From IMG/VR virus record IMGVR_UViG_2563366831_000005: DNA of 17,162 nucleotides; one strand, given 5' to 3'. The stretch comes from a virus. Taxonomy: Duplodnaviria; Heunggongvirae; Uroviricota; Caudoviricetes. The notes under the pieces are model-generated. The model did not search any database. It was not told the origin of the DNA and saw only the letters and a list, made by a program, of their open reading frames with translations. Both the position numbers and the translations under genes were made by a program. This document shows positions 1 to 17,162 of this stretch, one piece after another (positions within the stretch are counted from its first letter, which is position 1; every line of letters begins with the position of its first letter).

Positions 1-569
1 GTGCCGGACGGTCGACGGGCCCATAACGCCTGCTCCAGTGCATCCAGCACGAATGTCGTTTCCATGGACGATGAGACCCGCCACCCCACGATGTATCCGG
101 CAAACACATCAATGATGAACGCCACATAGACGAAGCCCCGCCATGTGCTGACGTAAGTAAAATCAGCCACCCACAGCTGGTCAGGTCGTTCTGCCACGAA
201 CTGACGGTTTACGCGGTCGCCTGCGGCAACGGCTTTCCGGCTGATGGTCGTACGGACCTTTTTACCCCGGAGAACACCGGCAAGTCCCATAACCGCCATG
301 AGACGTGCCACAGTGCATCTGGCCACTCTGATACCTTCCCGTAACAACTGACGCCAGACTTTACGCACACCGTATACCTTGTGATTTTCATCGTATACGC
401 GCTGTATCTCTTTCTTCAGCCAGTCATCGCGCTGCGCACGGGCACTGCGTTTATCCGGATGATGTCGCTGTTGCTGACAGTGGTAATACGTTGACGGGGC
501 AATATGCAGTTCGCTGCATAGCGGTCCGACCCCGTACTGCTCACGCAGCTTATCCAGCAGTGGCATCAT
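1..569 (-). CDS. IS3-family transposase OrfB (DDE integrase domain), 3' end beyond window
   Basis: Minus-strand translation from ATGATG at 569-564 reads [72 protein letters not shown]...[57 protein letters not shown] and stays open to position 1. It is absent from the ORF track only because it has no stop inside the window. Confidence 0.85.
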
Positions 570-892
570 TTTTTCCAGAGGCGGTCGAACTCCGCCTTCG
601 CAAAATAAGCGGAAGCCTGGCGAAGGATATCGTTACTGCGGCGCAGTTCACGATTTTCACGTTCCAGCTCTTTCAGACGCTGACGTTCAGCGGTGGTGAG
701 CCCTCCATCACCACCCCCGGTATCCCGCTCATGCTGGCGAACCCAGACACGCAGAGTCTCCGGCGTACAGCCAATCTTTGGAGCAATGGAACAAATTGTC
801 GCCCATTGTGAGTCATATTCGCTCTGACTTTCCAGAACCATACGGACTGCCCGTTGACGGACTTCGGGGGAAAAACGAGTATTTTTAGTCAT
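566..892 (-). CDS. IS3-family transposase OrfA (helix-turn-helix / leucine-zipper protein)
   Basis: 108 aa [60 protein letters not shown]...[34 protein letters not shown], typical OrfA. Its TGA stop overlaps the orfB ATG. Confidence 0.9.
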
Positions 893-946
893 CCTGTTTA
901 CCTCTTTCTCAGGAAGTTTAGTCTCCAGGATTCCCGGGGCGGTTCA

Positions 947-988
947 GAAATTAAAGCTAAGTTCGGACTGAAAGGAGCAAGTGTATGA
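947..988 (+). pseudogene. 3'-terminal remnant (13 codons) of the phage replication gene (P position in lambda), cut off by the IS
   Basis: The frame ending in TGA at 986-988 overlaps the ren ATG at 985-987 as ATGA, the P/ren junction architecture of lambda. The open frame (EIKAKFGLKGASV*) begins exactly at the IS terminus. Identity as P is inferred from position only. Confidence 0.4.
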
Positions 989-1275
989 AGGGCAAAGAGG
1001 CAATTATTCATTACCTGGGGACGCATAATAGCTTCTGTGCGCCGGACGTTGCCGCGCTAACAGGCGCAACAGTAACCAGCATAAATCAGGCCGCGGCTAA
1101 AATGGCACGGGCAGGTCTTCTGGTTATCGAAGGTAAGGTCTGGCGAACGGTGTATTACCGGTTTGCTACCAGGGAAGAACGGGAAGGAAAGATGAGCACG
1201 AACCTGATTTTTAAGGAGTGTCGCCAGAGTGCCGCGATGAAACGGGTATTGGCGGTATATGGAGTTAAAAGATGA
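985..1275 (+). CDS. ren: Ren (Rex-exclusion resistance protein), lambda-like
   Basis: 96 aa, MKGKEAIIHYLGTHNSFCAPDVAALTGATVTSINQAAAKMARAG...; matches lambda Ren in length and sequence as recalled. Sits directly upstream of the tR2-like terminator and ninB. Confidence 0.85.
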   Translation: MKGKEAIIHYLGTHNSFCAPDVAALTGATVTSINQAAAKMARAGLLVIEGKVWRTVYYRFATREEREGKMSTNLIFKECRQSAAMKRVLAVYGVKR

Positions 1276-1300
1276 CCATCTACATTACTGAGCTAATAAC

Positions 1301-1333
1301 AGGCCTGCTGGTAATCGCAGGCCTTTTTATTTG
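1301..1333 (+). terminator. Intrinsic terminator, tR2-like (between ren and ninB)
   Basis: AGGCCTGC (1301-1308), loop tggtaatc, GCAGGCCT (1317-1324), then TTTTTATTT. Same position as lambda tR2. Confidence 0.6.
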
Positions 1334-1348
1334 GGGGAGAGGGAAGTC

Positions 1349-1789
1349 ATGAAAAAACTAACCTTTGAAATTCGATCTCCAGCACATCAGCAAAACGCTA
1401 TTCACGCAGTACAGCAAATCCTTCCAGACCCAACCAAACCAATCGTAGTAACCATTCAGGAACGCAACCGCAGCTTAGACCAAAACAGGAAGCTATGGGC
1501 CTGCTTAGGTGACGTCTCTCGTCAGGTTGAATGGCATGGTCGCTGGCTGGATGCAGAAAGCTGGAAGTGTGTGTTTACCGCAGCATTAAAGCAGCAGGAT
1601 GTTGTTCCTAACCTTGCCGGGAATGGCTTTGTGGTAATAGGCCAGTCAACCAGCAGGATGCGTGTAGGCGAATTTGCGGAGCTATTAGAGCTTATACAGG
1701 CATTCGGTACAGAGCGTGGCGTTAAGTGGTCAGACGAAGCGAGACTGGCTCTGGAGTGGAAAGCGAGATGGGGAGATCGGGCTGCATGA
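1349..1789 (+). CDS. ninB: NinB (Orf-family recombination protein)
   Basis: 146 aa from ATG 1349 (MKKLTFEIRSPAHQQNAIHAVQQILPDPTKPIVVTIQERNRSLDQNRKLWACLGDVSRQVEWHGRWLD...), preceded by a GGGAGAGGGAAG ribosome-binding site. The track's start at 1331 is a TTG extension. Confidence 0.9.
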   Translation: MKKLTFEIRSPAHQQNAIHAVQQILPDPTKPIVVTIQERNRSLDQNRKLWACLGDVSRQVEWHGRWLDAESWKCVFTAALKQQDVVPNLAGNGFVVIGQSTSRMRVGEFAELLELIQAFGTERGVKWSDEARLALEWKARWGDRAA

Positions 1790-2313
1790 CTATCAAATCA
1801 AATACGCCAGCACACGACAAGGACTGCTGGCAAACGCCGCTTTGGCTTTTTGATGCACTGGATATTGAGTTTGGATTCTGGCTGGATTCGGCAGCGAGCG
1901 ACAAAAATGCTCTGTGTGCTCACTGGCTAACTGAGGCCGACGACGCGCTCAATTCTGAGTGGGTAAGCCACGGTGCAATCTGGAATAACCCACCGTACAG
2001 CAATATCAGGCCGTGGGTGGAAAAAGCTGCTGAGCAGTGCATACAACAGCGACAGACGGTAGTTATGCTTGTGCCAGAGGATATGTCAGTCGGATGGTTC
2101 AGCAAGGCTCTGGAGAGTGTCGACGAAGTTCGCATTATCACTGATGGACGGATTAATTTTATCGAACCATCGACAGGGCTGGAGAAGAAGGGAAACAGCA
2201 AAGGCTCCATGCTGCTGATTTGGCGACCGTTCATCAGTCCTCGACGGATGTTTACTACCGTATCCAAAGCGGCATTGATGGCGATCGGGCAGGGCGTCAG
2301 GAGGGCGGCATGA
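1786..2313 (+). CDS. Phage DNA N6-adenine methyltransferase (Dam-type, orphan)
   Basis: ATG 1786 overlaps the ninB stop (ATGA). The product [31 protein letters not shown]...[16 protein letters not shown]... carries the NPPY catalytic motif of N6-adenine methyltransferases. No restriction endonuclease partner is nearby. Confidence 0.8.
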
Positions 2314-2486
2314 GGCGACAGCGACGAAGTTTCACCGACATCATCTGCGAAAACTGCAAATACCTTCCAACGAAACGCTCCAGAAATAAACGCAAGCCAA
2401 TCCCAAAAGAATCTGACGTAAAAACCTTCAATTACACAGCTCACCTGTGGGATATCCGGTGGCTAAGATATCGTGCGAGGAAATGA
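2310..2486 (+). CDS. ninE: NinE
   Basis: 58 aa [58 protein letters not shown]; its ATG overlaps the methyltransferase stop. Matches lambda NinE as recalled. Confidence 0.8.
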
Positions 2487-2830
2487 CAATGGATTATTCA
2501 CAGTTAAGTGATTTTGAAATTAACAGAATGGTAGGAGACATAATTTTTAAAGGCCTTTGGGCAAGTAAACCGGAAACATCAGGGAATAACACCAACAAAT
2601 GGTATTACGGAAATGCTGATACAACTTTTGAGCCATTAAATCATTTGCCTGACTACTGCAATGATCCGAGCGCTTCATGGCCGATTATTGAGAAATACAG
2701 GATTTCTATCTTAGACCAGTTAACTGAATGGTGTGTGGATGCAAAAGGCGTAAGCCCAATATTTGATACCAGACCTCTCCGCGCCGCCATGATTGTCTTT
2801 CTCCTGATGCAGGAGGCCAATAATGCTTAG
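2483..2830 (+). CDS. NinX-like nin-region protein of unknown function (P22 NinX family position and size)
   Basis: 115 aa from ATG 2483, overlapping the ninE stop (ATGA): [89 protein letters not shown].... Visibly more AT-rich than the flanking genes. Family name is from memory and tentative. Confidence 0.55.
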
Positions 2831-3017
2831 CCCATCTCAATCCCTTCAATACCTGAAAGGAAGCATAGAGCGGGCTTCAATGTGCACAGAGTGGATTCTA
2901 TCTAGGTTTAGCGCATACAGAAGATTGCCGGTAAAGGGCATGCCAAGCAAGTCGATGCTGCATATGCAAAAGAATGCGCGCTGGAAGGTATGGCGAGAAC
3001 ACAGTTTATCTGGCTGA
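2823..3017 (+). pseudogene. Chimeric ORF: NinF-like N-terminus running out of frame into a ybcO-like remnant
   Basis: ATG 2823 lies 6 nt after AGGAGG (2811-2816). The first ~18 codons, [18 protein letters not shown], resemble the lambda NinF N-terminus. The rest (…ILSRFSAYRRLPVKGMPSKSMLHMQKNARWKVWREHSLSG) has no recognisable family and overlaps the ybcO-like frame out of phase. Confidence 0.35.
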
Positions 3018-3040
3018 AAGAGGGGGTTATTAAGGCGTGA
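2951..3040 (+). pseudogene. 3' remnant of a ybcO-like (DUF1364-type) nin gene, no start codon
   Basis: The frame ending TGA 3038-3040 overlaps the rusA GTG and reads ...[29 protein letters not shown], matching the C-terminus of DLP12 YbcO as recalled. Upstream the same frame hits TAG at 2909-2911 and the similarity is lost. Confidence 0.4.
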
Positions 3041-3399
3041 ATACCTACAATATCACATTACCCTGGCCGCCGAGCAATAATCGCTATTACCGCCATAATC
3101 GCGGGCGCACGCACATCAGCGCAGAGGGGCAGGCATACCGCGAAAACGTCGCCCGAATCATTAAAAACGCAATGCTGGATATCGGCCTGGCTATGCCTGT
3201 GAAAATCCGCATTGAGTGTCACATGCCGGATCGCCGTCGCCGTGACCTGGATAATCTACAAAAGGCCGCTTTTGACGCACTCACCAAAGCAGGTTTCTGG
3301 CTGGATGATGCTCAGGTCGTTGATTACCGCGTTGTGAAGATGCCGGTTGTCAAAGGTGGAAAGCTGGAACTGACCATCACTGAACAGGGAGATGAATGA
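3037..3399 (+). CDS. rusA: RusA Holliday-junction resolvase
   Basis: 120 aa, [103 protein letters not shown]...; GTG start. Essentially the E. coli prophage RusA sequence. Confidence 0.9.
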
Positions 3400-3536
3400 T
3401 GTTTGAGTTTTATATGGCAGAACTTCTTCGCCACCGCTGGATGCGCCTGCGCTTATATCGTTTCCCCGGTTCTGTTTTGACCGATTACCGAATACTGAAG
3501 AATTACGCCAAAACACTGACAGGAGCAGGAGTATGA
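3396..3536 (+). CDS. ylcG: YlcG-like small protein (46 aa)
   Basis: ATGATG at 3396 overlaps the rusA stop. The product [46 protein letters not shown] matches DLP12 YlcG as recalled. Below the ORF track's length cutoff. Confidence 0.55.
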
Positions 3537-3621
3537 AGTCAGAGATAACAATCAACTAATACTGTTTTGTTGATTTTTGCTTGTAATTGGCGTTCTGGTC
3601 TGAGTTTTGTGGAGTAAGTTG

Positions 3622-4005
3622 ATGCGTGATATTCAGATGGTTCTTGAGCGTTGGGGAGCGTGGGCGGCTAATAATCATGAAGATGTGACCTGGTCGTCCA
3701 TTGCCGCCGGTTTTAAGGGATTAATTCCTTCAAAAGTAAAATCTCGCCCACAATGTTGTGACGATGACGCGATGATCATTTGCGGGTGCATGGCCCGTCT
3801 GAAAAAGAACAACAGCGATTTGCATGATTTATTAGTAGATTATTATGTAGTCGGTATGACATTCATGTCACTGGCAGGTAAGCATTGCTGCTCTGATGGT
3901 TATATCGGGAAAAGGTTACAGAAGGCTGAGGGCATAATTGAAGGGATGTTAATGGCATTAGATATCCGGTTAGAGATGGATATCGTTGTTAATAACTCTA
4001 ATTAA
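3622..4005 (+). CDS. Q: Late-gene antiterminator Q (DLP12 QuuD / phage-21-like type)
   Basis: 127 aa from ATG 3622 ([60 protein letters not shown]...), GGAG ribosome-binding site at 3611-3614. Cysteine cluster consistent with a zinc-binding Q. Sits immediately upstream of the late region. Confidence 0.8.
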
Positions 4006-4145
4006 TATGCCAATTATTTACTAAAAGTTATTAAAAATGGGGCGTTGAGACGCCCCCAAAAATAAAGGGTAATATATAACAGAAGGTTTATATAGTTAGA
4101 AGCAAGGTTGTGCTTCTAAAGGAAGTGGCTTGAGGGAGCCACTTA
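4006..4145 (+). promoter_or_regulatory. Candidate late promoter / Q-utilisation region (PR'-qut position)
   Basis: Position immediately downstream of Q, as in lambdoid phages. AT-rich with TTGAGA and TAATAT/TATATA hexamers, but I could not assign a convincing -35/-10 pair with canonical spacing. Confidence 0.25.
4039..4056 (-). terminator. Intrinsic terminator on the minus strand (distal terminator for the porin transcript)
   Basis: GGGGCGT (4039-4045), loop tgag, ACGCCCC (4050-4056). On the minus strand it is followed by ATTTTTAATAACTTTT; on the plus strand the tail is A-rich, so it is minus-specific. Confidence 0.4.
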
Positions 4146-4185
4146 TATGTTGGGGAGGCAACGCCTCCCGCAACATATCTTTTTC
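4146..4185 (+). terminator. Strong intrinsic terminator on the plus strand (tR'-like, downstream of Q)
   Basis: 15-bp interrupted stem: ATATGTTG-GGGAGGC, loop AAC, GCCTCCC-(g)-CAACATAT (4146-4179), followed by CTTTTT (4180-4185). Abuts the porin stop codon at 4195-4197. Confidence 0.55.
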
Positions 4186-4194
4186 GTAATCAGA

Positions 4195-5292
4195 TTAGAA
4201 CTGGTAAACCAGACCTACAGCAACGATGTCATCAGTGCTTACACCGAGTGCTTTAGTGAAGTCATTTTTGTCAAGCAGGTTGATTTTGTAATCAACGAAA
4301 GTAGACATATTTTTGTTGAAGTAATAGGTTGCACCTACATCAACATATTTGACTAAGTCCTGATCGCCCCATACTCCAAGATCCTTACCTTTAGATTGCA
4401 GGTAAGCAACGGACGGACGCAGACCGAAATCGAACTGATATTGTGCAACAGCTTCGAAGTTTTGGGCTTTATTAGCAACGAAGTGATCAGCAAATACAGT
4501 CATATTCTGGGTTTCAGAATAGGTAGTGGCCAGGTAAATGTTGTTAGCGTCATATTTCAGACCTGCGGCCCAAACTTCTGCATTTTTACCGGAAGCAAAT
4601 ACTTCAGGAAGAACTTTCCCTGCATTAACTTGAGTGTCGGTACGATCAGATTTCGCATAAGTTGCACCGATACCGAATCCTTCGTATTCATAGGTAGCAG
4701 AGAAACCGAAGCCATCACCGTTACCTTCAGTGTAGTTATCGAAATCGCTACGATCGTTTTTGCCTTGGTACTGAGCAGCAAAGTTCAGACCATCAACCAG
4801 ACCAAAGAAGTCGTTGTTACGATAGGTTGCAACACCAGTGGTGCGACCAGTCATGAACACATCTGTTTGGGTCCAGGTATCGCCACCGAATTCTGGCAGA
4901 ACGTCAGTCCACGCACCGATGTCGTATGCTACACCGTAGTTACGGCCGTAATCGATTGAGCCGTAGTCACCGAATTTCAGGCCTGCAAATGCAAGACGGG
5001 TTTTGTCTTTGGAGGAACCTTGAGATTCAGCGCGGTTGCCTTTGAATTCATATTCCCACTGACCGAAACCAGTCAGTTGATCGTTGATTTGGGTTTCACC
5101 TTTGAAGCCAAGACGGGCATAAGTAGTATCACCATCATCTGCATCATTAGAGGAGAAGTAGTGCTTGGCATTAACTTTCCCGTACAGATCCAGCTTGTTA
5201 CTGTCTTTATTATAAATTTCAGCTGCCTGAGCAGACATCGCCATCAGTACTGATGCAGCTACAGCAGAAATTGCCACTGTTAATTTTTTCAT
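4195..5292 (-). CDS. nmpC: Phage-encoded OmpC-family outer-membrane porin (NmpC/Lc type), intact
   Basis: 365 aa with a signal peptide ([23 protein letters not shown]|AEIYNK) and typical porin sequence through the C-terminal ...VGLVYQF. Uninterrupted by any IS. Confidence 0.9.
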
Positions 5293-5880
5293 CGTGAGCC
5301 CTTTTTTTTGAACTATTATTAAAAAATGATGTCACTGCGCGATAAATATTCATCTAATCAATGTGATTATTTCAAGATGTAAGTTTTAGTTTCTCATTTA
5401 ATTTGTGAAGTAGATCTCTATTTTTATCTGAACTTTTTCTATCGAAACCTATTTATGGCTCTTATTTGAACAAAAATAAACCTATTAGCTAATTTATATT
5501 AATGGTTGTTATTTATGGAGGTTCTATAATTCAGCAGTTTAATTTAAATCAACTAAAAATAACGTCTGAAATTATTTATTGGTTATTTGTTGAGGTTTTC
5601 TTATGTATTTGTGGTGGTGTTTTGAACACTCGGTAGCATTCTCATAAATATCATTCAGTGGTTTACGTACGTAAAAAATTGGTTATGCTGTTAAGAGTGG
5701 TTACTTCGTCACACAGCTTAAACCCGCCGTCGAGCTGGTTTTTCCATTTTTTGAGTCTCGATATTAGCTGATAACTCAATACCTGAGTTATTCACTGACT
5801 CCGAGTCTGTTACGTTTCTGCTTTTTTGCGATACGTTGTATTCCCTCAATTTACACCCGCTTTGTCTGCGAGGTGGGGTT

Positions 5881-6096
5881 ATGAAATCCATGGATAAGTT
5901 AACAACGGGTGTCGCCTATGGCACCTCAGCAGGTAGTGCCGGTTACTGGTTTTTACAGCTGCTCGATAAAGTCACGCCCTCACAGTGGGCAGCAATAGGT
6001 GTGCTGGGTAGCCTGGTATTTGGCCTGCTGACGTACCTGACAAACCTTTATTTCAAGATTAAAGAAGATAAGCGCAAGGCTGCGAGAGGTGAATAA
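5881..6096 (+). CDS. S: Class II holin, phage-21 S-type pinholin with dual-start motif
   Basis: 71 aa [71 protein letters not shown], with two transmembrane segments and Met1/Met4 dual starts. GGTGGGG ribosome-binding site upstream. The track's 5836 start is an unsupported extension. Confidence 0.85.
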
Positions 6097-6590
6097 TGCC
6101 TCCATCATTACGAAAAGCCGTTGCTGCTATTGGTGGCGGAGCAATTGCTATAGCATCAGTGTTAATCACTGGCCCAAGTGGTAACGATGGTCTGGAAGGT
6201 GTCAGCTACATACCATACAAAGATATTGTTGGTGTATGGACTGTATGTCACGGGCATACAGGAAAAGACATCATGCTCGGTAAAACGTATACCAAAGCAG
6301 AATGCAAAGCACTCTTGAATAAAGACCTTGCCACTGTCGCCAGACAAATTAACCCGTACATCGAAGTCGATATACCGGAAACAACGCGCGGCGCTCTTTA
6401 CTCATTCGTTTACAACGTGGGTGCTGGCAATTTCAGAACATCGACGCTTCTTCGCAAAATAAACCAGGGCGATATCAAAGGCGCATGTGATCAGCTACGT
6501 CGCTGGACATATGCTGGCGGTAAGCAATGGAAAGGTCTCATGACTCGTCGTGAGATTGAGCGTGAAATCTGTTTGTGGGGTCAGCAATGA
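6096..6590 (+). CDS. R: SAR endolysin (phage-21 R-type lysozyme with N-terminal signal-anchor-release domain)
   Basis: 164 aa. N-terminal Gly/Ala-rich weakly hydrophobic segment ([19 protein letters not shown]) followed by a T4-lysozyme-like domain. ATG overlaps the holin stop (TAATG). Confidence 0.9.
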
Positions 6591-7048
6591 ACAGAGTAAC
6601 CGCGATTATCTCCGCTCTGGTTATCTGCATCATCGTCTGCCTGTCATGGGCTGTTAATCATTACCGTGATAACGCCATTACCTACAAAGCCCAGCGCGAC
6701 AAAAATGCCAGAGAACTGAAGCTGGCGAACGCGGCAATTACTGACATGCAGATGCGTCAGCGTGATGTTGCTGCGCTCGATGCAAAATACACGAAGGAGT
6801 TAGCTGATGCGAAAGCTGAAAATGATGCTCTGCGTGATGATGTTGCCGCTGGTCGTCGTCGGTTGCACATCAAAGCAGTCTGTCAGTCAGTGCGTGAAGC
6901 CACCACCGCCTCCGGCGTGGATAATGCAGCCTCCCCCCGACTGGCAGACACCGCTGAACGGGATTATTTCACCCTCAGAGAGAGGCTGATCACTATGCAA
7001 AAACAACTGGAAGGAACCCAGAAGTATATTAATGAGCAGTGCAGATAG
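6587..7048 (+). CDS. Rz: Rz inner-membrane spanin
   Basis: 153 aa from ATG 6587, overlapping the endolysin stop (ATGA). N-terminal transmembrane segment then a coiled-coil-like periplasmic region; matches lambda Rz. Confidence 0.85.
6807..6989 (+). CDS. Rz1: Rz1 outer-membrane lipoprotein spanin, nested in the +1 frame of Rz
   Basis: 60 aa [60 protein letters not shown]: lipobox VVGC and a proline-rich mature peptide, wholly embedded in Rz. Confidence 0.8.
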
Positions 7049-7079
7049 AGCTGCCCATATCGATGGGCAACTCATGCAA

Positions 7080-7373
7080 TTATTGTGAGCAATACACACG
7101 CGCTTCCAGCGGAGTATAAATGCCTAAAGTAATAAAACCGAGCAATCCATTTACGAATGTTTGCTGGGTTTCTGTTTTAACAACATTTTCTGCGCCGCCA
7201 CAAATTTTGGCTGCATCAACAGTTTTCTCCTGTCCAATTCCCGAAACGAAGAAATGATGGGTGATGGTTTCCTTTGGTGTTACTGCTGTCGGTTTGTTTC
7301 CAACAGTAAACGTCTGTTGAGCACATCCTGTAATAAGCATTGCCAGAGCGGCAGAAAACAACATTTTTTTCAT
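7080..7373 (-). CDS. bor: Bor outer-membrane lipoprotein (Iss-family serum-resistance lysogenic-conversion protein)
   Basis: 97 aa from the internal Met of track ORF 7080-7421: MKKMLFSAALAMLITGCAQQTFTVGNKPTAVTPKETITHHFFVSGIGQEKTV..., lipobox LITGC, AGGA ribosome-binding site on the minus strand. Matches lambda Bor. Confidence 0.85.
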   Translation of the reverse strand: MKKMLFSAALAMLITGCAQQTFTVGNKPTAVTPKETITHHFFVSGIGQEKTVDAAKICGGAENVVKTETQQTFVNGLLGFITLGIYTPLEARVYCSQ

Positions 7374-7735
7374 CTTATTATCCTGCATTGTTAAAAACGG
7401 CAGAATCCTATGTGACAACAATTAAACGATAGTTAAATGGATTGATGAAAATTAAAACTATATAGGTGTACGCTCAGACTATTGGAGGAAGTTGGGGGCA
7501 CTCAGAATCCTGTGGAATGAAATAAACCGCTCTTTCTGTCCATTACCCTTTTAGCTGCGCTGTATCGTCGCCGTATTCCCGCATTAACCATGACCGTAGC
7601 CCGACGGGGAATTCCTTCTGCGTGAGTGTGCGGGAATAATCAAAAACGATGCACACCGGGTTTTACTGTGCTGACAGACGCAGGGTTACCCTCATAGTCG
7701 CTTTTCCGGTGCGATGGTGGAAGAAACCGGGATGT

Positions 7736-7930
7736 TTATTCATCATCACTTTGGATTGATGTATATGCTCTCTTTTCTGACGTTAGTCTCCGACGGCAGG
7801 CTTCAATGACCCAGGCTGAGAAATTCCCAGACCCTTTTTGCTCAAGAGCGATGTTAATTTGTTCAATCATTTGGTTAGGAAAGCGGATGTTGCGGGTTGT
7901 TGTTCTGCGGGTTCTGTTCTTAGTTGACAT
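7736..7930 (-). CDS. YlcI-like small protein (DUF3950-type), function unknown
   Basis: 64 aa MSTKNRTRRTTTRNIRFPNQMIEQINIALEQKGSGNFSAWVIEACRRRLTSEKRAYTSIQSDDE. Same position (just upstream of cos and the Nu1 homolog) as ylcI in DLP12, as recalled. Confidence 0.55.
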   Translation of the reverse strand: MSTKNRTRRTTTRNIRFPNQMIEQINIALEQKGSGNFSAWVIEACRRRLTSEKRAYTSIQSDDE

Positions 7931-8129
7931 GAGGTTGCCCCGTATTCAGTGTCGCTGATTTGTATTGTCTGAAGTTGTTTTTACGTTAAGTTGATGCAGA
8001 TCAATTAATACGATACCTGCGTCATAATTGATTATTTGACGTGGTTTGATGGCGTAGATGCACGTTGTGATATGTAGATGATAATTATTATCATTTTTCG
8101 GGTCCTTTCCGGCGATCCGACAGGTTACG

Positions 8130-8141
8130 GGGCGGCGACCT
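8130..8141. other. cos: cosN cohesive-end site (12-nt lambda-type overhang GGGCGGCGACCT), flanked by cosQ (left) and cosB (right)
   Basis: ...ATCCGACAGGTTACG|GGGCGGCGACCT|CGCGGGTTTTCGCTATTTATGAAAATTTTCCGG... reproduces the junction of lambda's right and left ends as recalled. The Nu1 gene follows about 180 bp downstream. Confidence 0.8.
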
Positions 8142-8318
8142 CGCGGGTTTTCGCTATTTATGAAAATTTTCCGGTTTAAGGCATTTCCGTTCTTCTTCGT
8201 CGTAACTTAATGTTTTTATTTAAAATACCCCCTGAAAAGAAAGGAAACGACAGGTGCTGAAAACGAGCTTTTGGGCCTCTGTCGTTTCCTTTCTCTGTTT
8301 TTGGCCGTGGAATGAACA

Positions 8319-8838
8319 ATGGAAGTCAACAAAAAGCAGCTGGCTGACATTTTCGGTGCGAGTATCCGTACCATTCAGAACTGGCAGGAACAGGGAATGC
8401 CCGTTCTGCGAGGCGGTGGCAAGGGTAATGAGGTGCTTTATGACTCTGCCGCCGTTATAAGATGGTATGCCGAAAGGGATGCTGAAATTGAGAACGAAAA
8501 GCTGTGCCGGGAAGTTGAAGAACTGCGGCAGGCCAGCGAGACAGATCTCCAGCCAGGGACTATTGAGTACGAACGCCATCGACTTACGCGTGCGCAGGCC
8601 GACGCACAGGAGCTGAAAAATGCCAGAGACTCCGCTGAAGTGGTGGAAACCGCATTCTGTACTTTCGTGCTGTCGCGGATCGCAGGTGAAATTGCCAGTA
8701 TTCTCGACGGGATCCCCCTGTCGGTGCAGCGGCGTTTTCCGGAACTGGAAAACCGACATGTTGATTTCCTGAAACGGGATATCATCAAAGCCATGAACAA
8801 AGCAGCCGCGCTGGATGAACTGATACCGGGGTTGCTGA

Positions 8839-8864
<26 letters not shown>
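8319..8864 (+). CDS. nu1: Terminase small subunit Nu1
   Basis: 181 aa MEVNKKQLADIFGASIRTIQNWQEQGMPVLRGGGKGNEVLYDSAAVIRWYAER...; N-terminal winged helix-turn-helix. Matches lambda Nu1. Confidence 0.9.
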
Positions 8865-12545
<3,681 letters not shown>

Positions 12546-12565
<20 letters not shown>

Positions 12566-13865
12566 TCTCCCGCATATTGCCAGCATGGCCTTTAATGAGC
12601 CGCTGATGCTTGAACCCGCCTATGCGCGGGTTTTCTTTTGTGCGCTTGCAGGCCAGCTTGGGATCAGTCGCCTGACGGATGCAGTATCCGGCGACAGCCT
12701 GACTGCCGGAGAGGCACCCGCGGCGCTGGCGTTATCCGGTGATGATGACGGACCACGACAGGCCCGCAGTTATCAGGTCATGAACGGCATCGCCGTGCTG
12801 CCGGTGTCCGGCACGCTGGTCAGCCGGACGCGAGCGCTGCAGCCGTATTCGGGGATGACCGGTTACAACGGCATTATCGCCCGTCTGCAACAGGCTGCCA
12901 GCGACCCGATGGTGGACGGCATTCTGCTCGATATGGATACGCCAGGCGGGATGGTGGCAGGGGCATTTGACTGCGCTGACATCATCGCCCGTGTGCGTGA
13001 CATAAAGCCGGTATGGGCGCTGGCCAACGACATGAACTGCAGTGCAGGTCAGTTGCTTGCCAGCGCCGCCTCCCGACGTCTGGTCACGCAGACCGCCCGG
13101 ACAGGCTCCATCGGCGTCATGATGGCTCACAGTAATTACGGTGCTGCGCTGGAGAAACAGGGCGTGGAAATCACGCTGATTTACAGCGGCAGCCATAAGG
13201 TGGATGGCAACCCCTACAGCCATCTACCGGGTGATGTCCGGGAGACACTGCAGTCCCGGATGGATGCAACCCGCCGGATGTTTGCGCAGAAGGTGTCGGC
13301 ATATACCGGCCTGTCCGTGCAGGCTGTGCTGGATACCGAGGCTGCAGTGTACAGCGGTCAGGAGGCCATTGATGCCGGACTGGCTGATGAACTTGTCAAC
13401 AGCACCGATGCGATCACTGTTATGCGTGATGCACTGGATGCACGTAAATCCCGTCTCTCAGGAGGGCGAATGACCAAAGAGACTCAATCAACAACTGTTT
13501 CAGCCACTGCTTCGCAGGCTGACGTTACTGACGTGGTGCAAGCGACGGAGGGCGAAAACGCCAGCGCGGCGCAGCCGGACGTGAACGCGCAGATCACCGC
13601 TGCGGTTGCGGCAGAAAACAGCCGCATTATGGGGATCCTCAACTGTGAGGAAGCTCACGGACGCGAAGAACAGGCACGTGTGCTGGCCGAACCCCCCGGT
13701 ATGACCGTGGAAACGGCCCGCCGCATTCTGGCAGCTGCACCACAGAGTGCACAGGCGCGCAGTGACACTGCGCTGGATCGTCTGATGCAGGGGGCACCGG
13801 CACCACTGGCTGCAGGTAACCCGGCATCTGATGCCGTTAACGATTTGCTGAACACACCAGTGTAA
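12546..13865 (+). CDS. C: Head maturation protease / minor capsid protein C (S49/ClpP-like)
   Basis: GTG 12546 (VTAELRNLPHIASMAFNEPLMLEPAYARVFFCALAGQLGI...) in the frame of track ORF 12411-13865; 1320 bp as in lambda C. The track's 12411 start would overlap B by 155 nt and is rejected. Confidence 0.8.
13260..13865 (+). CDS. nu3: Scaffolding protein Nu3, in-frame internal start within C
   Basis: In-frame ATG 13260 (MDATRRMFAQKVSAYTGLSVQAVLDTEAAVYSGQEAIDAGLADELV...) sharing the C stop codon; nested C/Nu3 arrangement of lambda. Confidence 0.65.
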   Translation: MDATRRMFAQKVSAYTGLSVQAVLDTEAAVYSGQEAIDAGLADELVNSTDAITVMRDALDARKSRLSGGRMTKETQSTTVSATASQADVTDVVQATEGENASAAQPDVNAQITAAVAAENSRIMGILNCEEAHGREEQARVLAEPPGMTVETARRILAAAPQSAQARSDTALDRLMQGAPAPLAAGNPASDAVNDLLNTPV

Positions 13866-13874
13866 GGGATGTTT

Positions 13875-14207
13875 ATGACGAGCAAAGAAACCTTTACCCA
13901 TTACCAGCCGCTGGGCAACAGTGACCCGGCACATACGGCAACCGCGCCCGGCGGATTGAGTGCGAAAGCGCCTGCAATGACCCCGCTGATGCTGGACACC
14001 TCCACCCGTAAGCTGGTTGCGTGGGATGGCACCACCGACGGTACTGCCGTTGGCATTCTGGCGGTTGATGCTGACCAGACCAGCACCACGCTGACGTTCT
14101 ACAAGTCCGGCACGTTCCGTTATGAGGATGTGCTCTGGCCGGAGGCTGCCAGCGACGAGACGAAAAAACGGACCGCGTTTGCCGGAACGGCAATCAGCAT
14201 CGTTTAA
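13875..14207 (+). CDS. D: Head decoration protein D
   Basis: 110 aa from ATG 13875, [110 protein letters not shown]. The track's 13869 start adds two residues. Confidence 0.9.
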
Positions 14208-14225
14208 CCTTACCCTTCATCACTA

Positions 14226-14249
14226 AAGGCCGCCTGTGCGGCTTTTTTT
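14226..14249 (+). terminator. Hairpin plus T-tract between D and E (terminator-like structure)
   Basis: AAGGCCGC, loop ctgt, GCGGCTTT (14226-14245) followed by a T run; a second T run sits at 14256-14262, just before the E ATG. Confidence 0.4.
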
Positions 14250-14262
14250 ACGGGATTTTTTT

Positions 14263-15288
14263 ATGTCGATGTACACAACCGCCCAGCTGCTGGCGGCAAA
14301 TGAGCAGAAATTTAAGTTTGATCCGCTGTTTCTGCGTCTCTTTTTCCGTGAGAGCTATCCCTTCACCACGGAGAAAGTCTATCTCTCACAAATTCCGGGA
14401 CTGGTAAACATGGCGCTGTACGTTTCGCCGATTGTTTCCGGTGAGGTTATCCGTTCCCGTGGCGGCTCCACCTCTGAATTTACGCCGGGATATGTCAAAC
14501 CCAAGCATGAGGTGAATCCGCAGATGACCCTGCGTCGCCTGCCGGATGAAGATCCGCAGAATCTGGCGGACCCGGCTTACCGCCGCCGTCGCATCATCCT
14601 GCAGAACATGCGAGACGAAGAGCTGGCCATTGCTCAGGTCGAAGAGATGCAGGCCGTTTCTGCTGTGCTTAAGGGCAAATACACCATGACCGGTGAAGCC
14701 TTCGATCCGGTTGAGGTGGATATGGGCCGCAGTGCGGCGAACAACATCACACAGTCCGGTGGTACGGAGTGGAGCAAGCGTGACAAGTCCACGTATGACC
14801 CGACCGACGATATCGAAGCCTATGCGCTGAACGCCAGCGGCGTGGTGAATATCATCGTGTTTGATCCGAAAGGCTGGGCGCTGTTCCGTTCCTTCAAAGC
14901 CGTCAAGGAGAAGCTGGATACCCGTCGCGGCTCTCATTCCGAGCTGGAGACAGCGGTAAAAGACCTGGGCGAAGCGGTGTCCTATAAGGGGATGTATGGC
15001 GATACGGCGATCGTCGTGTATTCCGGACAGTACGTGGAAAACGACGTCAAAAAGAACTTCCTGCCGGACAACACGATGGTGCTGGGGAACACTCAGGCAC
15101 GCGGTCTGCGCACCTATGGCTGCATTCAGGATGCGGACGCACAGCGCGAAGGTATTAACGCCTCTGCCCGCTACCCGAAAAACTGGGTGACCACCGGCGA
15201 TCCGGCGCGTGAGTTCACCATGATTCAGTCAGCACCGCTGATGCTGCTGGCTGATCCTGATGCGTTCGTGTCCGTACAACTGGCGTAA
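14263..15288 (+). CDS. E: Major capsid protein E
   Basis: 341 aa from ATG 14263, MSMYTTAQLLAANEQKFKFDPLFLRLFFRESYPFTTEKVYLSQIPGLVNMALYVSPIVSGEVIRSRGGSTSEFTPGYVKPKHEV...; lambda gpE. The track's 14236 start is an extension. Confidence 0.92.
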   Translation: MSMYTTAQLLAANEQKFKFDPLFLRLFFRESYPFTTEKVYLSQIPGLVNMALYVSPIVSGEVIRSRGGSTSEFTPGYVKPKHEVNPQMTLRRLPDEDPQNLADPAYRRRRIILQNMRDEELAIAQVEEMQAVSAVLKGKYTMTGEAFDPVEVDMGRSAANNITQSGGTEWSKRDKSTYDPTDDIEAYALNASGVVNIIVFDPKGWALFRSFKAVKEKLDTRRGSHSELETAVKDLGEAVSYKGMYGDTAIVVYSGQYVENDVKKNFLPDNTMVLGNTQARGLRTYGCIQDADAQREGINASARYPKNWVTTGDPAREFTMIQSAPLMLLADPDAFVSVQLA

Positions 15289-15329
15289 TCATGGCCCTTC
15301 GGGGCCATTTTCTCTCTGTGGAGGAGTCC

Positions 15330-15725
15330 ATGACGAAAGATGAACTGATTGCCCGTCTTCAGGTGCTGGGTGAGCAACTGAACCGTGATGTCAGCCTGAC
15401 GGGGACGAAAGAAGAACTGGTGCTCCGTGTGGCAGAGCTGGAAGAGGAGCTTGATGACACGGATGACGCTGCCGGTCAGGACACATCTGTCAGCCCGGAA
15501 AATGCGCTGACCGGACATGAAAATGAGGTGGTATCAGCGCAGCCGGATACCGTGATTGATACGGCTGCTCTGGTCACGGTCGTGGCACTGGTGACGCTGC
15601 ATACTGATGCACTTCACGCCACGCGGGATGAGCCTGTGGCATTTGTGCTGCCGGGAACGGCGTTTCGTGTCTCTGCCGGTGTGGCAGCCGAAATGACAGA
15701 ACATGGCCTGGCCAGAATGCAATAA
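15330..15725 (+). CDS. FI: DNA-packaging / head assembly protein FI
   Basis: 131 aa from ATG 15330, MTKDELIARLQVLGEQLNRDVSLTGTKEELVLRVAELEEELDDTDDAAGQDTS...; GGAGGAG ribosome-binding site at 15318-15324. Confidence 0.85.
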   Translation: MTKDELIARLQVLGEQLNRDVSLTGTKEELVLRVAELEEELDDTDDAAGQDTSVSPENALTGHENEVVSAQPDTVIDTAALVTVVALVTLHTDALHATRDEPVAFVLPGTAFRVSAGVAAEMTEHGLARMQ

Positions 15726-15736
15726 CGGGAGGCGCT

Positions 15737-16090
15737 GTGGCTGATTCCGATAACCTGTTCGATGCTGCCATTGCCCGCGCCGATGAAACGATACGCGGGT
15801 ACATGGGAACGTCAGCCACCATGACATCCGGTGAGCTGTCCGGTGCTGTGATACGTGGTGTTTTTGATGACCCTGAAAATATCAGCTATGCCGGACAGGG
15901 CGTGCGCGTTGAAGGCTCCAGCCCGTCCCTGTTTGTCCGGACTGATGATGTGCGGCAGCTGCGGCGTGGAGACACACTGACCATCGGCGAGGAAAACTTC
16001 TGGGTGGACCGGATTTCGCCGGATGATGGCGGAAGCTGTCATCTCTGGCTTGGGCGTGGCGTGCCGCCTGCCGTTAACCGTCGCCGCTGA
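15737..16090 (+). CDS. FII: Head-tail connector (head completion) protein FII
   Basis: 117 aa, GTG start, MADSDNLFDAAIARADETIRGYMGTSATMTSGELSGAVIRGVFDDPENISYAGQGVRVEGSSPSLFVRTDDVRQLRRGDTLTIGEENFWVDRISPDDGG... Confidence 0.88.
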   Translation: MADSDNLFDAAIARADETIRGYMGTSATMTSGELSGAVIRGVFDDPENISYAGQGVRVEGSSPSLFVRTDDVRQLRRGDTLTIGEENFWVDRISPDDGGSCHLWLGRGVPPAVNRRR

Positions 16091-16101
16091 AAGGGGGATG
16101 T

Positions 16102-16680
16102 ATGGCCATAAAAGGTCTTGAGCAGGCCGTTGAAAACCTCAGCCGTATCAGCAAAACGGCGGTGCCTGGTGCCGCCGCAATGGCCATTAACCGCGTTGCG
16201 TCATCCGCGATATCGCAGTCGGCGTCACAGGTTGCCCGTGAGACAAAGGTACGCCGGAAACTGGTAAAGGAAAGGGCCAGGCTGAAAAGGGCCACGGTCA
16301 AAAATCCGCAGGCCAGAATCAGGGTTAACCGGGGGGATTTGCCCGTAATCAAGCTGGGTAACGCGCGGGTTGTCCTTTCCCGCCGCAGACGTCGTAAAAA
16401 GGGGCAGCGTTCATCCCTGAAAGGTGGCGGCAGCGTGCTTGTGGTGGGAAACCGTCGTATTCCCGGCGCGTTTATTCAGCAACTGAAAAATGGCCGCTGG
16501 CATGTCATGCAGCGTGTGGCCGGGAAAAACCGTTACCCCATTGATGTGGTGAAAATCCCGATGGCGGTGCCGCTGACCACGGCGTTTAAACAGAATATTG
16601 AACGGATACGGCGTGAACGTCTTCCGAAAGAGCTGGGCTATGCGCTGCAGCATCAACTGAGAATGGTAATAAAGCGATGA
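16102..16680 (+). CDS. Z: Tail assembly/completion protein Z
   Basis: 192 aa MAIKGLEQAVENLSRISKTAVPGAAAMAINRVASSAISQSASQVARETKVRRKLVKERARLKRATVKNPQARIRVNRGDLPVIKLGNARV...; lambda gpZ. Confidence 0.88.
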   Translation: MAIKGLEQAVENLSRISKTAVPGAAAMAINRVASSAISQSASQVARETKVRRKLVKERARLKRATVKNPQARIRVNRGDLPVIKLGNARVVLSRRRRRKKGQRSSLKGGGSVLVVGNRRIPGAFIQQLKNGRWHVMQRVAGKNRYPIDVVKIPMAVPLTTAFKQNIERIRRERLPKELGYALQHQLRMVIKR

Positions 16681-17072
16681 AACATACTGAACTCCGTGCA
16701 GCCGTACTGGATGCACTGGAGAAGCATGACACCGGGGCGACGTTTTTTGATGGTCGCCCCGCTGTTTTTGATGAGGCGGATTTTCCGGCAGTTGCCGTTT
16801 ATCTCACCGGCGCTGAATACACGGGCGAAGAGCTGGACAGCGATACATGGCAGGCGGAGCTGCATATTGAAGTTTTCCTGCCTGCTCAGGTGCCGGATTC
16901 AGAGCTGGATGCGTGGATGGAGTCCCGGATTTATCCGGTGATGAGTGATATCCCGGCACTGTCAGATTTGATCACCAGTATGGTGGCCAGCGGCTATGAC
17001 TACCGGCGCGACGATGATGCGGGCCTGTGGAGTTCAGCCGATCTGACTTATGTCATTACCTATGAAATGTGA
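16677..17072 (+). CDS. U: Tail terminator protein U
   Basis: 131 aa [93 protein letters not shown]...; ATG overlaps the Z stop (ATGA). Confidence 0.9.
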
Positions 17073-17079
17073 GGACGCT

Positions 17080-17162
17080 ATGCCTGTACCAAATCCAGTA
17101 ATGCCGGTGAAAGGGGCCGGGACCACCCTGTGGGTTTATAAGGGGAACGGTGACCCTTATGC
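17080..17162 (+). CDS. V: Major tail tube protein V, 5' end only (continues beyond window)
   Basis: ATG 17080 preceded by GAGGA; reads [27 protein letters not shown]..., the lambda gpV N-terminus. Confidence 0.8.

Follow-up and report, generated by a model that had tools for sequence, protein, structure and literature searches.

Where the lambda-type replication gene P would be expected, directly upstream of ren, a stretch of 17,162 nucleotides of prophage DNA (here called the window) begins inside an insertion sequence (IS) and passes from it into a remnant of 13 codons. The locus raises the question of whether the replication gene has been lost to the element or only broken by it, and what this would mean for a prophage that carries packaging and head genes next to the lesion. 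Comparison of the IS junctions in sibling assemblies with the same region of intact relatives points, with high probability, to a simple IS insertion into the P gene of a lambdoid prophage of the argU type, with probable impairment of replication, as the explanation of the whole arrangement.

Positions 1-946 of the window correspond to the transposase-proximal 946 bp of a 1310-bp element of the IS629/IS1203 group of the IS3 family, lying on the minus strand. The following parts of the element were located.

Positions 1 to 946, minus strand: IS629/IS1203-group insertion sequence, the 946 of 1310 bp that adjoin the left inverted repeat (IRL); the remaining 364 bp lie beyond the window start.
Positions 3 to 569, minus strand: IS orfB, first 189 codons, with HTH_21 and the start of the rve/DDE domain; partial, running off the window start.
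Positions 495 to 611, minus strand: ALIL pseudoknot, the -1 frameshift stimulator between orfA and orfB (Rfam RF01497).
Positions 566 to 892, minus strand: IS orfA, 108 amino acids, the HTH N-terminal part of the transposase (Pfam HTH_Tnp_1, E = 7e-13).
Positions 922 to 946, minus strand: 25-bp terminal inverted repeat of the IS (IRL), TGAACCGCCCCGGGAATCCTGGAGA on the minus strand, read directly.

The arrangement is that of the IS3 family, with an orfA carrying the HTH motif and an orfB carrying the DDE/rve domain, joined by a programmed -1 frameshift. The partial orfB matched HTH_21 (E = 2e-18) and rve (E = 7e-16), the ALIL pseudoknot scored 120 bits against a gathering score of 50, and a near-identical copy of the element bears the RefSeq remark 'programmed frameshift'. 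Over positions 1-946 the window shows 100% identity with the complete copy of contig CAMIUR010000025.1, in which orfB is complete and open (295 amino acids), and 99.9% identical to a complete IS3-family copy of 1310 bp in E. coli 118UI. Both complete copies measure 1310 bp and are bordered by 25-bp inverted repeats, TGAACCGCCCCGGG(AAT/TTT)CCTGGAGA; they show the length of about 1.3 kb and the imperfect 5'-TG...CA-3' repeats of the IS3 family, of which the window holds the IRL end only. This terminus reads ...ggcggttca, with ggttca at 941-946 as the end of the IS, and the window IRL matches that of the full 118UI copy, IRR being different only at AAT/TTT. With the O157:H7 copies that RefSeq annotates as 'IS3-like element IS1203 family', these 946 positions share 96.4% identity (34 mismatches). 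The cut-off for an isoform, taken against RefSeq-annotated copies, was a nucleotide identity above approximately 95%, which is ISfinder practice. The 3-bp target-site duplication (TSD) characteristic of the IS629/IS1203 group was found as GAA in P and as ACA on both sides of the 118UI copy, which lies inside rusA. Judged by its identity to the copies of 118UI, CAMIUR010000025.1 and the IS1203 family, the element is fairly named 'IS629-type' at the level of the group.

To the right of the element lie the end of P and the beginning of ren.

Positions 947 to 949, plus strand: right-hand copy of the TSD, GAA (P codon 221), from junction comparison.
Positions 947 to 988, plus strand: orphan 3' remnant of P, comprising the duplicated codon 221, codons 222-233 and the stop, without a start codon of its own.
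Positions 985 to 1275, plus strand: ren, 96 amino acids, from the list of open reading frames; relatives annotate it as protein ren or as hypothetical protein.

The frame at 947-988 translates as EIKAKFGLKGASV followed by a stop, and its DNA is identical to the last 42 nt of a 233-residue P gene of family PF06992 in five complete genomes, E47 and CP55_Sichuan among them. By homology, and in its position before ren, the remnant corresponds to the C-terminal end of PF06992 proteins, the family recorded on the intact 233-residue protein; lacking a start codon, it is untranslatable and is not a gene. Its TGA (986-988) overlaps the ATG of ren (985-987) in the sequence ATGA. The original prediction had set the IS terminus against this frame and its TGA across the start of ren, and direct reading of the sequence confirms these coordinates and this reading of the junction. 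The accompanying statement that only the last 13 codons of the replication gene remain is correct within the window but not beyond it, since the window stops inside the IS. The ren protein is identical behind an intact P in 27 contigs; here ren would be deprived of the translational coupling to a translated P that the ATGA overlap could provide.

A simple insertion with a 3-bp TSD predicts the far junction ...GCA GAA/TGA ACC... (the slash marks the border of the IS), at which P stops after codon 221. The in-frame stop is supplied by the first three bases of the IS, TGA, and the product is P(1-221). Exactly this protein of 221 amino acids is present among public proteins (ELC23504.1, EOU37985.1, MCE0524621.1 and others), and the GenBank entry of the allele is titled 'Replication protein P'. 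A 4-bp TSD was considered and rejected: the fusion protein expected from it is absent from a collection of 15 billion proteins in which the 3-bp product is present. A 220-residue form of P is also found in the protein collection, in short contigs and annotated as partial. The contigs coding for P(1-221) come from four NCBI assemblies and five sequencing runs, and in them O (299 amino acids) is followed by P(1-221) and then by 29-1310 bases of the IS; these are nine places out of 24 contigs read, the index listing 30 blocks. The far-side junction of the sibling assemblies reads ...GCA GAA/TGAACCGCC, or more fully ...gcgaagatcgcagaa/TGAACCGCCCCGGGTTTCC. This left junction (gcaGAA/TGAACC) was found in CAMIUR010000025.1, in KB732262.1 and in a third sibling contig, and the right junction, GGTTCA/GAAatt (GGTTCA/gaaattaaag), in the window and in KB732262.1. 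GAA is single in the intact P of E47 and stands here on both sides of the IS, as a 3-bp TSD. Such a clean duplication therefore indicates simple transposition. The insertion falls after nt 663 (codon 221/222), so that P loses the last 12 of its 233 residues, and on the far side of the IS the O gene, intact with 299 amino acids, stands beside P codons 1-221. Instead of a complete P frame with its C-terminal lasso helix there is a split one, whose upstream part ends at E221. As read from these junctions, P is split 221/12 by the IS, not deleted or replaced.

The earlier reading, in which the IS takes the place of the replication gene, is thus right in that the element interrupts a lambda-type P just upstream of ren, but O and P codons 1-221 adjoin it on the other side. 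The check that had been proposed, extension to the left, gave the expected outcome: sibling assemblies supplied the far IS end, GAA flanks both ends, and the 5' part of P continues the frame of 947-988.

The two sides of the element are brought together in scaffold KB732262.1 (GCA_000350725.1), which contains O, P(1-221) and IS nt 1-95, then an N-gap, and then the window from position 609 onward at 100% identity. By coordinate arithmetic this scaffold terminates exactly at window position 17162. From the content of KB732262.1 and the shared end, the window is its terminal contig or that of a sibling assembly, with the upstream part of P (P') placed to its left by mate pairs; the linkage of P' to the window rests on this one mate-pair scaffold, the P' side being absent from the window sequence itself. 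The left arm, from int to P' (10.7 kb), is 99.96-99.98% identical to E47 and gapless, and in the sibling scaffolds everything from int to O is intact. The N-gap over the IS in KB732262.1 (sequence coordinates 10759-13003) spans 2245 nt, against the 877 nt that a single 1310-bp IS would leave. These additional 1368 nt nearly equal a second IS in length and could reflect a loose gap estimate or a second IS copy.

In the proposed course of events, a 1310-bp element of the IS629/IS1203 group would have transposed, by cut-and-paste or copy-out, into codon 221/222 of the P gene of a lambdoid prophage whose closest relatives occupy argU (the DLP12 site). The target GAA would have been duplicated on insertion, and the element, being antisense to the pR operon, would have placed its terminal TGA in frame after the duplicated GAA. 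The products would be a P cut to residues 1-221 and an orphan remnant of 13 codons before ren. Given an undamaged IS and flanks that hardly differ from those of prophages with an intact P, the insertion is, on this sequence evidence, recent. The prophage could still derepress, excise and express its late genes under N and Q antitermination, and would be expected to release hardly any phage, or none, in the absence of another lambdoid prophage in the same cell that provided P.

The effect of the truncation on P can be judged from the cryo-EM structures of DnaB with lambda P, in which residues 193-233 form domain IV, the C-terminal 'lasso', with a helix ordered at approximately 211-232 that inserts between the DnaB helices DH and LH (PMC12661323). 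Ala215, Lys218 and Ile219 of lambda P pack on DnaB Trp294, while Ile222 and Phe226 pack on Met301 and Leu305, and the lasso is judged by the authors to be probably the first element to bind DnaB stably (PMC12661323). A P that stops at E221 lacks Ile222, Phe226 and the remainder of the helix, and retains Ala215, Lys218 and Ile219. Among 22 P homologues (63-98% identity) E221 is invariant, G227 is conserved in at least 90% and the motif [IL][RK]x[KR][FHY]G[LMF] is kept; therefore, the C-terminal segment is under constraint. The truncation takes away the stretch Ile222-Leu228, conserved in these homologues. With half of the lasso helix gone, Ile222 and Phe226 included, P(1-221) probably loads the helicase at ori-lambda very poorly or not at all, and a replication defect is likely. 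In this light the earlier proposal that such a prophage cannot replicate autonomously is reasonable. Residual activity is possible, as only 5% of P is lost and the contacts of Ala215, Lys218 and Ile219 are kept. A search of the literature for C-terminal truncations of lambda P found none, and returned only a C-terminal SPA-tag fusion and an N-terminal deletion of 76 codons.

The insertion could on the other hand be nearly neutral, P(1-221) loading enough DnaB for the prophage to be replication-competent and inducible. The loss of only 12 of 233 residues would agree with this, as would the retention of domains I-III and of half of the lasso helix with its residues Ala215, Lys218 and Ile219, but the segment lost is conserved across Enterobacteriaceae homologues and includes two of the five hydrophobic contacts named for the helix that opens the DnaB DH-LH interface. 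The presence of the P(1-221) allele in several independent assemblies and runs speaks for stable inheritance; such persistence is, however, equally expected of a dead prophage. Transcription offers this reading a further argument, there being no excess of terminators on the pR-sense strand of the IS. Taken together, we regard a near-neutral insertion as rather unlikely, and an impaired P as the preferred interpretation.

Impairment of P need not silence the genes beyond it. In a scan for consensus terminators, the pR-sense strand of the IS had terminator-like sites in numbers no higher than shuffled controls, and N-antiterminated transcription would be expected to read through, as is established for lambda. 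On this basis the late genes may still be expressed once the prophage is induced.

The flanking prophage is preserved. Window positions 947-17162 match five complete E. coli chromosomes over their full length, with four SNPs in 16,216 bp relative to E47; three are synonymous and the fourth, a P383/T383 difference in gpC, does not single out the window, which thus has no protein of its own. In these relatives a complete lambdoid prophage of some 42 kb, with an intact P, lies at tRNA-Arg/intD (argU, the DLP12 site), in the order O (299 amino acids), P (233 amino acids), ren, nin region, Q, porin moron, lysis genes, iss/bor, cos, and the head and tail series. The intact P ends ...LAKIAEIKAKFGLKGASV, the DNA reading ...gcgaagatcgcaGAAattaaag. 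Of 5426 complete E. coli genomes, 1047 contain at least 80% of this 16.2-kb region. The isolated viable phage mEp332 matches it with 97.7% identity, and ECOR-derived phages propagated on K-12 with approximately 97%. By these identities the flanks belong to a functional phage type. The main features to the right of ren are listed here.

Positions 1301 to 1324, plus strand: strong tR2-like intrinsic terminator between ren and ninB (8-bp stem with 6 GC pairs, followed by a T-run, from the scan), a usual lambdoid feature.
Positions 1349 to 4005, plus strand: nin region and Q, comprising ninB, a Dam-type methylase, ninE, ninX, rusA, ylcG and quuD; intact, with proteins equal to those of E47.
Positions 8130 to 8141, plus strand: cosN, GGGCGGCGACCT, one exact match where 0.09 are expected by chance.
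Positions 8319 to 17072, plus strand: nu1, A, W, B (portal), C, D, E, FI, FII, Z and U, for packaging, head and head-tail joining; all open.

The terminator at 1301-1324 we take to be tR2, from its place in the lambda map. All 25 open reading frames from ren to gpU are open and free of internal stops, and 24 of their proteins are identical to those of E47, gpC differing by one residue. Nu1, gpA, the portal and capsid protein E were matched by Pfam. The prediction that cos, terminase and head genes are uninterrupted is borne out by the exact cosN match, the open frames, the Pfam matches and the identity to E47. The window ends 83 nt into gpV (17080-17162), so that the visible morphogenesis genes stop at gpU and the tail genes fall outside it. 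Its right end coincides with that of KB732262.1 and is probably an assembly break at a repeat common to another lambdoid prophage.

Insertions of the same kind are known from O157:H7 prophages that carry IS1203 in P (TW14359, EC4115 and 8368). The elements are of the same IS group, 1310 bp long and 96.4% identical, and the target is likewise a lambda-type P adjoining ren. They differ from the present case in the host prophage, the E. coli lineage and the insertion point, which lies after nt 267 in the TW14359/EC4115 lineage and after nt 603 in 8368, compared with nt 663 here. IS1203 occupies 1338-2647 of each extracted O157:H7 sequence (8368; TW14359/EC4115 lineage), and the P fragments, of 267+438 and 603+102 nt, both sum to 705, that is 702+3, which implies a 3-bp duplication. 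RefSeq calls the O157:H7 halves incomplete 'replication protein P' pseudogenes, and IS1203 insertions are found in many O157:H7 genomes. With 221 of 233 residues kept, the truncation described here is the mildest of the three and the loss of function accordingly less certain than in O157:H7. The 702-bp P gene has thus been hit by an IS at least three separate times, after nt 267, nt 603 and nt 663. The junction query by which such insertions were sought detects those in the same orientation only.

IS629 has been described as a main driver of Stx-prophage variation (PMC4587872). In O157 Sakai, lambdoid prophages with single IS lesions have been measured for induction, circularisation and packaging, and those with an IS disruption can still excise, and other prophages in the same cell can help them to replicate or to be packaged (Asadulghani et al. 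2009, PMC2669165). The present element resembles the Sakai pool in having a single IS lesion in an essential gene and being otherwise intact over the part seen. Its relatives share with DLP12 of K-12, at argU, the tRNA-Arg/intD site and a DLP12-like gene series (nin-rusA-ylcG-quuD-porin-essD-rrrD-rzpD-bor-ylcI-nohD). DLP12 itself we take to be without replication, head and tail genes, whereas the element studied here has retained O, the greater part of P, cos, terminase and every head gene. The intact sibling P agrees with lambda P (PF06992, the DnaB helicase loader) in having 233 amino acids, the end AEIKAKFGLKGASV, a stop that overlaps the start of ren, and O upstream; unlike lambda P, the copy studied here is split, with residues 1-221 upstream and an untranslatable tail in the window.

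The integrity of the prophage as a unit could have been affected by a subsequent rearrangement, namely an inversion in the source genome by recombination of the IS with an identical inverted copy in the autotransporter gene hyxB, approximately 255 kb away, which would have separated the two halves of the prophage. It is suggested by CAMIUR010000025.1 (75 kb, no Ns), which reads O-P(1-221)-complete IS-hyxB with the flank ctacgg in place of GAA (10664-12006 of the extracted sequence), and by the complete genome MY1-8, whose sibling prophage has an intact P and which contains, about 255 kb from that prophage and inverted to it, an identical IS-hyxB junction in the orientation that an inversion requires (NZ_CP122517.1, 3653475-3654374). 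A short-read assembler passing through two identical 1.3-kb repeats would, however, yield the same chimeric contig, and KB732262.1 shares the contig boundary and the exact end of the window and has mate pairs that link P' to it. Such an inversion, which we hold to be improbable, would at most be a later event, as the GAA duplication shows the primary one to have been a simple insertion.

Simple insertion of an IS into P is ordinary prophage damage, of which both the kind of event and the 221-residue allele were already known. What the locus illustrates is that a draft contig ending inside an IS can make a split gene look deleted, the missing 221 codons and O being on the neighbouring contig. 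The prophage copy, of a common type, is probably not self-sufficient for replication, judging from the predicted P product; it keeps its porin and Iss/Bor morons together with the complete packaging and head genes, a module that a helper prophage could rescue. The allele amounts to a natural deletion of P residues 222-233 and could serve to test in vivo the lasso of the 2025 DnaB-lambda P structures. Insertions of the IS629 group in P might even be selected, P(1-221) being then a domestication allele rather than a product of decay. A crippled P would spare the lysogen both the toxicity of P to DnaB and replicative killing after transient derepression. The lysogen would keep its complete cos, terminase and head module, open to mobilisation by a co-resident lambdoid phage that brings P. 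This idea is a speculative one, to which we give little credence.

The exact right junction gave no single-piece match among 5426 complete E. coli genomes; 34-mer and 20-mer queries across it had none in the contigs of GTDB representative genomes, and the 20-mer none in JGI metagenome contigs. In IMG/VR it was found only as UViG_2563366839_000002, which equals window 609-17162, and the predicted left junction had no match there. Although this absence from complete genomes, GTDB representatives and JGI metagenomes, together with a window that starts inside the IS and stops at a scaffold end as draft contigs do, might recall an assembly artefact in which the assembler ran a contig on into a collapsed IS repeat by mistake, the recurrence of the right junction in UViG_2563366839_000002 and KB732262.1, the complementary left junction in at least nine independent contigs or runs, and a perfect 3-bp duplication of a triplet that is single in intact P, which a chimera would not give, make this hardly conceivable.

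Several minor features accompany the preserved genes. Between Q (3622-4005) and the holin gene (5881-6096) lies the porin moron, an intact gene of 365 amino acids (Porin_1, 4195-5292, minus strand) that relatives annotate as 'porin' or OmpD; its counterpart in K-12 DLP12, nmpC, is presumably IS-disrupted. Downstream of the lysis genes, the iss/bor lipoprotein gene (7080-7373, minus strand, 97 amino acids, Lambda_Bor) is annotated in relatives as 'increased serum survival lipoprotein Iss' and carries a synonymous SNP at 7254 relative to all close relatives checked. A second lesion, in cI, was considered because sibling contigs carry calls of 217 and 231 amino acids, and was dismissed, the DNA being the same and the calls differing only in the choice of start codon. 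Just upstream of rusA, a short DUF1364 fragment at approximately 2951-3040 (plus strand) is annotated as an N-terminally truncated pseudogene in every close relative; as these relatives include prophages with an intact P, this lesion predates the IS event.

Follow-up and report, generated by a model that had tools for sequence, protein, structure and literature searches.

The region between ren and ninB in this prophage raises the question of whether a 26-codon hydrophobic open reading frame (ORF), which is joined to both neighbours by ATGA overlaps and has a transcription terminator inside it, is a small gene in its own right, a means of governing the terminator, or an accident of the terminator stem. 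The window, to which positions refer unless another record is named, is the whole stretch of DNA that was analysed (17,162 nucleotides). The features on which the argument depends are the following:

985..1275, plus strand: ren, 96 codons, from the ORF list; annotated as Ren in the lambda-matching region
1261..1264, plus strand: GGAG, a Shine-Dalgarno-like motif read from the sequence, within the 3' end of ren and 7 nt before the ninA ATG
1272..1352, plus strand: ninA, 26 codons, from the ORF list; peptide MTIYITELITGLLVIAGLFIWGRGKS, PHROG 5907, predicted single-pass hydrophobic peptide
1301..1324, plus strand: tR2 hairpin AGGCCTGC-TGGTAATC-GCAGGCCT, from the terminator scan and the fold; spans ninA codons 10-18
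1325..1332, plus strand: tR2 T-tract TTTTATTT, which encodes the Phe-Ile of a Leu-Phe-Ile-Trp segment
1333..1346, plus strand: purine-rich ribosome-binding region of ninB GGGGGAGAGGGAAG, which also encodes the Gly-Arg-Gly-Lys tail of NinA
1349..1789, plus strand: ninB (orf, recombination mediator), from the ORF list and annotated records

The first-pass annotation had described the ORF, its two ATGA overlaps and a hairpin within the reading frame, and all of these elements were recovered. The ninA ATG (1272-1274) shares bases with the ren TGA (1273-1275), and the ninA TGA (1350-1352) shares bases with the ninB ATG (1349-1351), which gives the order ren-ATGA-ninA-ATGA-ninB. For ninB, the ORF list reaches back to a TTG at 1331, and the ATG at 1349 is the start used in all annotated records. 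A terminator scan of positions 800-2000 returned a single site, with its stem at 1301-1324 (8 pairs, 6 of them G-C), a loop of 8 nt and then TTTTATTTGG, and the MFE fold has the same hairpin as the sole strong element there. Since positions 1150-1450 are 99.7-100% identical to lambda 40445-40745, this G+C-rich hairpin and its T-tract are homologous to lambda tR2; the lambda coordinate is the window coordinate plus 39295, which places ninA at lambda 40,567-40,647. By a rough estimate, a 26-codon frame open from the upstream stop to the downstream start would arise by chance in less than about 1% of cases, and the ren-ninA-ninB arrangement is more than chance.

The ORF is ninA, a mini-gene of lambdoid phages that was named decades ago, has tR2 inside it, and is already known. 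Databases contain the identical 26 residues under the name 'NinA protein' (UniRef K7PHM1_9CAUD, several GenBank accessions, 78 contigs), and PHROG 5907, a family of unknown function, matches it over residues 1-26 with E=1.6e-19; a Pfam search with NinA gave no match. In the phage 21 record (AJ237660), ren, ninA and ninB are annotated with exactly the overlaps of the window. The P22 record annotates ninA and marks a terminator inside it ('L2; similar to phage lambda'), while gene 45 of Sf6 is annotated as 'similar to phage 21 NinA', also with an internal terminator ('homology to phage lambda; tR2'). A recent record of phage 434 gives the ORF ('similarity to lambda Orf26') together with its ribosome-binding site (RBS) and terminator, and ninA is also annotated in epsilon34 and mEp234. 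The ninB RBS is annotated at the equivalent of 1333..1346 in phage 434 and lambda imm21. In the phage L genome paper, ninA is one of the nin genes given for lambda and P22, and the ATGA stop/start overlaps are credited to Kroger & Hobom 1982; Hayes and co-workers write the region removed by the nin5 deletion as 'ren-ninA-ninI'.

The gene is widespread. By tblastn, NinA was found in 421 phage records, which include phages of Escherichia, Salmonella and Shigella and Stx-converting phages, and ninA DNA is present in 1983 of 5426 complete E. coli genomes (~37%), with up to 5 copies per genome. In phages 21, 434, P22 and Sf6, as in 236 unique contexts, ninA keeps its place: the replication genes or ren precede it, the first nin gene follows it, and its ends overlap these neighbours. 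Compared with NinA of the lambdoid phages (lambda/21 ninA, P22 ninA, Sf6 gp45, HK97 gp56/HK544 gp48; PHROG 5907), the window ORF has the same sequence, position, embedded tR2-type terminator and overlapping start and stop, and nothing substantive differs; in the window the prophage is defective upstream, where an IS3-family element replaces most of gene P. The same stop/start motif links the other nin genes, and ninA is the only link in that chain to carry a strong terminator.

The first-pass annotation knew of no annotated gene at this place, which was wrong, as the gene is in GenBank, UniRef and the PHROGs; the gene went unrecognised because it is left out of the lambda reference records (NC_001416, J02459) and of PGAP-annotated RefSeq genomes. 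Standard pipelines and reference records thereby silently skip a conserved and probably translated gene that about 37% of complete E. coli genomes possess. As a discovery the ORF carries little weight, the gene, its ATGA links, its internal terminator and the effect of its translation on tR2 being already in databases or the literature, but NinA is a tractable small-protein target in the best-studied phage. The peptide is a predicted one, identical in sequence to the deposited NinA, and it is non-essential.

In lambda, read-through of terminators is achieved by N/nut antitermination. A second route had been suggested for this locus in the first-pass annotation, namely that ribosomes on ninA occupy the tR2 stem and so produce translation-dependent read-through into the nin genes. 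Such a device would resemble the leader-peptide attenuators (trp, pyrBI), which like ninA have a short ORF upstream of or across an intrinsic terminator, so that the position of the ribosome could in principle matter, and the hairpin does lie wholly inside ninA.

The closest measurements are those of Li et al. 2015 (NAR 44:2554, PMC4824070), who placed ever longer pieces of the natural upstream sequence in front of lambda tR2. The hairpin, the T-tract and the 48 nt upstream, the NinA start among them, are the same as in the window, and in the reporter, as in the window, tR2 lies 30 bp past the NinA AUG and 16 bp short of the stop. Li et al. describe the NinA initiation site as 'not weak', and the start is active in vivo: expression of the upstream RFP fell to about half when the NinA start was present, which they attribute to stop-less mRNAs, and in the W48 reporter mutation of either the NinA RBS or its AUG restored RFP and altered the termination efficiency of tR2 by only ~10%. 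Their explanation is that over the first ~100 nt of an ORF a ribosome is unable to catch up with the polymerase. For NinA they also cite the ribosome profiling of Liu et al. 2013; a re-analysis published in DNA Research in 2017 does not mention ninA.

Li et al. also provide evidence for an influence of ribosomes on this terminator, as ribosomes close to tR2 can repress termination almost completely, and an upstream ORF extended through tR2 lowered its efficiency to ~40%; the maximal efficiency in the reporter was ~0.9 (PMC4824070). The construct was plasmid-borne, had the RFP stop 48 nt upstream, and lacked N/nut and the native ATGA junction with ren, from which a reinitiating ribosome might already be trailing the polymerase. 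Since that junction was missing and an ORF running through tR2 had so large an effect, translation of ninA may have a modest effect on tR2 in the native context, although this is hard to square with the literature, in which transcription that passes tR1 without N is stopped by tR2. The remaining evidence is also against read-through being set by ninA translation. The terminator lies ~30 nt from the start, too early for the ribosome to reach the polymerase, and the ren stop is ~26 nt before the hairpin, a stop-to-hairpin distance at which the W series already showed near-maximal termination; once a stop codon lies farther upstream than ~27 nt, tR2 loses the protection (PMC4824070). No alternative antiterminator pairing of the attenuator type is evident in the fold, and ninA has no regulatory codons. 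The Rfam Trp_leader family matches positions 1241-1330 at 19.7 bits (E=0.15), below its gathering score of 41, and this match probably reflects only the generic shape of a short ORF plus a terminator; the other Rfam matches were likewise below threshold and at chance level only. The termination-or-read-through decision by ribosome position that defines leader-peptide attenuators is therefore not what we see at ninA, in view of the ~10% effect, the sub-threshold Trp_leader score and the fold, and we regard an attenuator-like role of the ORF as very unlikely. Of the two readings offered by the first-pass annotation, translation-dependent read-through of tR2 reduces to a minor effect at most (~10% in the reporter), while there is support, short of proof, for a real small membrane peptide.

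Support for the peptide comes from comparison of the locus across phages. We analysed by script several hundred lambdoid loci from IMG/VR and GenBank; their diversity comes from DNA-anchor scans, some anchors of which lie inside ninA. Scans with NinB added little variety, as the one of viral contigs retained only NinB with 100% identity and the one of genome contigs gave mostly contaminating lambda DNA. The substitution test covered the 69 nt common to the lambda-type (type-A) copies and comprised only 30 distinct substitutions in 37 haplotypes from 123 contexts, the sequences being non-independent. In the ninA frame (frame 0), 15 substitutions are synonymous and 15 non-synonymous, where a synonymous fraction of 0.28 would be expected (binomial P=0.008); not one of the 30 introduces a stop codon. 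The corresponding ratios in frames 1 and 2 are 8:20 and 6:23 (P=0.51 and 0.77), with 3 and 2 stop-creating substitutions. This points to moderate, frame-specific purifying selection on ninA (roughly omega 0.4), and since the constraints imposed by the hairpin, the T-tract and the RBS are equal for all frames whereas the excess is frame-specific, the selection would act at the level of the amino acids. In the HK97-type copies the changes are few, with 4 synonymous and 5 mostly conservative ones over the first 66 nt, to which the comparison was confined because the tails past this point are mosaic and not homologous.

Where the upstream gene is not ren, homology to the window starts exactly at the ninA ATG. 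The 7 unrelated upstream 3' ends (ren, P, DnaB-like helicases and others) have their stop at +1 (ATGA), -2 (TGATGA) or -3 (TAAATG) relative to this ATG, and all 7 have GGAG, GAGG or AGGGG 6-12 nt before it. On the other side, in at least 10 downstream contexts, the start of the next gene lies between -23 and +10 from the ninA stop, and the last 2-7 residues of NinA vary with the downstream gene (GKS, VNRG, GKCG, VIGGFKK, GEK and others).

The encoded peptide is hydrophobic in two types of copy that have different hairpins. NinA of the window has a best 19-residue Kyte-Doolittle (KD) value of 2.04 (residues 2-20), which is like that of a transmembrane (TM) segment, with Glu7 inside the stretch and a basic RGK tail; by prediction, the stretch is long enough to span a membrane and is flanked by charged residues. 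The copies of the HK97 gp56/HK544 gp48 type are 32 aa long (MTIYITELITGAIYTVALFYWIKNEGDPDGHR) and their best window is 1.52. Their hairpin is in the same place and differs, having a 10-bp stem (AGGGGCTATT/AGTAGCCCTT), a 5-nt loop and T6ATT; the lengths balance overall, which keeps the frame, and GAIYTVALFYW is encoded. The octapeptides encoded by the hairpins have KD values of 2.64 (lambda type) and 1.71 (HK97 type), and in simulated random GC-rich hairpins an open frame with KD of at least 1.9 occurred in 0.5% of cases and one with KD of at least 1.0 in 4.9%.

These data bear on whether the terminator, together with a recombination 'boundary sequence' between modules, is what is conserved, the open frame being incidental. 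The Sf6 record labels exactly these 81 nt 'bsq6; boundary sequence', the junctions at both ends of ninA are mosaic, and conservation over the first 30 nt is high and extends to many synonymous sites. In addition, the hairpin survives where the ORF is split (see below), and PGAP and the lambda reference records do without the ORF. Non-coding conservation does not account for the frame-specific substitution pattern with no stop-creating change in the ninA frame, for a Shine-Dalgarno sequence in every upstream context, or for a start site that functions in vivo (Li et al., PMC4824070), and strongly hydrophobic coding is improbable for a random terminator hairpin. We consider a non-coding by-product highly improbable; the comparison of the lambdoid loci favours a translated small membrane peptide over a terminator accident and, taken together with the reporter data, suggests a translated NinA peptide that is probably inserted in the membrane.

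Some phages have a broken ninA or none. In HK022 and several Stx2 phages (loci L251, NC_049945.1 15800-18200; L252, HK022 AF069308 31900-34000; L116; and L234-L250), ninA is split by an HNH endonuclease gene of 204 codons, inserted after about codon 10 and just upstream of the tR2 hairpin, which stays intact. The N-terminus of the split ninA runs on into 23 new hydrophobic codons (MTIYITELIAGLSLLMVLTVYIIKYILYANKKTN) that overlap the HNH start, and the hairpin with the 3' part of ninA follows directly after the HNH stop, without a canonical start. We considered the resulting 34-aa ORF of the HK022 type as a terminator-less homologue of NinA and rejected this, as the ORF joins the N-terminal part of ninA to the left end of the HNH cassette. 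The HNH stop codon ends 1 nt before the tR2 hairpin, and by the distance rule of Li et al. tR2 should be strongly suppressed whenever the HNH gene is translated.

Frameshifted copies of ninA are rare: L191 has one T too many in the T-tract, and L073/L140 lack 1 nt close to the 3' end. In two loci (L015 and L102), ninB has no ninA or tR2 directly upstream, and L015 still keeps the purine-rich stretch of the ninB RBS. Moreover, the nin5 deletion (lambda 40,503-43,307), which is carried by viable phages, takes out ninA (Hayes and co-workers). Since ninA is split in HK022 and Stx2 phages and removed by nin5, it is dispensable in viable phages. The first-pass annotation held that spacers with an intact hairpin and a broken frame would expose the ORF as a by-product of the stem; this is borne out in part, by the split copies and the rare frameshifts, which show that the ORF is dispensable but do not show it to be a by-product.

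Dispensability also fits another role for the ORF, in which the only use of keeping the frame open and translating it is to bring ribosomes over the terminator spacer to ninB, and the peptide itself has no function. Translation would in this way be coupled, the tR2 hairpin would be melted in mRNA that has read through the terminator, and no untranslated gap would be left. Both ends of ninA overlap or abut the neighbours in many unrelated contexts, the C-terminal tail simply follows the RBS and start of the next gene, and all the nin genes are ATGA-chained, as would be expected of such a relay. Against it, the frame-specific excess of synonymous changes is a constraint at the amino-acid level, beyond mere openness of the frame; two different hairpins and the HNH cassette sequence all encode strongly hydrophobic segments after MTIYITEL, the conserved N-terminus of NinA; and ninB has a good RBS of its own and is found without ninA in some phages. 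We therefore judge it unlikely that carrying ribosomes is all that ninA does, while giving this more credit than either the attenuator-like role or the non-coding origin.

The reading we prefer, and consider likely, is that ninA is a known, widely conserved small lambdoid gene co-encoded with tR2, translated in the following way. On N-antiterminated pR transcripts, ribosomes ending the upstream gene would reinitiate at the AUGA, aided by the Shine-Dalgarno sequence, cross both the hairpin and the U-tract of tR2, and be released at the UGA that shares bases with the ninB AUG. In this way ninB would be coupled to ninA, and the series of translationally coupled nin genes would continue without a break past the terminator. 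The product would be a 26-residue single-pass membrane peptide that has a hydrophobic stretch (residues 2-21) with a single Glu in it and ends in a basic tail. Where the transcript is unmodified, the polymerase would terminate inside ninA about 90% of the time, and ribosomes that had started on ninA would then meet a stop-less 3' end and need rescue, which fits the halved upstream reporter of Li et al. (PMC4824070).

More tentatively, NinA could be a functional single-pass membrane peptide whose TM codons are dual-coded with an intrinsic terminator, selection keeping both layers, with the HNH insert supplying a surrogate hydrophobic C-terminus after MTIYITEL; we hold this possible without going so far as to call it probable. 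Selection on both layers is suggested because two different hairpins each encode hydrophobic helices in frame, and the surrogate C-terminus, if it is one, implies that the NinA peptide matters to the phage. Either way, ninA is a clean natural case in which the same nucleotides code for protein and form a strong intrinsic terminator, and what is left of interest is the role of NinA and the dual coding of TM segment and terminator.

In the window itself, homology to lambda starts at position 945, 40 nt before ren. Upstream (1-944) is an IS3-family transposase, with an orfA-like ORF at 566-892 on the minus strand, and gene P is almost wholly gone; the prophage is probably defective for replication, and ren-ninA in the window may no longer be driven from pR. 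In related E. coli genomes, an 'IS3 family transposase' is annotated beside the same nin genes.

Other observations concern the genes next to ninA. In many phages, a 68-codon ORF with a GTG start, and not ninB, follows directly after ninA (positions 1196-1402 of the HK022 locus L252 and equivalents). Its start overlaps the ninA stop by 8 nt and it has two hydrophobic stretches (VAELIFSALRLLGALWMVATFIVVAGCF...), which makes it a second small putative membrane protein beside NinA. Contigs of low coverage and at most about 48.5 kb (L084-L097, L101 and L103-L110) also carry lambda ninB with 100% identity, in assemblies labelled Pseudomonas, Oceanobacillus, Bradyrhizobium, Shewanella, Nocardioides, Paenibacillus, Veillonella and others; these contigs are almost certainly lambda control or ligation-standard DNA that has contaminated the assemblies. 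Finally, locus L257 (IMGVR_UViG_2657245532_000006, reverse strand, ~3830-4370) has a tandem 228-bp duplication that starts within the 3' half of the hairpin of tR2 (ATCGCAGGCCTTTTT) and takes in ~60 codons at the beginning of ninB, with the 5' arm of the hairpin and the 5' half of ninA missing, which could be a rearrangement or an assembly artefact.

Follow-up and report, generated by a model that had tools for sequence, protein, structure and literature searches.

Organization of the ninB-dam-ninE locus

The window, which denotes the whole stretch of 17,162 nucleotides that was analyzed, contains a dam gene located between ninB and ninE in the nin region of a lambda-like prophage. The features of this locus are as follows.

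1..944, minus strand: IS3-family element (IS629/IS1203-like), cut by the window edge, with HTH_Tnp_1, HTH_21 and rve domains
985..1275, plus strand: ren-like 96-aa ORF, the last gene ahead of the terminator and nin genes, from E. coli annotation
1301..1334, plus strand: tR2-like intrinsic terminator between the ren-like ORF and ninB, with an 8-bp stem containing 6 GC pairs and then TTTTTATTT
1349..1789, plus strand: ninB, Orf-family recombination mediator (PF05772, E = 2e-54; RefSeq annotation of identical DNA)
1770..1775, plus strand: Shine-Dalgarno-like GGGGAG (GGAG at 1772-1775), read from the sequence
1786..2313, plus strand: dam, encoding a 175-aa phage N6-adenine DNA methyltransferase, based on family models and identity to M.EcoVT2Dam
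1987..1998, plus strand: codons AAC CCA CCG TAC of catalytic motif IV (N68-P69-P70-Y71), read from the sequence
2310..2486, plus strand: ninE (PF05322, E = 3e-42; RefSeq annotation of identical DNA)

The dam reading frame consists of 175 codons and extends from an ATG at 1786 to a TGA at 2311-2313. At the upstream junction, an ATGA at 1786-1789 combines the dam start codon (1786-1788) with the stop codon of ninB (TGA, 1787-1789), and at the downstream junction a second ATGA at 2310-2313 combines the dam stop codon with the ninE start codon (2310-2312). An initial annotation had described a 175-aa methyltransferase with an NPPY motif at 1786-2313, coupled by ATGA to both ninB and ninE and situated in the nin module. 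Each element of this description was borne out, as the NPPY motif was found at residues 68 to 71, both overlaps were read in the sequence and the flanking genes were named NinB and NinE by Pfam. The Shine-Dalgarno-like GGGGAG is positioned 10 nt 5' of the dam ATG, within the 3' end of ninB, while an AGGAGG is present ∼7 nt ahead of the ninE ATG at 2310. The GGAG at 1772-1775 and this AGGAGG are plausible ribosome-binding sites, a function predicted from position and sequence. A GATC site (1775-1778) is located between the dam Shine-Dalgarno sequence and the start codon.

A Pfam scan detected genes for NinX, RusA and the Q antiterminator after ninE, with RusA being located 700 bp downstream of dam. 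A 64-aa ORF without a Pfam match (2823-3017) overlaps the remnant of a DUF1364 pseudogene (∼2951-3040, RefSeq annotation of identical DNA) directly before rusA, and this overlap at 2823-3040 points to the scar of a deletion within the nin region. On the minus strand, an antisense ORF of 174 aa (1920-2444) spans most of dam and ninE. This ORF was examined as a potential gene, had no credible Pfam match, was absent from the RefSeq annotation and is probably a chance ORF.

Several E. coli strains carry lambda-like prophages with 100% DNA identity to positions 945 to 17162 of the window. One of these prophages, in CP55_Sichuan, is complete and adjoins tRNA-Arg and intD. Its gene order is int, exo-bet-gam, cI-cro-cII-O-P, a ren-like ORF and ninB-dam-ninE-ninX, followed by rusA, ylcG, quuD, a porin gene on the opposite strand and the lysis, terminase, head and tail genes. 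The porin gene in the window (4195-5292, minus strand; PF00267, E = 1e-156) encodes a 365-aa protein of the OmpC/NmpC type. It is moron-like cargo comparable to that of DLP12, flanked by the Q antiterminator gene and the lysis genes and situated in DNA of low GC content (40.5% over 4100-5900). Also on the minus strand, at ∼7080-7370, is a gene for a Bor/Iss lipoprotein.

The ren-like ORF is annotated in E. coli genomes either as 'protein ren' or as hypothetical, and no Pfam match was obtained for its 96-aa product. As a terminator at 1301-1324, with a T run after it, is located upstream and no promoter-like site was found between this tR2-like terminator and dam, transcription of dam should require N-antiterminated transcription from pR, and its expression should consequently be tied to lytic growth. 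Evidence on expression was available for phage Phi24B, whose 528-nt dam gene has a product 100% identical to the VT2-Sakai protein described below (PMC3342100). In lysogen cultures, the Phi24B Dam protein could be detected by immunological means, and the qPCR profile of the gene changed significantly upon induction and was grouped with those of lytic-cycle genes (PMC3342100). This link of expression to the lytic cycle agrees with the position of dam in the operon downstream of the tR2-like terminator.

The IS3-family element, which has orfA at 566-892 and, cut by the window edge, the beginning of orfB, is inserted ∼43 nt ahead of the gene P stop codon, and homology to the intact prophage begins at 945. 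In the window copy, the insertion cuts pR off from the nin/dam operon. As the element is situated between pR and dam, expression of this copy of dam may be reduced, and the prophage itself is probably defective in replication. The exact junction of the element (944/945) was absent from 5426 complete E. coli genomes, in which the best match had 96.8% identity and was in two pieces. The source of the window may be a strain or species outside this set, such as Shigella.

Family membership and relationship to other Dam enzymes

Profile HMM searches, as had been proposed in the initial annotation, placed the dam protein in a single family over its full length and above the curated thresholds of both PF05869 and TIGR01712. 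The match to PF05869 ("Dam") had an E value of 6e-65 and a score of 218.4 bits against a threshold of 28.1, with residues 4 to 169 being aligned to positions 1 to 167 of the 169 profile positions. The NCBIfam equivalog TIGR01712 ("phage N-6-adenine-methyltransferase") was matched across all positions (1-165 of 165) with 265.9 bits against a cutoff of 97.05. A match was also obtained to phrog_111 ('DNA methyltransferase'; E = 9e-88), and the best PADLOC match was 'orphan methyltransferase'.

The amino-methyltransferase motif IV, (N/D)PP(Y/F/W), is present in the dam protein as N68-P69-P70-Y71. In an alignment of 49 family members with 31 to 67% identity to the window protein, N68 and P70 were invariant and P69 and Y71 were at least 90% conserved. 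Conserved residues on the N-terminal side of this motif (D13-x-W15-x-T17-P18 and L33-D34-x-x-A37) and on the C-terminal side (R122-x-x-F125, N137 and S141) were all present, with T17, D34, R122 and F125 being invariant in the 49-member alignment. Because of the family membership and the conserved NPPY motif, it follows that the enzyme would perform an S-adenosylmethionine-dependent transfer of a methyl group to the N6 position of a flipped-out adenine.

The PF05869 family is large, with 8784 clusters at 50% identity matching at an E value of ≤1e-3. Some members (P0139, P0140, P0147, P0242 and P0195) are fused to a C5-cytosine DNA methylase or a PAPS-reductase domain; the C5-cytosine methylase domain is N-terminal in these fusions, which have lengths of 500 to 690 aa. 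The fusions with a C5-cytosine methylase are, as judged from their domains, double DNA-modification enzymes, and this DNA-modification context was counted in favor of the methyltransferase reading. Another sequence (P0121) is a chimera of an O protein and Dam with 99% identity and looks like a fusion produced by deletion or assembly.

Two other enzymes of the same Pfam and TIGRFAM family are the T1 Dam (M.EcoT1Dam, 237 aa), with 33% identity to the window protein (E = 2e-26), and the Dam of Haemophilus phage HP1 (orf13, 173 aa), with 36% identity. All three proteins have the motifs D-x-W-x-T-P, L-D-x-A-A, NPPYS, G-R-x-x-F and N-x-K-G-S. T1 Dam is extended by 44 residues at its N-terminus and carries an insertion of 14 residues. 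The T1 and HP1 enzymes are orphans, as is the window enzyme, but their genes are found in genomic contexts that are unlike ninB-dam-ninE. Both are called Dam and were cloned or purified in work that is cited in PMC7556043 and PMC7139368.

A different relationship was observed for the Dam enzymes of E. coli and phage T4, which are alpha-class enzymes (Pfam MethyltransfD12). These enzymes catalyze the same reaction, have a GATC target according to the literature and are also orphans. The window protein is, however, ∼100 residues shorter and is without a separate DNA-recognition domain. Homology to these enzymes was not detected: PF05869 was the sole Pfam match at an E value of ≤0.01, and sequence and profile searches of the PDB produced no match to EcoDam even though EcoDam structures are present in this database. 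The description of the window enzyme as 'Dam-type' in the initial annotation was hence apt for the activity and the family name but not for a sequence relationship to the E. coli or T4 Dam. The GATC specificity shared with EcoDam and T4 Dam was reportedly regarded as convergent by Bujnicki and colleagues in 2001.

A solved relative of the window protein was not found in the PDB with either the protein query or a 49-sequence profile; matches to SdiA and to Med31, the latter through a 'WCNPPYS' string, were dismissed as chance matches, and no PF05869 member is known to have a solved structure. An AlphaFold2 model built from 33 homologs was moderately confident (pLDDT 73.8, pTM 0.76), with residues 37 to 62 being poorly predicted. 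A Foldseek comparison of this model with the PDB detected only weak matches (E ≥ 2e-3, TM ≤ 0.42), and these were N6-adenine methyltransferases, namely TrmM, CamA, METTL4, METTL3/14 and EcoDam, the last of these (4rtl_A) at an E value of 0.11 and a TM score of 0.30. The predicted structure thus fits the fold class and is of no use for assigning specificity. Confidence was lowest between the two strands that bear L-D-x-A-A and NPPY, at the place expected for strands 2 and 3 of a classical Rossmann fold, and the low confidence of the region spanning residues 37 to 62 in the model suggests a reduced cofactor-binding core.

Identity to M.EcoVT2Dam, target specificity and distribution

The dam protein was 100% identical over 175 aa to a protein of Stx2 phage VT2-Sakai (AP000363, AP000422) in a tblastn search. 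The VT2-Sakai counterpart (dam, H0105, BAA94133.1) is located between a NinB homolog and ninE and is annotated as 'dam, DNA N-6-adenine-methyltransferase; similar to 933W L0094, HP1 Orf13 and T1 M.T1'. No second methyltransferase is annotated anywhere in the VT2-Sakai record. As this dam is the only annotated methyltransferase of VT2-Sakai, the gene is therefore that of M.EcoVT2Dam. The protein, its length, the position between ninB and ninE and the overlaps are all the same in VT2-Sakai and in the window, and the same gene is present in 933W (L0094), Phi24B, HK97-like phages and many Stx phages. The difference is in the carrier and not in the protein: the gene in the window is carried by a lambda-like prophage with an IS3-family insertion in P, whose intact relative is located at the argU/intD (DLP12) site.

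The initial annotation held that the target could not be read from the sequence. A target can, however, be inferred from the complete identity to M.EcoVT2Dam, for which GATC has been reported. According to PMC6602927, this enzyme 'is known to target 5'-GATC-3'', and PMC7139368 and PMC7556043 place VT-2 among phages with a demonstrated Dam-like activity that converts GATC to Gm6ATC. All three papers refer this statement to the cloning study of Radlinska & Bujnicki (2001). The GATC specificity given here is hence drawn, via protein identity, from secondary citations of that 2001 study, and the literature-based target of the window enzyme would be the N6 of adenine in GATC. The dam protein is, by its amino acid sequence, an already known enzyme that is identical to the one cloned in 2001, and the test of protection against MboI and DpnII proposed in the initial annotation is essentially the kind of experiment that was published in that year.

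The frequency of GATC was compared with a Markov model for positions 945 to 17162. The prophage contained 43 GATC sites where 72.9 were expected (ratio 0.59); the corresponding values for CTAG were 1 and 8.0. Such depletion of GATC is not what a strong requirement for its methylation would lead one to expect. The idea of a special GATC-dependent element close to dam was also unsupported, as these statistics indicated depletion and not enrichment.

The dam gene was detected at ≥95% nucleotide identity in 1566 of the 5426 complete E. coli genomes (∼29%), with up to five copies in each, and in 244 phage records, which were mostly of lambda-like and Stx-converting phages. The ninB-dam-ninE DNA is 100% identical in many E. 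coli chromosomes, for which PGAP annotates exactly these three genes and routinely names dam as 'phage N-6-adenine-methyltransferase'. In E. coli prophages and in phages such as VT2-Sakai, HK544 and Sf101, dam has a conserved position and a conserved start/stop overlap with ninB. These results indicated that dam is a common, widely distributed and routinely annotated phage gene.

A restriction endonuclease was not found among the ORFs of the window, which agreed with the initial annotation, or in the RefSeq annotation of the intact prophage that is 100% identical to positions 945 to 17162. The arrangement also differs from that of a Type II restriction-modification system, with the neighbors of dam being NinB, NinE, NinX and RusA, and PADLOC produced no defense matches for the ren-like ORF, NinB, NinE or NinX. 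As the identical complete prophage has no endonuclease, dam is therefore an orphan.

Proposed role and alternative explanations

The biological role that we infer draws on two sources. This analysis established the anatomy of the gene, its family, the identity of its product to M.EcoVT2Dam, its orphan status and its place in the operon, and the GATC specificity and lytic-cycle-linked expression were taken from the literature. There is a strong likelihood that dam encodes a small, single-domain orphan GATC methyltransferase of the T1/HP1/VT2 Dam family, which is expressed as a delayed-early gene in lytic growth and most likely adds to the available Dam capacity. With N antitermination in operation, transcription from pR would pass the tR2-like terminator, making dam a delayed-early gene, and translation would occur within the tightly packed ninB-dam-ninE unit. 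The gene would be silent in a repressed lysogen and the enzyme would be produced during lytic growth, when replication of phage DNA may outpace a limiting host Dam and the phage enzyme would supply the extra capacity. Packaged genomes could then be fully methylated at GATC and protected in the next host from methylation-sensitive systems that cut this sequence. The phage Dam may also set the methylation state that is read by the host MutH and SeqA proteins. As E. coli hosts have their own Dam, the benefit of a phage dam gene is not obvious, and workers in the field describe the function of phage Dam enzymes as not yet well understood (PMC7556043). A literature search for functional work on a nin-region methyltransferase returned nothing specific.

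Several other explanations were weighed against an orphan GATC methyltransferase of lytic growth. A non-specific or relaxed adenine methyltransferase, as exemplified by M.EcoGII, Hia5 and PhiOS31_p25, would provide broad protection against restriction, and silent prophage-borne enzymes of this type are common in E. coli (PMC5778455, PMC7556043). The window enzyme has no recognizable target-recognition domain, and a GATC protection assay by itself leaves room for a wider activity. M.EcoGII and M.EcoGI are likewise orphan m6A methyltransferases; they are encoded by prophages in pathogenic E. coli and stay silent during lysogeny, but they differ from the window enzyme in being beta-class proteins of 349 aa that are non-specific and unrelated in sequence (PMC5778455). 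Such enzymes have ∼350 aa, in which the recognition domain lies centrally between DPPY on the N-terminal side and FxGxG on the C-terminal side (PMC5778455); the 175-aa window protein has a different architecture, and its similarity to the M.EcoGII-like methyltransferase L24 of phiP27 did not extend beyond the PPY tripeptide (E = 0.15). Furthermore, the VT-2 enzyme is presented as Dam-like and GATC specific in papers that cover both kinds of enzyme (PMC6602927, PMC7139368, PMC7556043). An activity of the M.EcoGII/Hia5 type was hence rejected on architecture and absence of homology, and this explanation is highly improbable. Somewhat less improbable, though still very unlikely, is that the prophage is decaying and carries dam as an inert passenger, intact through recency or chance and no longer expressed or selected in this copy. 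Such decay could be signaled by the IS3-family element in gene P, which cuts the nin genes off from pR and has a junction seen in none of the 5426 genomes, and by the DUF1364 pseudogene remnant elsewhere in the nin region. The dam ORF is, however, full length, and a functional Stx phage has an enzyme 100% identical to its product. As positions 945 to 17162 are 100% identical to prophages with a complete gene set, the IS insertion is recent and is uninformative on the function of the gene in the phage lineage. This explanation bears on the state of the window copy and not on the identity of the gene.

A further explanation concerns the host proteins that read GATC methylation. MutH requires hemimethylated GATC sites, and full methylation of GATC could blind MutH repair (or SeqA) and so favor Red/NinB/RusA recombination as well as replication. 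This would explain the fixed place of dam between ninB and ninE, which is conserved with its ninB overlap in the settings given above, and would be in keeping with the nearness of rusA. Lambdoid nin regions are, however, mosaics of unrelated small genes, and the T1 and HP1 homologs have other genomic contexts; a role in recombination is unsupported and extremely unlikely. Rather unlikely is a proposal that bears on mechanism and not on the identity of the gene, namely that the enzyme, which has no separate target-recognition domain and no closely similar solved structure, reads GATC in a manner unlike that of EcoDam and T4 Dam, perhaps by dimerizing or by using the poorly predicted loop at residues 37 to 62, and that the conserved coupling to ninB could reflect shielding of recombining or replicating phage DNA from MutH or SeqA and not an anti-restriction function.

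The discovery value of dam is small, since the gene is known, its product being identical to the enzyme cloned in 2001, and ∼29% of complete E. coli genomes carry it. The comparison of the methylomes of a lysogen and a deletion mutant proposed in the initial annotation would be uninformative because lysogens keep dam repressed and the host Dam has an identical motif. For the O111 methylomes, PMC6602927 reports that GATC methylation by Dam and by its homologs could not be separated. Prophage GATC methyltransferases are hence indistinguishable from the host Dam in methylome data, and the residual value of the finding is practical.

Follow-up and report, generated by a model that had tools for sequence, protein, structure and literature searches.

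Lambdoid phages are mosaics in which novel joints and gene remnants are general, as in comparisons of the HK97, HK022 and HK620 type. Closest to the locus studied here are the nin regions of the K-12 prophage DLP12, of Salmonella phages L, ST64T and P22, and of the Stx1 phages AU6Stx1 and SH2026Stx1. The DLP12 module, which is also found in phages 3W and Turner, reads ninE-ybcO-rusA-ylcG-quuD-nmpC, whereas phage L reads ninE-ninX-ninF-orf101-ybcO homologue-rusA, and we regard ninE-ybcO-rusA (K-12, 3W and Turner) and the phage L order as the intact parental arrangements. In the Stx1 phages, ninF is disrupted by a moron. Here, we compared these systems with the segment between ninE and rusA of an IMG/VR virus record (IMGVR_UViG_2563366831_000005), the whole 17,162-nt stretch of which is referred to as the window. 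In our judgment, this segment is quite probably a neutral scar in which a phage-L/P22-type block and a DLP12-type block are connected through two non-homologous joints.

The window is part of a lambda-like E. coli prophage. From position 945 onward, a prophage of E. coli CP55_Sichuan matches it at 100% identity, and the 3' end of lambda P together with ren and ninB matches the window from 945 at 99.4% identity. The left end is occupied by an IS3-family element, which had no match to K-12 IS3C and whose orfA presumably resembles that of IS629/IS1203. Because this element meets replication gene P at its 3' end (position 945), this copy of the prophage is probably defective, having lost O and P. 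At the other end, the sizes of the ORFs to the right of the lysis genes suggest lambda-like head genes. The porin gene between quuD and the lysis genes is intact (365 aa, nmpC/ompD-like), whereas its K-12 equivalent is interrupted by IS5, and the adjoining stretch at 5300-5600 has a GC content of just 24-30%. The features of the window are listed in Table 1.

Table 1. Features of the window, in order from the left end, with emphasis on the segment from ninE to rusA.
Feature	Position	Strand	Description
IS3-family element	1-944		Adjoins gene P
orfA of the IS3-family element	566-892	-	
ALIL frameshift pseudoknot of the IS3-family element	495-611	-	
ren-like gene	985-1275		
tR2-like terminator	1301-1324		
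ninB			
Dam-type methyltransferase gene			
ninE	2310-2486	+	58 aa; Pfam NinE, E=3.4e-42; annotated as NinE by PGAP
ninX	2483-2830	+	115 aa from ATG 2483, or 113 aa from ATG 2489 (PGAP start); stop TAG 2828-2830
AGGAGG ribosome-binding site of the former ninF	2811-2816	+	6 nt 5' of ATG 2823, within the 3' end of ninX
Chimeric ORF	2823-3017	+	ninF leader, filler X and out-of-frame ybcO 3' end; TGA 3015-3017
ninF' segment	2823-2877	+	P22/phage-L-type ninF codons 1 to about 19; homology fades over 2878-2885
Filler X	2878-2950		About 65-73 nt (left limit 2878-2886), between ninF' and 'ybcO
'ybcO pseudogene fragment	2951-3040	+	Last 30 codons of DLP12-type DUF1364/YbcO; -1 frame relative to the chimeric ORF
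rusA	3037-3399	+	120 aa, GTG start; Pfam RusA, E=2.1e-22; also called by PGAP; first intact gene 3' of the scar
ylcG			
quuD			
Porin gene	4195-5292	-	
Lysis genes			

From 2951 rightwards, the window is 95-99% identical to the DLP12 module (97% over 2951-4261 for K-12), and the likeness covers the ybcO tail, rusA with its GTGA overlap, ylcG, quuD and the porin gene. However, the window lacks the first 67 codons of ybcO, which presumably encode the His-Me finger nuclease core, and carries ninX, ninF' and X instead; its ninE is of the lambda/P22 type (95% identical to lambda ninE and 97% to P22 ninE) and not of the K-12 type. Conversely, ninE, ninX and the first 19-21 or so ninF codons of phages L, ST64T and P22 are colinear with the window at 93-97% identity, and the ninX is the same allele as in phage L, but the window ninF is cut before its zinc-ribbon domain, and neither orf101 and the 5' two-thirds of ybcO of phage L nor ninG of P22 are present. 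As in other lambdoid mosaics, the switches from >90% identity to none are abrupt, homology at the joints is almost absent, and remnants are tolerated in the non-essential nin region. We found no difference in kind, except that two joints are stacked here inside genes and not at gene boundaries.

The 115-aa ORF upstream of the scar is a full-length NinX and a normal resident of the position between ninE and ninF. An earlier note on this DNA, made from the sequence alone, had called it NinX-like, and in fact it matched Pfam PF10765 (NinX/DUF2591) with 62 bits (cut-off 22.6) over profile positions 1-114 of 114, and PHROG 444 with E=7.6e-44. Nearly all of the 930 homologues of its product also carry PF10765. 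The gene order and overlaps are those of P22 and Salmonella phage L, with ATG 2483 of ninX overlapping the TGA of ninE as ATGA. Sequence searches retrieved no related solved structure for NinX, and the literature that we found mentions it in genome annotations only.

The earlier note had also described this ORF as more AT-rich than its neighbors, which is correct: its GC content is 40.6%, compared with 51.7% for the window and 46-52% for the neighboring genes. This composition favors a reading in which a single illegitimate or homeologous crossover joined two nin gene sets and imported ninX as cargo. However, ninE-ninX-ninF' (2316-2885) is colinear with phage L, whose ninF is intact, at 95% identity over 570 nt, and P22 shares 93-97% DNA identity with the window over 2316-2525 and 2676-2885. 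The most AT-rich part of ninX is its 5' end (2489-2525, 24% GC); because this part lies inside the stretch shared with P22 at 97% identity (2316-2525), the low GC content is a trait of the ninX allele and family, not a sign of recent import. In addition, ninX alleles are mosaic in themselves, which also speaks against the gene as cargo. The central block at 2526-2675 is unlike P22 and matches the allele of phages L, ST160 and Bp96115 at 94-95%, a pattern that points to intragenic mosaicism common to E. coli and Salmonella phages. The NinX family alignment contains conserved N-terminal, central (DYCNxP..WPII) and C-terminal blocks with allele-variable segments between them. The proposal that ninX was the cargo therefore does not hold.

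In other genomes, downstream genes have become joined in frame to the N-terminal half of this NinX allele (proteins P0030, P0033 and P0098), the partners being a phage-L-type YbcO C-terminus, a PF11134 protein and a Q antiterminator. Each fusion goes back to a separate deletion with its start inside ninX, and together they show how often the nin region decays.

The ORF that follows ninX, of 64 codons, begins as ninF and does not continue as ninF. Its 8-nt overlap with ninX and its AGGAGG site, which was rightly noted earlier as a strong one, are identical in P22. Similarity to P22 NinF (BLASTP) amounts to 16 of 22 identical residues and is limited to residues 1-22; the NinF start given in the earlier note fits P22, whereas lambda NinF starts differently. 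We found no Pfam (to E<=10), NCBIfam or significant PHROG family for this ORF, and so it is not a full-length member of a known family, an outcome that would have spoken against a chimera. The NinF domain PF05810, a Cys-rich zinc-ribbon core, spans residues 20-44 of P22 NinF and 18-42 of lambda NinF; as positive controls, these proteins scored 50 and 47 bits, respectively, whereas the chimeric ORF gave no match at E<=10. The missing part is exactly the NinF zinc-ribbon domain, and the domain search gives no support to the name NinF for the product. The stop codon of the ORF lies directly before the Shine-Dalgarno sequence of rusA (GAGGGGG, 3020-3026), and 20 nt separate it from the GTG.

This Shine-Dalgarno sequence sits inside the retained tail of ybcO, which is read in another frame and ends on the rusA start, as had been proposed. 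The frame is identical to residues 68-96 of K-12 YbcO at 27 of 29 positions; its TGA overlaps the rusA GTG at 3037 (GTGA). A start codon is lacking, and the frame is closed by the TAG at 2909-2911 that the earlier note had pointed out, and by a further TAG at 2903-2905. At the DNA level, homology to K-12 DLP12 begins exactly at 2951 (95.7% over 650 nt), confirming a similarity whose absence would have undermined the earlier account, and the fragment is 98.9% identical to the intact ybcO of phage Turner and many E. coli genomes. Both this match and that of the NinF start are far beyond chance. Against the Pfam YbcO family (PF07102), the fragment aligned with profile positions 62-92 of 92 and scored 17.2 bits, below the cut-off of 29.9, compared with 145 bits for intact YbcO; PGAP annotates 2951-3040 as a DUF1364 domain-containing pseudogene that is incomplete and missing the N-terminus. 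YbcO is classified as a His-Me finger nuclease with a solved structure (3g27; PMC5714182). Judging from the alignment, its Cys/His-rich core (residues ~13-60) has probably been lost, as residues 68-96 only are retained.

To place the breakpoints, we used BLASTN together with register alignments, with P22, lambda, K-12 DLP12 and phage L as references. The comparison with the lambda, P22 and DLP12 nin regions that the earlier note had suggested yielded two breakpoints, at about 2878-2886 and about 2950-2957. Homology to phages with an intact ninF (P22, L, ST160, Sf101, mEp234, VT1-Sakai and others) ended at 2885 in BLASTN, and the register alignment indicated that it decays from 2878. Relatives with an intact ybcO start to match at 2951, which corresponds to ybcO codon 68, or at 2957. 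Little is shared at either point: approximately 7 of 10 nt at 2878-2887 for the first joint, and at most 5-7 nt of microhomology at 2951-2957 for the second (GTCGATG vs. GTTGACG vs. AACGATG). Between the joints lies filler X, for which neither lambda, P22 and K-12 DLP12 nor the rest of the window gave a match. BLASTN searches with X and with the longer Stx-type sequence (word size 7, E<=5), in which DLP12, lambda, P22, AU6Stx1 and the remainder of the window were the targets, yielded only chance matches of 10-15 nt.

These results alter the earlier interpretation of a recombination joint between two different nin gene sets. A non-homologous scar with a chimeric ORF and a dead ybcO fragment is present, but it contains two joints with about 70 nt of X between them. 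Moreover, the two gene sets are not mutually exclusive: because phage L carries both, the ninX/ninF and ybcO/rusA sets can coexist. A single crossover would account for the ninF-like and ybcO-like ends, which are both present and out of frame with each other, but not for a third sequence between them that has its own history in Stx1 phages. Together with the evidence on ninX described above, this makes a single crossover with ninX as its cargo very improbable.

The history of X is visible in the Stx1 phages. X is 87% identical to AU6Stx1 (positions 2488-2588 of locus L006), where it is attached to ninF at the same point; AU6Stx1 and SH2026Stx1 thus share the ninF'/X joint and about 80 nt of X with the window, and the joint also occurs in 250 complete E. 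coli genomes. However, X continues in the Stx1 phages into 2.8 kb of AT-rich DNA, followed by an HNH gene and ninG, whereas in the window it runs straight into 'ybcO; furthermore, the ninF leader of the Stx1 phages is of the lambda type and usually has a stop at codon 4. AU6Stx1 ceases to match the ninF of lambda and P22 at the equivalent of window position 2877. The 2.8-kb insert (28-38% GC) replaces approximately positions 50-150 of lambda ninF and contains a reverse-strand ORF of 590 aa with no Pfam family; to its right, the 3' end of ninF resumes, followed by the HNH_3/AP2 gene and ninG. Because X runs in the Stx1 phages into this AT-rich insert within ninF, X appears to form the left end of a moron whose insertion displaced the middle of ninF. 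X has a GC content of 47%, compared with ~30% in the rest of the moron, and could derive from an element that predates the moron. Within the AU6Stx1 moron (463-3237 of locus L130), a run of TTTCTA repeats is located near the right end, and an HNH_3 + AP2 homing-endonuclease-like ORF (3212-3817 of the same locus) directly follows the moron, starting on the ninG N-terminus.

No third context of X was found. An 18-mer scan of IMG/VR for X retrieved 118 loci, namely 82 of the window type and 36 of the Stx type, plus one chance match. When one genome from each of 185,579 species was scanned with a split 22-base X pattern, the one locus retrieved was a window-type contig from E. coli, and distant BLASTN searches of phage and E. 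coli collections retrieved X in no further setting. A match in E. coli AST198 that starts inside X at 2932 at first seemed a candidate, but it reflects a secondary deletion of a window-type prophage. In that strain (2361-2609 of locus L129), which carries the prophage remnant at the ybhC-side attachment site, the deletion extends from an ea22-like gene into X and leaves int-xis...'ybcO-rusA.

Taking these observations together, we propose the following history for the scar. A phage-L/P22-type ninE-ninX-ninF block forms the left part and a DLP12-type ybcO-rusA-ylcG-quuD block the right part. The moron would have been inserted into ninF first, cutting it after about codon 19 and attaching the foreign sequence of which ~70 nt remain as X (joint 1, about 2878-2886). 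Subsequently, illegitimate recombination or a deletion from ~70 nt inside the moron to the 3' end of ybcO would have joined X to ybcO codon 68 (joint 2, about 2950-2957); this order of events is our inference. Lost are the zinc-ribbon core of NinF and the N-terminal two-thirds of YbcO, probably with its nuclease core, while NinX, RusA and the rusA ribosome-binding site are intact. The old ninF start would still drive translation of the 64-codon read-through, which ends before rusA, and presumably only the rusA signals matter. NinG and any equivalent of orf101 are absent from the window arrangement. An intermediate of the form ninF'-X-moron...ybcO-rusA was not among the 36 Stx-type IMG/VR loci: none had ybcO or rusA, and HNH-ninG was located downstream in all 36. 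Because no intermediate appeared among these loci, the second event may have been recombination between phages and not a deletion, or X may have another origin.

We also considered whether X itself could be a functional non-coding element, such as a small RNA, a terminator or a protein-binding site. X has been kept in two lineages with different right-hand neighbors, and a predicted hairpin connects 2880-2885 with 2910-2915. This inverted repeat (ATGTGC...GCGCAT) straddles the ninF'/X joint, and in an alignment of two sequences it still pairs in the Stx-type copy by virtue of one compensatory double change, from G-C to A-U. However, the folding z-score of X was +0.75, i.e., X is no more stable than shuffled sequence, and because of this the pairing is probably a matter of chance. 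Rfam contained no match for X, and no promoter- or terminator-like site was detected in 2800-3040. Additionally, the two versions of X differ by 12-13%, whereas the flanking ninE is 99% identical, and X was found in E. coli only in the scan of one genome per species. A coding role fared no better, as none of the six frames, compared by eye between the versions, was conserved or showed mostly synonymous changes. A non-coding function of X is, on this evidence, extremely improbable.

Whether the chimeric ORF has acquired a function of its own requires more consideration. Because the ribosome-binding site of ninF and the overlap with ninX have been inherited, the ORF is most likely translated. 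It might encode a microprotein that arose with the joint, or might be kept open as a leader needed for rusA expression. The leader mode, which we rate as the more plausible of the two, would bring translation to 20 nt before the rusA GTG and provide coupling or Rho protection after the stop/start coupling between ybcO and rusA had been lost. Such a role would explain why the ORF is constantly open and persists in ~10% of complete E. coli genomes. The strong Shine-Dalgarno sequence, the overlap with the ninX stop, the position of its own stop just upstream of the rusA Shine-Dalgarno sequence, and its presence in viable phages are all in keeping with a function. The ORF is open in 80 of the 80 window-type IMG/VR copies examined, with 64 codons in all but one, in which an in-frame 18-nt expansion gives 70. 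The latter locus carries three tandem copies of the 9-nt ninF-leader unit CAATCCCTT (equivalent to 2838-2846).

Sequence variation, conversely, gives no sign of constraint on the protein. Among these 80 copies, 14 of the 19 variable sites in the ORF are nonsynonymous, and the ninF'-X stretch shows 10 changes between the window and the Stx-type version, 7 of which are nonsynonymous in the frame of the ORF. We thus detected neither purifying selection nor protein-level constraint in these alignments. The C-terminal third is ybcO read out of frame, family matches are lacking, a TAA at codon 4 interrupts the counterpart in 32 of the 36 Stx-type copies, and rusA has a Shine-Dalgarno sequence of its own. 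The openness of all 80 copies is compatible with weak selection that keeps the ORF open, but the absence of nonsense changes is not significant, since by our estimate ~40% of neutral histories with so few mutations would show none. Overall, a functional new small gene seems unlikely. The ORF is most probably a by-product whose protein has no role of its own, although it could possibly act as a passive leader that holds ribosomes on the message as far as rusA.

A programmed -1 frameshift from the chimeric ORF into the ybcO frame also seems unlikely to us. The heptamer A AAG GGC at 2933-2939 fits the pattern X XXY YYZ by eye, but it is broken (GAC) in the Stx-type copy, and no stable structure was predicted. 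To our knowledge, this heptamer is not a known efficient frameshift site.

The window arrangement is common. It was found in 560-569 of the 5426 complete E. coli genomes at 98-100% identity and in 27 phage records, including those of the isolated phages ev099, ev243 and mEp332; because isolated phages carry it, the scar is compatible with phage viability. The 64-aa product of the chimeric ORF forms a protein cluster of 83 sequence variants, the most frequent of which occurs on more than 850 contigs, and is named 'protein ninF' in many NCBI, UniRef and RefSeq-phage records. Because the NinF domain is absent from this product, the name is a propagated mis-annotation and should not be propagated further. 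For other parts of the region, public annotation exists already: NinX is recognized as a family, and the DUF1364 stretch as a pseudogene.

The scar is an ordinary case of lambdoid mosaicism combined with gene decay in the dispensable nin region, and as one more example of mosaicism it carries little weight for biology in general. Nevertheless, its stacked joints tie lambda-like gut coliphages to P22-like phages of Salmonella and to Stx1 phages, and could be used to mark lineages.

Follow-up and report, generated by a model that had tools for sequence, protein, structure and literature searches.

Morons, in the sense of Hendrix and colleagues, are extra genes that carry their own promoter and terminator and lie between conserved phage genes. 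The closest described relative of the locus treated here is ipeX, which Castillo-Keller, Vuong and Misra reportedly named in 2006 for the inhibition of porin expression in DLP12 and PA-2. They are said to have mapped it to the untranslated stretch that runs from the nmpC stop codon to a predicted Rho-independent terminator, and to have reported that the sequence downstream of PA-2 lc is identical to ipeX. IpeX is a 167-nt RNA of DLP12 that is made within the porin transcript and then processed (PMC12197685, PMC5069750), and it lowers both OmpC and OmpF (PMC12197685, PMC5069750, PMC8065619, PMC3333887, PMC5861419, PMC8313858). The RNA has been detected by RNA-seq in K-12.

The stretch of DNA that was analysed, referred to as the window, is 17,162 nucleotides long and comprises the 3′-proximal part of the early region together with the lysis/late region of an E. 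coli lambdoid prophage. Its assignment to the DLP12/PA-2 type follows from its gene content. The cluster of hairpins at 4006-4194, in the spacer between the gene for the Q antiterminator and a porin gene, is no late promoter; it consists of the known ipeX tail of the porin transcript together with its terminator. The complete explanation, to which we attach a probability of roughly 85%, is that the spacer is the ipeX tail and terminator of a porin moron, and that the late promoter PR′ has been displaced to the far side of the porin gene, at 5662-5752. The layout of the relevant part of the window is as follows.

3037-3399: RusA
3622-4005, plus strand: Q antiterminator, quuD type, 127 aa (Pfam PF06530, phage 21/933W family, E = 9.7e-54)
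4033-4194, minus strand: ipeX regulatory RNA region, that is, the 3′ untranslated tail of the porin mRNA from stop codon to terminator
4195-5292, minus strand: porin gene, nmpC/lc type (Pfam Porin_1, E = 1e-156; PA-2 lc annotation)
5293-5660: porin promoter region and right end of the inserted cassette
5662-5752, plus strand: late promoter cassette, by homology (aligns with the post-Q region of phi24B and Sp5)
5881-6096, plus strand: holin, phage 21 S type, first late gene (Pfam PF04971, E = 3.5e-35; essD annotation)

The lysozyme and Rz genes come after the holin in the stretch from 5881 on, and the order of genes in the cryptic K-12 prophage DLP12 is quuD, nmpC (split by IS5), essD, rrrD and rzpD. 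DNA identical to the Q gene of the window carries the RefSeq label quuD, and the encoded protein is 79% identical to Q of the Stx phage Sp5, with divergence confined to the last few residues. Rfam searches at gathering as well as permissive thresholds returned no family for the 4006-4194 spacer or for the PR′ leader; the sole Rfam match in the window is an IS3-type frameshift pseudoknot at 495-611.

The identity of the spacer is clear from direct comparison, since 4006-4194 is 98.9% identical to K-12 DLP12 and 99.3% identical to both 434B and PA-2, in each case in the spacer between quuD and nmpC/lc. The surroundings agree with the placement of ipeX: the porin gene lies on the minus strand at 4195-5292, it is followed by a terminator at 4056-4033, and quuD adjoins. 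The preliminary description of this DNA had not recognized the minus strand of the spacer as the published ipeX RNA. Identical or near-identical DNA covering 3950-4250 is found in 2,525 of 5,426 complete E. coli genomes, where it is annotated with quuD and a porin on its two sides, and also in the phages 434B and PA-2. The spacer itself is single-copy in 2,510 of the 5,426 genomes, and with one copy per genome it does not qualify as a dispersed repeat. When one genome per species was scanned for the invariant 24-nt ipeX motif, only E. coli records came up.

Five stem-loops lie within 4039-4177. These include all four that the preliminary description had reported, each in the place where it had put them. 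The features of the spacer are listed below.

4039-4045/4050-4056, minus strand: terminator hairpin GGGGCGT/ACGCCCC, -12.5 kcal/mol
4033-4056, minus strand: intrinsic terminator of the porin/ipeX transcript, with AUUUUU after the hairpin 4056-4039 (scan and Term-seq)
4061-4088, minus strand: putative seed, an invariant and mostly unpaired ipeX segment with complementarity to the ompC RBS region and a MicF-like motif
4073-4094: H4, the fifth stem-loop, a weak hairpin of AU pairs only, -1.3 kcal/mol
4096-4104/4111-4119: H3, TTAGAAGCA/TGCTTCTAA, -9.6 kcal/mol
4123-4130/4137-4144: H2, AAGTGGCT/AGCCACTT, -10.4/-12.4 kcal/mol
about 4145-4178: H1, ATATGTTGGGG/CCGCAACATAT around GGGAGGC/GCCTCCC, -20.0 kcal/mol on the plus and -21.7 kcal/mol on the minus strand
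4145-4184, plus strand: candidate terminator for rightward transcripts leaving Q, H1 (4145-4177) followed by CTTTTTC (sequence only)

The minus-strand RNA from 4200 to 4020 folds with a predicted energy of -62.9 kcal/mol, compared with -32.2 +/- 4.4 kcal/mol for 200 dinucleotide shuffles (z = -7.07), and not a single shuffle (0/200) folds as well. For the plus strand the energy is -64.6 kcal/mol against -42.2 +/- 4.2 kcal/mol for its shuffles (z = -5.28), so that structure far beyond that of shuffled sequence is present on either strand. Folding and terminator prediction also bear out the earlier view that the spacer carries terminator features for opposite strands, namely the hairpin 4056-4039 with its U-tract on the minus strand, and H1 with its T-run on the plus strand. 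The U-runs are selective: AUUUUUAAUAAC on the minus strand comes after the hairpin 4056-4039 only, and UCUUUUUCG on the plus strand comes after H1 (4145-4177) only. The two candidate terminators are thereby arranged in crossed order, each adjoining the stop codon of the other gene, and porin and Q transcripts that end at their own sites would therefore overlap by ~150 nt.

The minus-strand terminator, which had been proposed earlier, is real. A consensus terminator scan identifies it as GGGGCGTCTCAACGCCCC followed by ATTTTTAATA, its tail has five U among the first eight bases, and its stem is invariant across 11 distinct sequences. Genome-wide mapping of RNA 3′ ends in K-12 by Term-seq (Adams et al. 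2021, PMC7815308, supplementary file 1) lists minus-strand ends at 574367/574366 in 2/3 growth conditions. These positions are the homologues of 4033/4032 in the window and fall at the last U after the hairpin; the terminator is thus used in vivo in the K-12 homologue. A further minus-strand 3′ end in the K-12 data, at 574476, corresponds to 4142 and lies 2-3 nt past H1, a stem that has no U-tract behind it on this strand. This suggests RNA processing or the arrest of an exonuclease after H1.

Sequence variation in the spacer is limited. Mean identity is 96% over 13 chosen sequences, the differences are found mostly in hairpin loops, in one bulge and in the flanks, and the stem positions are 96.6% paired over 11 distinct sequences. 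Searches for covariation in 13 and then in 34 distinct sequences found no double or compensatory changes, because the sequences are too similar. In a larger set, counted within the spacer, 7 of 92 paired columns vary compared with 16 of 97 unpaired ones, which amounts to a trend (p = 0.076; range 0.076-0.15). A lower Fisher value for the depletion of variation in stems (p = 1.4e-4) is not relied on here, as it included flanking coding columns. In one common variant of H3, a G-U pair persists on the minus strand but not on the plus strand; counts of wobble-type substitutions (G-U versus C-A) give one common change per strand and do not single out the strand on which the hairpins act.

The plus strand is a more delicate matter. 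H1 reaches -20 kcal/mol in this direction and is followed by U-CUUUUU-CG, with six U among the first eight bases when counted by hand, and 11 nt separate the end of the T-run from the porin stop codon (4195-4197). The consensus terminator scan does not pick up this site because its long stem has a bulge; the base of the stem is AU-rich and bulged. Among 97 related loci the run is T5 in 58 and T4A in 39, and K-12 Term-seq lists no plus-strand 3′ ends between 568708 and 578444. It is important to point out that Q in the cryptic K-12 prophage may hardly be transcribed, and the absent plus-strand end thus weighs little as evidence. Of the strong plus-strand terminator proposed in the preliminary description, the hairpin and the T-run stand; a terminator at 4145-4184 is plausible by its sequence, but unproven. 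If it works as one, H1 with its T-run might perhaps keep Q transcripts from entering the porin gene in the antisense direction.

Could the hairpins serve mainly to insulate the convergent porin and Q genes from each other, with the effect on host porins being incidental? Terminator-like features on both strands would suit such a role, as would the A-run and T-run at opposite sides of the strongest hairpin and the decay of the plus-strand T-run to T3 in a remnant that lacks Q. A simple insulator, however, has no need of crossed terminators, with which each transcript would traverse the whole spacer. The variability of the plus-strand T-run and the absence of a plus-strand 3′ end from the spacer in the K-12 Term-seq data do not fit it either, and insulation accounts neither for three additional hairpins nor for an invariant unpaired run of 27 nt. 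Moreover, published genetics assign the porin-repressing activity to ipeX DNA (PMC12197685, PMC5069750). Insulation as the main function is therefore unlikely.

The late promoter is placed in another part of the window. The features assigned to the region between porin and holin are the following.

5310-5315 and 5332-5336, plus strand: sigma-E-like promoter, GAACTA, 16 nt, TCACT (read from the sequence)
5662-5667, plus strand: PR′ -35 element, TTTACG
5684-5689, plus strand: PR′ -10 element, TATGCT (Sp5 counterpart TATCAT)
5692-5704, plus strand: PR′ invariant core TAAGAGTGGTTAC, spanning the start site
about 5695-5697, plus strand: predicted PR′ start, transferred from Sp5
5720-5741, plus strand: promoter-proximal hairpin, then T-runs

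When the porin-holin spacer was used as a query, 5661-5743 matched the DNA right after Q in several hundred Stx phages, and in phi24B the matching stretch is annotated as putative late promoter (pR′), qut and terminator. The alignment with Sp5 extends over the -35 element TTTACG, a 16-nt spacer, the -10 element, the invariant core, and the hairpin with its T-run. For Sp5, dRNA-seq has put the PR′ start 258 nt ahead of the tR′ end seen by Term-seq (PMC7547250), and in the Sp5 sequence the distance from TTTACG-16-TATCAT to the T-run of the predicted tR′ is exactly 258 nt. The same compact arrangement is seen in phage 21, the structural model of this Q family, where a terminator occupies +3 to +50. 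The window has a single copy of the core TAAGAGTGGTTAC, at 5692-5704. Among the fetched loci, 95 contain the core, each of them once and on the Q strand; DLP12-type, PA-2, SfII and Stx phage loci are included. The favoured reading is that PR′, the pause/loading region and the first terminator would lie at 5662-5752 and that late transcription would start beyond the porin gene and run into the holin. With PR′ in this position, there is no need for Q-modified polymerase to traverse the porin gene.

The preliminary description had suggested instead that PR′, the Q-utilization site and tR′ might lie in the spacer at 4006-4194, in which case Q-modified polymerase would have to pass along the whole porin gene in the antisense direction before it arrived at the lysis genes. 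This placement follows the rule seen in lambda, phage 21 and the Stx phages, which carry PR′ right after Q, and it could draw on the plus-strand hairpin and T-run at 4145-4184. However, the spacer holds nothing like a promoter: no sigma-70-like site was found in 4006-4194 at 9/12 matches, and the best pair found by hand has a 19-nt spacer. The core is absent from 4006-4194 even when 3 mismatches are allowed, and the spacer does not resemble the PR′ used by this Q family, the core of which sits only at 5692-5704. Every related locus that has the PR′ block together with Q has it on the far side of the porin gene, and the spacer persists in the remnant from which Q is missing. A late promoter within the spacer is thus very improbable, and the proposed antisense passage through the porin gene becomes unnecessary. 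The fallback offered at the time, a late promoter just upstream of the holin (5640-5880), is what the PR′ block at 5661-5743 favours. Hardly credible at all is the notion that the plus-strand ORF at 4147-4356 is a real small gene regulated by the hairpins: it has an ATG at 4147 with GAGGGAG ahead of it and has been annotated twice (as ORF1 in PA-2, and in 434B as a hypothetical protein together with a ribosome-binding site), but it lies antisense to the porin gene with its start codon inside the strongest hairpin, a 1-nt deletion cuts it to 12 codons in the second major haplotype (39/97 loci) and its frame is shifted in a third group, and it was rejected as a gene on account of these truncations and frame shifts in many related loci.

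Comparison of the loci shows a reverse-oriented moron set between Q and PR′, made up of the porin gene, ipeX and their promoter. Q and PR′ adjoin in Sp5 and phi24B and lie apart in the window, where homology to the Stx phage region picks up again at 5661. In CE10 and AR_0017, Q, the spacer, the porin gene and 5640-5743 are shared with the window, and a 933W-like tRNA-gene region takes over from 5743 on; Q, the porin cassette and PR′ thus travel together as a block. In strain CFIAFB20140388, a degraded remnant that lacks Q retains homology only over about 4012-5621, which marks the limits of the cassette. The full arrangement of Q, spacer, porin and PR′ is present in 78 of the 83 loci found via this Q or the ipeX motif; the other five are cut by contig ends or differ downstream. 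The viable phage 434B acquired the whole segment from DLP12 (PMC9119081). Phage Lambda_ev087 was set aside as a comparison, its Q being 89% identical over residues 1-120 only and its arrangement after Q being different.

At the right end of the cassette, CRP sites are annotated in the PA-2 record in the part that matches 5293-5660. The regulatory region of the DLP12 lysis operon reporter fragment '-121 to +650' is the porin-holin spacer (PMC7918800), and the primers of that reporter put the cited lysis-operon +1 at about 5341 of the window and not at 5696. The sigma-E-like site listed above lies at this cited start; it makes a reasonable sigma-E promoter and agrees with the title of the cited paper, which concerns RpoE control. 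Two promoters may feed the lysis genes.

Taken together, a self-contained lysogenic-conversion cassette lies in reverse orientation between Q and its late promoter; it is made up of the porin gene, which runs from 5292 to 4195, its promoter region at about 5293-5660, a 3′ tail rich in structure and the terminator (4056-4033). Lysogens would make ipeX within the porin transcript, and the synthesis of host OmpC/OmpF would drop, so that the phage porin takes their place. The ipeX RNA would be shaped and stabilized by the four hairpins ahead of the terminator, while the segment 4088-4061, just 5′ of the U-rich run and terminator, probably pairs with the ribosome-binding sites of ompC and ompF in a MicC/MicF-like fashion.

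This last step draws on the conservation and predicted pairing of the putative seed. The longest invariant run of the spacer (27 nt, 4063-4089) is found between H3 and the U-rich stretch ahead of the terminator, and the mean unpaired probability of the seed segment, 0.61, is the highest among the ipeX segments. The ompC leader AAATAAAGG....CATATAACAGAGGGTTAATA resembles the plus-strand complement of the seed, AAATAAAGGGTAATATATAACAGAAGGTTTATA. Duplexes were scored in 28-nt windows, as whole-molecule prediction gave unrealistic global duplexes and was dropped. Nucleotides 107-134 of ipeX are predicted to pair with ompC from -31 to -7 in 15 + 8 bp that cover the Shine-Dalgarno sequence, at -24.9 kcal/mol; this energy is matched by 2 of 160 dinucleotide shuffles of ipeX, for a site that was noticed post hoc. 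Control duplexes reach -20.5 kcal/mol with ompA and -14.9 kcal/mol with the leader of the phage porin itself. The Shine-Dalgarno region of ompF matches the seed at 13/14 positions, and the predicted duplex, at -14.2 to -19.1 kcal/mol, is weaker than that of MicF at -27.4 kcal/mol; in duplex energy the ompF region does no better than shuffles. Nucleotides 115-127 of ipeX (UUAUAUAUUACC) agree with nucleotides 16-28 of MicF at 11/12 positions, and this is the part of MicF that pairs with the ribosome-binding region of ompF.

The predicted pairing of the seed with the ompC and ompF leaders as the mechanism of IpeX is suggestive, with chances that at best approach even. The effect of ipeX is reportedly independent of Hfq in the case of ompC, but not of ompF, and a strong duplex with ompC alongside a weak one with ompF would fit this difference. 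Castillo-Keller and colleagues, as paraphrased in a review, reportedly saw no complementarity between ipeX and the ompC leader; the pairing, if true, would overturn that original conclusion. The broader proposal is that IpeX could be a base-pairing antisense RNA acting across ompC (23 bp) and ompF (13/14), with the phage porin escaping and the Q transcript serving as its antisense; we put it forward tentatively, with the odds somewhat against it. A Q transcript that reaches 4184 would be a perfect 150-nt antisense of IpeX, and the lytic switch could neutralize IpeX or be damped by it.

The ipeX tail has already been published, and the only points that may be new are the complementarity to the leaders of the host porins and the way in which the 3′ ends of the Q and porin transcripts cross and overlap. 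The locus nevertheless belongs to a prophage family that is found in almost half of complete E. coli genomes, in which RefSeq labels neither the spacer nor the late promoter, and the present assignments can be used for annotation. A porin cassette in reverse orientation has pushed the late promoter 1.66 kb away from Q, and Q would still find PR′ there. The complementarity to ompC and ompF offers a simple and directly testable hypothesis for the mechanism of IpeX. If confirmed, it would place IpeX among the base-pairing RNAs derived from 3′-UTRs and would explain how the phage swaps the host receptor porin for its own.

Compared with the K-12 DLP12 ipeX, the window has the same locus, strand, sequence and gene neighbours (quuD and the porin), with two single-base differences that both fall outside stems; the porin gene of the window is intact, as in PA-2, whereas IS5 interrupts that of K-12 58 bp ahead of the stop codon. 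The displaced PR′ resembles the PR′-QBE/SDPE-tR′ cassette of phage 21 and of the Stx phages 933W, Sp5 and phi24B (StxS RNA) in that promoter, initial transcribed region and hairpin with T-run are all kept, but it differs from the Stx phages, where the -35 element overlaps the 3′ end or last codons of Q, in the distance between Q and PR′. In the window and in PA-2, a viable phage identical to the window over 5640-5770, the promoter-proximal hairpin carries a G-to-T change and folds at -5.8 kcal/mol compared with -12.0 kcal/mol in K-12. MicF and MicC, which act as antisense RNAs against the translation of ompF and ompC, are separate chromosomal genes, whereas ipeX forms the 3′ tail of an mRNA for a phage porin, its pairing is a predicted one, and beyond the short motif it has no sequence homology to MicF. 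With morons, finally, the porin cassette shares its own promoter region, gene and terminator, its presence or absence between Q and PR′, and its occurrence in varied backgrounds or alone. Unlike them, it holds a regulatory RNA in its 3′ tail in addition to a protein gene, and its terminator and the candidate terminator of Q are crossed, so that an overlap of about 150 nt would arise between the 3′ ends of the two convergent transcripts.

K-12 Term-seq places a stable minus-strand RNA 3′ end at 574476, which corresponds to window 4142 and is additional to the 3′ end at the terminator (PMC7815308). This position lies 2-3 nt past the strongest hairpin of ipeX, the RNA made from the 3′ tail of the porin mRNA, and suggests that the transcript is cut near 4142, which could free an RNA of ~109 nt that extends from hairpins H2 and H3 through the invariant segment to the terminator. 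The tail of this minus-strand terminator and the stop codon of the antiterminator gene Q are also flanked by an AT-rich imperfect inverted repeat (3990-4033; 16 nt arms, 81% complementary), which is probably without significance.

Immediately past the porin start codon, a sigma-E-like promoter can be recognized on the plus strand (GAACTA-16 nt-TCACT, 5310-5341), and its position matches the '+1' that follows from the primers of published reporters for the DLP12 lysis operon. Transcription starting here would give rise to a leader of ~540 nt that crosses PR', the Q-dependent late promoter. In the late leader, the hairpin closest to the promoter carries a G-to-T change at 5734-5738, which turns GCGGG into GCTGG (compare 6253-6279 of comparison locus L001); the GCTGG form is common to the window, PA-2 and some strains. 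The computed folding energy of the hairpin changes from -12.0 to -5.8 kcal/mol, and the weaker structure might render late transcription more leaky in the absence of Q.

A sequence related to window 5720-5741 recurs on the plus strand at 12612-12633 (GAACCCGCCTATGCGCGGGTTT, followed by TCTTTTG), within the coding sequence of a lambda-C-like head protein (...LEPAYARVF...). It agrees at 21 of 22 positions with the first post-PR' hairpin of Stx phage Sp5 (L017 669-690), a likeness too close to be due to chance.

The ALIL pseudoknot is the frameshift element of IS3-family transposases. An Rfam search detected this element (RF01497, 120 bits) on the minus strand at 495-611, which places an IS3-family insertion sequence close to the window's left edge.

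Two phages with related Q or PR' sequences likewise harbour extra genes in reverse orientation close to this junction: Lambda_ev087 carries a lipocalin gene, Blc, after Q (L019 1879-2752), and SfII carries a gene encoding 340 amino acids upstream of its PR'-like block (L020 121-1143). The surroundings of Q and PR' appear to be a place where reverse morons insert repeatedly.

Follow-up and report, generated by a model that had tools for sequence, protein, structure and literature searches.

The porin gene of the window (the whole stretch analysed here, 17,162 nt) is best explained as part of a cassette that lies upstream of a displaced late promoter, PR', with late transcription starting beyond the porin. 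We put the probability of this explanation, taken as a whole, at ∼80%. The 1.65-kb cassette (∼4006-5660) would be inserted antisense exactly between quuD, the gene for the late antiterminator Q, and its target PR'. The 588-bp "empty" stretch at 5293-5880 would be two regulatory regions back to back, one on the porin side and one on the holin side, which would hold the promoter of the porin as well as the late promoter of the phage. Judged from its sequence, the window represents an E. coli lambdoid prophage of the DLP12 type, and the porin-to-holin layout is already known DLP12/lambdoid biology. The coordinates of the features are listed in Table 1.

Table 1. Features of the interval from quuD to essD, in window positions.
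Feature	Position	Strand	Basis
quuD, late antiterminator Q, Q21/Q933W family	3622-4005	+	Pfam, structure matches, identity to Stx-phage Q
Structured 3' UTR of the porin transcript (IpeX-type RNA)	4025-4194	-	fold, terminator scan, K-12 identity
Candidate terminator (long hairpin, then CTTTTT) for transcription running from Q towards the porin	4147-4186	+	putative
OmpC/NmpC-type general porin, intact, 365 aa	4195-5292	-	ORF, Pfam, structure matches
Porin 5' UTR and promoter zone PnmpC	5293-5442	-	conservation, published PnmpC
Candidate sigma-E-type promoter GAACTA-16-TCACT, "+1" A5342, directed towards essD	5310-5342	+	putative
PnmpC candidate elements	start site G5340; -10 GAATAT 5351-5346; -35 TTGAAA 5375-5370	-	putative
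Candidate CRP-like site, centred at -71.5	5404-5419		consensus match
Most variable and most AT-rich part of the spacer, contains the 44-codon ORF	5443-5650		conservation
Late promoter PR': -35 TTTACG 5662-5667, 16-nt spacer, -10 TATGCT 5684-5689	5662-5689	+	homology
14-bp palindrome TTTACGTACGTAAA, candidate Q-binding element, overlapping the PR' -35	5662-5675		sequence
PR' leader: start ∼A5696, invariant block AGAGTGGTTACTTCGTCACACAGCTTAAAC, hairpin and U-run 5720-5745	5696-5745	+	homology
Long imperfect stem-loop in the essD leader; inner stem ATAACTCA/TGAGTTAT (5771-5778/5784-5791)	5754-5808	+	fold
Hairpin predicted to sequester the essD Shine-Dalgarno GAGGTG (5870-5875), before the dual-start MKSM codons	5856-5877	+	predicted fold
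essD, S21-type holin, first late (lysis) gene	5881-6096	+	annotation, Pfam

The porin cassette and its own promoter

The region is 100% identical to the E. coli 2014C-3097 record, whose annotation gave the gene order quuD, porin, essD; the K-12 DLP12 region is ∼90% identical and shares this order. The porin thus lies between Q and the holin on the opposite strand, as an earlier note on this DNA had described. QuuD belongs to the Q family: it matched the full-length profile of Pfam PF06530, the Q21/Q933W family of Q proteins (E = 8.5e-54), as well as the Q21 structures 6jnx/6p18 (E = 7.6e-8). The protein is 79-82% identical to Stx-phage Q and identical to K-12 QuuD.

The porin ORF is unbroken. 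Residues 29-365 cover positions 1-337 of the 337-position Pfam profile Porin_1 (E = 1e-156); the OmpC/OmpK36 structures matched at E ∼1e-135, with the OmpC structures aligning from residue 24. This is a general bacterial porin with a full-length 16-strand domain after the signal peptide. The IS5 element that splits the K-12 copy near window position 4253-4261 is absent here, and the porin is intact, as previously noted.

Downstream of the porin stop codon the transcript folds into four to five hairpins (-62.9 kcal/mol, z = -9.3), and the terminator scan called an intrinsic terminator with a stem at 4056-4039 followed by a T-run. It was reported previously that IpeX is a 167-nt DLP12 RNA made within the porin transcript (PMC12197685). 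The distance from the porin stop codon (4195) to the U-run after the 4056-4039 stem is ∼165 nt, and the K-12 quuD-IS5 interval matches window 4006-4261 with 98.8% identity. In its expected length (∼167 nt), its place after the porin stop and its terminator end, the segment reads as an IpeX-type 3' UTR RNA. Overall, the interval between Q and the porin contains one hairpin with a T-run and four more hairpins. Among the structures in the fold of 4006-4194(+) (z = -6.0) is the hairpin that may stop transcripts leaving Q; the terminator scan did not call it.

The 588-bp stretch adjoins the 5' side of the porin. Its GC content is 0.33, and 0.27 in 5293-5660, vs. 0.52 for the whole window. The ORF listing has no ORF of at least 60 codons within it, and the frames that touch it are 5219-5353(-) with 44 aa, 5502-5636(+) with 44 aa, 5718-5891(-) with 57 aa and a TTG-extended essD frame. 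The description of this stretch as AT-rich and ORF-poor is therefore accurate.

Its porin-side block, 5293-5442, was nearly invariant in 11 aligned loci. PnmpC has been located within -199 to -1 of the porin start codon, with a "G" start site and sites for CRP, OmpR, IHF and MprA (PMC11677980), which bears out the suggestion that the region holds the porin promoter. The exact hexamers and start site given in Table 1 are putative. A CRP consensus search returned one regional match, which is not above chance window-wide; we retained this site for its invariance and its fitting position at -71.5. The sequence upstream of the porin had no nucleotide similarity to chromosomal ompD-type porin loci of Citrobacter, Salmonella, Enterobacter and others, except in E. 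albertii. A sigma-70 promoter scan of 3900-6000 gave 0 matches, missing both PnmpC and PR' (8/12 or weaker); its threshold was too strict for these two promoters, and its silence is uninformative on function.

We propose that a sigma-70, CRP-dependent nmpC promoter (5293 to ∼5440) would fire leftwards in the lysogen to produce the porin and IpeX RNA. The cassette would be self-contained, with its own promoter, porin gene, structured IpeX-type 3' UTR and terminator. It has the features of a moron: it is inserted between Q and PR', which are adjacent in 23 relatives, and it has its own terminator and a published promoter. Its GC content is 0.44 and 0.27, vs. 0.52.

A probable late promoter beyond the porin

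The PR' of the window lines up base for base with the one annotated in phage 06-3462 (TTTACG-16-TATCAT) and does not vary in any DLP12-type locus. Stx phages of the 933W/Sakai type carry the mapped PR' and the first leader hairpin directly behind Q, and window 5662-5745 is the homologue of both; the match to this Stx stretch covers 5661-5743. The promoter at 5662-5689 is thus homologous to an experimentally mapped one. In the Sakai Stx phages the PR' start and the tR' 3' end were mapped 258 nt apart, with dRNA-seq and Term-seq support (PMC7547250); from this mapped start we placed the homologous start at ∼A5696. The genes downstream are the essD holin, the rrrD lysozyme and rzpD, followed by terminase genes. 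The earlier note had listed the real late promoter among several possible contents of the region, and the alignment with an annotated, dRNA-seq/Term-seq-supported Stx PR' agrees with that.

The canonical cassette, with PR' directly after the Q gene, was seen in 23 related loci. If the window followed it, PR' would lie in 4006-4194, the porin would be inside the late unit, and Q-modified polymerases would meet porin transcription head-on. However, the 17-nt PR' core occurs once in the window, at 5692, and is absent from 4006-4194. Similarity of the Q end to Stx phages breaks off with the quuD stop codon and sets in again at 5660. The interval 4006-4194 is a 3' UTR rich in hairpins that shares 98.8% identity with the K-12 IpeX region. 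We consider a PR' directly after Q very unlikely. The PR' homologue lies 1.65 kb past the Q stop codon (4005), displaced by the porin cassette, and transcription from it runs away from the porin. The head-on collision of late read-through with porin expression that had been anticipated is not expected, since with PR' past the porin the Q-dependent late transcript does not include the cassette. Porin transcription could be met only by early, pR-derived transcripts reading on past Q.

The block 5653-5745 was nearly invariant across the aligned loci and is kept in prophages and in the inducible phages ev099, ev207 and PhiR34_1; its transcribed core is also invariant across Q clades. Within the leader, the initial transcribed block (+1 to +30) is invariant, and inspection by eye gave no convincing -10-like pause hexamer. 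The type of palindrome over the -35 varies with the Q clade. Palindromes of the GCGGTCCGC type are another form, which would have their own cognate Q proteins.

A perfect-stem leader hairpin with a T-run was present in 96 of the loci compared (120 IMG/VR loci and the window), and the K-12 stem is also perfect. Chief among the exceptions is the window haplotype, in which G-to-T at 5736 causes a stem mismatch (minimum free energy -16 kcal/mol for the G form vs. -10.4 kcal/mol for the T form). Because the 258-nt Stx phage transcript passes the homologous first hairpin, this hairpin may terminate transcription inefficiently. In ETEC1717 a different, Stx-like late region follows the Q-porin-PR' module, and the mosaic breakpoint falls immediately past the hairpin.

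It was reported that the lysis operon is under the control of the DLP12 Q protein, RpoE and Hha, with a reporter fragment spanning "-121 to +650" relative to the Rueggeberg 2015 start site (PMC7918800). The forward primer of this reporter maps at 5220-5239, which together with the "-121" coordinate implies a "+1" at A5342, and the GAACTA-16-TCACT motif fits this position. The PR'-like element could then be a relic, with the lysis genes expressed mainly from a sigma-E-type start at ∼5342 or from other Q-independent spacer transcription; the cited RpoE control and the weakened leader hairpin of the window haplotype point in the same direction. Against this, 5653-5745 is invariant in prophages and inducible phages alike, the transcribed core is invariant across Q clades, and control by a Q-type antiterminator is cited in the same work (PMC7918800). 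A sigma-E-type start and PR' are also not mutually exclusive. We regard a relic PR' as unlikely.

A small RNA had also been suggested for the region. Homology between the beginning of the leader and the StxS-L 5' end would fit a trans-acting StxS-like RNA encoded here; but the functional StxS-S comprises the 3'-terminal 74 nt of the 258-nt RNA, and the window homology ends at ∼+50. This makes such a regulator quite improbable. We rejected the leader as a StxS homologue: it shares only the first ∼50 nt, and StxS-S, which binds Hfq and pairs with rpoS and stx1B, is absent. A short promoter-proximal RNA from PR' is plausible, and that part of the suggestion stands. Rfam searches returned no relevant family, either at the gathering threshold over the whole window or at E up to 10 on 3950-5950; the only matches were ALIL, elsewhere, and chance snoRNA-type ones. 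The E. coli Term-seq supplement of PMC7815308 contains no essD, nmpC or quuD entry.

In our model of a displaced PR', RNA polymerase would make a short leader RNA of ∼50 nt when Q is absent. With QuuD loaded as a Q21-type "nozzle," it would continue past the 135 nt of structured leader to transcribe essD-rrrD-rzpD and the morphogenesis genes. The homologies, the pattern of conservation, the decay of the 44-codon ORF and the positions are observed; the exact PR' start, Q binding at the palindrome, termination at the hairpin and the role of the spacer are presumptive.

The variable spacer and the essD leader

In 5443-5650, between the two conserved blocks, the fraction of invariant columns fell to 0.47-0.8 per 30-nt bin. 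This part would be a fast-evolving spacer that travels with the porin, and it probably holds sites for upstream regulators or nucleoid proteins.

The spacer also includes the 44-codon ORF 5502-5636(+), whose translation is exactly as quoted in the earlier note. Ten other loci share the open frame with the window, the annotation of phage ev099 lists it as a hypothetical protein, and the C-terminal half is hydrophobic, all of which would fit a gene for a small hydrophobic protein. However, the frame is intact in only 11 of the 51 related loci. In the other 40 the start is lost (ACG or AAG) and/or an in-frame stop occurs at codon 11-12. K-12 is among these disrupted loci, as are phages whose Q and holin are identical; disruption of this kind is what the earlier note had named as counting against the ORF. 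No Shine-Dalgarno sequence precedes 5502, as had been remarked before, and Pfam gave no match for the ORF. ATG ORFs of at least 44 codons numbered one in the 588 bases vs. a mean of 0.48 in mononucleotide shuffles, so that chance explains an ORF of this size. With neither frame nor start conserved and no Shine-Dalgarno, we rejected 5502-5636 as a small-protein gene; such a gene is extremely unlikely.

The inverted repeat pointed out earlier is present, with TTGAGT at 5751-5756 and ACTCAA at 5774-5779 separated by 17 nt. The region has 14 perfect 6-nt repeats with 3-30 nt spacers, vs. 5.7 ± 3.1 in shuffles, and with 14 of the same kind a single one is not remarkable. In most relatives the repeat is imperfect (ACCCAA), and it is perfect only in one haplotype. 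We rejected it as an operator or terminator: it is not conserved and has no U-run. The repeat overlaps the long stem-loop of the essD leader, and the fold of 5745-5880 gave z = -4.3 for the window haplotype vs. -1.1 for K-12. EssD matches the phage 21 holin S family (PF04971). The dual start of essD is presumably analogous to the start-site control of the lambda and 21 holins.

Cargo at the Q/PR' junction and comparison with known systems

We surveyed the gene content upstream of the PR' core in 120 IMG/VR loci that carry it. A QuuD-family Q gene was found upstream of the core wherever the contig reached it. Q and PR' were adjacent in 23 loci, a porin lay between them in 34 (+7), and other cargo in 43. 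In these relatives antisense cargo is a recurrent occupant of the junction, and it includes defence genes such as Kiwa. Besides the porin with IpeX, the cargo comprised Kiwa (KwaA/KwaB), the KAP-NTPase PDC-S20, an HNH PDC-M68A-like protein, pairs of NA37 and a membrane protein, and lipoproteins. We tentatively suggest that the Q/PR' junction could be a recurrent insertion hotspot for antisense, lysogen-expressed cargo that escapes Q-dependent transcription, and that the Q-clade-specific palindromes over the -35, next to a constant leader, could be cognate Q-binding elements; this is possible, at somewhat less than even odds. The junction may serve as a marker for finding cargo and defence genes. 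If the hotspot is undescribed, the invariant leader TAAGAGTGGTTAC... could be an anchor for mining defence genes in lambdoid prophages.

The displaced PR' would make the porin and IpeX a lysogen-expressed unit insulated from the late operon, which corrects the annotation logic. The lysis genes would be served by a separate Q-responsive promoter, just 185 nt in front of the holin. This bears on nmpC-positive strains, namely on porin expression, the down-regulation of OmpC/OmpF and DLP12 lysis-cassette phenotypes. In one common haplotype, the G5736T hairpin variant may increase the leakiness of the lysis cassette. Nothing here alters the accepted view of lambdoid regulation.

The closest system is DLP12 (qsr') of K-12, which shares the order quuD-nmpC-essD-rrrD-rzpD with identical QuuD and EssD proteins and a spacer ∼90% identical. 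It differs in the IS5 near the porin 3' end, where the window porin is intact, in the lack of 17 bp at ∼5818-5834, in G at 5736 and C at 5776, and in a destroyed 44-codon frame, which is intact in the window. The PR'-tR' cassette of Stx phages (933W, Sakai Sp5/Sp15), the source of StxS, has the Q family, -35/-10, start region and first hairpin in common with the window. In Stx phages, however, PR' abuts the Q stop codon, whereas here the 1.65-kb porin cassette intervenes. The sequence past the hairpin is unrelated; the window lacks StxS-S, tRNAs and stx, and only 135 nt separate its hairpin from the holin.

Like the morons lambda bor/lom and PA-2 lc, the porin cassette carries a promoter and a terminator of its own, is oriented independently of the flanking operon, has a lower GC content and is absent from otherwise homologous phages. 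Unlike morons inside a phage operon, it lies upstream of the late promoter, and its 3' UTR doubles as a regulatory RNA. In the Q21 system of phage 21 (QBE, sigma-dependent pause, nozzle), Q is likewise a PF06530 protein; QuuD matches the Q21 structures and the lysis genes of the window are S21/R21-like, but QuuD is only remotely similar to Q21 itself (E = 7.6e-8 over 80 residues). Q21 binds an element made of two directly repeated 8-bp subsites, whereas the candidate element in the window is a 14-bp palindrome.

A probable late promoter on the holin side of the porin

Over the 588 bases of 5293-5880 the window matches the E. coli 2014C-3097 chromosome at 100% identity, and 3168 of the 5426 complete genomes of E. 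coli have similar sequence. The annotated 2014C-3097 record gives the gene order ybcO-rusA-ylcG-quuD, porin (minus strand), essD-rrrD-rzpD, iss/bor (minus strand) and terminase genes. The K-12 DLP12 prophage has the layout of the window, but its porin gene is interrupted by IS5. Based on this identity and layout, we assign the window, as judged from sequence, to a lambdoid prophage of the DLP12 type whose nmpC-type porin gene is intact. An earlier note had described an uninterrupted porin gene with an AT-rich, ORF-poor upstream region, and the description is accurate: the minus-strand ORF at 4195-5292 is open (365 aa), has a full-length Porin_1 match and is close to OmpC/OmpK36 structures; the GC content is 0.27 in 5293-5660 and 0.33 in 5293-5880 vs. 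0.52 in the whole window; and 5293-5880 contains no ORF of 60 codons or more. Elsewhere in the window, the nin region is split by the IS66-family element ISEc23 (~266-2680), which carries a full-length Rfam ALIL pseudoknot match (495-611, minus strand, 120 bits, E=3e-31) antisense to the annotated tnpA.

A sensitive search of phage genomes matched 5661-5743 to hundreds of Stx phages, where the stretch is annotated as Q, promoter and terminator. In phage 06-3462 the matched stretch covers the annotated PR' (TTTACG-16-TATCAT), which begins 2 bases past the stop codon of Q, together with the first hairpin downstream of this promoter. In the Sakai Stx phages the PR' start (dRNA-seq) is located 258 nt upstream of the tR' 3' end (Term-seq) (PMC7547250). 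Counting back from the tR' U-run in a fetched Stx locus gave start A1536, which aligns with A5696 of the window. The −35, spacer, −10 and start of the window PR' (see table) were placed by this alignment with the annotated and mapped Stx PR', and the suggestion that 5293-5880 holds the real late promoter was right. QuuD, a full-length protein of PF06530 (the Q21/Q933W family) that also matches Q21 structures, is 79-82% identical to Stx-phage Q and is a Q of the kind matching PR'. The 17-nt leader core occurred only once in the window even with three mismatches permitted, and was absent from 4006-4194 at the same tolerance. At its 3' end the Q gene is homologous to Stx phages as far as the quuD stop codon, and homology restarts at ~5660. 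The block ~4006-5660 thus has the character of DNA inserted between Q and PR'.

Features of the quuD-porin-essD interval, in window coordinates
Feature	Position	Strand	Basis or remark
+ strand hairpin, then CTTTTT	4147-4179	+	fold; several further stems on the early read-through path
Terminator of porin-downstream RNA	4056-4039	-	terminator scan; RNA ~165 nt
Candidate porin start G5340	5340	-	tentative assignment
Candidate porin −10 GAATAT	5351-5346	-	tentative assignment
Candidate porin −35 TTGAAA	5375-5370	-	tentative assignment
CRP-like site TGTGAAGTAGATCTCT, invariant	5404-5419	.	CRP consensus search
PR' −35 TTTACG	5662-5667	+	alignment to Stx-phage PR'; then 16-nt spacer
PR' −10 TATGCT	5684-5689	+	alignment to Stx-phage PR'
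PR' start	~5696	+	homology to Stx-phage start A1536
GC-rich hairpin and U-run	5720-5745	+	downstream of invariant leader block
Long imperfect stem-loop	5754-5808	+	fold of 5746-5880
8-bp stem perfected by T5776	5771-5778 / 5784-5791	+	30 nt downstream of terminator-like hairpin
9-bp hairpin burying essD Shine-Dalgarno	5856-5877	+	fold; directly ahead of MKSM dual start (hairpin and start, 5856-5883); conserved in K-12

The earlier note had expected lytic read-through to collide head-on with porin expression. Such a collision is not expected: Q-modified late transcription should begin at ~5696, beyond the porin, and head away from it, so the porin gene would not be traversed. Only early-operon transcription running past Q could oppose the porin. 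In phage lambda, N-modified pR transcripts read beyond Q. The folded hairpin ahead of CTTTTT in the quuD-porin spacer could stop transcripts leaving Q.

The transcribed leader and the holin start

After the start, the leader carries the invariant block AGAGTGGTTACTTCG(C/T)CACACAGCTTAAAC, followed by the only terminator-like element that the terminator scan detected ahead of essD. We infer that this hairpin is the terminator overcome by Q. Its stem is perfect in 96 of the loci made up of the 120 IMG/VR matches listed plus the window. Loops vary among the matches listed and some stems are wholly different; perfect stems despite such differences are the pattern expected of a conserved terminator function. 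In Stx phages, however, most transcripts detected run on to +258, beyond the first hairpin (PMC7547250). We also looked for a sigma-dependent pause element in the PR' leader and identified none. The earlier guess of a small RNA holds only weakly, for a short PR' leader; a StxS-type small RNA was rejected, since the functional, sRNA-acting portion of StxS has no counterpart in the window.

The K-12 leader hairpin folds at −16 kcal/mol (z=−2.6). In the window, G5736T disrupts the stem (−10.4 kcal/mol, z=−0.6), and a weaker alternative stem CAGCUU/GAGCUG may form with the U-run still behind it. The T5736 allele is common (18 loci) and nearly always linked to T5776 (18 T/T vs. 27 G/C loci, with 1 recombinant). 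T5776 perfects the inverted repeat reported earlier, TTGAGT(5751-5756)-17-ACTCAA(5774-5779), which is indeed present, and also makes a better 8-bp stem, ATAACTCA/TGAGTTAT. The region contains 14 six-base inverted repeats vs. 5.7 ± 3.1 in shuffles, and a single repeat alone is not above chance. The 5736/5776 pairing may be mere linkage, or it may represent compensation within the leader structure. EssD belongs to the S21 holin family, and the hairpin-hidden Shine-Dalgarno before a dual start at essD is arranged as in the holin-antiholin control of S21 and lambda S.

Porin transcription and the AT-rich spacer

The 150 bp adjoining the porin start codon are almost invariant in 11 aligned loci. 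The published nmpC promoter is a sigma-70 promoter within −199 to −1, for which 5' RACE gave a 'G' as the start and two CRP sites are reported besides OmpR, IHF and MprA sites (PMC11677980). This bears out the suggestion of a porin promoter in 5293-5880. Given the candidate start G5340, the CRP-like site would be centered at −71.5, a classical class I position. The porin promoter should also yield the RNA downstream of the porin gene. The quuD-porin spacer 4006-4194 shows exceptionally strong structure on either strand (z=−6.0 for plus; z=−9.3 for minus, with 4-5 hairpins in the porin-downstream RNA), and 4006-4261 shares 98.8% identity with the interval between quuD and IS5 in K-12. IpeX is a 167-nt DLP12 RNA that is made within the porin transcript and lowers OmpC (PMC12197685, PMC3333887); by length and position, the RNA predicted 3' of the porin fits IpeX.

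A second promoter towards essD has been published. The lysis operon was reported to be under control of the phage Q antiterminator, RpoE and Hha, and the fragment cloned in that study spans '−121 to +650', numbered from the Rueggeberg et al., 2015 start site (PMC7918800). The forward primer maps to 5220-5239 (K-12 amplicon, 771 bp). Primer position and the −121 coordinate together imply, by indirect reconstruction, a '+1' at A5342 on the plus strand, behind a sigma-E-like GAACTA-16-TCACT (5310-5342). A5342, attributed to RpoE control, is 2 nt from the minus-strand candidate G5340; this closeness means either that two promoters are tightly packed back to back or that strand or coordinates were confused in the literature.

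Within the spacer, conservation is lowest and AT content highest at 5443-5650, where H-NS or IHF binding would be plausible. The 44-codon ORF (5502-5636) translates as quoted in the earlier note, but does not behave as a gene: it is confined in intact form to the lineage of the window (11 of 51 porin-type loci) and broken in K-12 and in phages whose Q and holin proteins are identical. Such disruption had been named in the earlier note as evidence against it. Other porin-type loci have ACG or AAG for its ATG and/or a stop at codon 11 or 12. Shuffles gave a mean of 0.48 ORFs of this size, and the observed ORF alone is not above chance. In phages ev099 (L016 610-744) and ev207 (L014 764-880), automated annotation labels the 44-codon ORF, and small minus-strand ORFs over the PR' leader, 'hypothetical proteins'. 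In light of the comparative data, the ev099 and ev207 calls are probably over-annotations.

The porin upstream region (5293-5622) recurs at ~80-86% identity, with no annotated porin, in E. coli ACN001 (L006 3001-3325) and 23CRST022 (L008 3001-3225). This copy adjoins ybcM/ybcL/emrE and is next to an IS200/TnpB element; the prophage remnant that contains it is at the fliE-yedK locus. Its presence at another chromosomal site suggests that the AT-rich DNA is part of the porin module. The porin upstream region showed no similarity to the upstream regions of chromosomal ompD-type porins of other genera.

The Q/PR' junction and known systems

An exact-pattern scan of IMG/VR with the leader core found at least 120 loci. 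Among the matches listed, a QuuD-family Q (45-100% identity) was upstream on the same strand wherever the contig extended far enough. Q was adjacent in at least 23 loci (stop codon 57-75 nt ahead of the core), a minus-strand porin intervened in at least 34 (plus 7 with Q off the contig), and other inserts of 0.6-2.5 kb in at least 43. In E. coli ETEC1717 (L007 1332-3449 onwards) the Q-porin-spacer-PR' unit is fused to a late region of another, Stx-phage-like kind (hypothetical gene, ISL3, DNA methyltransferase, tRNA-Ile/Arg), with the homology break exactly past the leader hairpin (window ~5744). The constant upstream Q and this breakpoint argue that PR' and its leader travel as a unit that follows the type of Q rather than the lysis genes.

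Non-porin inserts at the junction (window equivalent 4006-5660) were mostly minus-strand genes among the matches listed. They included Kiwa KwaB (E=2e-150) with a membrane partner, a PDC-S20 KAP-type NTPase (E=1e-177), an HNH PDC-M68A-like protein, NA37 proteins with membrane partners, a lipoprotein, an alpha/beta hydrolase and several unknowns. The junction resembles a hotspot for cargo and defense genes; a brief, shallow literature search found no description of it as such, which does not establish that it is new.

Among the matches listed, a palindrome overlapping the PR' −35 (window 5662-5675) differs between Q clades, whereas the transcribed leader does not vary. TTTACG(TA/AT)CGTAAA was present in 46 of the 49 loci whose Q has 78% identity or more to QuuD; GCGGTCCGC, GCGTACGC, TGGAATTCCA and other forms accompanied Q at 45-53% identity. 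The window has TTTACGTACGTAAA, Stx phages have TTTACGATCGTAAA, and TGTTATAACA occurs with distant Q proteins. The palindrome is a candidate cognate Q-binding element.

DLP12, PnmpC, IpeX, Q control of essD and the Stx PR' are all published. The closest relatives of the locus are K-12 DLP12, the PR'-tR' cassette of Stx phages and the Q21 system. In the textbook cassette the gene for Q is followed by PR', and the window differs solely by the 1.65-kb cassette in between.

Follow-up and report, generated by a model that had tools for sequence, protein, structure and literature searches.

Between the lysis gene Rz and cos, the phage DNA analysed here (the window, 17,162 nt, IMG/VR record IMGVR_UViG_2563366831_000005) carries a non-coding element of ~175 nt at 7557-7732 that is conserved across lambdoid phages, holds a constant position and orientation in the late operon, and varies with the covariation and strand bias typical of a folded RNA read from the plus strand. 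From sequence comparison, we tentatively favour the view that it may be a cis-acting structured segment punctuating the Q-dependent late transcript. The first-pass annotation had suggested that regulatory or small-RNA elements might lie here, and the wide conservation and covariation of 7557-7732 bear this out. It had also assigned the region to a minus-strand accessory island. That assignment fails for the element, which lies outside any such island because it is independent of bor and ylcI and lies on the plus strand, oriented like the late operon.

The locus is made up of the following features.

6587-7048, plus strand: Rz, the i-spanin (Pfam Phage_lysis PF03245, 2.6e-54)
6807-6989: Rz1, embedded in Rz
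7053-7068: inverted repeat GCCCAT-atcg-ATGGGC in the convergent Rz/bor spacer, read from the sequence
7080-7373, minus strand: bor, an Iss-like outer-membrane lipoprotein of 97 aa (Pfam Lambda_Bor PF06291, 6.4e-31)
7374-7449, minus strand: bor 5' UTR and predicted sigma-70 promoter, read from the sequence
7428-7556: lineage-specific spacer that travels with the 434/21-type bor allele (blastn joints, flank comparison)
7557-7732, plus strand: structured-RNA-like element (conservation, covariation, strand bias, covariance model)
7719-7735: module junction, with GGAAGAAACCGG as the 3' end of the element and GAUG... as the start of the ylcI module
7736-7930, minus strand: ylcI-like gene, 64 aa, DUF3950 (Pfam PF13132, 2e-20)
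8124-8141: cosN; mature DNA ends on the right after 8129, and the 12-nt cohesive end GGGCGGCGACCT comes next

Rz is the final late-operon gene ahead of the bor/ylcI region and is 99-100% identical to the Rz of phage 434 and lambda-like phages. As had been read from the sequence, Rz and bor converge across a 31-nt spacer (7049-7079), also found in lambda and 434, and the hairpin within it lies exactly at 7053-7068; there is no U-tract at this repeat on either strand, and the terminator scan calls nothing there. The identification of bor is secure, the translation matching PF06291 over profile positions 1-75 of 75 with 106.7 bits (cut-off 25), and homologues in relatives are annotated as bor or iss. 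A lipobox, LITGC, occurs within MKKMLFSAALAMLITGC; the lipobox cysteine and the lipoprotein signal peptide were assigned by reading alone. The minus-strand 64-aa protein likewise proved to be YlcI-like (72.8 bits against PF13132, cut-off 25), is named YlcI/YnfO by PGAP, and is identical to DLP12 YlcI at 62 of 64 residues, the differences being the 2 C-terminal ones. An intact homologue that again differs at 2 C-terminal residues only lies at 48109-48303 in lambda, where it is missing from the annotation of the reference record. The sequence pattern of the 64-aa protein allows a guess at a ribbon-helix-helix-like fold; a single-sequence AF2 model (pLDDT 60, too weak for a fold search) places helices at 19-32 and 34-55 with no confident strand, and a PDB sequence search for a solved homologue returned chance matches only. 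The proximity of cos is confirmed by the blastn alignment of window position 8129 with the right end of lambda, 48502.

The stretch between bor and ylcI had been described as an interval from 7422 onwards with no convincing ORF. The second half of this statement holds, all ORFs in the gap being of 37 aa or fewer and none kept across relatives, but the left border was misplaced: the gap spans 7374-7735 (362 nt), with the bor ATG at 7373. The figure of 7422 comes from the longest mechanical ORF, which uses a TTG start and ends there. The same bor-gap-ylcI layout is found at 97-100% identity in phage 434, in many wild lambda-like phages and in 953 of 5426 complete E. coli genomes, and relatives with this layout have no PGAP annotation inside the gap. 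End to end, the interval matches no annotated non-coding stretch of lambda. The gap is best explained as two units: the bor 5' UTR and promoter followed by a lineage spacer, and then the conserved plus-strand element. The predicted bor promoter comprises a -10 hexamer TTTAAT (7426-7421) and a -35 hexamer TTCATC (7449-7444) separated by 17 nt, and was missed by the consensus scan because its -35 matches just 3 of 6 bases. Its -10 and the UTR fall in a stretch common to lambda, with blastn homology reaching 7427. Where the window has 7428-7556, lambda, DLP12 and Stx phages have a shorter, different spacer; indels among close relatives within this segment exclude a conserved ORF.

The element itself was found by blastn in 438 phage records. 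Hundreds of lambdoid phages share it at 75-100% identity, including lambda (46868-47031), DLP12 (~579010-579174 in MG1655), 434, 21, Stx phages and Salmonella ES18-like phages. Of the 5426 complete E. coli genomes searched, 4579 (~84%) also carry it, at 11833 places in all and in two copies per genome on average. These E. coli copies are nearly always without annotation, and the element has otherwise been mis-annotated as a hypothetical protein or as a promoter. Alignments of unique copies (78 longer slices, and alignment A2 with 66 copies of 199 nt) reveal sharp borders with unrelated flanks. A covariance model scores 206 bits at the window element and 151 bits in lambda, where the element is as complete as it is here. 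The same model finds no element in four phages that do have Rz-type spanins (HK022, P22, SE1 and Hafnia phage yong1), and the role of the element is dispensable for lambdoid lytic growth. Its known range, as drawn from phage and E. coli collections, is narrow and comprises lambdoid phages of Escherichia, Shigella and Salmonella. In contigs, the pattern ATCGTC-N58-86-AACGATGCA was too loose, as the listed matches were unrelated and the covariance model recognized 0 true elements among 100 of the 120 matches listed; a scan for variants of the element core yielded 4 contigs only. No description of the element was found in the literature searched with literal 16-mers and keywords.

Position and orientation are constant. 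Rz precedes the element in all 108 cases and Nu1 or a Stx-type terminase follows it in all 71, each on the strand of the element, and placement is unaffected by the presence or absence of bor, rha, ybcV/W or ylcI. The element is situated 1-2.5 kb beyond the late promoter and, where no moron intervenes, 35-300 nt upstream of cos or terS. At four loci (L008, L039, L056 and L125) it starts ~12 nt past the Rz stop codon, and at others it apparently follows an in-frame TGA that ends rha or a rha remnant. This distance from the upstream stop codon leaves no space for a promoter.

Three domains can be recognized in the predicted plus-strand fold, the pieces of which are listed below.

7562-7652, plus strand: 5' domain, a long irregular hairpin (RNAalifold)
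7562-7568/7646-7652, plus strand: helix P1
7574-7584/7628-7638, plus strand: helix P2
7595-7600/7620-7624, plus strand: helix P3
7607-7609/7614-7616, plus strand: helix P4
7653-7691, plus strand: invariant single-stranded linker ACACCGGGUUUU, then P5 (alignment A2)
GGGU 7658-7661/ACCC 7688-7691, plus strand: helix P5, closing a hypervariable hairpin (80% paired)
7697-7732, plus strand: 3' domain, a possible H-type pseudoknot (covariation)
GUCGC 7697-7701/GCGAU 7711-7715, plus strand: helix S1
UUCCGGU 7704-7710/ACCGGGA 7726-7732, plus strand: helix S2

The internal loops of the 5' domain (AUUAAC, GAGUGUG and AAUCAAAAA) are invariant. Such loops would be unnecessary in a simple stability element, an observation that speaks against a stability role. 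In P2, 6 of 11 pairs are changed on both sides with 98% of cells paired, and the lineage labelled L026 carries about four compensatory pairs inside this helix. Of 18 middle-region variants that were folded, most enclose an unrelated hairpin within a GGG/CCC closure, those of lambda/DLP12 type being exceptions. The 3' domain, with its purine-rich loop GGUGGAAGAA, may form either a hairpin or an H-type pseudoknot, the loops of the candidate pseudoknot measuring 2, 0 and 10 nt with a geometry that is plausible by reading. Double changes affect 5 of 7 S2 pairs (CCGGU/ACCGG, CCUGU/ACAGG, UCGAU/AUCGA) and 2 of 5 S1 pairs (columns 170-190 and 172-188), and the S1 column pair 171-189 occurs as three pair types. 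S1 pairing, extension included, reaches 85%; lambda-type copies do not align to S1. An alternative helix, CCGGGUUU/AAACCGG, is favoured by the MFE fold and was rejected, since it is broken by the CCUGU/ACAGG covariants.

Over all helices, 97.5% of cells are paired (94-97.5% over both structures), compared with 30-62% in slid controls. Changes on both sides affect 12 pairs, a count that none of 500 shuffles attains (6.2 ± 1.4), and 17 pairs once P5 and S1 are added (11.1 ± 1.6 in shuffles); these counts may be biased by the derivation of the structure from the same sequences. The wobble signature is asymmetric, with 262 G·U versus 16 A·C cells (~16:1), and pairing amounts to 97.5% on the plus and 85.7% on the minus strand; RNAalifold energies are -28.1 and -12.8 kcal/mol, respectively. 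Single-sequence folds had no excess stability over shuffled sequences (z = -0.09 plus, -0.5 minus). Only a few lineages underlie the covariation, because the effective sequence number of the covariance model is 2.13 and a naive all-against-all screen, used as a caution only, returned many lineage-driven pseudo-covariations. Taken together, the compensatory changes and the strong excess of G·U relative to A·C speak for folding of the element as plus-strand RNA.

Searches for known signals and families were largely negative. Promoter and terminator scans with flank comparison revealed no conserved promoter or terminator for the element, and there is no terminator-like site in 7400-7750; between P1 and UUUU at 7662-7665 there are 9 unpaired nt, and no U-run follows S2. 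None of the 4227 Rfam 15 models matches at E <= 10 on either strand over 7400-7750, the sole match at gathering score in the window being ALIL at 495-611. The complement of the invariant loops was not found elsewhere in the window. Exact Chi, GCTGGTGG, occurs in 0 of 66 copies, with 7/8 look-alikes only (GATGGTGG and similar). No Hfq-CRAC peak among the listed EcOnc01-64, from uninduced cells, lies at the Sakai Sp5 copy (~1275450-1275630), as would fit an element that is silent in lysogens. Several known RNAs were considered as the identity of the element and rejected: svsR maps at cI; Pas, AgvB and AsxR are near Q/pR' and in Rfam, and none maps to the element; EcOnc06 (~177 nt) is downstream of Q in Sp17. 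A candidate RNase E motif, GG/UUUU at 7659-7665, is nearly invariant. The RNase E consensus is a single-stranded RN/WUU-type motif.

The element is taken to be part of the late transcript because it lacks its own promoter and terminator and, in some phages, starts ~12 nt past the stop codon of the plus-strand gene ahead of it, as seen directly for Rz and apparently also for rha. We propose that it would be transcribed from pR' within the Q-antiterminated late mRNA, where the lysis cassette gives way to the cos/terminase module. Cleavage may occur in the conserved GG/UUUU linker, as suggested by the motif match to the preference of RNase E. The lysis mRNA would then be left ending in the stable 5' hairpin, the packaging/head mRNA would start with the structured 3' domain, and the relative stability of the two mRNA halves could be set across this long untranslated stretch. 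As a secondary consequence, the invariant core of the element would serve as a homology patch for swaps of left and right arms between lambdoid phages and for gain and loss of morons such as bor, rha, ybcV/W and ylcI, in agreement with the reassorting variants, the two copies at L013 and the repeated 3' motif in lambda described below.

A different proposal is that the element is a free stable ncRNA, excised or made from an unrecognized promoter of its own, that serves as a decoy or sponge for a host RNA-binding protein or sRNA, or is catalytic. The invariant AUUAAC, GAGUGUG, AAUCAAAAACGAUGCACACCGGGUUU and GGAAGAA point to specific recognition over mere stability, the multi-domain fold with a possible pseudoknot has about the size of functional ncRNAs, the hypervariable hairpin, set between conserved scaffolds, looks like a specificity module, and the element is accessory like the morons, being missing from HK022, P22 and SE1. 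Against this stand the lack of a conserved promoter or terminator, of RNA bound to Hfq at the Sakai copy (uninduced cells), of a match to any RNA family or ribozyme class of Rfam 15 with the threshold relaxed to E <= 10, and of a complementary target within the window, and we consider the proposal unlikely. There is an outside chance that the ~175 nt at the lysis/packaging boundary, at 46868-47031 in lambda and in most E. coli, constitute an undescribed functional RNA with an activity of its own; candidate activities are self-cleavage of the late transcript, sequestration of a host RNA-binding protein or RNase late in infection, and a structure-specific recombination site for moron exchange. 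Recombination also underlies the notion of a DNA-level module-boundary linker, in the sense reportedly used by Susskind and Botstein, homogenized by exchange between lambdoid phages and devoid of RNA function. The sharp borders and unrelated flanks agree with such a linker, as do the non-significant thermodynamic z-score, the free reassortment of 5'-domain and middle-domain variants across the invariant core in alignment A2, the short repeats of the 3' motif around the lambda ybcV/ybcW cassette, and locus L013, where two element copies lie one on each side of a gene. It leaves unexplained the compensatory double changes in the helices, the ~16:1 excess of G·U over A·C on one strand, the strictly fixed orientation and the greatest invariance being in unpaired stretches, and is in our judgement a rather poor prospect.

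The remaining explanations are given little credence. The annotation of HK629, which places a minus-strand sigma-70 promoter (TGGACA-N15-TACAAT) within the 5' domain, implied a bor upstream regulatory region or a ylcI-bor intercistronic region, in keeping with ylcI (ybcV in lambda) ending 4-11 nt from the element and bor being downstream on the same strand. The HK629 hexamers are lineage-specific, with CGGTCA...TACGGC in their place in the window, the element is present in many phages that lack bor or a minus-strand neighbour (ES18, Rz-element-terminase layouts), and the strand bias favours plus, making this a very improbable explanation. A small protein-coding gene is barely credible: Stx phages have a plus-strand ORF of 67-81 aa annotated across the element (ORF-84 in AP004402, ECs_1218 in Sakai), and conservation of the DNA explains its detection by blastx of other copies; its frame is interrupted by an in-frame TGA in the window, ES18 and most groups. 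Indels of 1 nt and 10 nt occur in the conserved part, the longest open frame varies among copies with no consistent ORF, and variability lacks 3-base periodicity (0.168, 0.168 and 0.163 over the three phases). The Stx ORF calls are probably spurious. The first-pass annotation had also raised the possibility of a deletion scar, and had rightly expected additional genes at this slot in related prophages. Such genes are p78/p79 in lambda and ybcV/ybcW in DLP12. In lambda, a 1.06-kb ybcV/ybcW (p78/p79) cassette lies just past the element between GGAAGAAACCGG and a degenerate GGAAGAACGCGG, and DLP12 likewise has 1.06 kb extra between element and ylcI; given the repeats around the lambda cassette, the window either shows the state before insertion or arose by clean deletion between the repeats. 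The short direct repeat at the junction is consistent with deletion, but insertion into an ancestor resembling the window would account equally well for the degenerate repeat on the right in lambda. Lambda homology resumes at 7719 (blastn), and any scar would be confined to the junction at 7719-7735, as the rest of the gap is either bor control region or element, from which nothing is missing here or in lambda. A functionless scar left by loss of ybcV/ybcW-like genes is thus most improbable, and for 7557-7732 the conservation of the sequence rules it out.

Few genomes have been studied as closely as that of lambda, and its late operon is usually drawn as an unbroken run of protein genes. If real, the element opens the question of how the 25-kb late transcript splits into parts with different fates. 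It also pinpoints where lysis and packaging arms are exchanged among lambdoid phages and where these take up virulence morons, bor/iss among them.

Among known systems, T7 RNase III sites, lambda sib and REP/puf-type hairpins are likewise structured segments between gene blocks of a long transcript. The element resembles such processing and stability elements in having hairpins that flank a single-stranded U-rich candidate cleavage site and in the lack of its own promoter and terminator. It differs in its far larger size (~175 nt, three domains, possible pseudoknot) and in its invariant loops; no sequence or model similarity is shared, and cleavage of the element is a candidate only. The prophage sRNAs AgvB/AsxR, Pas and StxS are also found in the late region among morons and combine a conserved scaffold with a variable part. 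These RNAs are encoded directly downstream of Q/pR', measure 51-80 nt, have terminators and are Hfq-bound in lysogens (PMC4104026). The element, by contrast, follows Rz, has ~175 nt, no terminator and no Hfq-CRAC peak in Sakai, and matches neither the RF02702 nor the RF02703 model of Rfam.

The put sites of HK022, which give rise to cis-acting antitermination RNAs, are located just downstream of the early promoters and form two ~35-nt stem-loops. Like put RNAs, the element is a cis-encoded multi-hairpin RNA of a lambdoid operon with conserved loops, and it would act on its own transcript; unlike them, it belongs to the late operon, is absent from HK022 and has no apparent similarity to put. 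Orphan phage RNA motifs and the hammerhead, twister, pistol and hatchet ribozymes are, as here, intergenic and sense-oriented conserved folds in phage operons. The element is set apart from these classes by its narrow range and the lack of an Rfam 15 match and of a recognizable catalytic core. With the module-boundary linkers of lambdoid phages it shares sharp borders, unrelated flanks, reassorting variants and repeats flanking cassettes, but its helix covariation, strand-specific wobble pairs and fixed orientation are not expected of linkers.

Within a lambdoid prophage, the 17-kb window corresponds to the late region, and window 6900-8350 shares 98-99% identity with phage 434, mEp332 and many wild lambda-like isolates. 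A fragment of an IS3-family insertion sequence (495-892) lies just upstream of the ninB region, and a porin moron stands between Q and the S21-type holin, at the same position as nmpC in DLP12.

Features of the window (position, strand, description)
left end: IS3-family fragment
495-611, minus: ALIL frameshift pseudoknot, 120 bits, within the IS3-family fragment
566-892, minus: OrfA-like HTH_Tnp_1 ORF, within the IS3-family fragment
plus: ninB, dam, ninX, rusA
3607-4005, plus: Q
4195-5292, minus: porin moron, a full-length gene for a Gram-negative porin (Porin_1, 1e-156)
plus: S21-type holin
6096-6590, plus: R
6587-7048, plus: Rz
6807-6989, plus: Rz1
7080-7373, minus: bor (Lambda_Bor match, 6.4e-31)
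7374-7735: the gap between bor and ylcI
7736-7930, minus: ylcI-like gene, 64 aa (DUF3950 match, 2e-20)
after 8129: cos, right end
right of cos, plus: Nu1, A, head genes

The first-pass annotation had described a minus-strand island of bor and a YlcI-like gene, separated by sequence lacking a convincing ORF. Both gene identities hold, the second through the search against DUF3950 models that it had proposed, and the GCCCAT-atcg-ATGGGC hairpin lies at exactly 7053-7068, in the 31-nt spacer between Rz and bor and without a U-run. All ORFs in the gap are indeed ≤37 aa, but its true extent is 7374-7735 (362 nt) rather than 7422-7735, since the bor ATG is at 7373. Window 7374-7935 recurs with 100% identity in prophages of many E. 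coli chromosomes, where PGAP annotates iss and ylcI with nothing between them. The observation is confirmed and its interpretation partly supported: the interest lies not in the minus-strand island but in a plus-strand RNA element of the late operon, common to lambda.

The left part of the gap (7374-7427) is common to lambda and holds the bor Shine-Dalgarno and a TTTAAT -10 box at 7426-7421, which together with TTCATC at 7449-7444 (17-nt spacer) would make a plausible bor promoter, although the consensus promoter scan did not call it. Window 7428-7556 is a spacer particular to this bor allele (434/21 type), in which close relatives differ by indels. The HK629 record has a minus-strand promoter annotated within the element (TGGACA-N15-TACAAT), but its hexamers are confined to the lambda lineage. 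The stretch from cos to the Nu1 start contains an inverted repeat, long and nearly perfect (AGAAAGGAAACGACAGG...CTGTCGTTTCCTTTCT, window 8235-8297), which gave several spurious miRNA-model matches in Rfam.

When the gap by itself served as query, a sensitive search revealed that hundreds of lambdoid phages with unrelated flanks share window ~7553-7733 at an identity of 75-87%. Conservation starts at GCGCUGUAUCGUC and ends at GGAAGAAACCGG, delimiting an element of 161-180 nt. In Stx phages it lies between bor and a different terminase, and in the Salmonella phages ES18, SPN3UB and S1xx, which lack bor, it follows rha at the extreme right end of the map. Scanning IMG/VR with a pattern yielded 120 loci; all loci collected contained 126 copies, with 78 unique longer slices and 66 unique 199-nt copies, the latter aligned as A2. 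A covariance model built from A2, with an effective sequence number of only 2.13 and with lambda outside the training set, scored the window at 206 bits, lambda at 151 bits and Sakai Sp5 at 173 bits, and found neither a second copy in the window nor a true match in 100 unrelated genome stretches. The element is present in 4579 of 5426 complete E. coli genomes (11833 places, median 2, up to 11 per genome), and the feature annotated under these matches is almost always "none". E. coli plasmids gave 695 matches to its first ~103 nt (e.g. NZ_CP104593.1 62670-62773), which may travel with the bor homologue iss in lambda-derived segments. Not every phage with an Rz-type spanin has the element: in HK022, P22, SE1 and Hafnia phage yong1, which all have such spanins, no copy is detectable with the model.

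The element is not coding. Its variable columns have no 3-base periodicity (0.168, 0.168 and 0.163 across the three phases), the longest open frame varies between copies, and indels of 1 nt and 10 nt fall within the conserved part. The frame of ORF-84/ECs_1218, the ORF assigned to this stretch in Stx phages, is interrupted by a TGA in the window and ES18. The hypothetical proteins that Stx-phage records place here (1996-2241 of locus L006; 9476-9679 of the Sakai locus L249, ECs_1218), whose frame is broken in most other copies, are probably not genes. No Rfam family matched, even at E ≤ 10.

On A2, RNAalifold predicted a long 5' hairpin (helices P1-P4) and a 3' hairpin, with standard pairing in 97.5% of cells, whereas slid-register controls reached 30-62% only. 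Changes on both sides occur in 12 of 32 pairs versus 6.2 ± 1.4 in shuffles (0/500 as high), and in 17 pairs versus 11.1 ± 1.6 with helices P5 and S1 included, all counted on the same sequences from which the structure was derived; a naive all-against-all screen returned many lineage-driven pseudo-covariations. In the 3' helix S2, CCGGU/ACCGG becomes CCUGU/ACAGG in 24 copies and UCGAU/AUCGA in ES18-like copies, with G.U intermediates present, and in P2 of one locus (L026) about four compensatory pairs change together (CACCUCCACA/UGUGGAGGU versus UAUUCCCGCA/UGCGGGAAUA). In most of the 18 middle-region variants folded, a GGG/CCC closure (P5) encloses a hairpin that is otherwise unrelated; those of the lambda/DLP12 type depart from this pattern. 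Since the extra helix S1 (GUCGC/GCGAU) crosses S2 and has double changes of its own, the 3' domain may be an H-type pseudoknot. The fold is strand-specific: G.U in 262 cells versus A.C in 16 gives 97.5% pairing when read as the plus strand against 85.7% as the minus strand, with alifold energies of -28.1 and -12.8 kcal/mol, respectively. Folded singly, the window's own sequence shows no advantage over shuffled versions (z = -0.09).

Three joints connect the window and lambda by blastn: window 6900-7427 with lambda 46279-46809 (92.7% identity; bor and 54 nt upstream), 7553-7663 with 46865-46974 (82%; first part of the element) and 7719-8129 with 48092-48502 (96%; ylcI and cos). Between the joints lambda holds 1.1 kb with p78 (ybcV-like) and p79 (ybcW-like), as does DLP12, so the slot is larger in both, and the earlier statement that related prophages carry additional genes here is borne out. 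The complete element is also found in lambda (~46868-47031, its end 11 nt short of the p78 stop codon) and DLP12 (MG1655 copy at ~579010-579174), with a different middle part that blastn did not bridge. Lambda also has an intact 64-aa ylcI (DUF3950) ORF (48109-48303, minus; 2210-2404 of the lambda locus L002), which lacks annotation in NC_001416; its product matches DLP12 YlcI exactly, and two C-terminal residues separate it from the window's protein.

At its right border the window passes from GGAAGAAACCGG to GAUGUUUAUUCA, into the ylcI stop codon, and the lambda order is GGAAGAAACCGG to ACGUUAUGAUU, p78 and p79, then GGGAAGAACGCGG to GAUGUUCAUUC and ylcI. On either side of the lambda cassette stand the final 12 nt of the element, GGAAGAAACCGG, and a degenerate version of them, GGAAGAACGCGG (L002 1121-1132 and ~2192-2204, lambda ~47020-47031 and 48091-48103). 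These repeats mark the insertion or deletion joint; insertion of the cassette into a window-like ancestor fits, and so does its loss from the window's lineage by deletion between the repeats. The proposed deletion scar survives at most to that extent, but the element itself is complete in either case.

Many copies have, ~10 nt upstream, a short conserved stretch with a terminal TGA that looks like the rha 3' end or a remnant of it. A conserved ...GATAAAGGTATTCAAGCCTGA lies 10-45 nt upstream in L009, L010, L027 and other loci, also in phages without rha. The occurrence of such a stretch beside the element in phages without rha suggests a rha-element ancestor with later deletions. In locus L013 two full copies (5047-5245 and 5997-6195) flank a plus-strand gene of ~200 aa, the whole bordered by a 103-aa ORF that follows Rz and by cos/Nu1, and the 5' and middle variants of the element freely reassort. 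This duplication and reassortment, with the apparent rha remnants, show the element to be a favoured crossover point. A perfect palindrome, GTGCGACCGTGGTCGCAC, recurs in several phage groups, 10-20 nt beyond the element in L013, L020, L022, L053 and L019, and on both sides of copy 1 in L013. A Chi site at window 7713-7720 was rejected: GATGGTGG matches seven of the eight bases of GCTGGTGG, and the exact octamer is in 0 of 66 copies. The orientation of GATGGTGG suits RecBCD entry at the right cos end. Many copies have an octamer like it, and lambda-type copies (e.g. DLP12) an unrelated one at this place.

Rz was detectable for 108 copies, in every case upstream and in the same orientation; Nu1 or a Stx-type small terminase gene accompanies 71 copies, always downstream and again in the same orientation. 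Between Rz and the element there is nothing (start ~12 nt past the Rz stop), bor (minus), rha (plus) or other genes, and between the element and cos/terS there are 35-300 nt, ylcI, or ybcV-ybcW-ylcI. Given these variable neighbours and fixed outer genes, the element is tied to neither bor nor ylcI, and its constant partner is the late operon. It is a conserved, non-coding, plus-strand-biased and covarying segment with a fixed place and orientation in that operon.

The element has no promoter or terminator of its own, and uninduced cells showed no Hfq-bound RNA at the copy in Sakai Sp5. We propose that it would be transcribed solely within the Q-antiterminated late RNA and act in cis as a punctuation mark of the late mRNA. 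Between the domain of the 5' hairpin and the 3' domain lies a single-stranded GG/UUUU that hardly varies; it fits the preference of RNase E and is a candidate site for this enzyme. Cleavage there, within a stretch untranslated on the plus strand (1.3 kb in the window, ~2.3 kb in lambda), would leave a protected 3' end on the lysis mRNA and a protected 5' end on the packaging and head mRNA. The invariant loops argue for a more specific recognition and keep alive the reading of the element as a free RNA (decoy, regulator or ribozyme), which we nevertheless regard as unlikely. A pure DNA "linker" would account for the mosaic joints but leaves the compensatory changes, the wobble bias and the fixed orientation unexplained, and is in our judgement quite improbable.

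Rfam 15 holds no description of the element, and the annotations of 438 phage records and E. coli RefSeq genomes offer only "hypothetical protein" and one predicted promoter. The openly searchable literature, as distinct from subscription-only papers, gave no prior description, including by literal sequence search. We class the element as a new family within a well-known general type of RNA, the structured segment of a phage polycistronic transcript; its putative function is the punctuation of the late mRNA.

Follow-up and report, generated by a model that had tools for sequence, protein, structure and literature searches.

The window, by which we mean the whole stretch of 17,162 nucleotides that was analyzed, carries one complete lambda-type cos site, which is followed by Nu1 and A, the genes of terminase, and by the head and head-tail joining genes; the right-hand part of one IS3-family element is located at its left edge (Table 1). 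The cohesive-end sequence of lambda, GGGCGGCGACCT, occurs once in the window, on the plus strand, against a chance expectation of ∼0.002 exact matches (2 × 17162 / 4^12). This agrees with the earlier note, which had placed a cosN overhang at the very same position. The positions of the other subsites were transferred from the annotated phage 434 record OL657226, in which cosN is at bp 1–12, R3 at bp 50–65, I1 at bp 74–86, R2 at bp 108–123 and R1 at bp 151–166, Nu1 begins from bp 190, and cosQ is at −30 to −24 from the right end. These assignments can be read against published definitions: cosN is defined as 16 bp (PMC9026076), R3 lies at bp 50–65 in the order R3-I1-R2-R1 with R2 inverted (PMC9026076, PMC4669245), and the role of R1 is accessory (PMC4669245). 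The flanks of the overhang had been described as cosQ/cosB-like; cosQ, R3, I1, R2 and R1 are in fact all present, at lambda spacing.

Table 1. Coordinates of the cos subsites, the genes and the insertion element in the window
Feature	Position	Strand	Description
IS3-family element, right-hand part, cut by the window edge	1–945	−	ALIL pseudoknot; assignment from the annotation of relatives
cosQ	8100–8106	+	GGGTCCT, 30–24 bp left of the top-strand nick; identical to lambda; packaging-termination subsite
cosN	8128–8143	+	GGGCGGCGACCT (8130–8141) plus 2 bp on each flank
cosN nicks	before 8130 (top strand); after 8141 (bottom strand)		
cosB R3	8179–8194	+	AGGCATTTCCGTTCTT; critical gpNu1 site; 15/16 as in lambda
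cosB I1	8203–8215	−	AAACATTAAGTTA on the minus strand; IHF site core, 13 bp as in lambda and 434
cosB R2	8237–8252	−	gpNu1 site, inverted relative to R3 and R1; 16/16 as in lambda
cosB R1	8280–8295	+	accessory gpNu1 site, direct; 16/16 as in lambda
Nu1	8319–8864	+	terminase small subunit, 181 aa; ATG at 8319; open and full length
A	8839–10764	+	terminase large subunit, 641 aa; GTG start as in lambda; open and full length
W, B, C/Nu3, D, E, FI, FII, Z, U	10761–17072	+	head and head-tail joining genes, all open

Compared to lambda (NC_001416), the order and spacing of the subsites are identical, and cosQ, cosN, the I1 core, R2 and R1 are unchanged. The sequence from lambda 48487 to bp 53 is reproduced in the window without any indel; no indel is present from cosQ to R2 either, and the spacing between cosN and R3 is kept. 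Even the loss of 3 bp from the interval between cosN and cosB is reported to have severe effects (PMC9026076). I1 is located between R3 and R2, and both R2 and R1 are upstream of the Nu1 start, which is the arrangement of a complex cosB of the lambda type. Differences that would disable cosN or the Nu1-binding sites were looked for and none was found; one subsite base is changed, G54 of R3 being replaced by A, and the other eight changes, which span lambda 48471 to bp 176, spare the subsites. The substitutions are 48471 A>T, 48486 T>C, bp 54 G>A, bp 73 A>G and bp 102 T>C, followed by bp 134 G>A, loss of G138, bp 145 T>G and bp 176 T>G. Owing to the loss of G138, the R2-R1 spacer is 1 bp shorter than in the lambda reference; the shorter form is common to the window, 434, DE3 (a derivative of lambda), PhiR34_1 and PhiR42_1. 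The extra G of NC_001416 at bp 138 (between window 8266 and 8267) moves the Nu1 start from bp 190 to bp 191, and reflects either polymorphism between strains or a long-standing error of the reference.

Both terminase genes that follow cos are intact, as had been claimed; they are open and full length, and their families were confirmed by Pfam. Nu1 is identical to its lambda counterpart at 177 of 181 residues, with the four substitutions K48R, R63C, A75T and L132I. Residues 1–47 are the same as in lambda, and they include the recognition helix (residues 17–24, with E24) and the wing (residues 31–39, with K35) of the winged-HTH. Nu1 matches Pfam Phage_Nu1 with an E value of 2.7e-100, as well as the PDB entries 1j9i (residues 1–68) and 6hn7. 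The large subunit, gpA, is even closer to lambda, with 639 of 641 residues identical (T151S and D185E); it matches the Pfam families GpA_ATPase and GpA_nuclease, and contains the sequence KSARVGYS, which we take to be the Walker A motif. Nu1 and gpA are 100% identical to those of PhiR34_1, and 98–99.7% identical to those of lambda. Further downstream, the genes from W to U have the lengths annotated in a 100%-identical relative, the prophage of strain E47, and W is identical to lambda W.

The cos region and its neighborhood were also compared at the nucleotide level. Window 7719–8129 is 96.1% identical to the right end of lambda (NC_001416), and window 8130–11028 is 98.2% identical to lambda bp 1–2900. 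Over a longer range, window 2951–17162 and phage PhiR34_1 (PV340559, record host MG1655) share 98.4% identity. No publication on the PhiR phages was found in the literature, and their status as propagated phages is taken from the GenBank organism and host fields alone. From position 945 to its right end at 17162, the window is 100% identical to prophages of several unrelated complete E. coli genomes, among them strains E47 (bovine) and CP55_Sichuan (pig). The E47 relative is located at a tRNA-Arg gene beside intD, and its gene set is complete, int through tail fibres; related prophages are located at argU. Taken together, these observations indicate, with a probability of about 0.9 on the sequence comparisons, that the region is the cos site and the start of the terminase operon of a lambdoid prophage with lambda specificity, a full-length relative of DLP12, the cryptic prophage of K-12.

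Two segments outside the packaging region are described here for completeness. Window 7428–7718 is a segment of 291 bp at a place where lambda (lambdap78/p79 region) and K-12 DLP12 (ybcV-ybcW) have ∼1.28 kb; it is a mosaic joint in the bor/ylcI interval, and the short version is also found in PhiR34_1. In the nin region, window 1786–2313 corresponds to a gene that is annotated as phage N-6-adenine methyltransferase in the 100%-identical E47 relative.

The insertion element reported at the left edge is indeed there, next to the end of replication gene P, and belongs to the IS3 family: the Rfam ALIL frameshift pseudoknot is found at 495–611 on the minus strand, and relatives are annotated with an IS3 family transposase. 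Identity to the intact relatives begins at window 945, inside P of E47. The end of the IS abuts the last ∼14 codons of P, the stop of which is at 988 by offset from E47; therefore P is interrupted or truncated. A search of complete E. coli genomes did not turn up the IS/P junction: every match over the full length of window 1–1500 was in 2–3 pieces, with the IS elsewhere. A species-representative genome collection gave 0 hits. Different from the window, the phage genome records of PhiR34_1 and PhiR42_1 show no IS in the replication region. The element is likely unable to replicate itself; the window shows nothing to the left of the IS.

The earlier note had also described a hairpin at about 8240–8290, lying between cos and the Nu1 start. 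The hairpin is real and is longer than described; its placement outside cos did not hold. The arms of the inverted repeat, 8238–8263 and 8269–8294, are 26 nt each, 85% complementary and 5 nt apart, and they are the oppositely oriented gpNu1 sites R2 (left arm) and R1 (right arm) within cosB; therefore the repeat belongs to cos. One could propose instead that its main role is at the RNA level, as a hairpin of the late transcript that serves in termination, in stability or in translation upstream of Nu1. Its predicted RNA fold has an energy of −34.8 kcal/mol (z = −5.1 vs shuffles), it lies 24 nt ahead of the start of Nu1, and the sequence that comes next is T-rich, all of which would suit such a role. 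However, the arms coincide exactly with R2 and R1, both of which are annotated as gpNu1 sites and have been defined as such by genetics, and any role in RNA would add to the role in DNA and not replace it. A terminator was rejected as a candidate, since the consensus terminator scan did not call the inverted repeat and no Rfam family matches it. We regard a mainly RNA-level function as highly improbable, and favor the assignment of both arms to cosB.

The single subsite difference from lambda (G54A, window 8183) is in R3. If the site were a decayed relic, G54A or the flanking differences would weaken Nu1 binding and terminase would no longer initiate there. Three observations are in keeping with such decay: R3 is the most critical of the R sites (PMC9026076), G54 is conserved across R3, R2 and R1 of lambda itself, and the replication region carries an IS. 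Because of the conservation of G54, a modest effect of G54A on affinity or on IHF dependence is possible; a dependence on IHF is what the bp 58 mutation creates. However, the contacts of Nu1 seen by NMR are with bp 55–63, and the known defective mutations of R3 are at bp 56, 58 and 59 (PMC9026076); bp 54 is just outside the contacted stretch, which in the window is the same as in lambda. Over the stretch that begins with cosQ and ends with the Nu1 ATG, no base differs between the window and the deposited phage PhiR42_1 (PV340562, record host ECOR13), which also has A54. In a set of 127 IMG/VR cos sequences with a lambda-type cosB, 56 of them distinct, common R3 polymorphism is confined to bp 53 and 54 (window 8182–8183), which vary as CG, CA or TG, and bp 55–63 contain one singleton change; positions −7 to +18 were fixed by the search pattern in this set, and their invariance is no evidence, and the frequency of A54 in the set is inflated by an A54-specific scan. 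The A54 version of R3 is found in 76 IMG/VR contigs. With respect to Nu1, PhiR42_1 combines A54 with R63 and PhiR34_1 combines G54 with C63, whereas the window has A54 with C63, a combination that was seen in prophages only. Decay is further opposed by the 100% identity of window 945–17162 to prophages with full gene sets in several unrelated strains, and by the open state of all packaging and head genes. On these grounds a relic is very unlikely, and G54A is a common natural polymorphism that looks neutral. Another origin for the site, a satellite-type (PICI-like) cos that hijacks the terminase of a helper, would fit with the idea of helper-dependent packaging, and PICIs do carry lambda-like cosQ and cosN. 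However, PICI sites have no cosB of the phage type, rpp comes after them, and PICIs carry neither terminase nor capsid genes of their own (PMC9026076). In the window, cosB is complete (R3-I1-R2-R1), and the element's own Nu1 and A and a full head module come after cos. A satellite cos of the PICI type is refuted by this anatomy, and we consider its chance negligible.

For the cos site of a full-length lambdoid prophage, which is the reading that we prefer, a mode of action can be proposed. All steps are established biology in lambda, and we infer them for the window from its near-identity to that phage. IHF would bend the DNA into a hairpin at I1, and across this bend Nu1 dimers would bind both R3 and R2, the inverted site, with R1 assisting. 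Bound Nu1 would anchor gpA; gpA would then nick cosN at points 12 bp apart, giving rise to the 5′ overhang GGGCGGCGACCT. Terminase would stay on the cosB end, dock on the prohead and translocate the DNA rightward, through Nu1 and A and beyond. The terminating cut would be triggered by cosQ and cosN once the next cos is reached. Because every determinant of recognition is intact in the sequence, cos should be cleavable by the prophage's own terminase or by any other terminase of lambda specificity.

An intact cos is necessary for packaging, but it is not sufficient. Terminase needs a second cos of the same orientation about one genome length downstream, which normally comes from concatemers, and a helper can supply replication in trans only if its O protein fits the ori of the prophage. 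Packaging of the whole element depends on excision, on concatemer formation and on the cos-to-cos length; the packaging range of lambda is about 38–51 kb. The earlier note had proposed that the element could be packaged with the aid of a helper. The complete cos and the intact Nu1 and A agree with this; on the other side, cos alone does not suffice, and two cos sites on a concatemer are needed. The idea of helper-dependent packaging is plausible but only partly supported. The documented rescue for prophages of the DLP12 type is recombination of cos/nu1 into superinfecting lambda, not packaging of the whole element (PMC3945230). A bolder version, in which the IS-crippled prophage has retained cos, terminase and the head module in fully functional form and is a helper-dependent, satellite-like transducing element, or in which its chromosomal cos is cut in situ by a lambdoid terminase, seems to us very improbable. 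If it were true, an in situ cut of cos by the terminase of the prophage itself, of a resident phage or of a superinfecting phage could stimulate recombination, and it could also start the packaging of adjacent host DNA toward a suitably spaced second cos.

Of 5426 complete E. coli genomes, 4591 gave a match to a 226-bp query for lambda-type cos, and the positive genomes had a median of two sites each. Because it is near-identical to lambda and found in most E. coli genomes, the locus is an ordinary, textbook lambda-type cos; it offers nothing new and belongs to already known biology. Its import hardly goes beyond annotation: the coordinates of the cos subsites are now fixed exactly, the packaging determinants are intact in sequence, and the supposed extra hairpin has been reassigned to the known terminase-binding sites R2 and R1. 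The presence of an intact cos in a possibly replication-defective prophage does bear on recombinational rescue by incoming lambdoid phages, of which DLP12 is the documented case.

The prophage was also compared with DLP12 of K-12. The window and DLP12 have a common late-region order, quuD-porin-essD-rrrD-rzpD-bor-ylcI-cos-Nu1, in which Nu1 is represented by nohD in K-12. The late region is 95–98% identical to that of DLP12, and window 7719–9146 shows 98.2% identity; NohD and Nu1 of the window differ at 3 residues. The site of DLP12 is argU, and the 100%-identical relative of the window in E47 is at tRNA-Arg beside intD. At bp 53–54 of R3, K-12 DLP12 has TG, whereas the window has CA. The porin gene of the window (4195–5292, minus strand, 365 aa) is intact, whereas its K-12 homologue nmpC is split by IS5; in relatives, the porin gene between quuD and essD is annotated as porin or OmpC. 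The two prophages also differ in what follows Nu1: DLP12 retains only a truncated gene A (the aaaD pseudogene) and has lost its head and tail genes, whereas the genes from A to U are intact in the window. Both have an IS3-family element in the P-ren region, although at different points; the IS3 copy of DLP12 (IS3C) is ∼130 bp further to the right than the IS of the window, inside renD. The two elements look like independent IS3-family insertions in one short P-ren stretch. Lambda takes up the cos-proximal region of DLP12 by recombination at high frequency, and half of the sequenced lambda/DLP12 junctions are at cos (PMC3945230). Lambda recombinants with the DLP12 nu1 are viable, and both this gene and the cos-proximal region of DLP12 function once they are recombined into lambda (PMC3945230).
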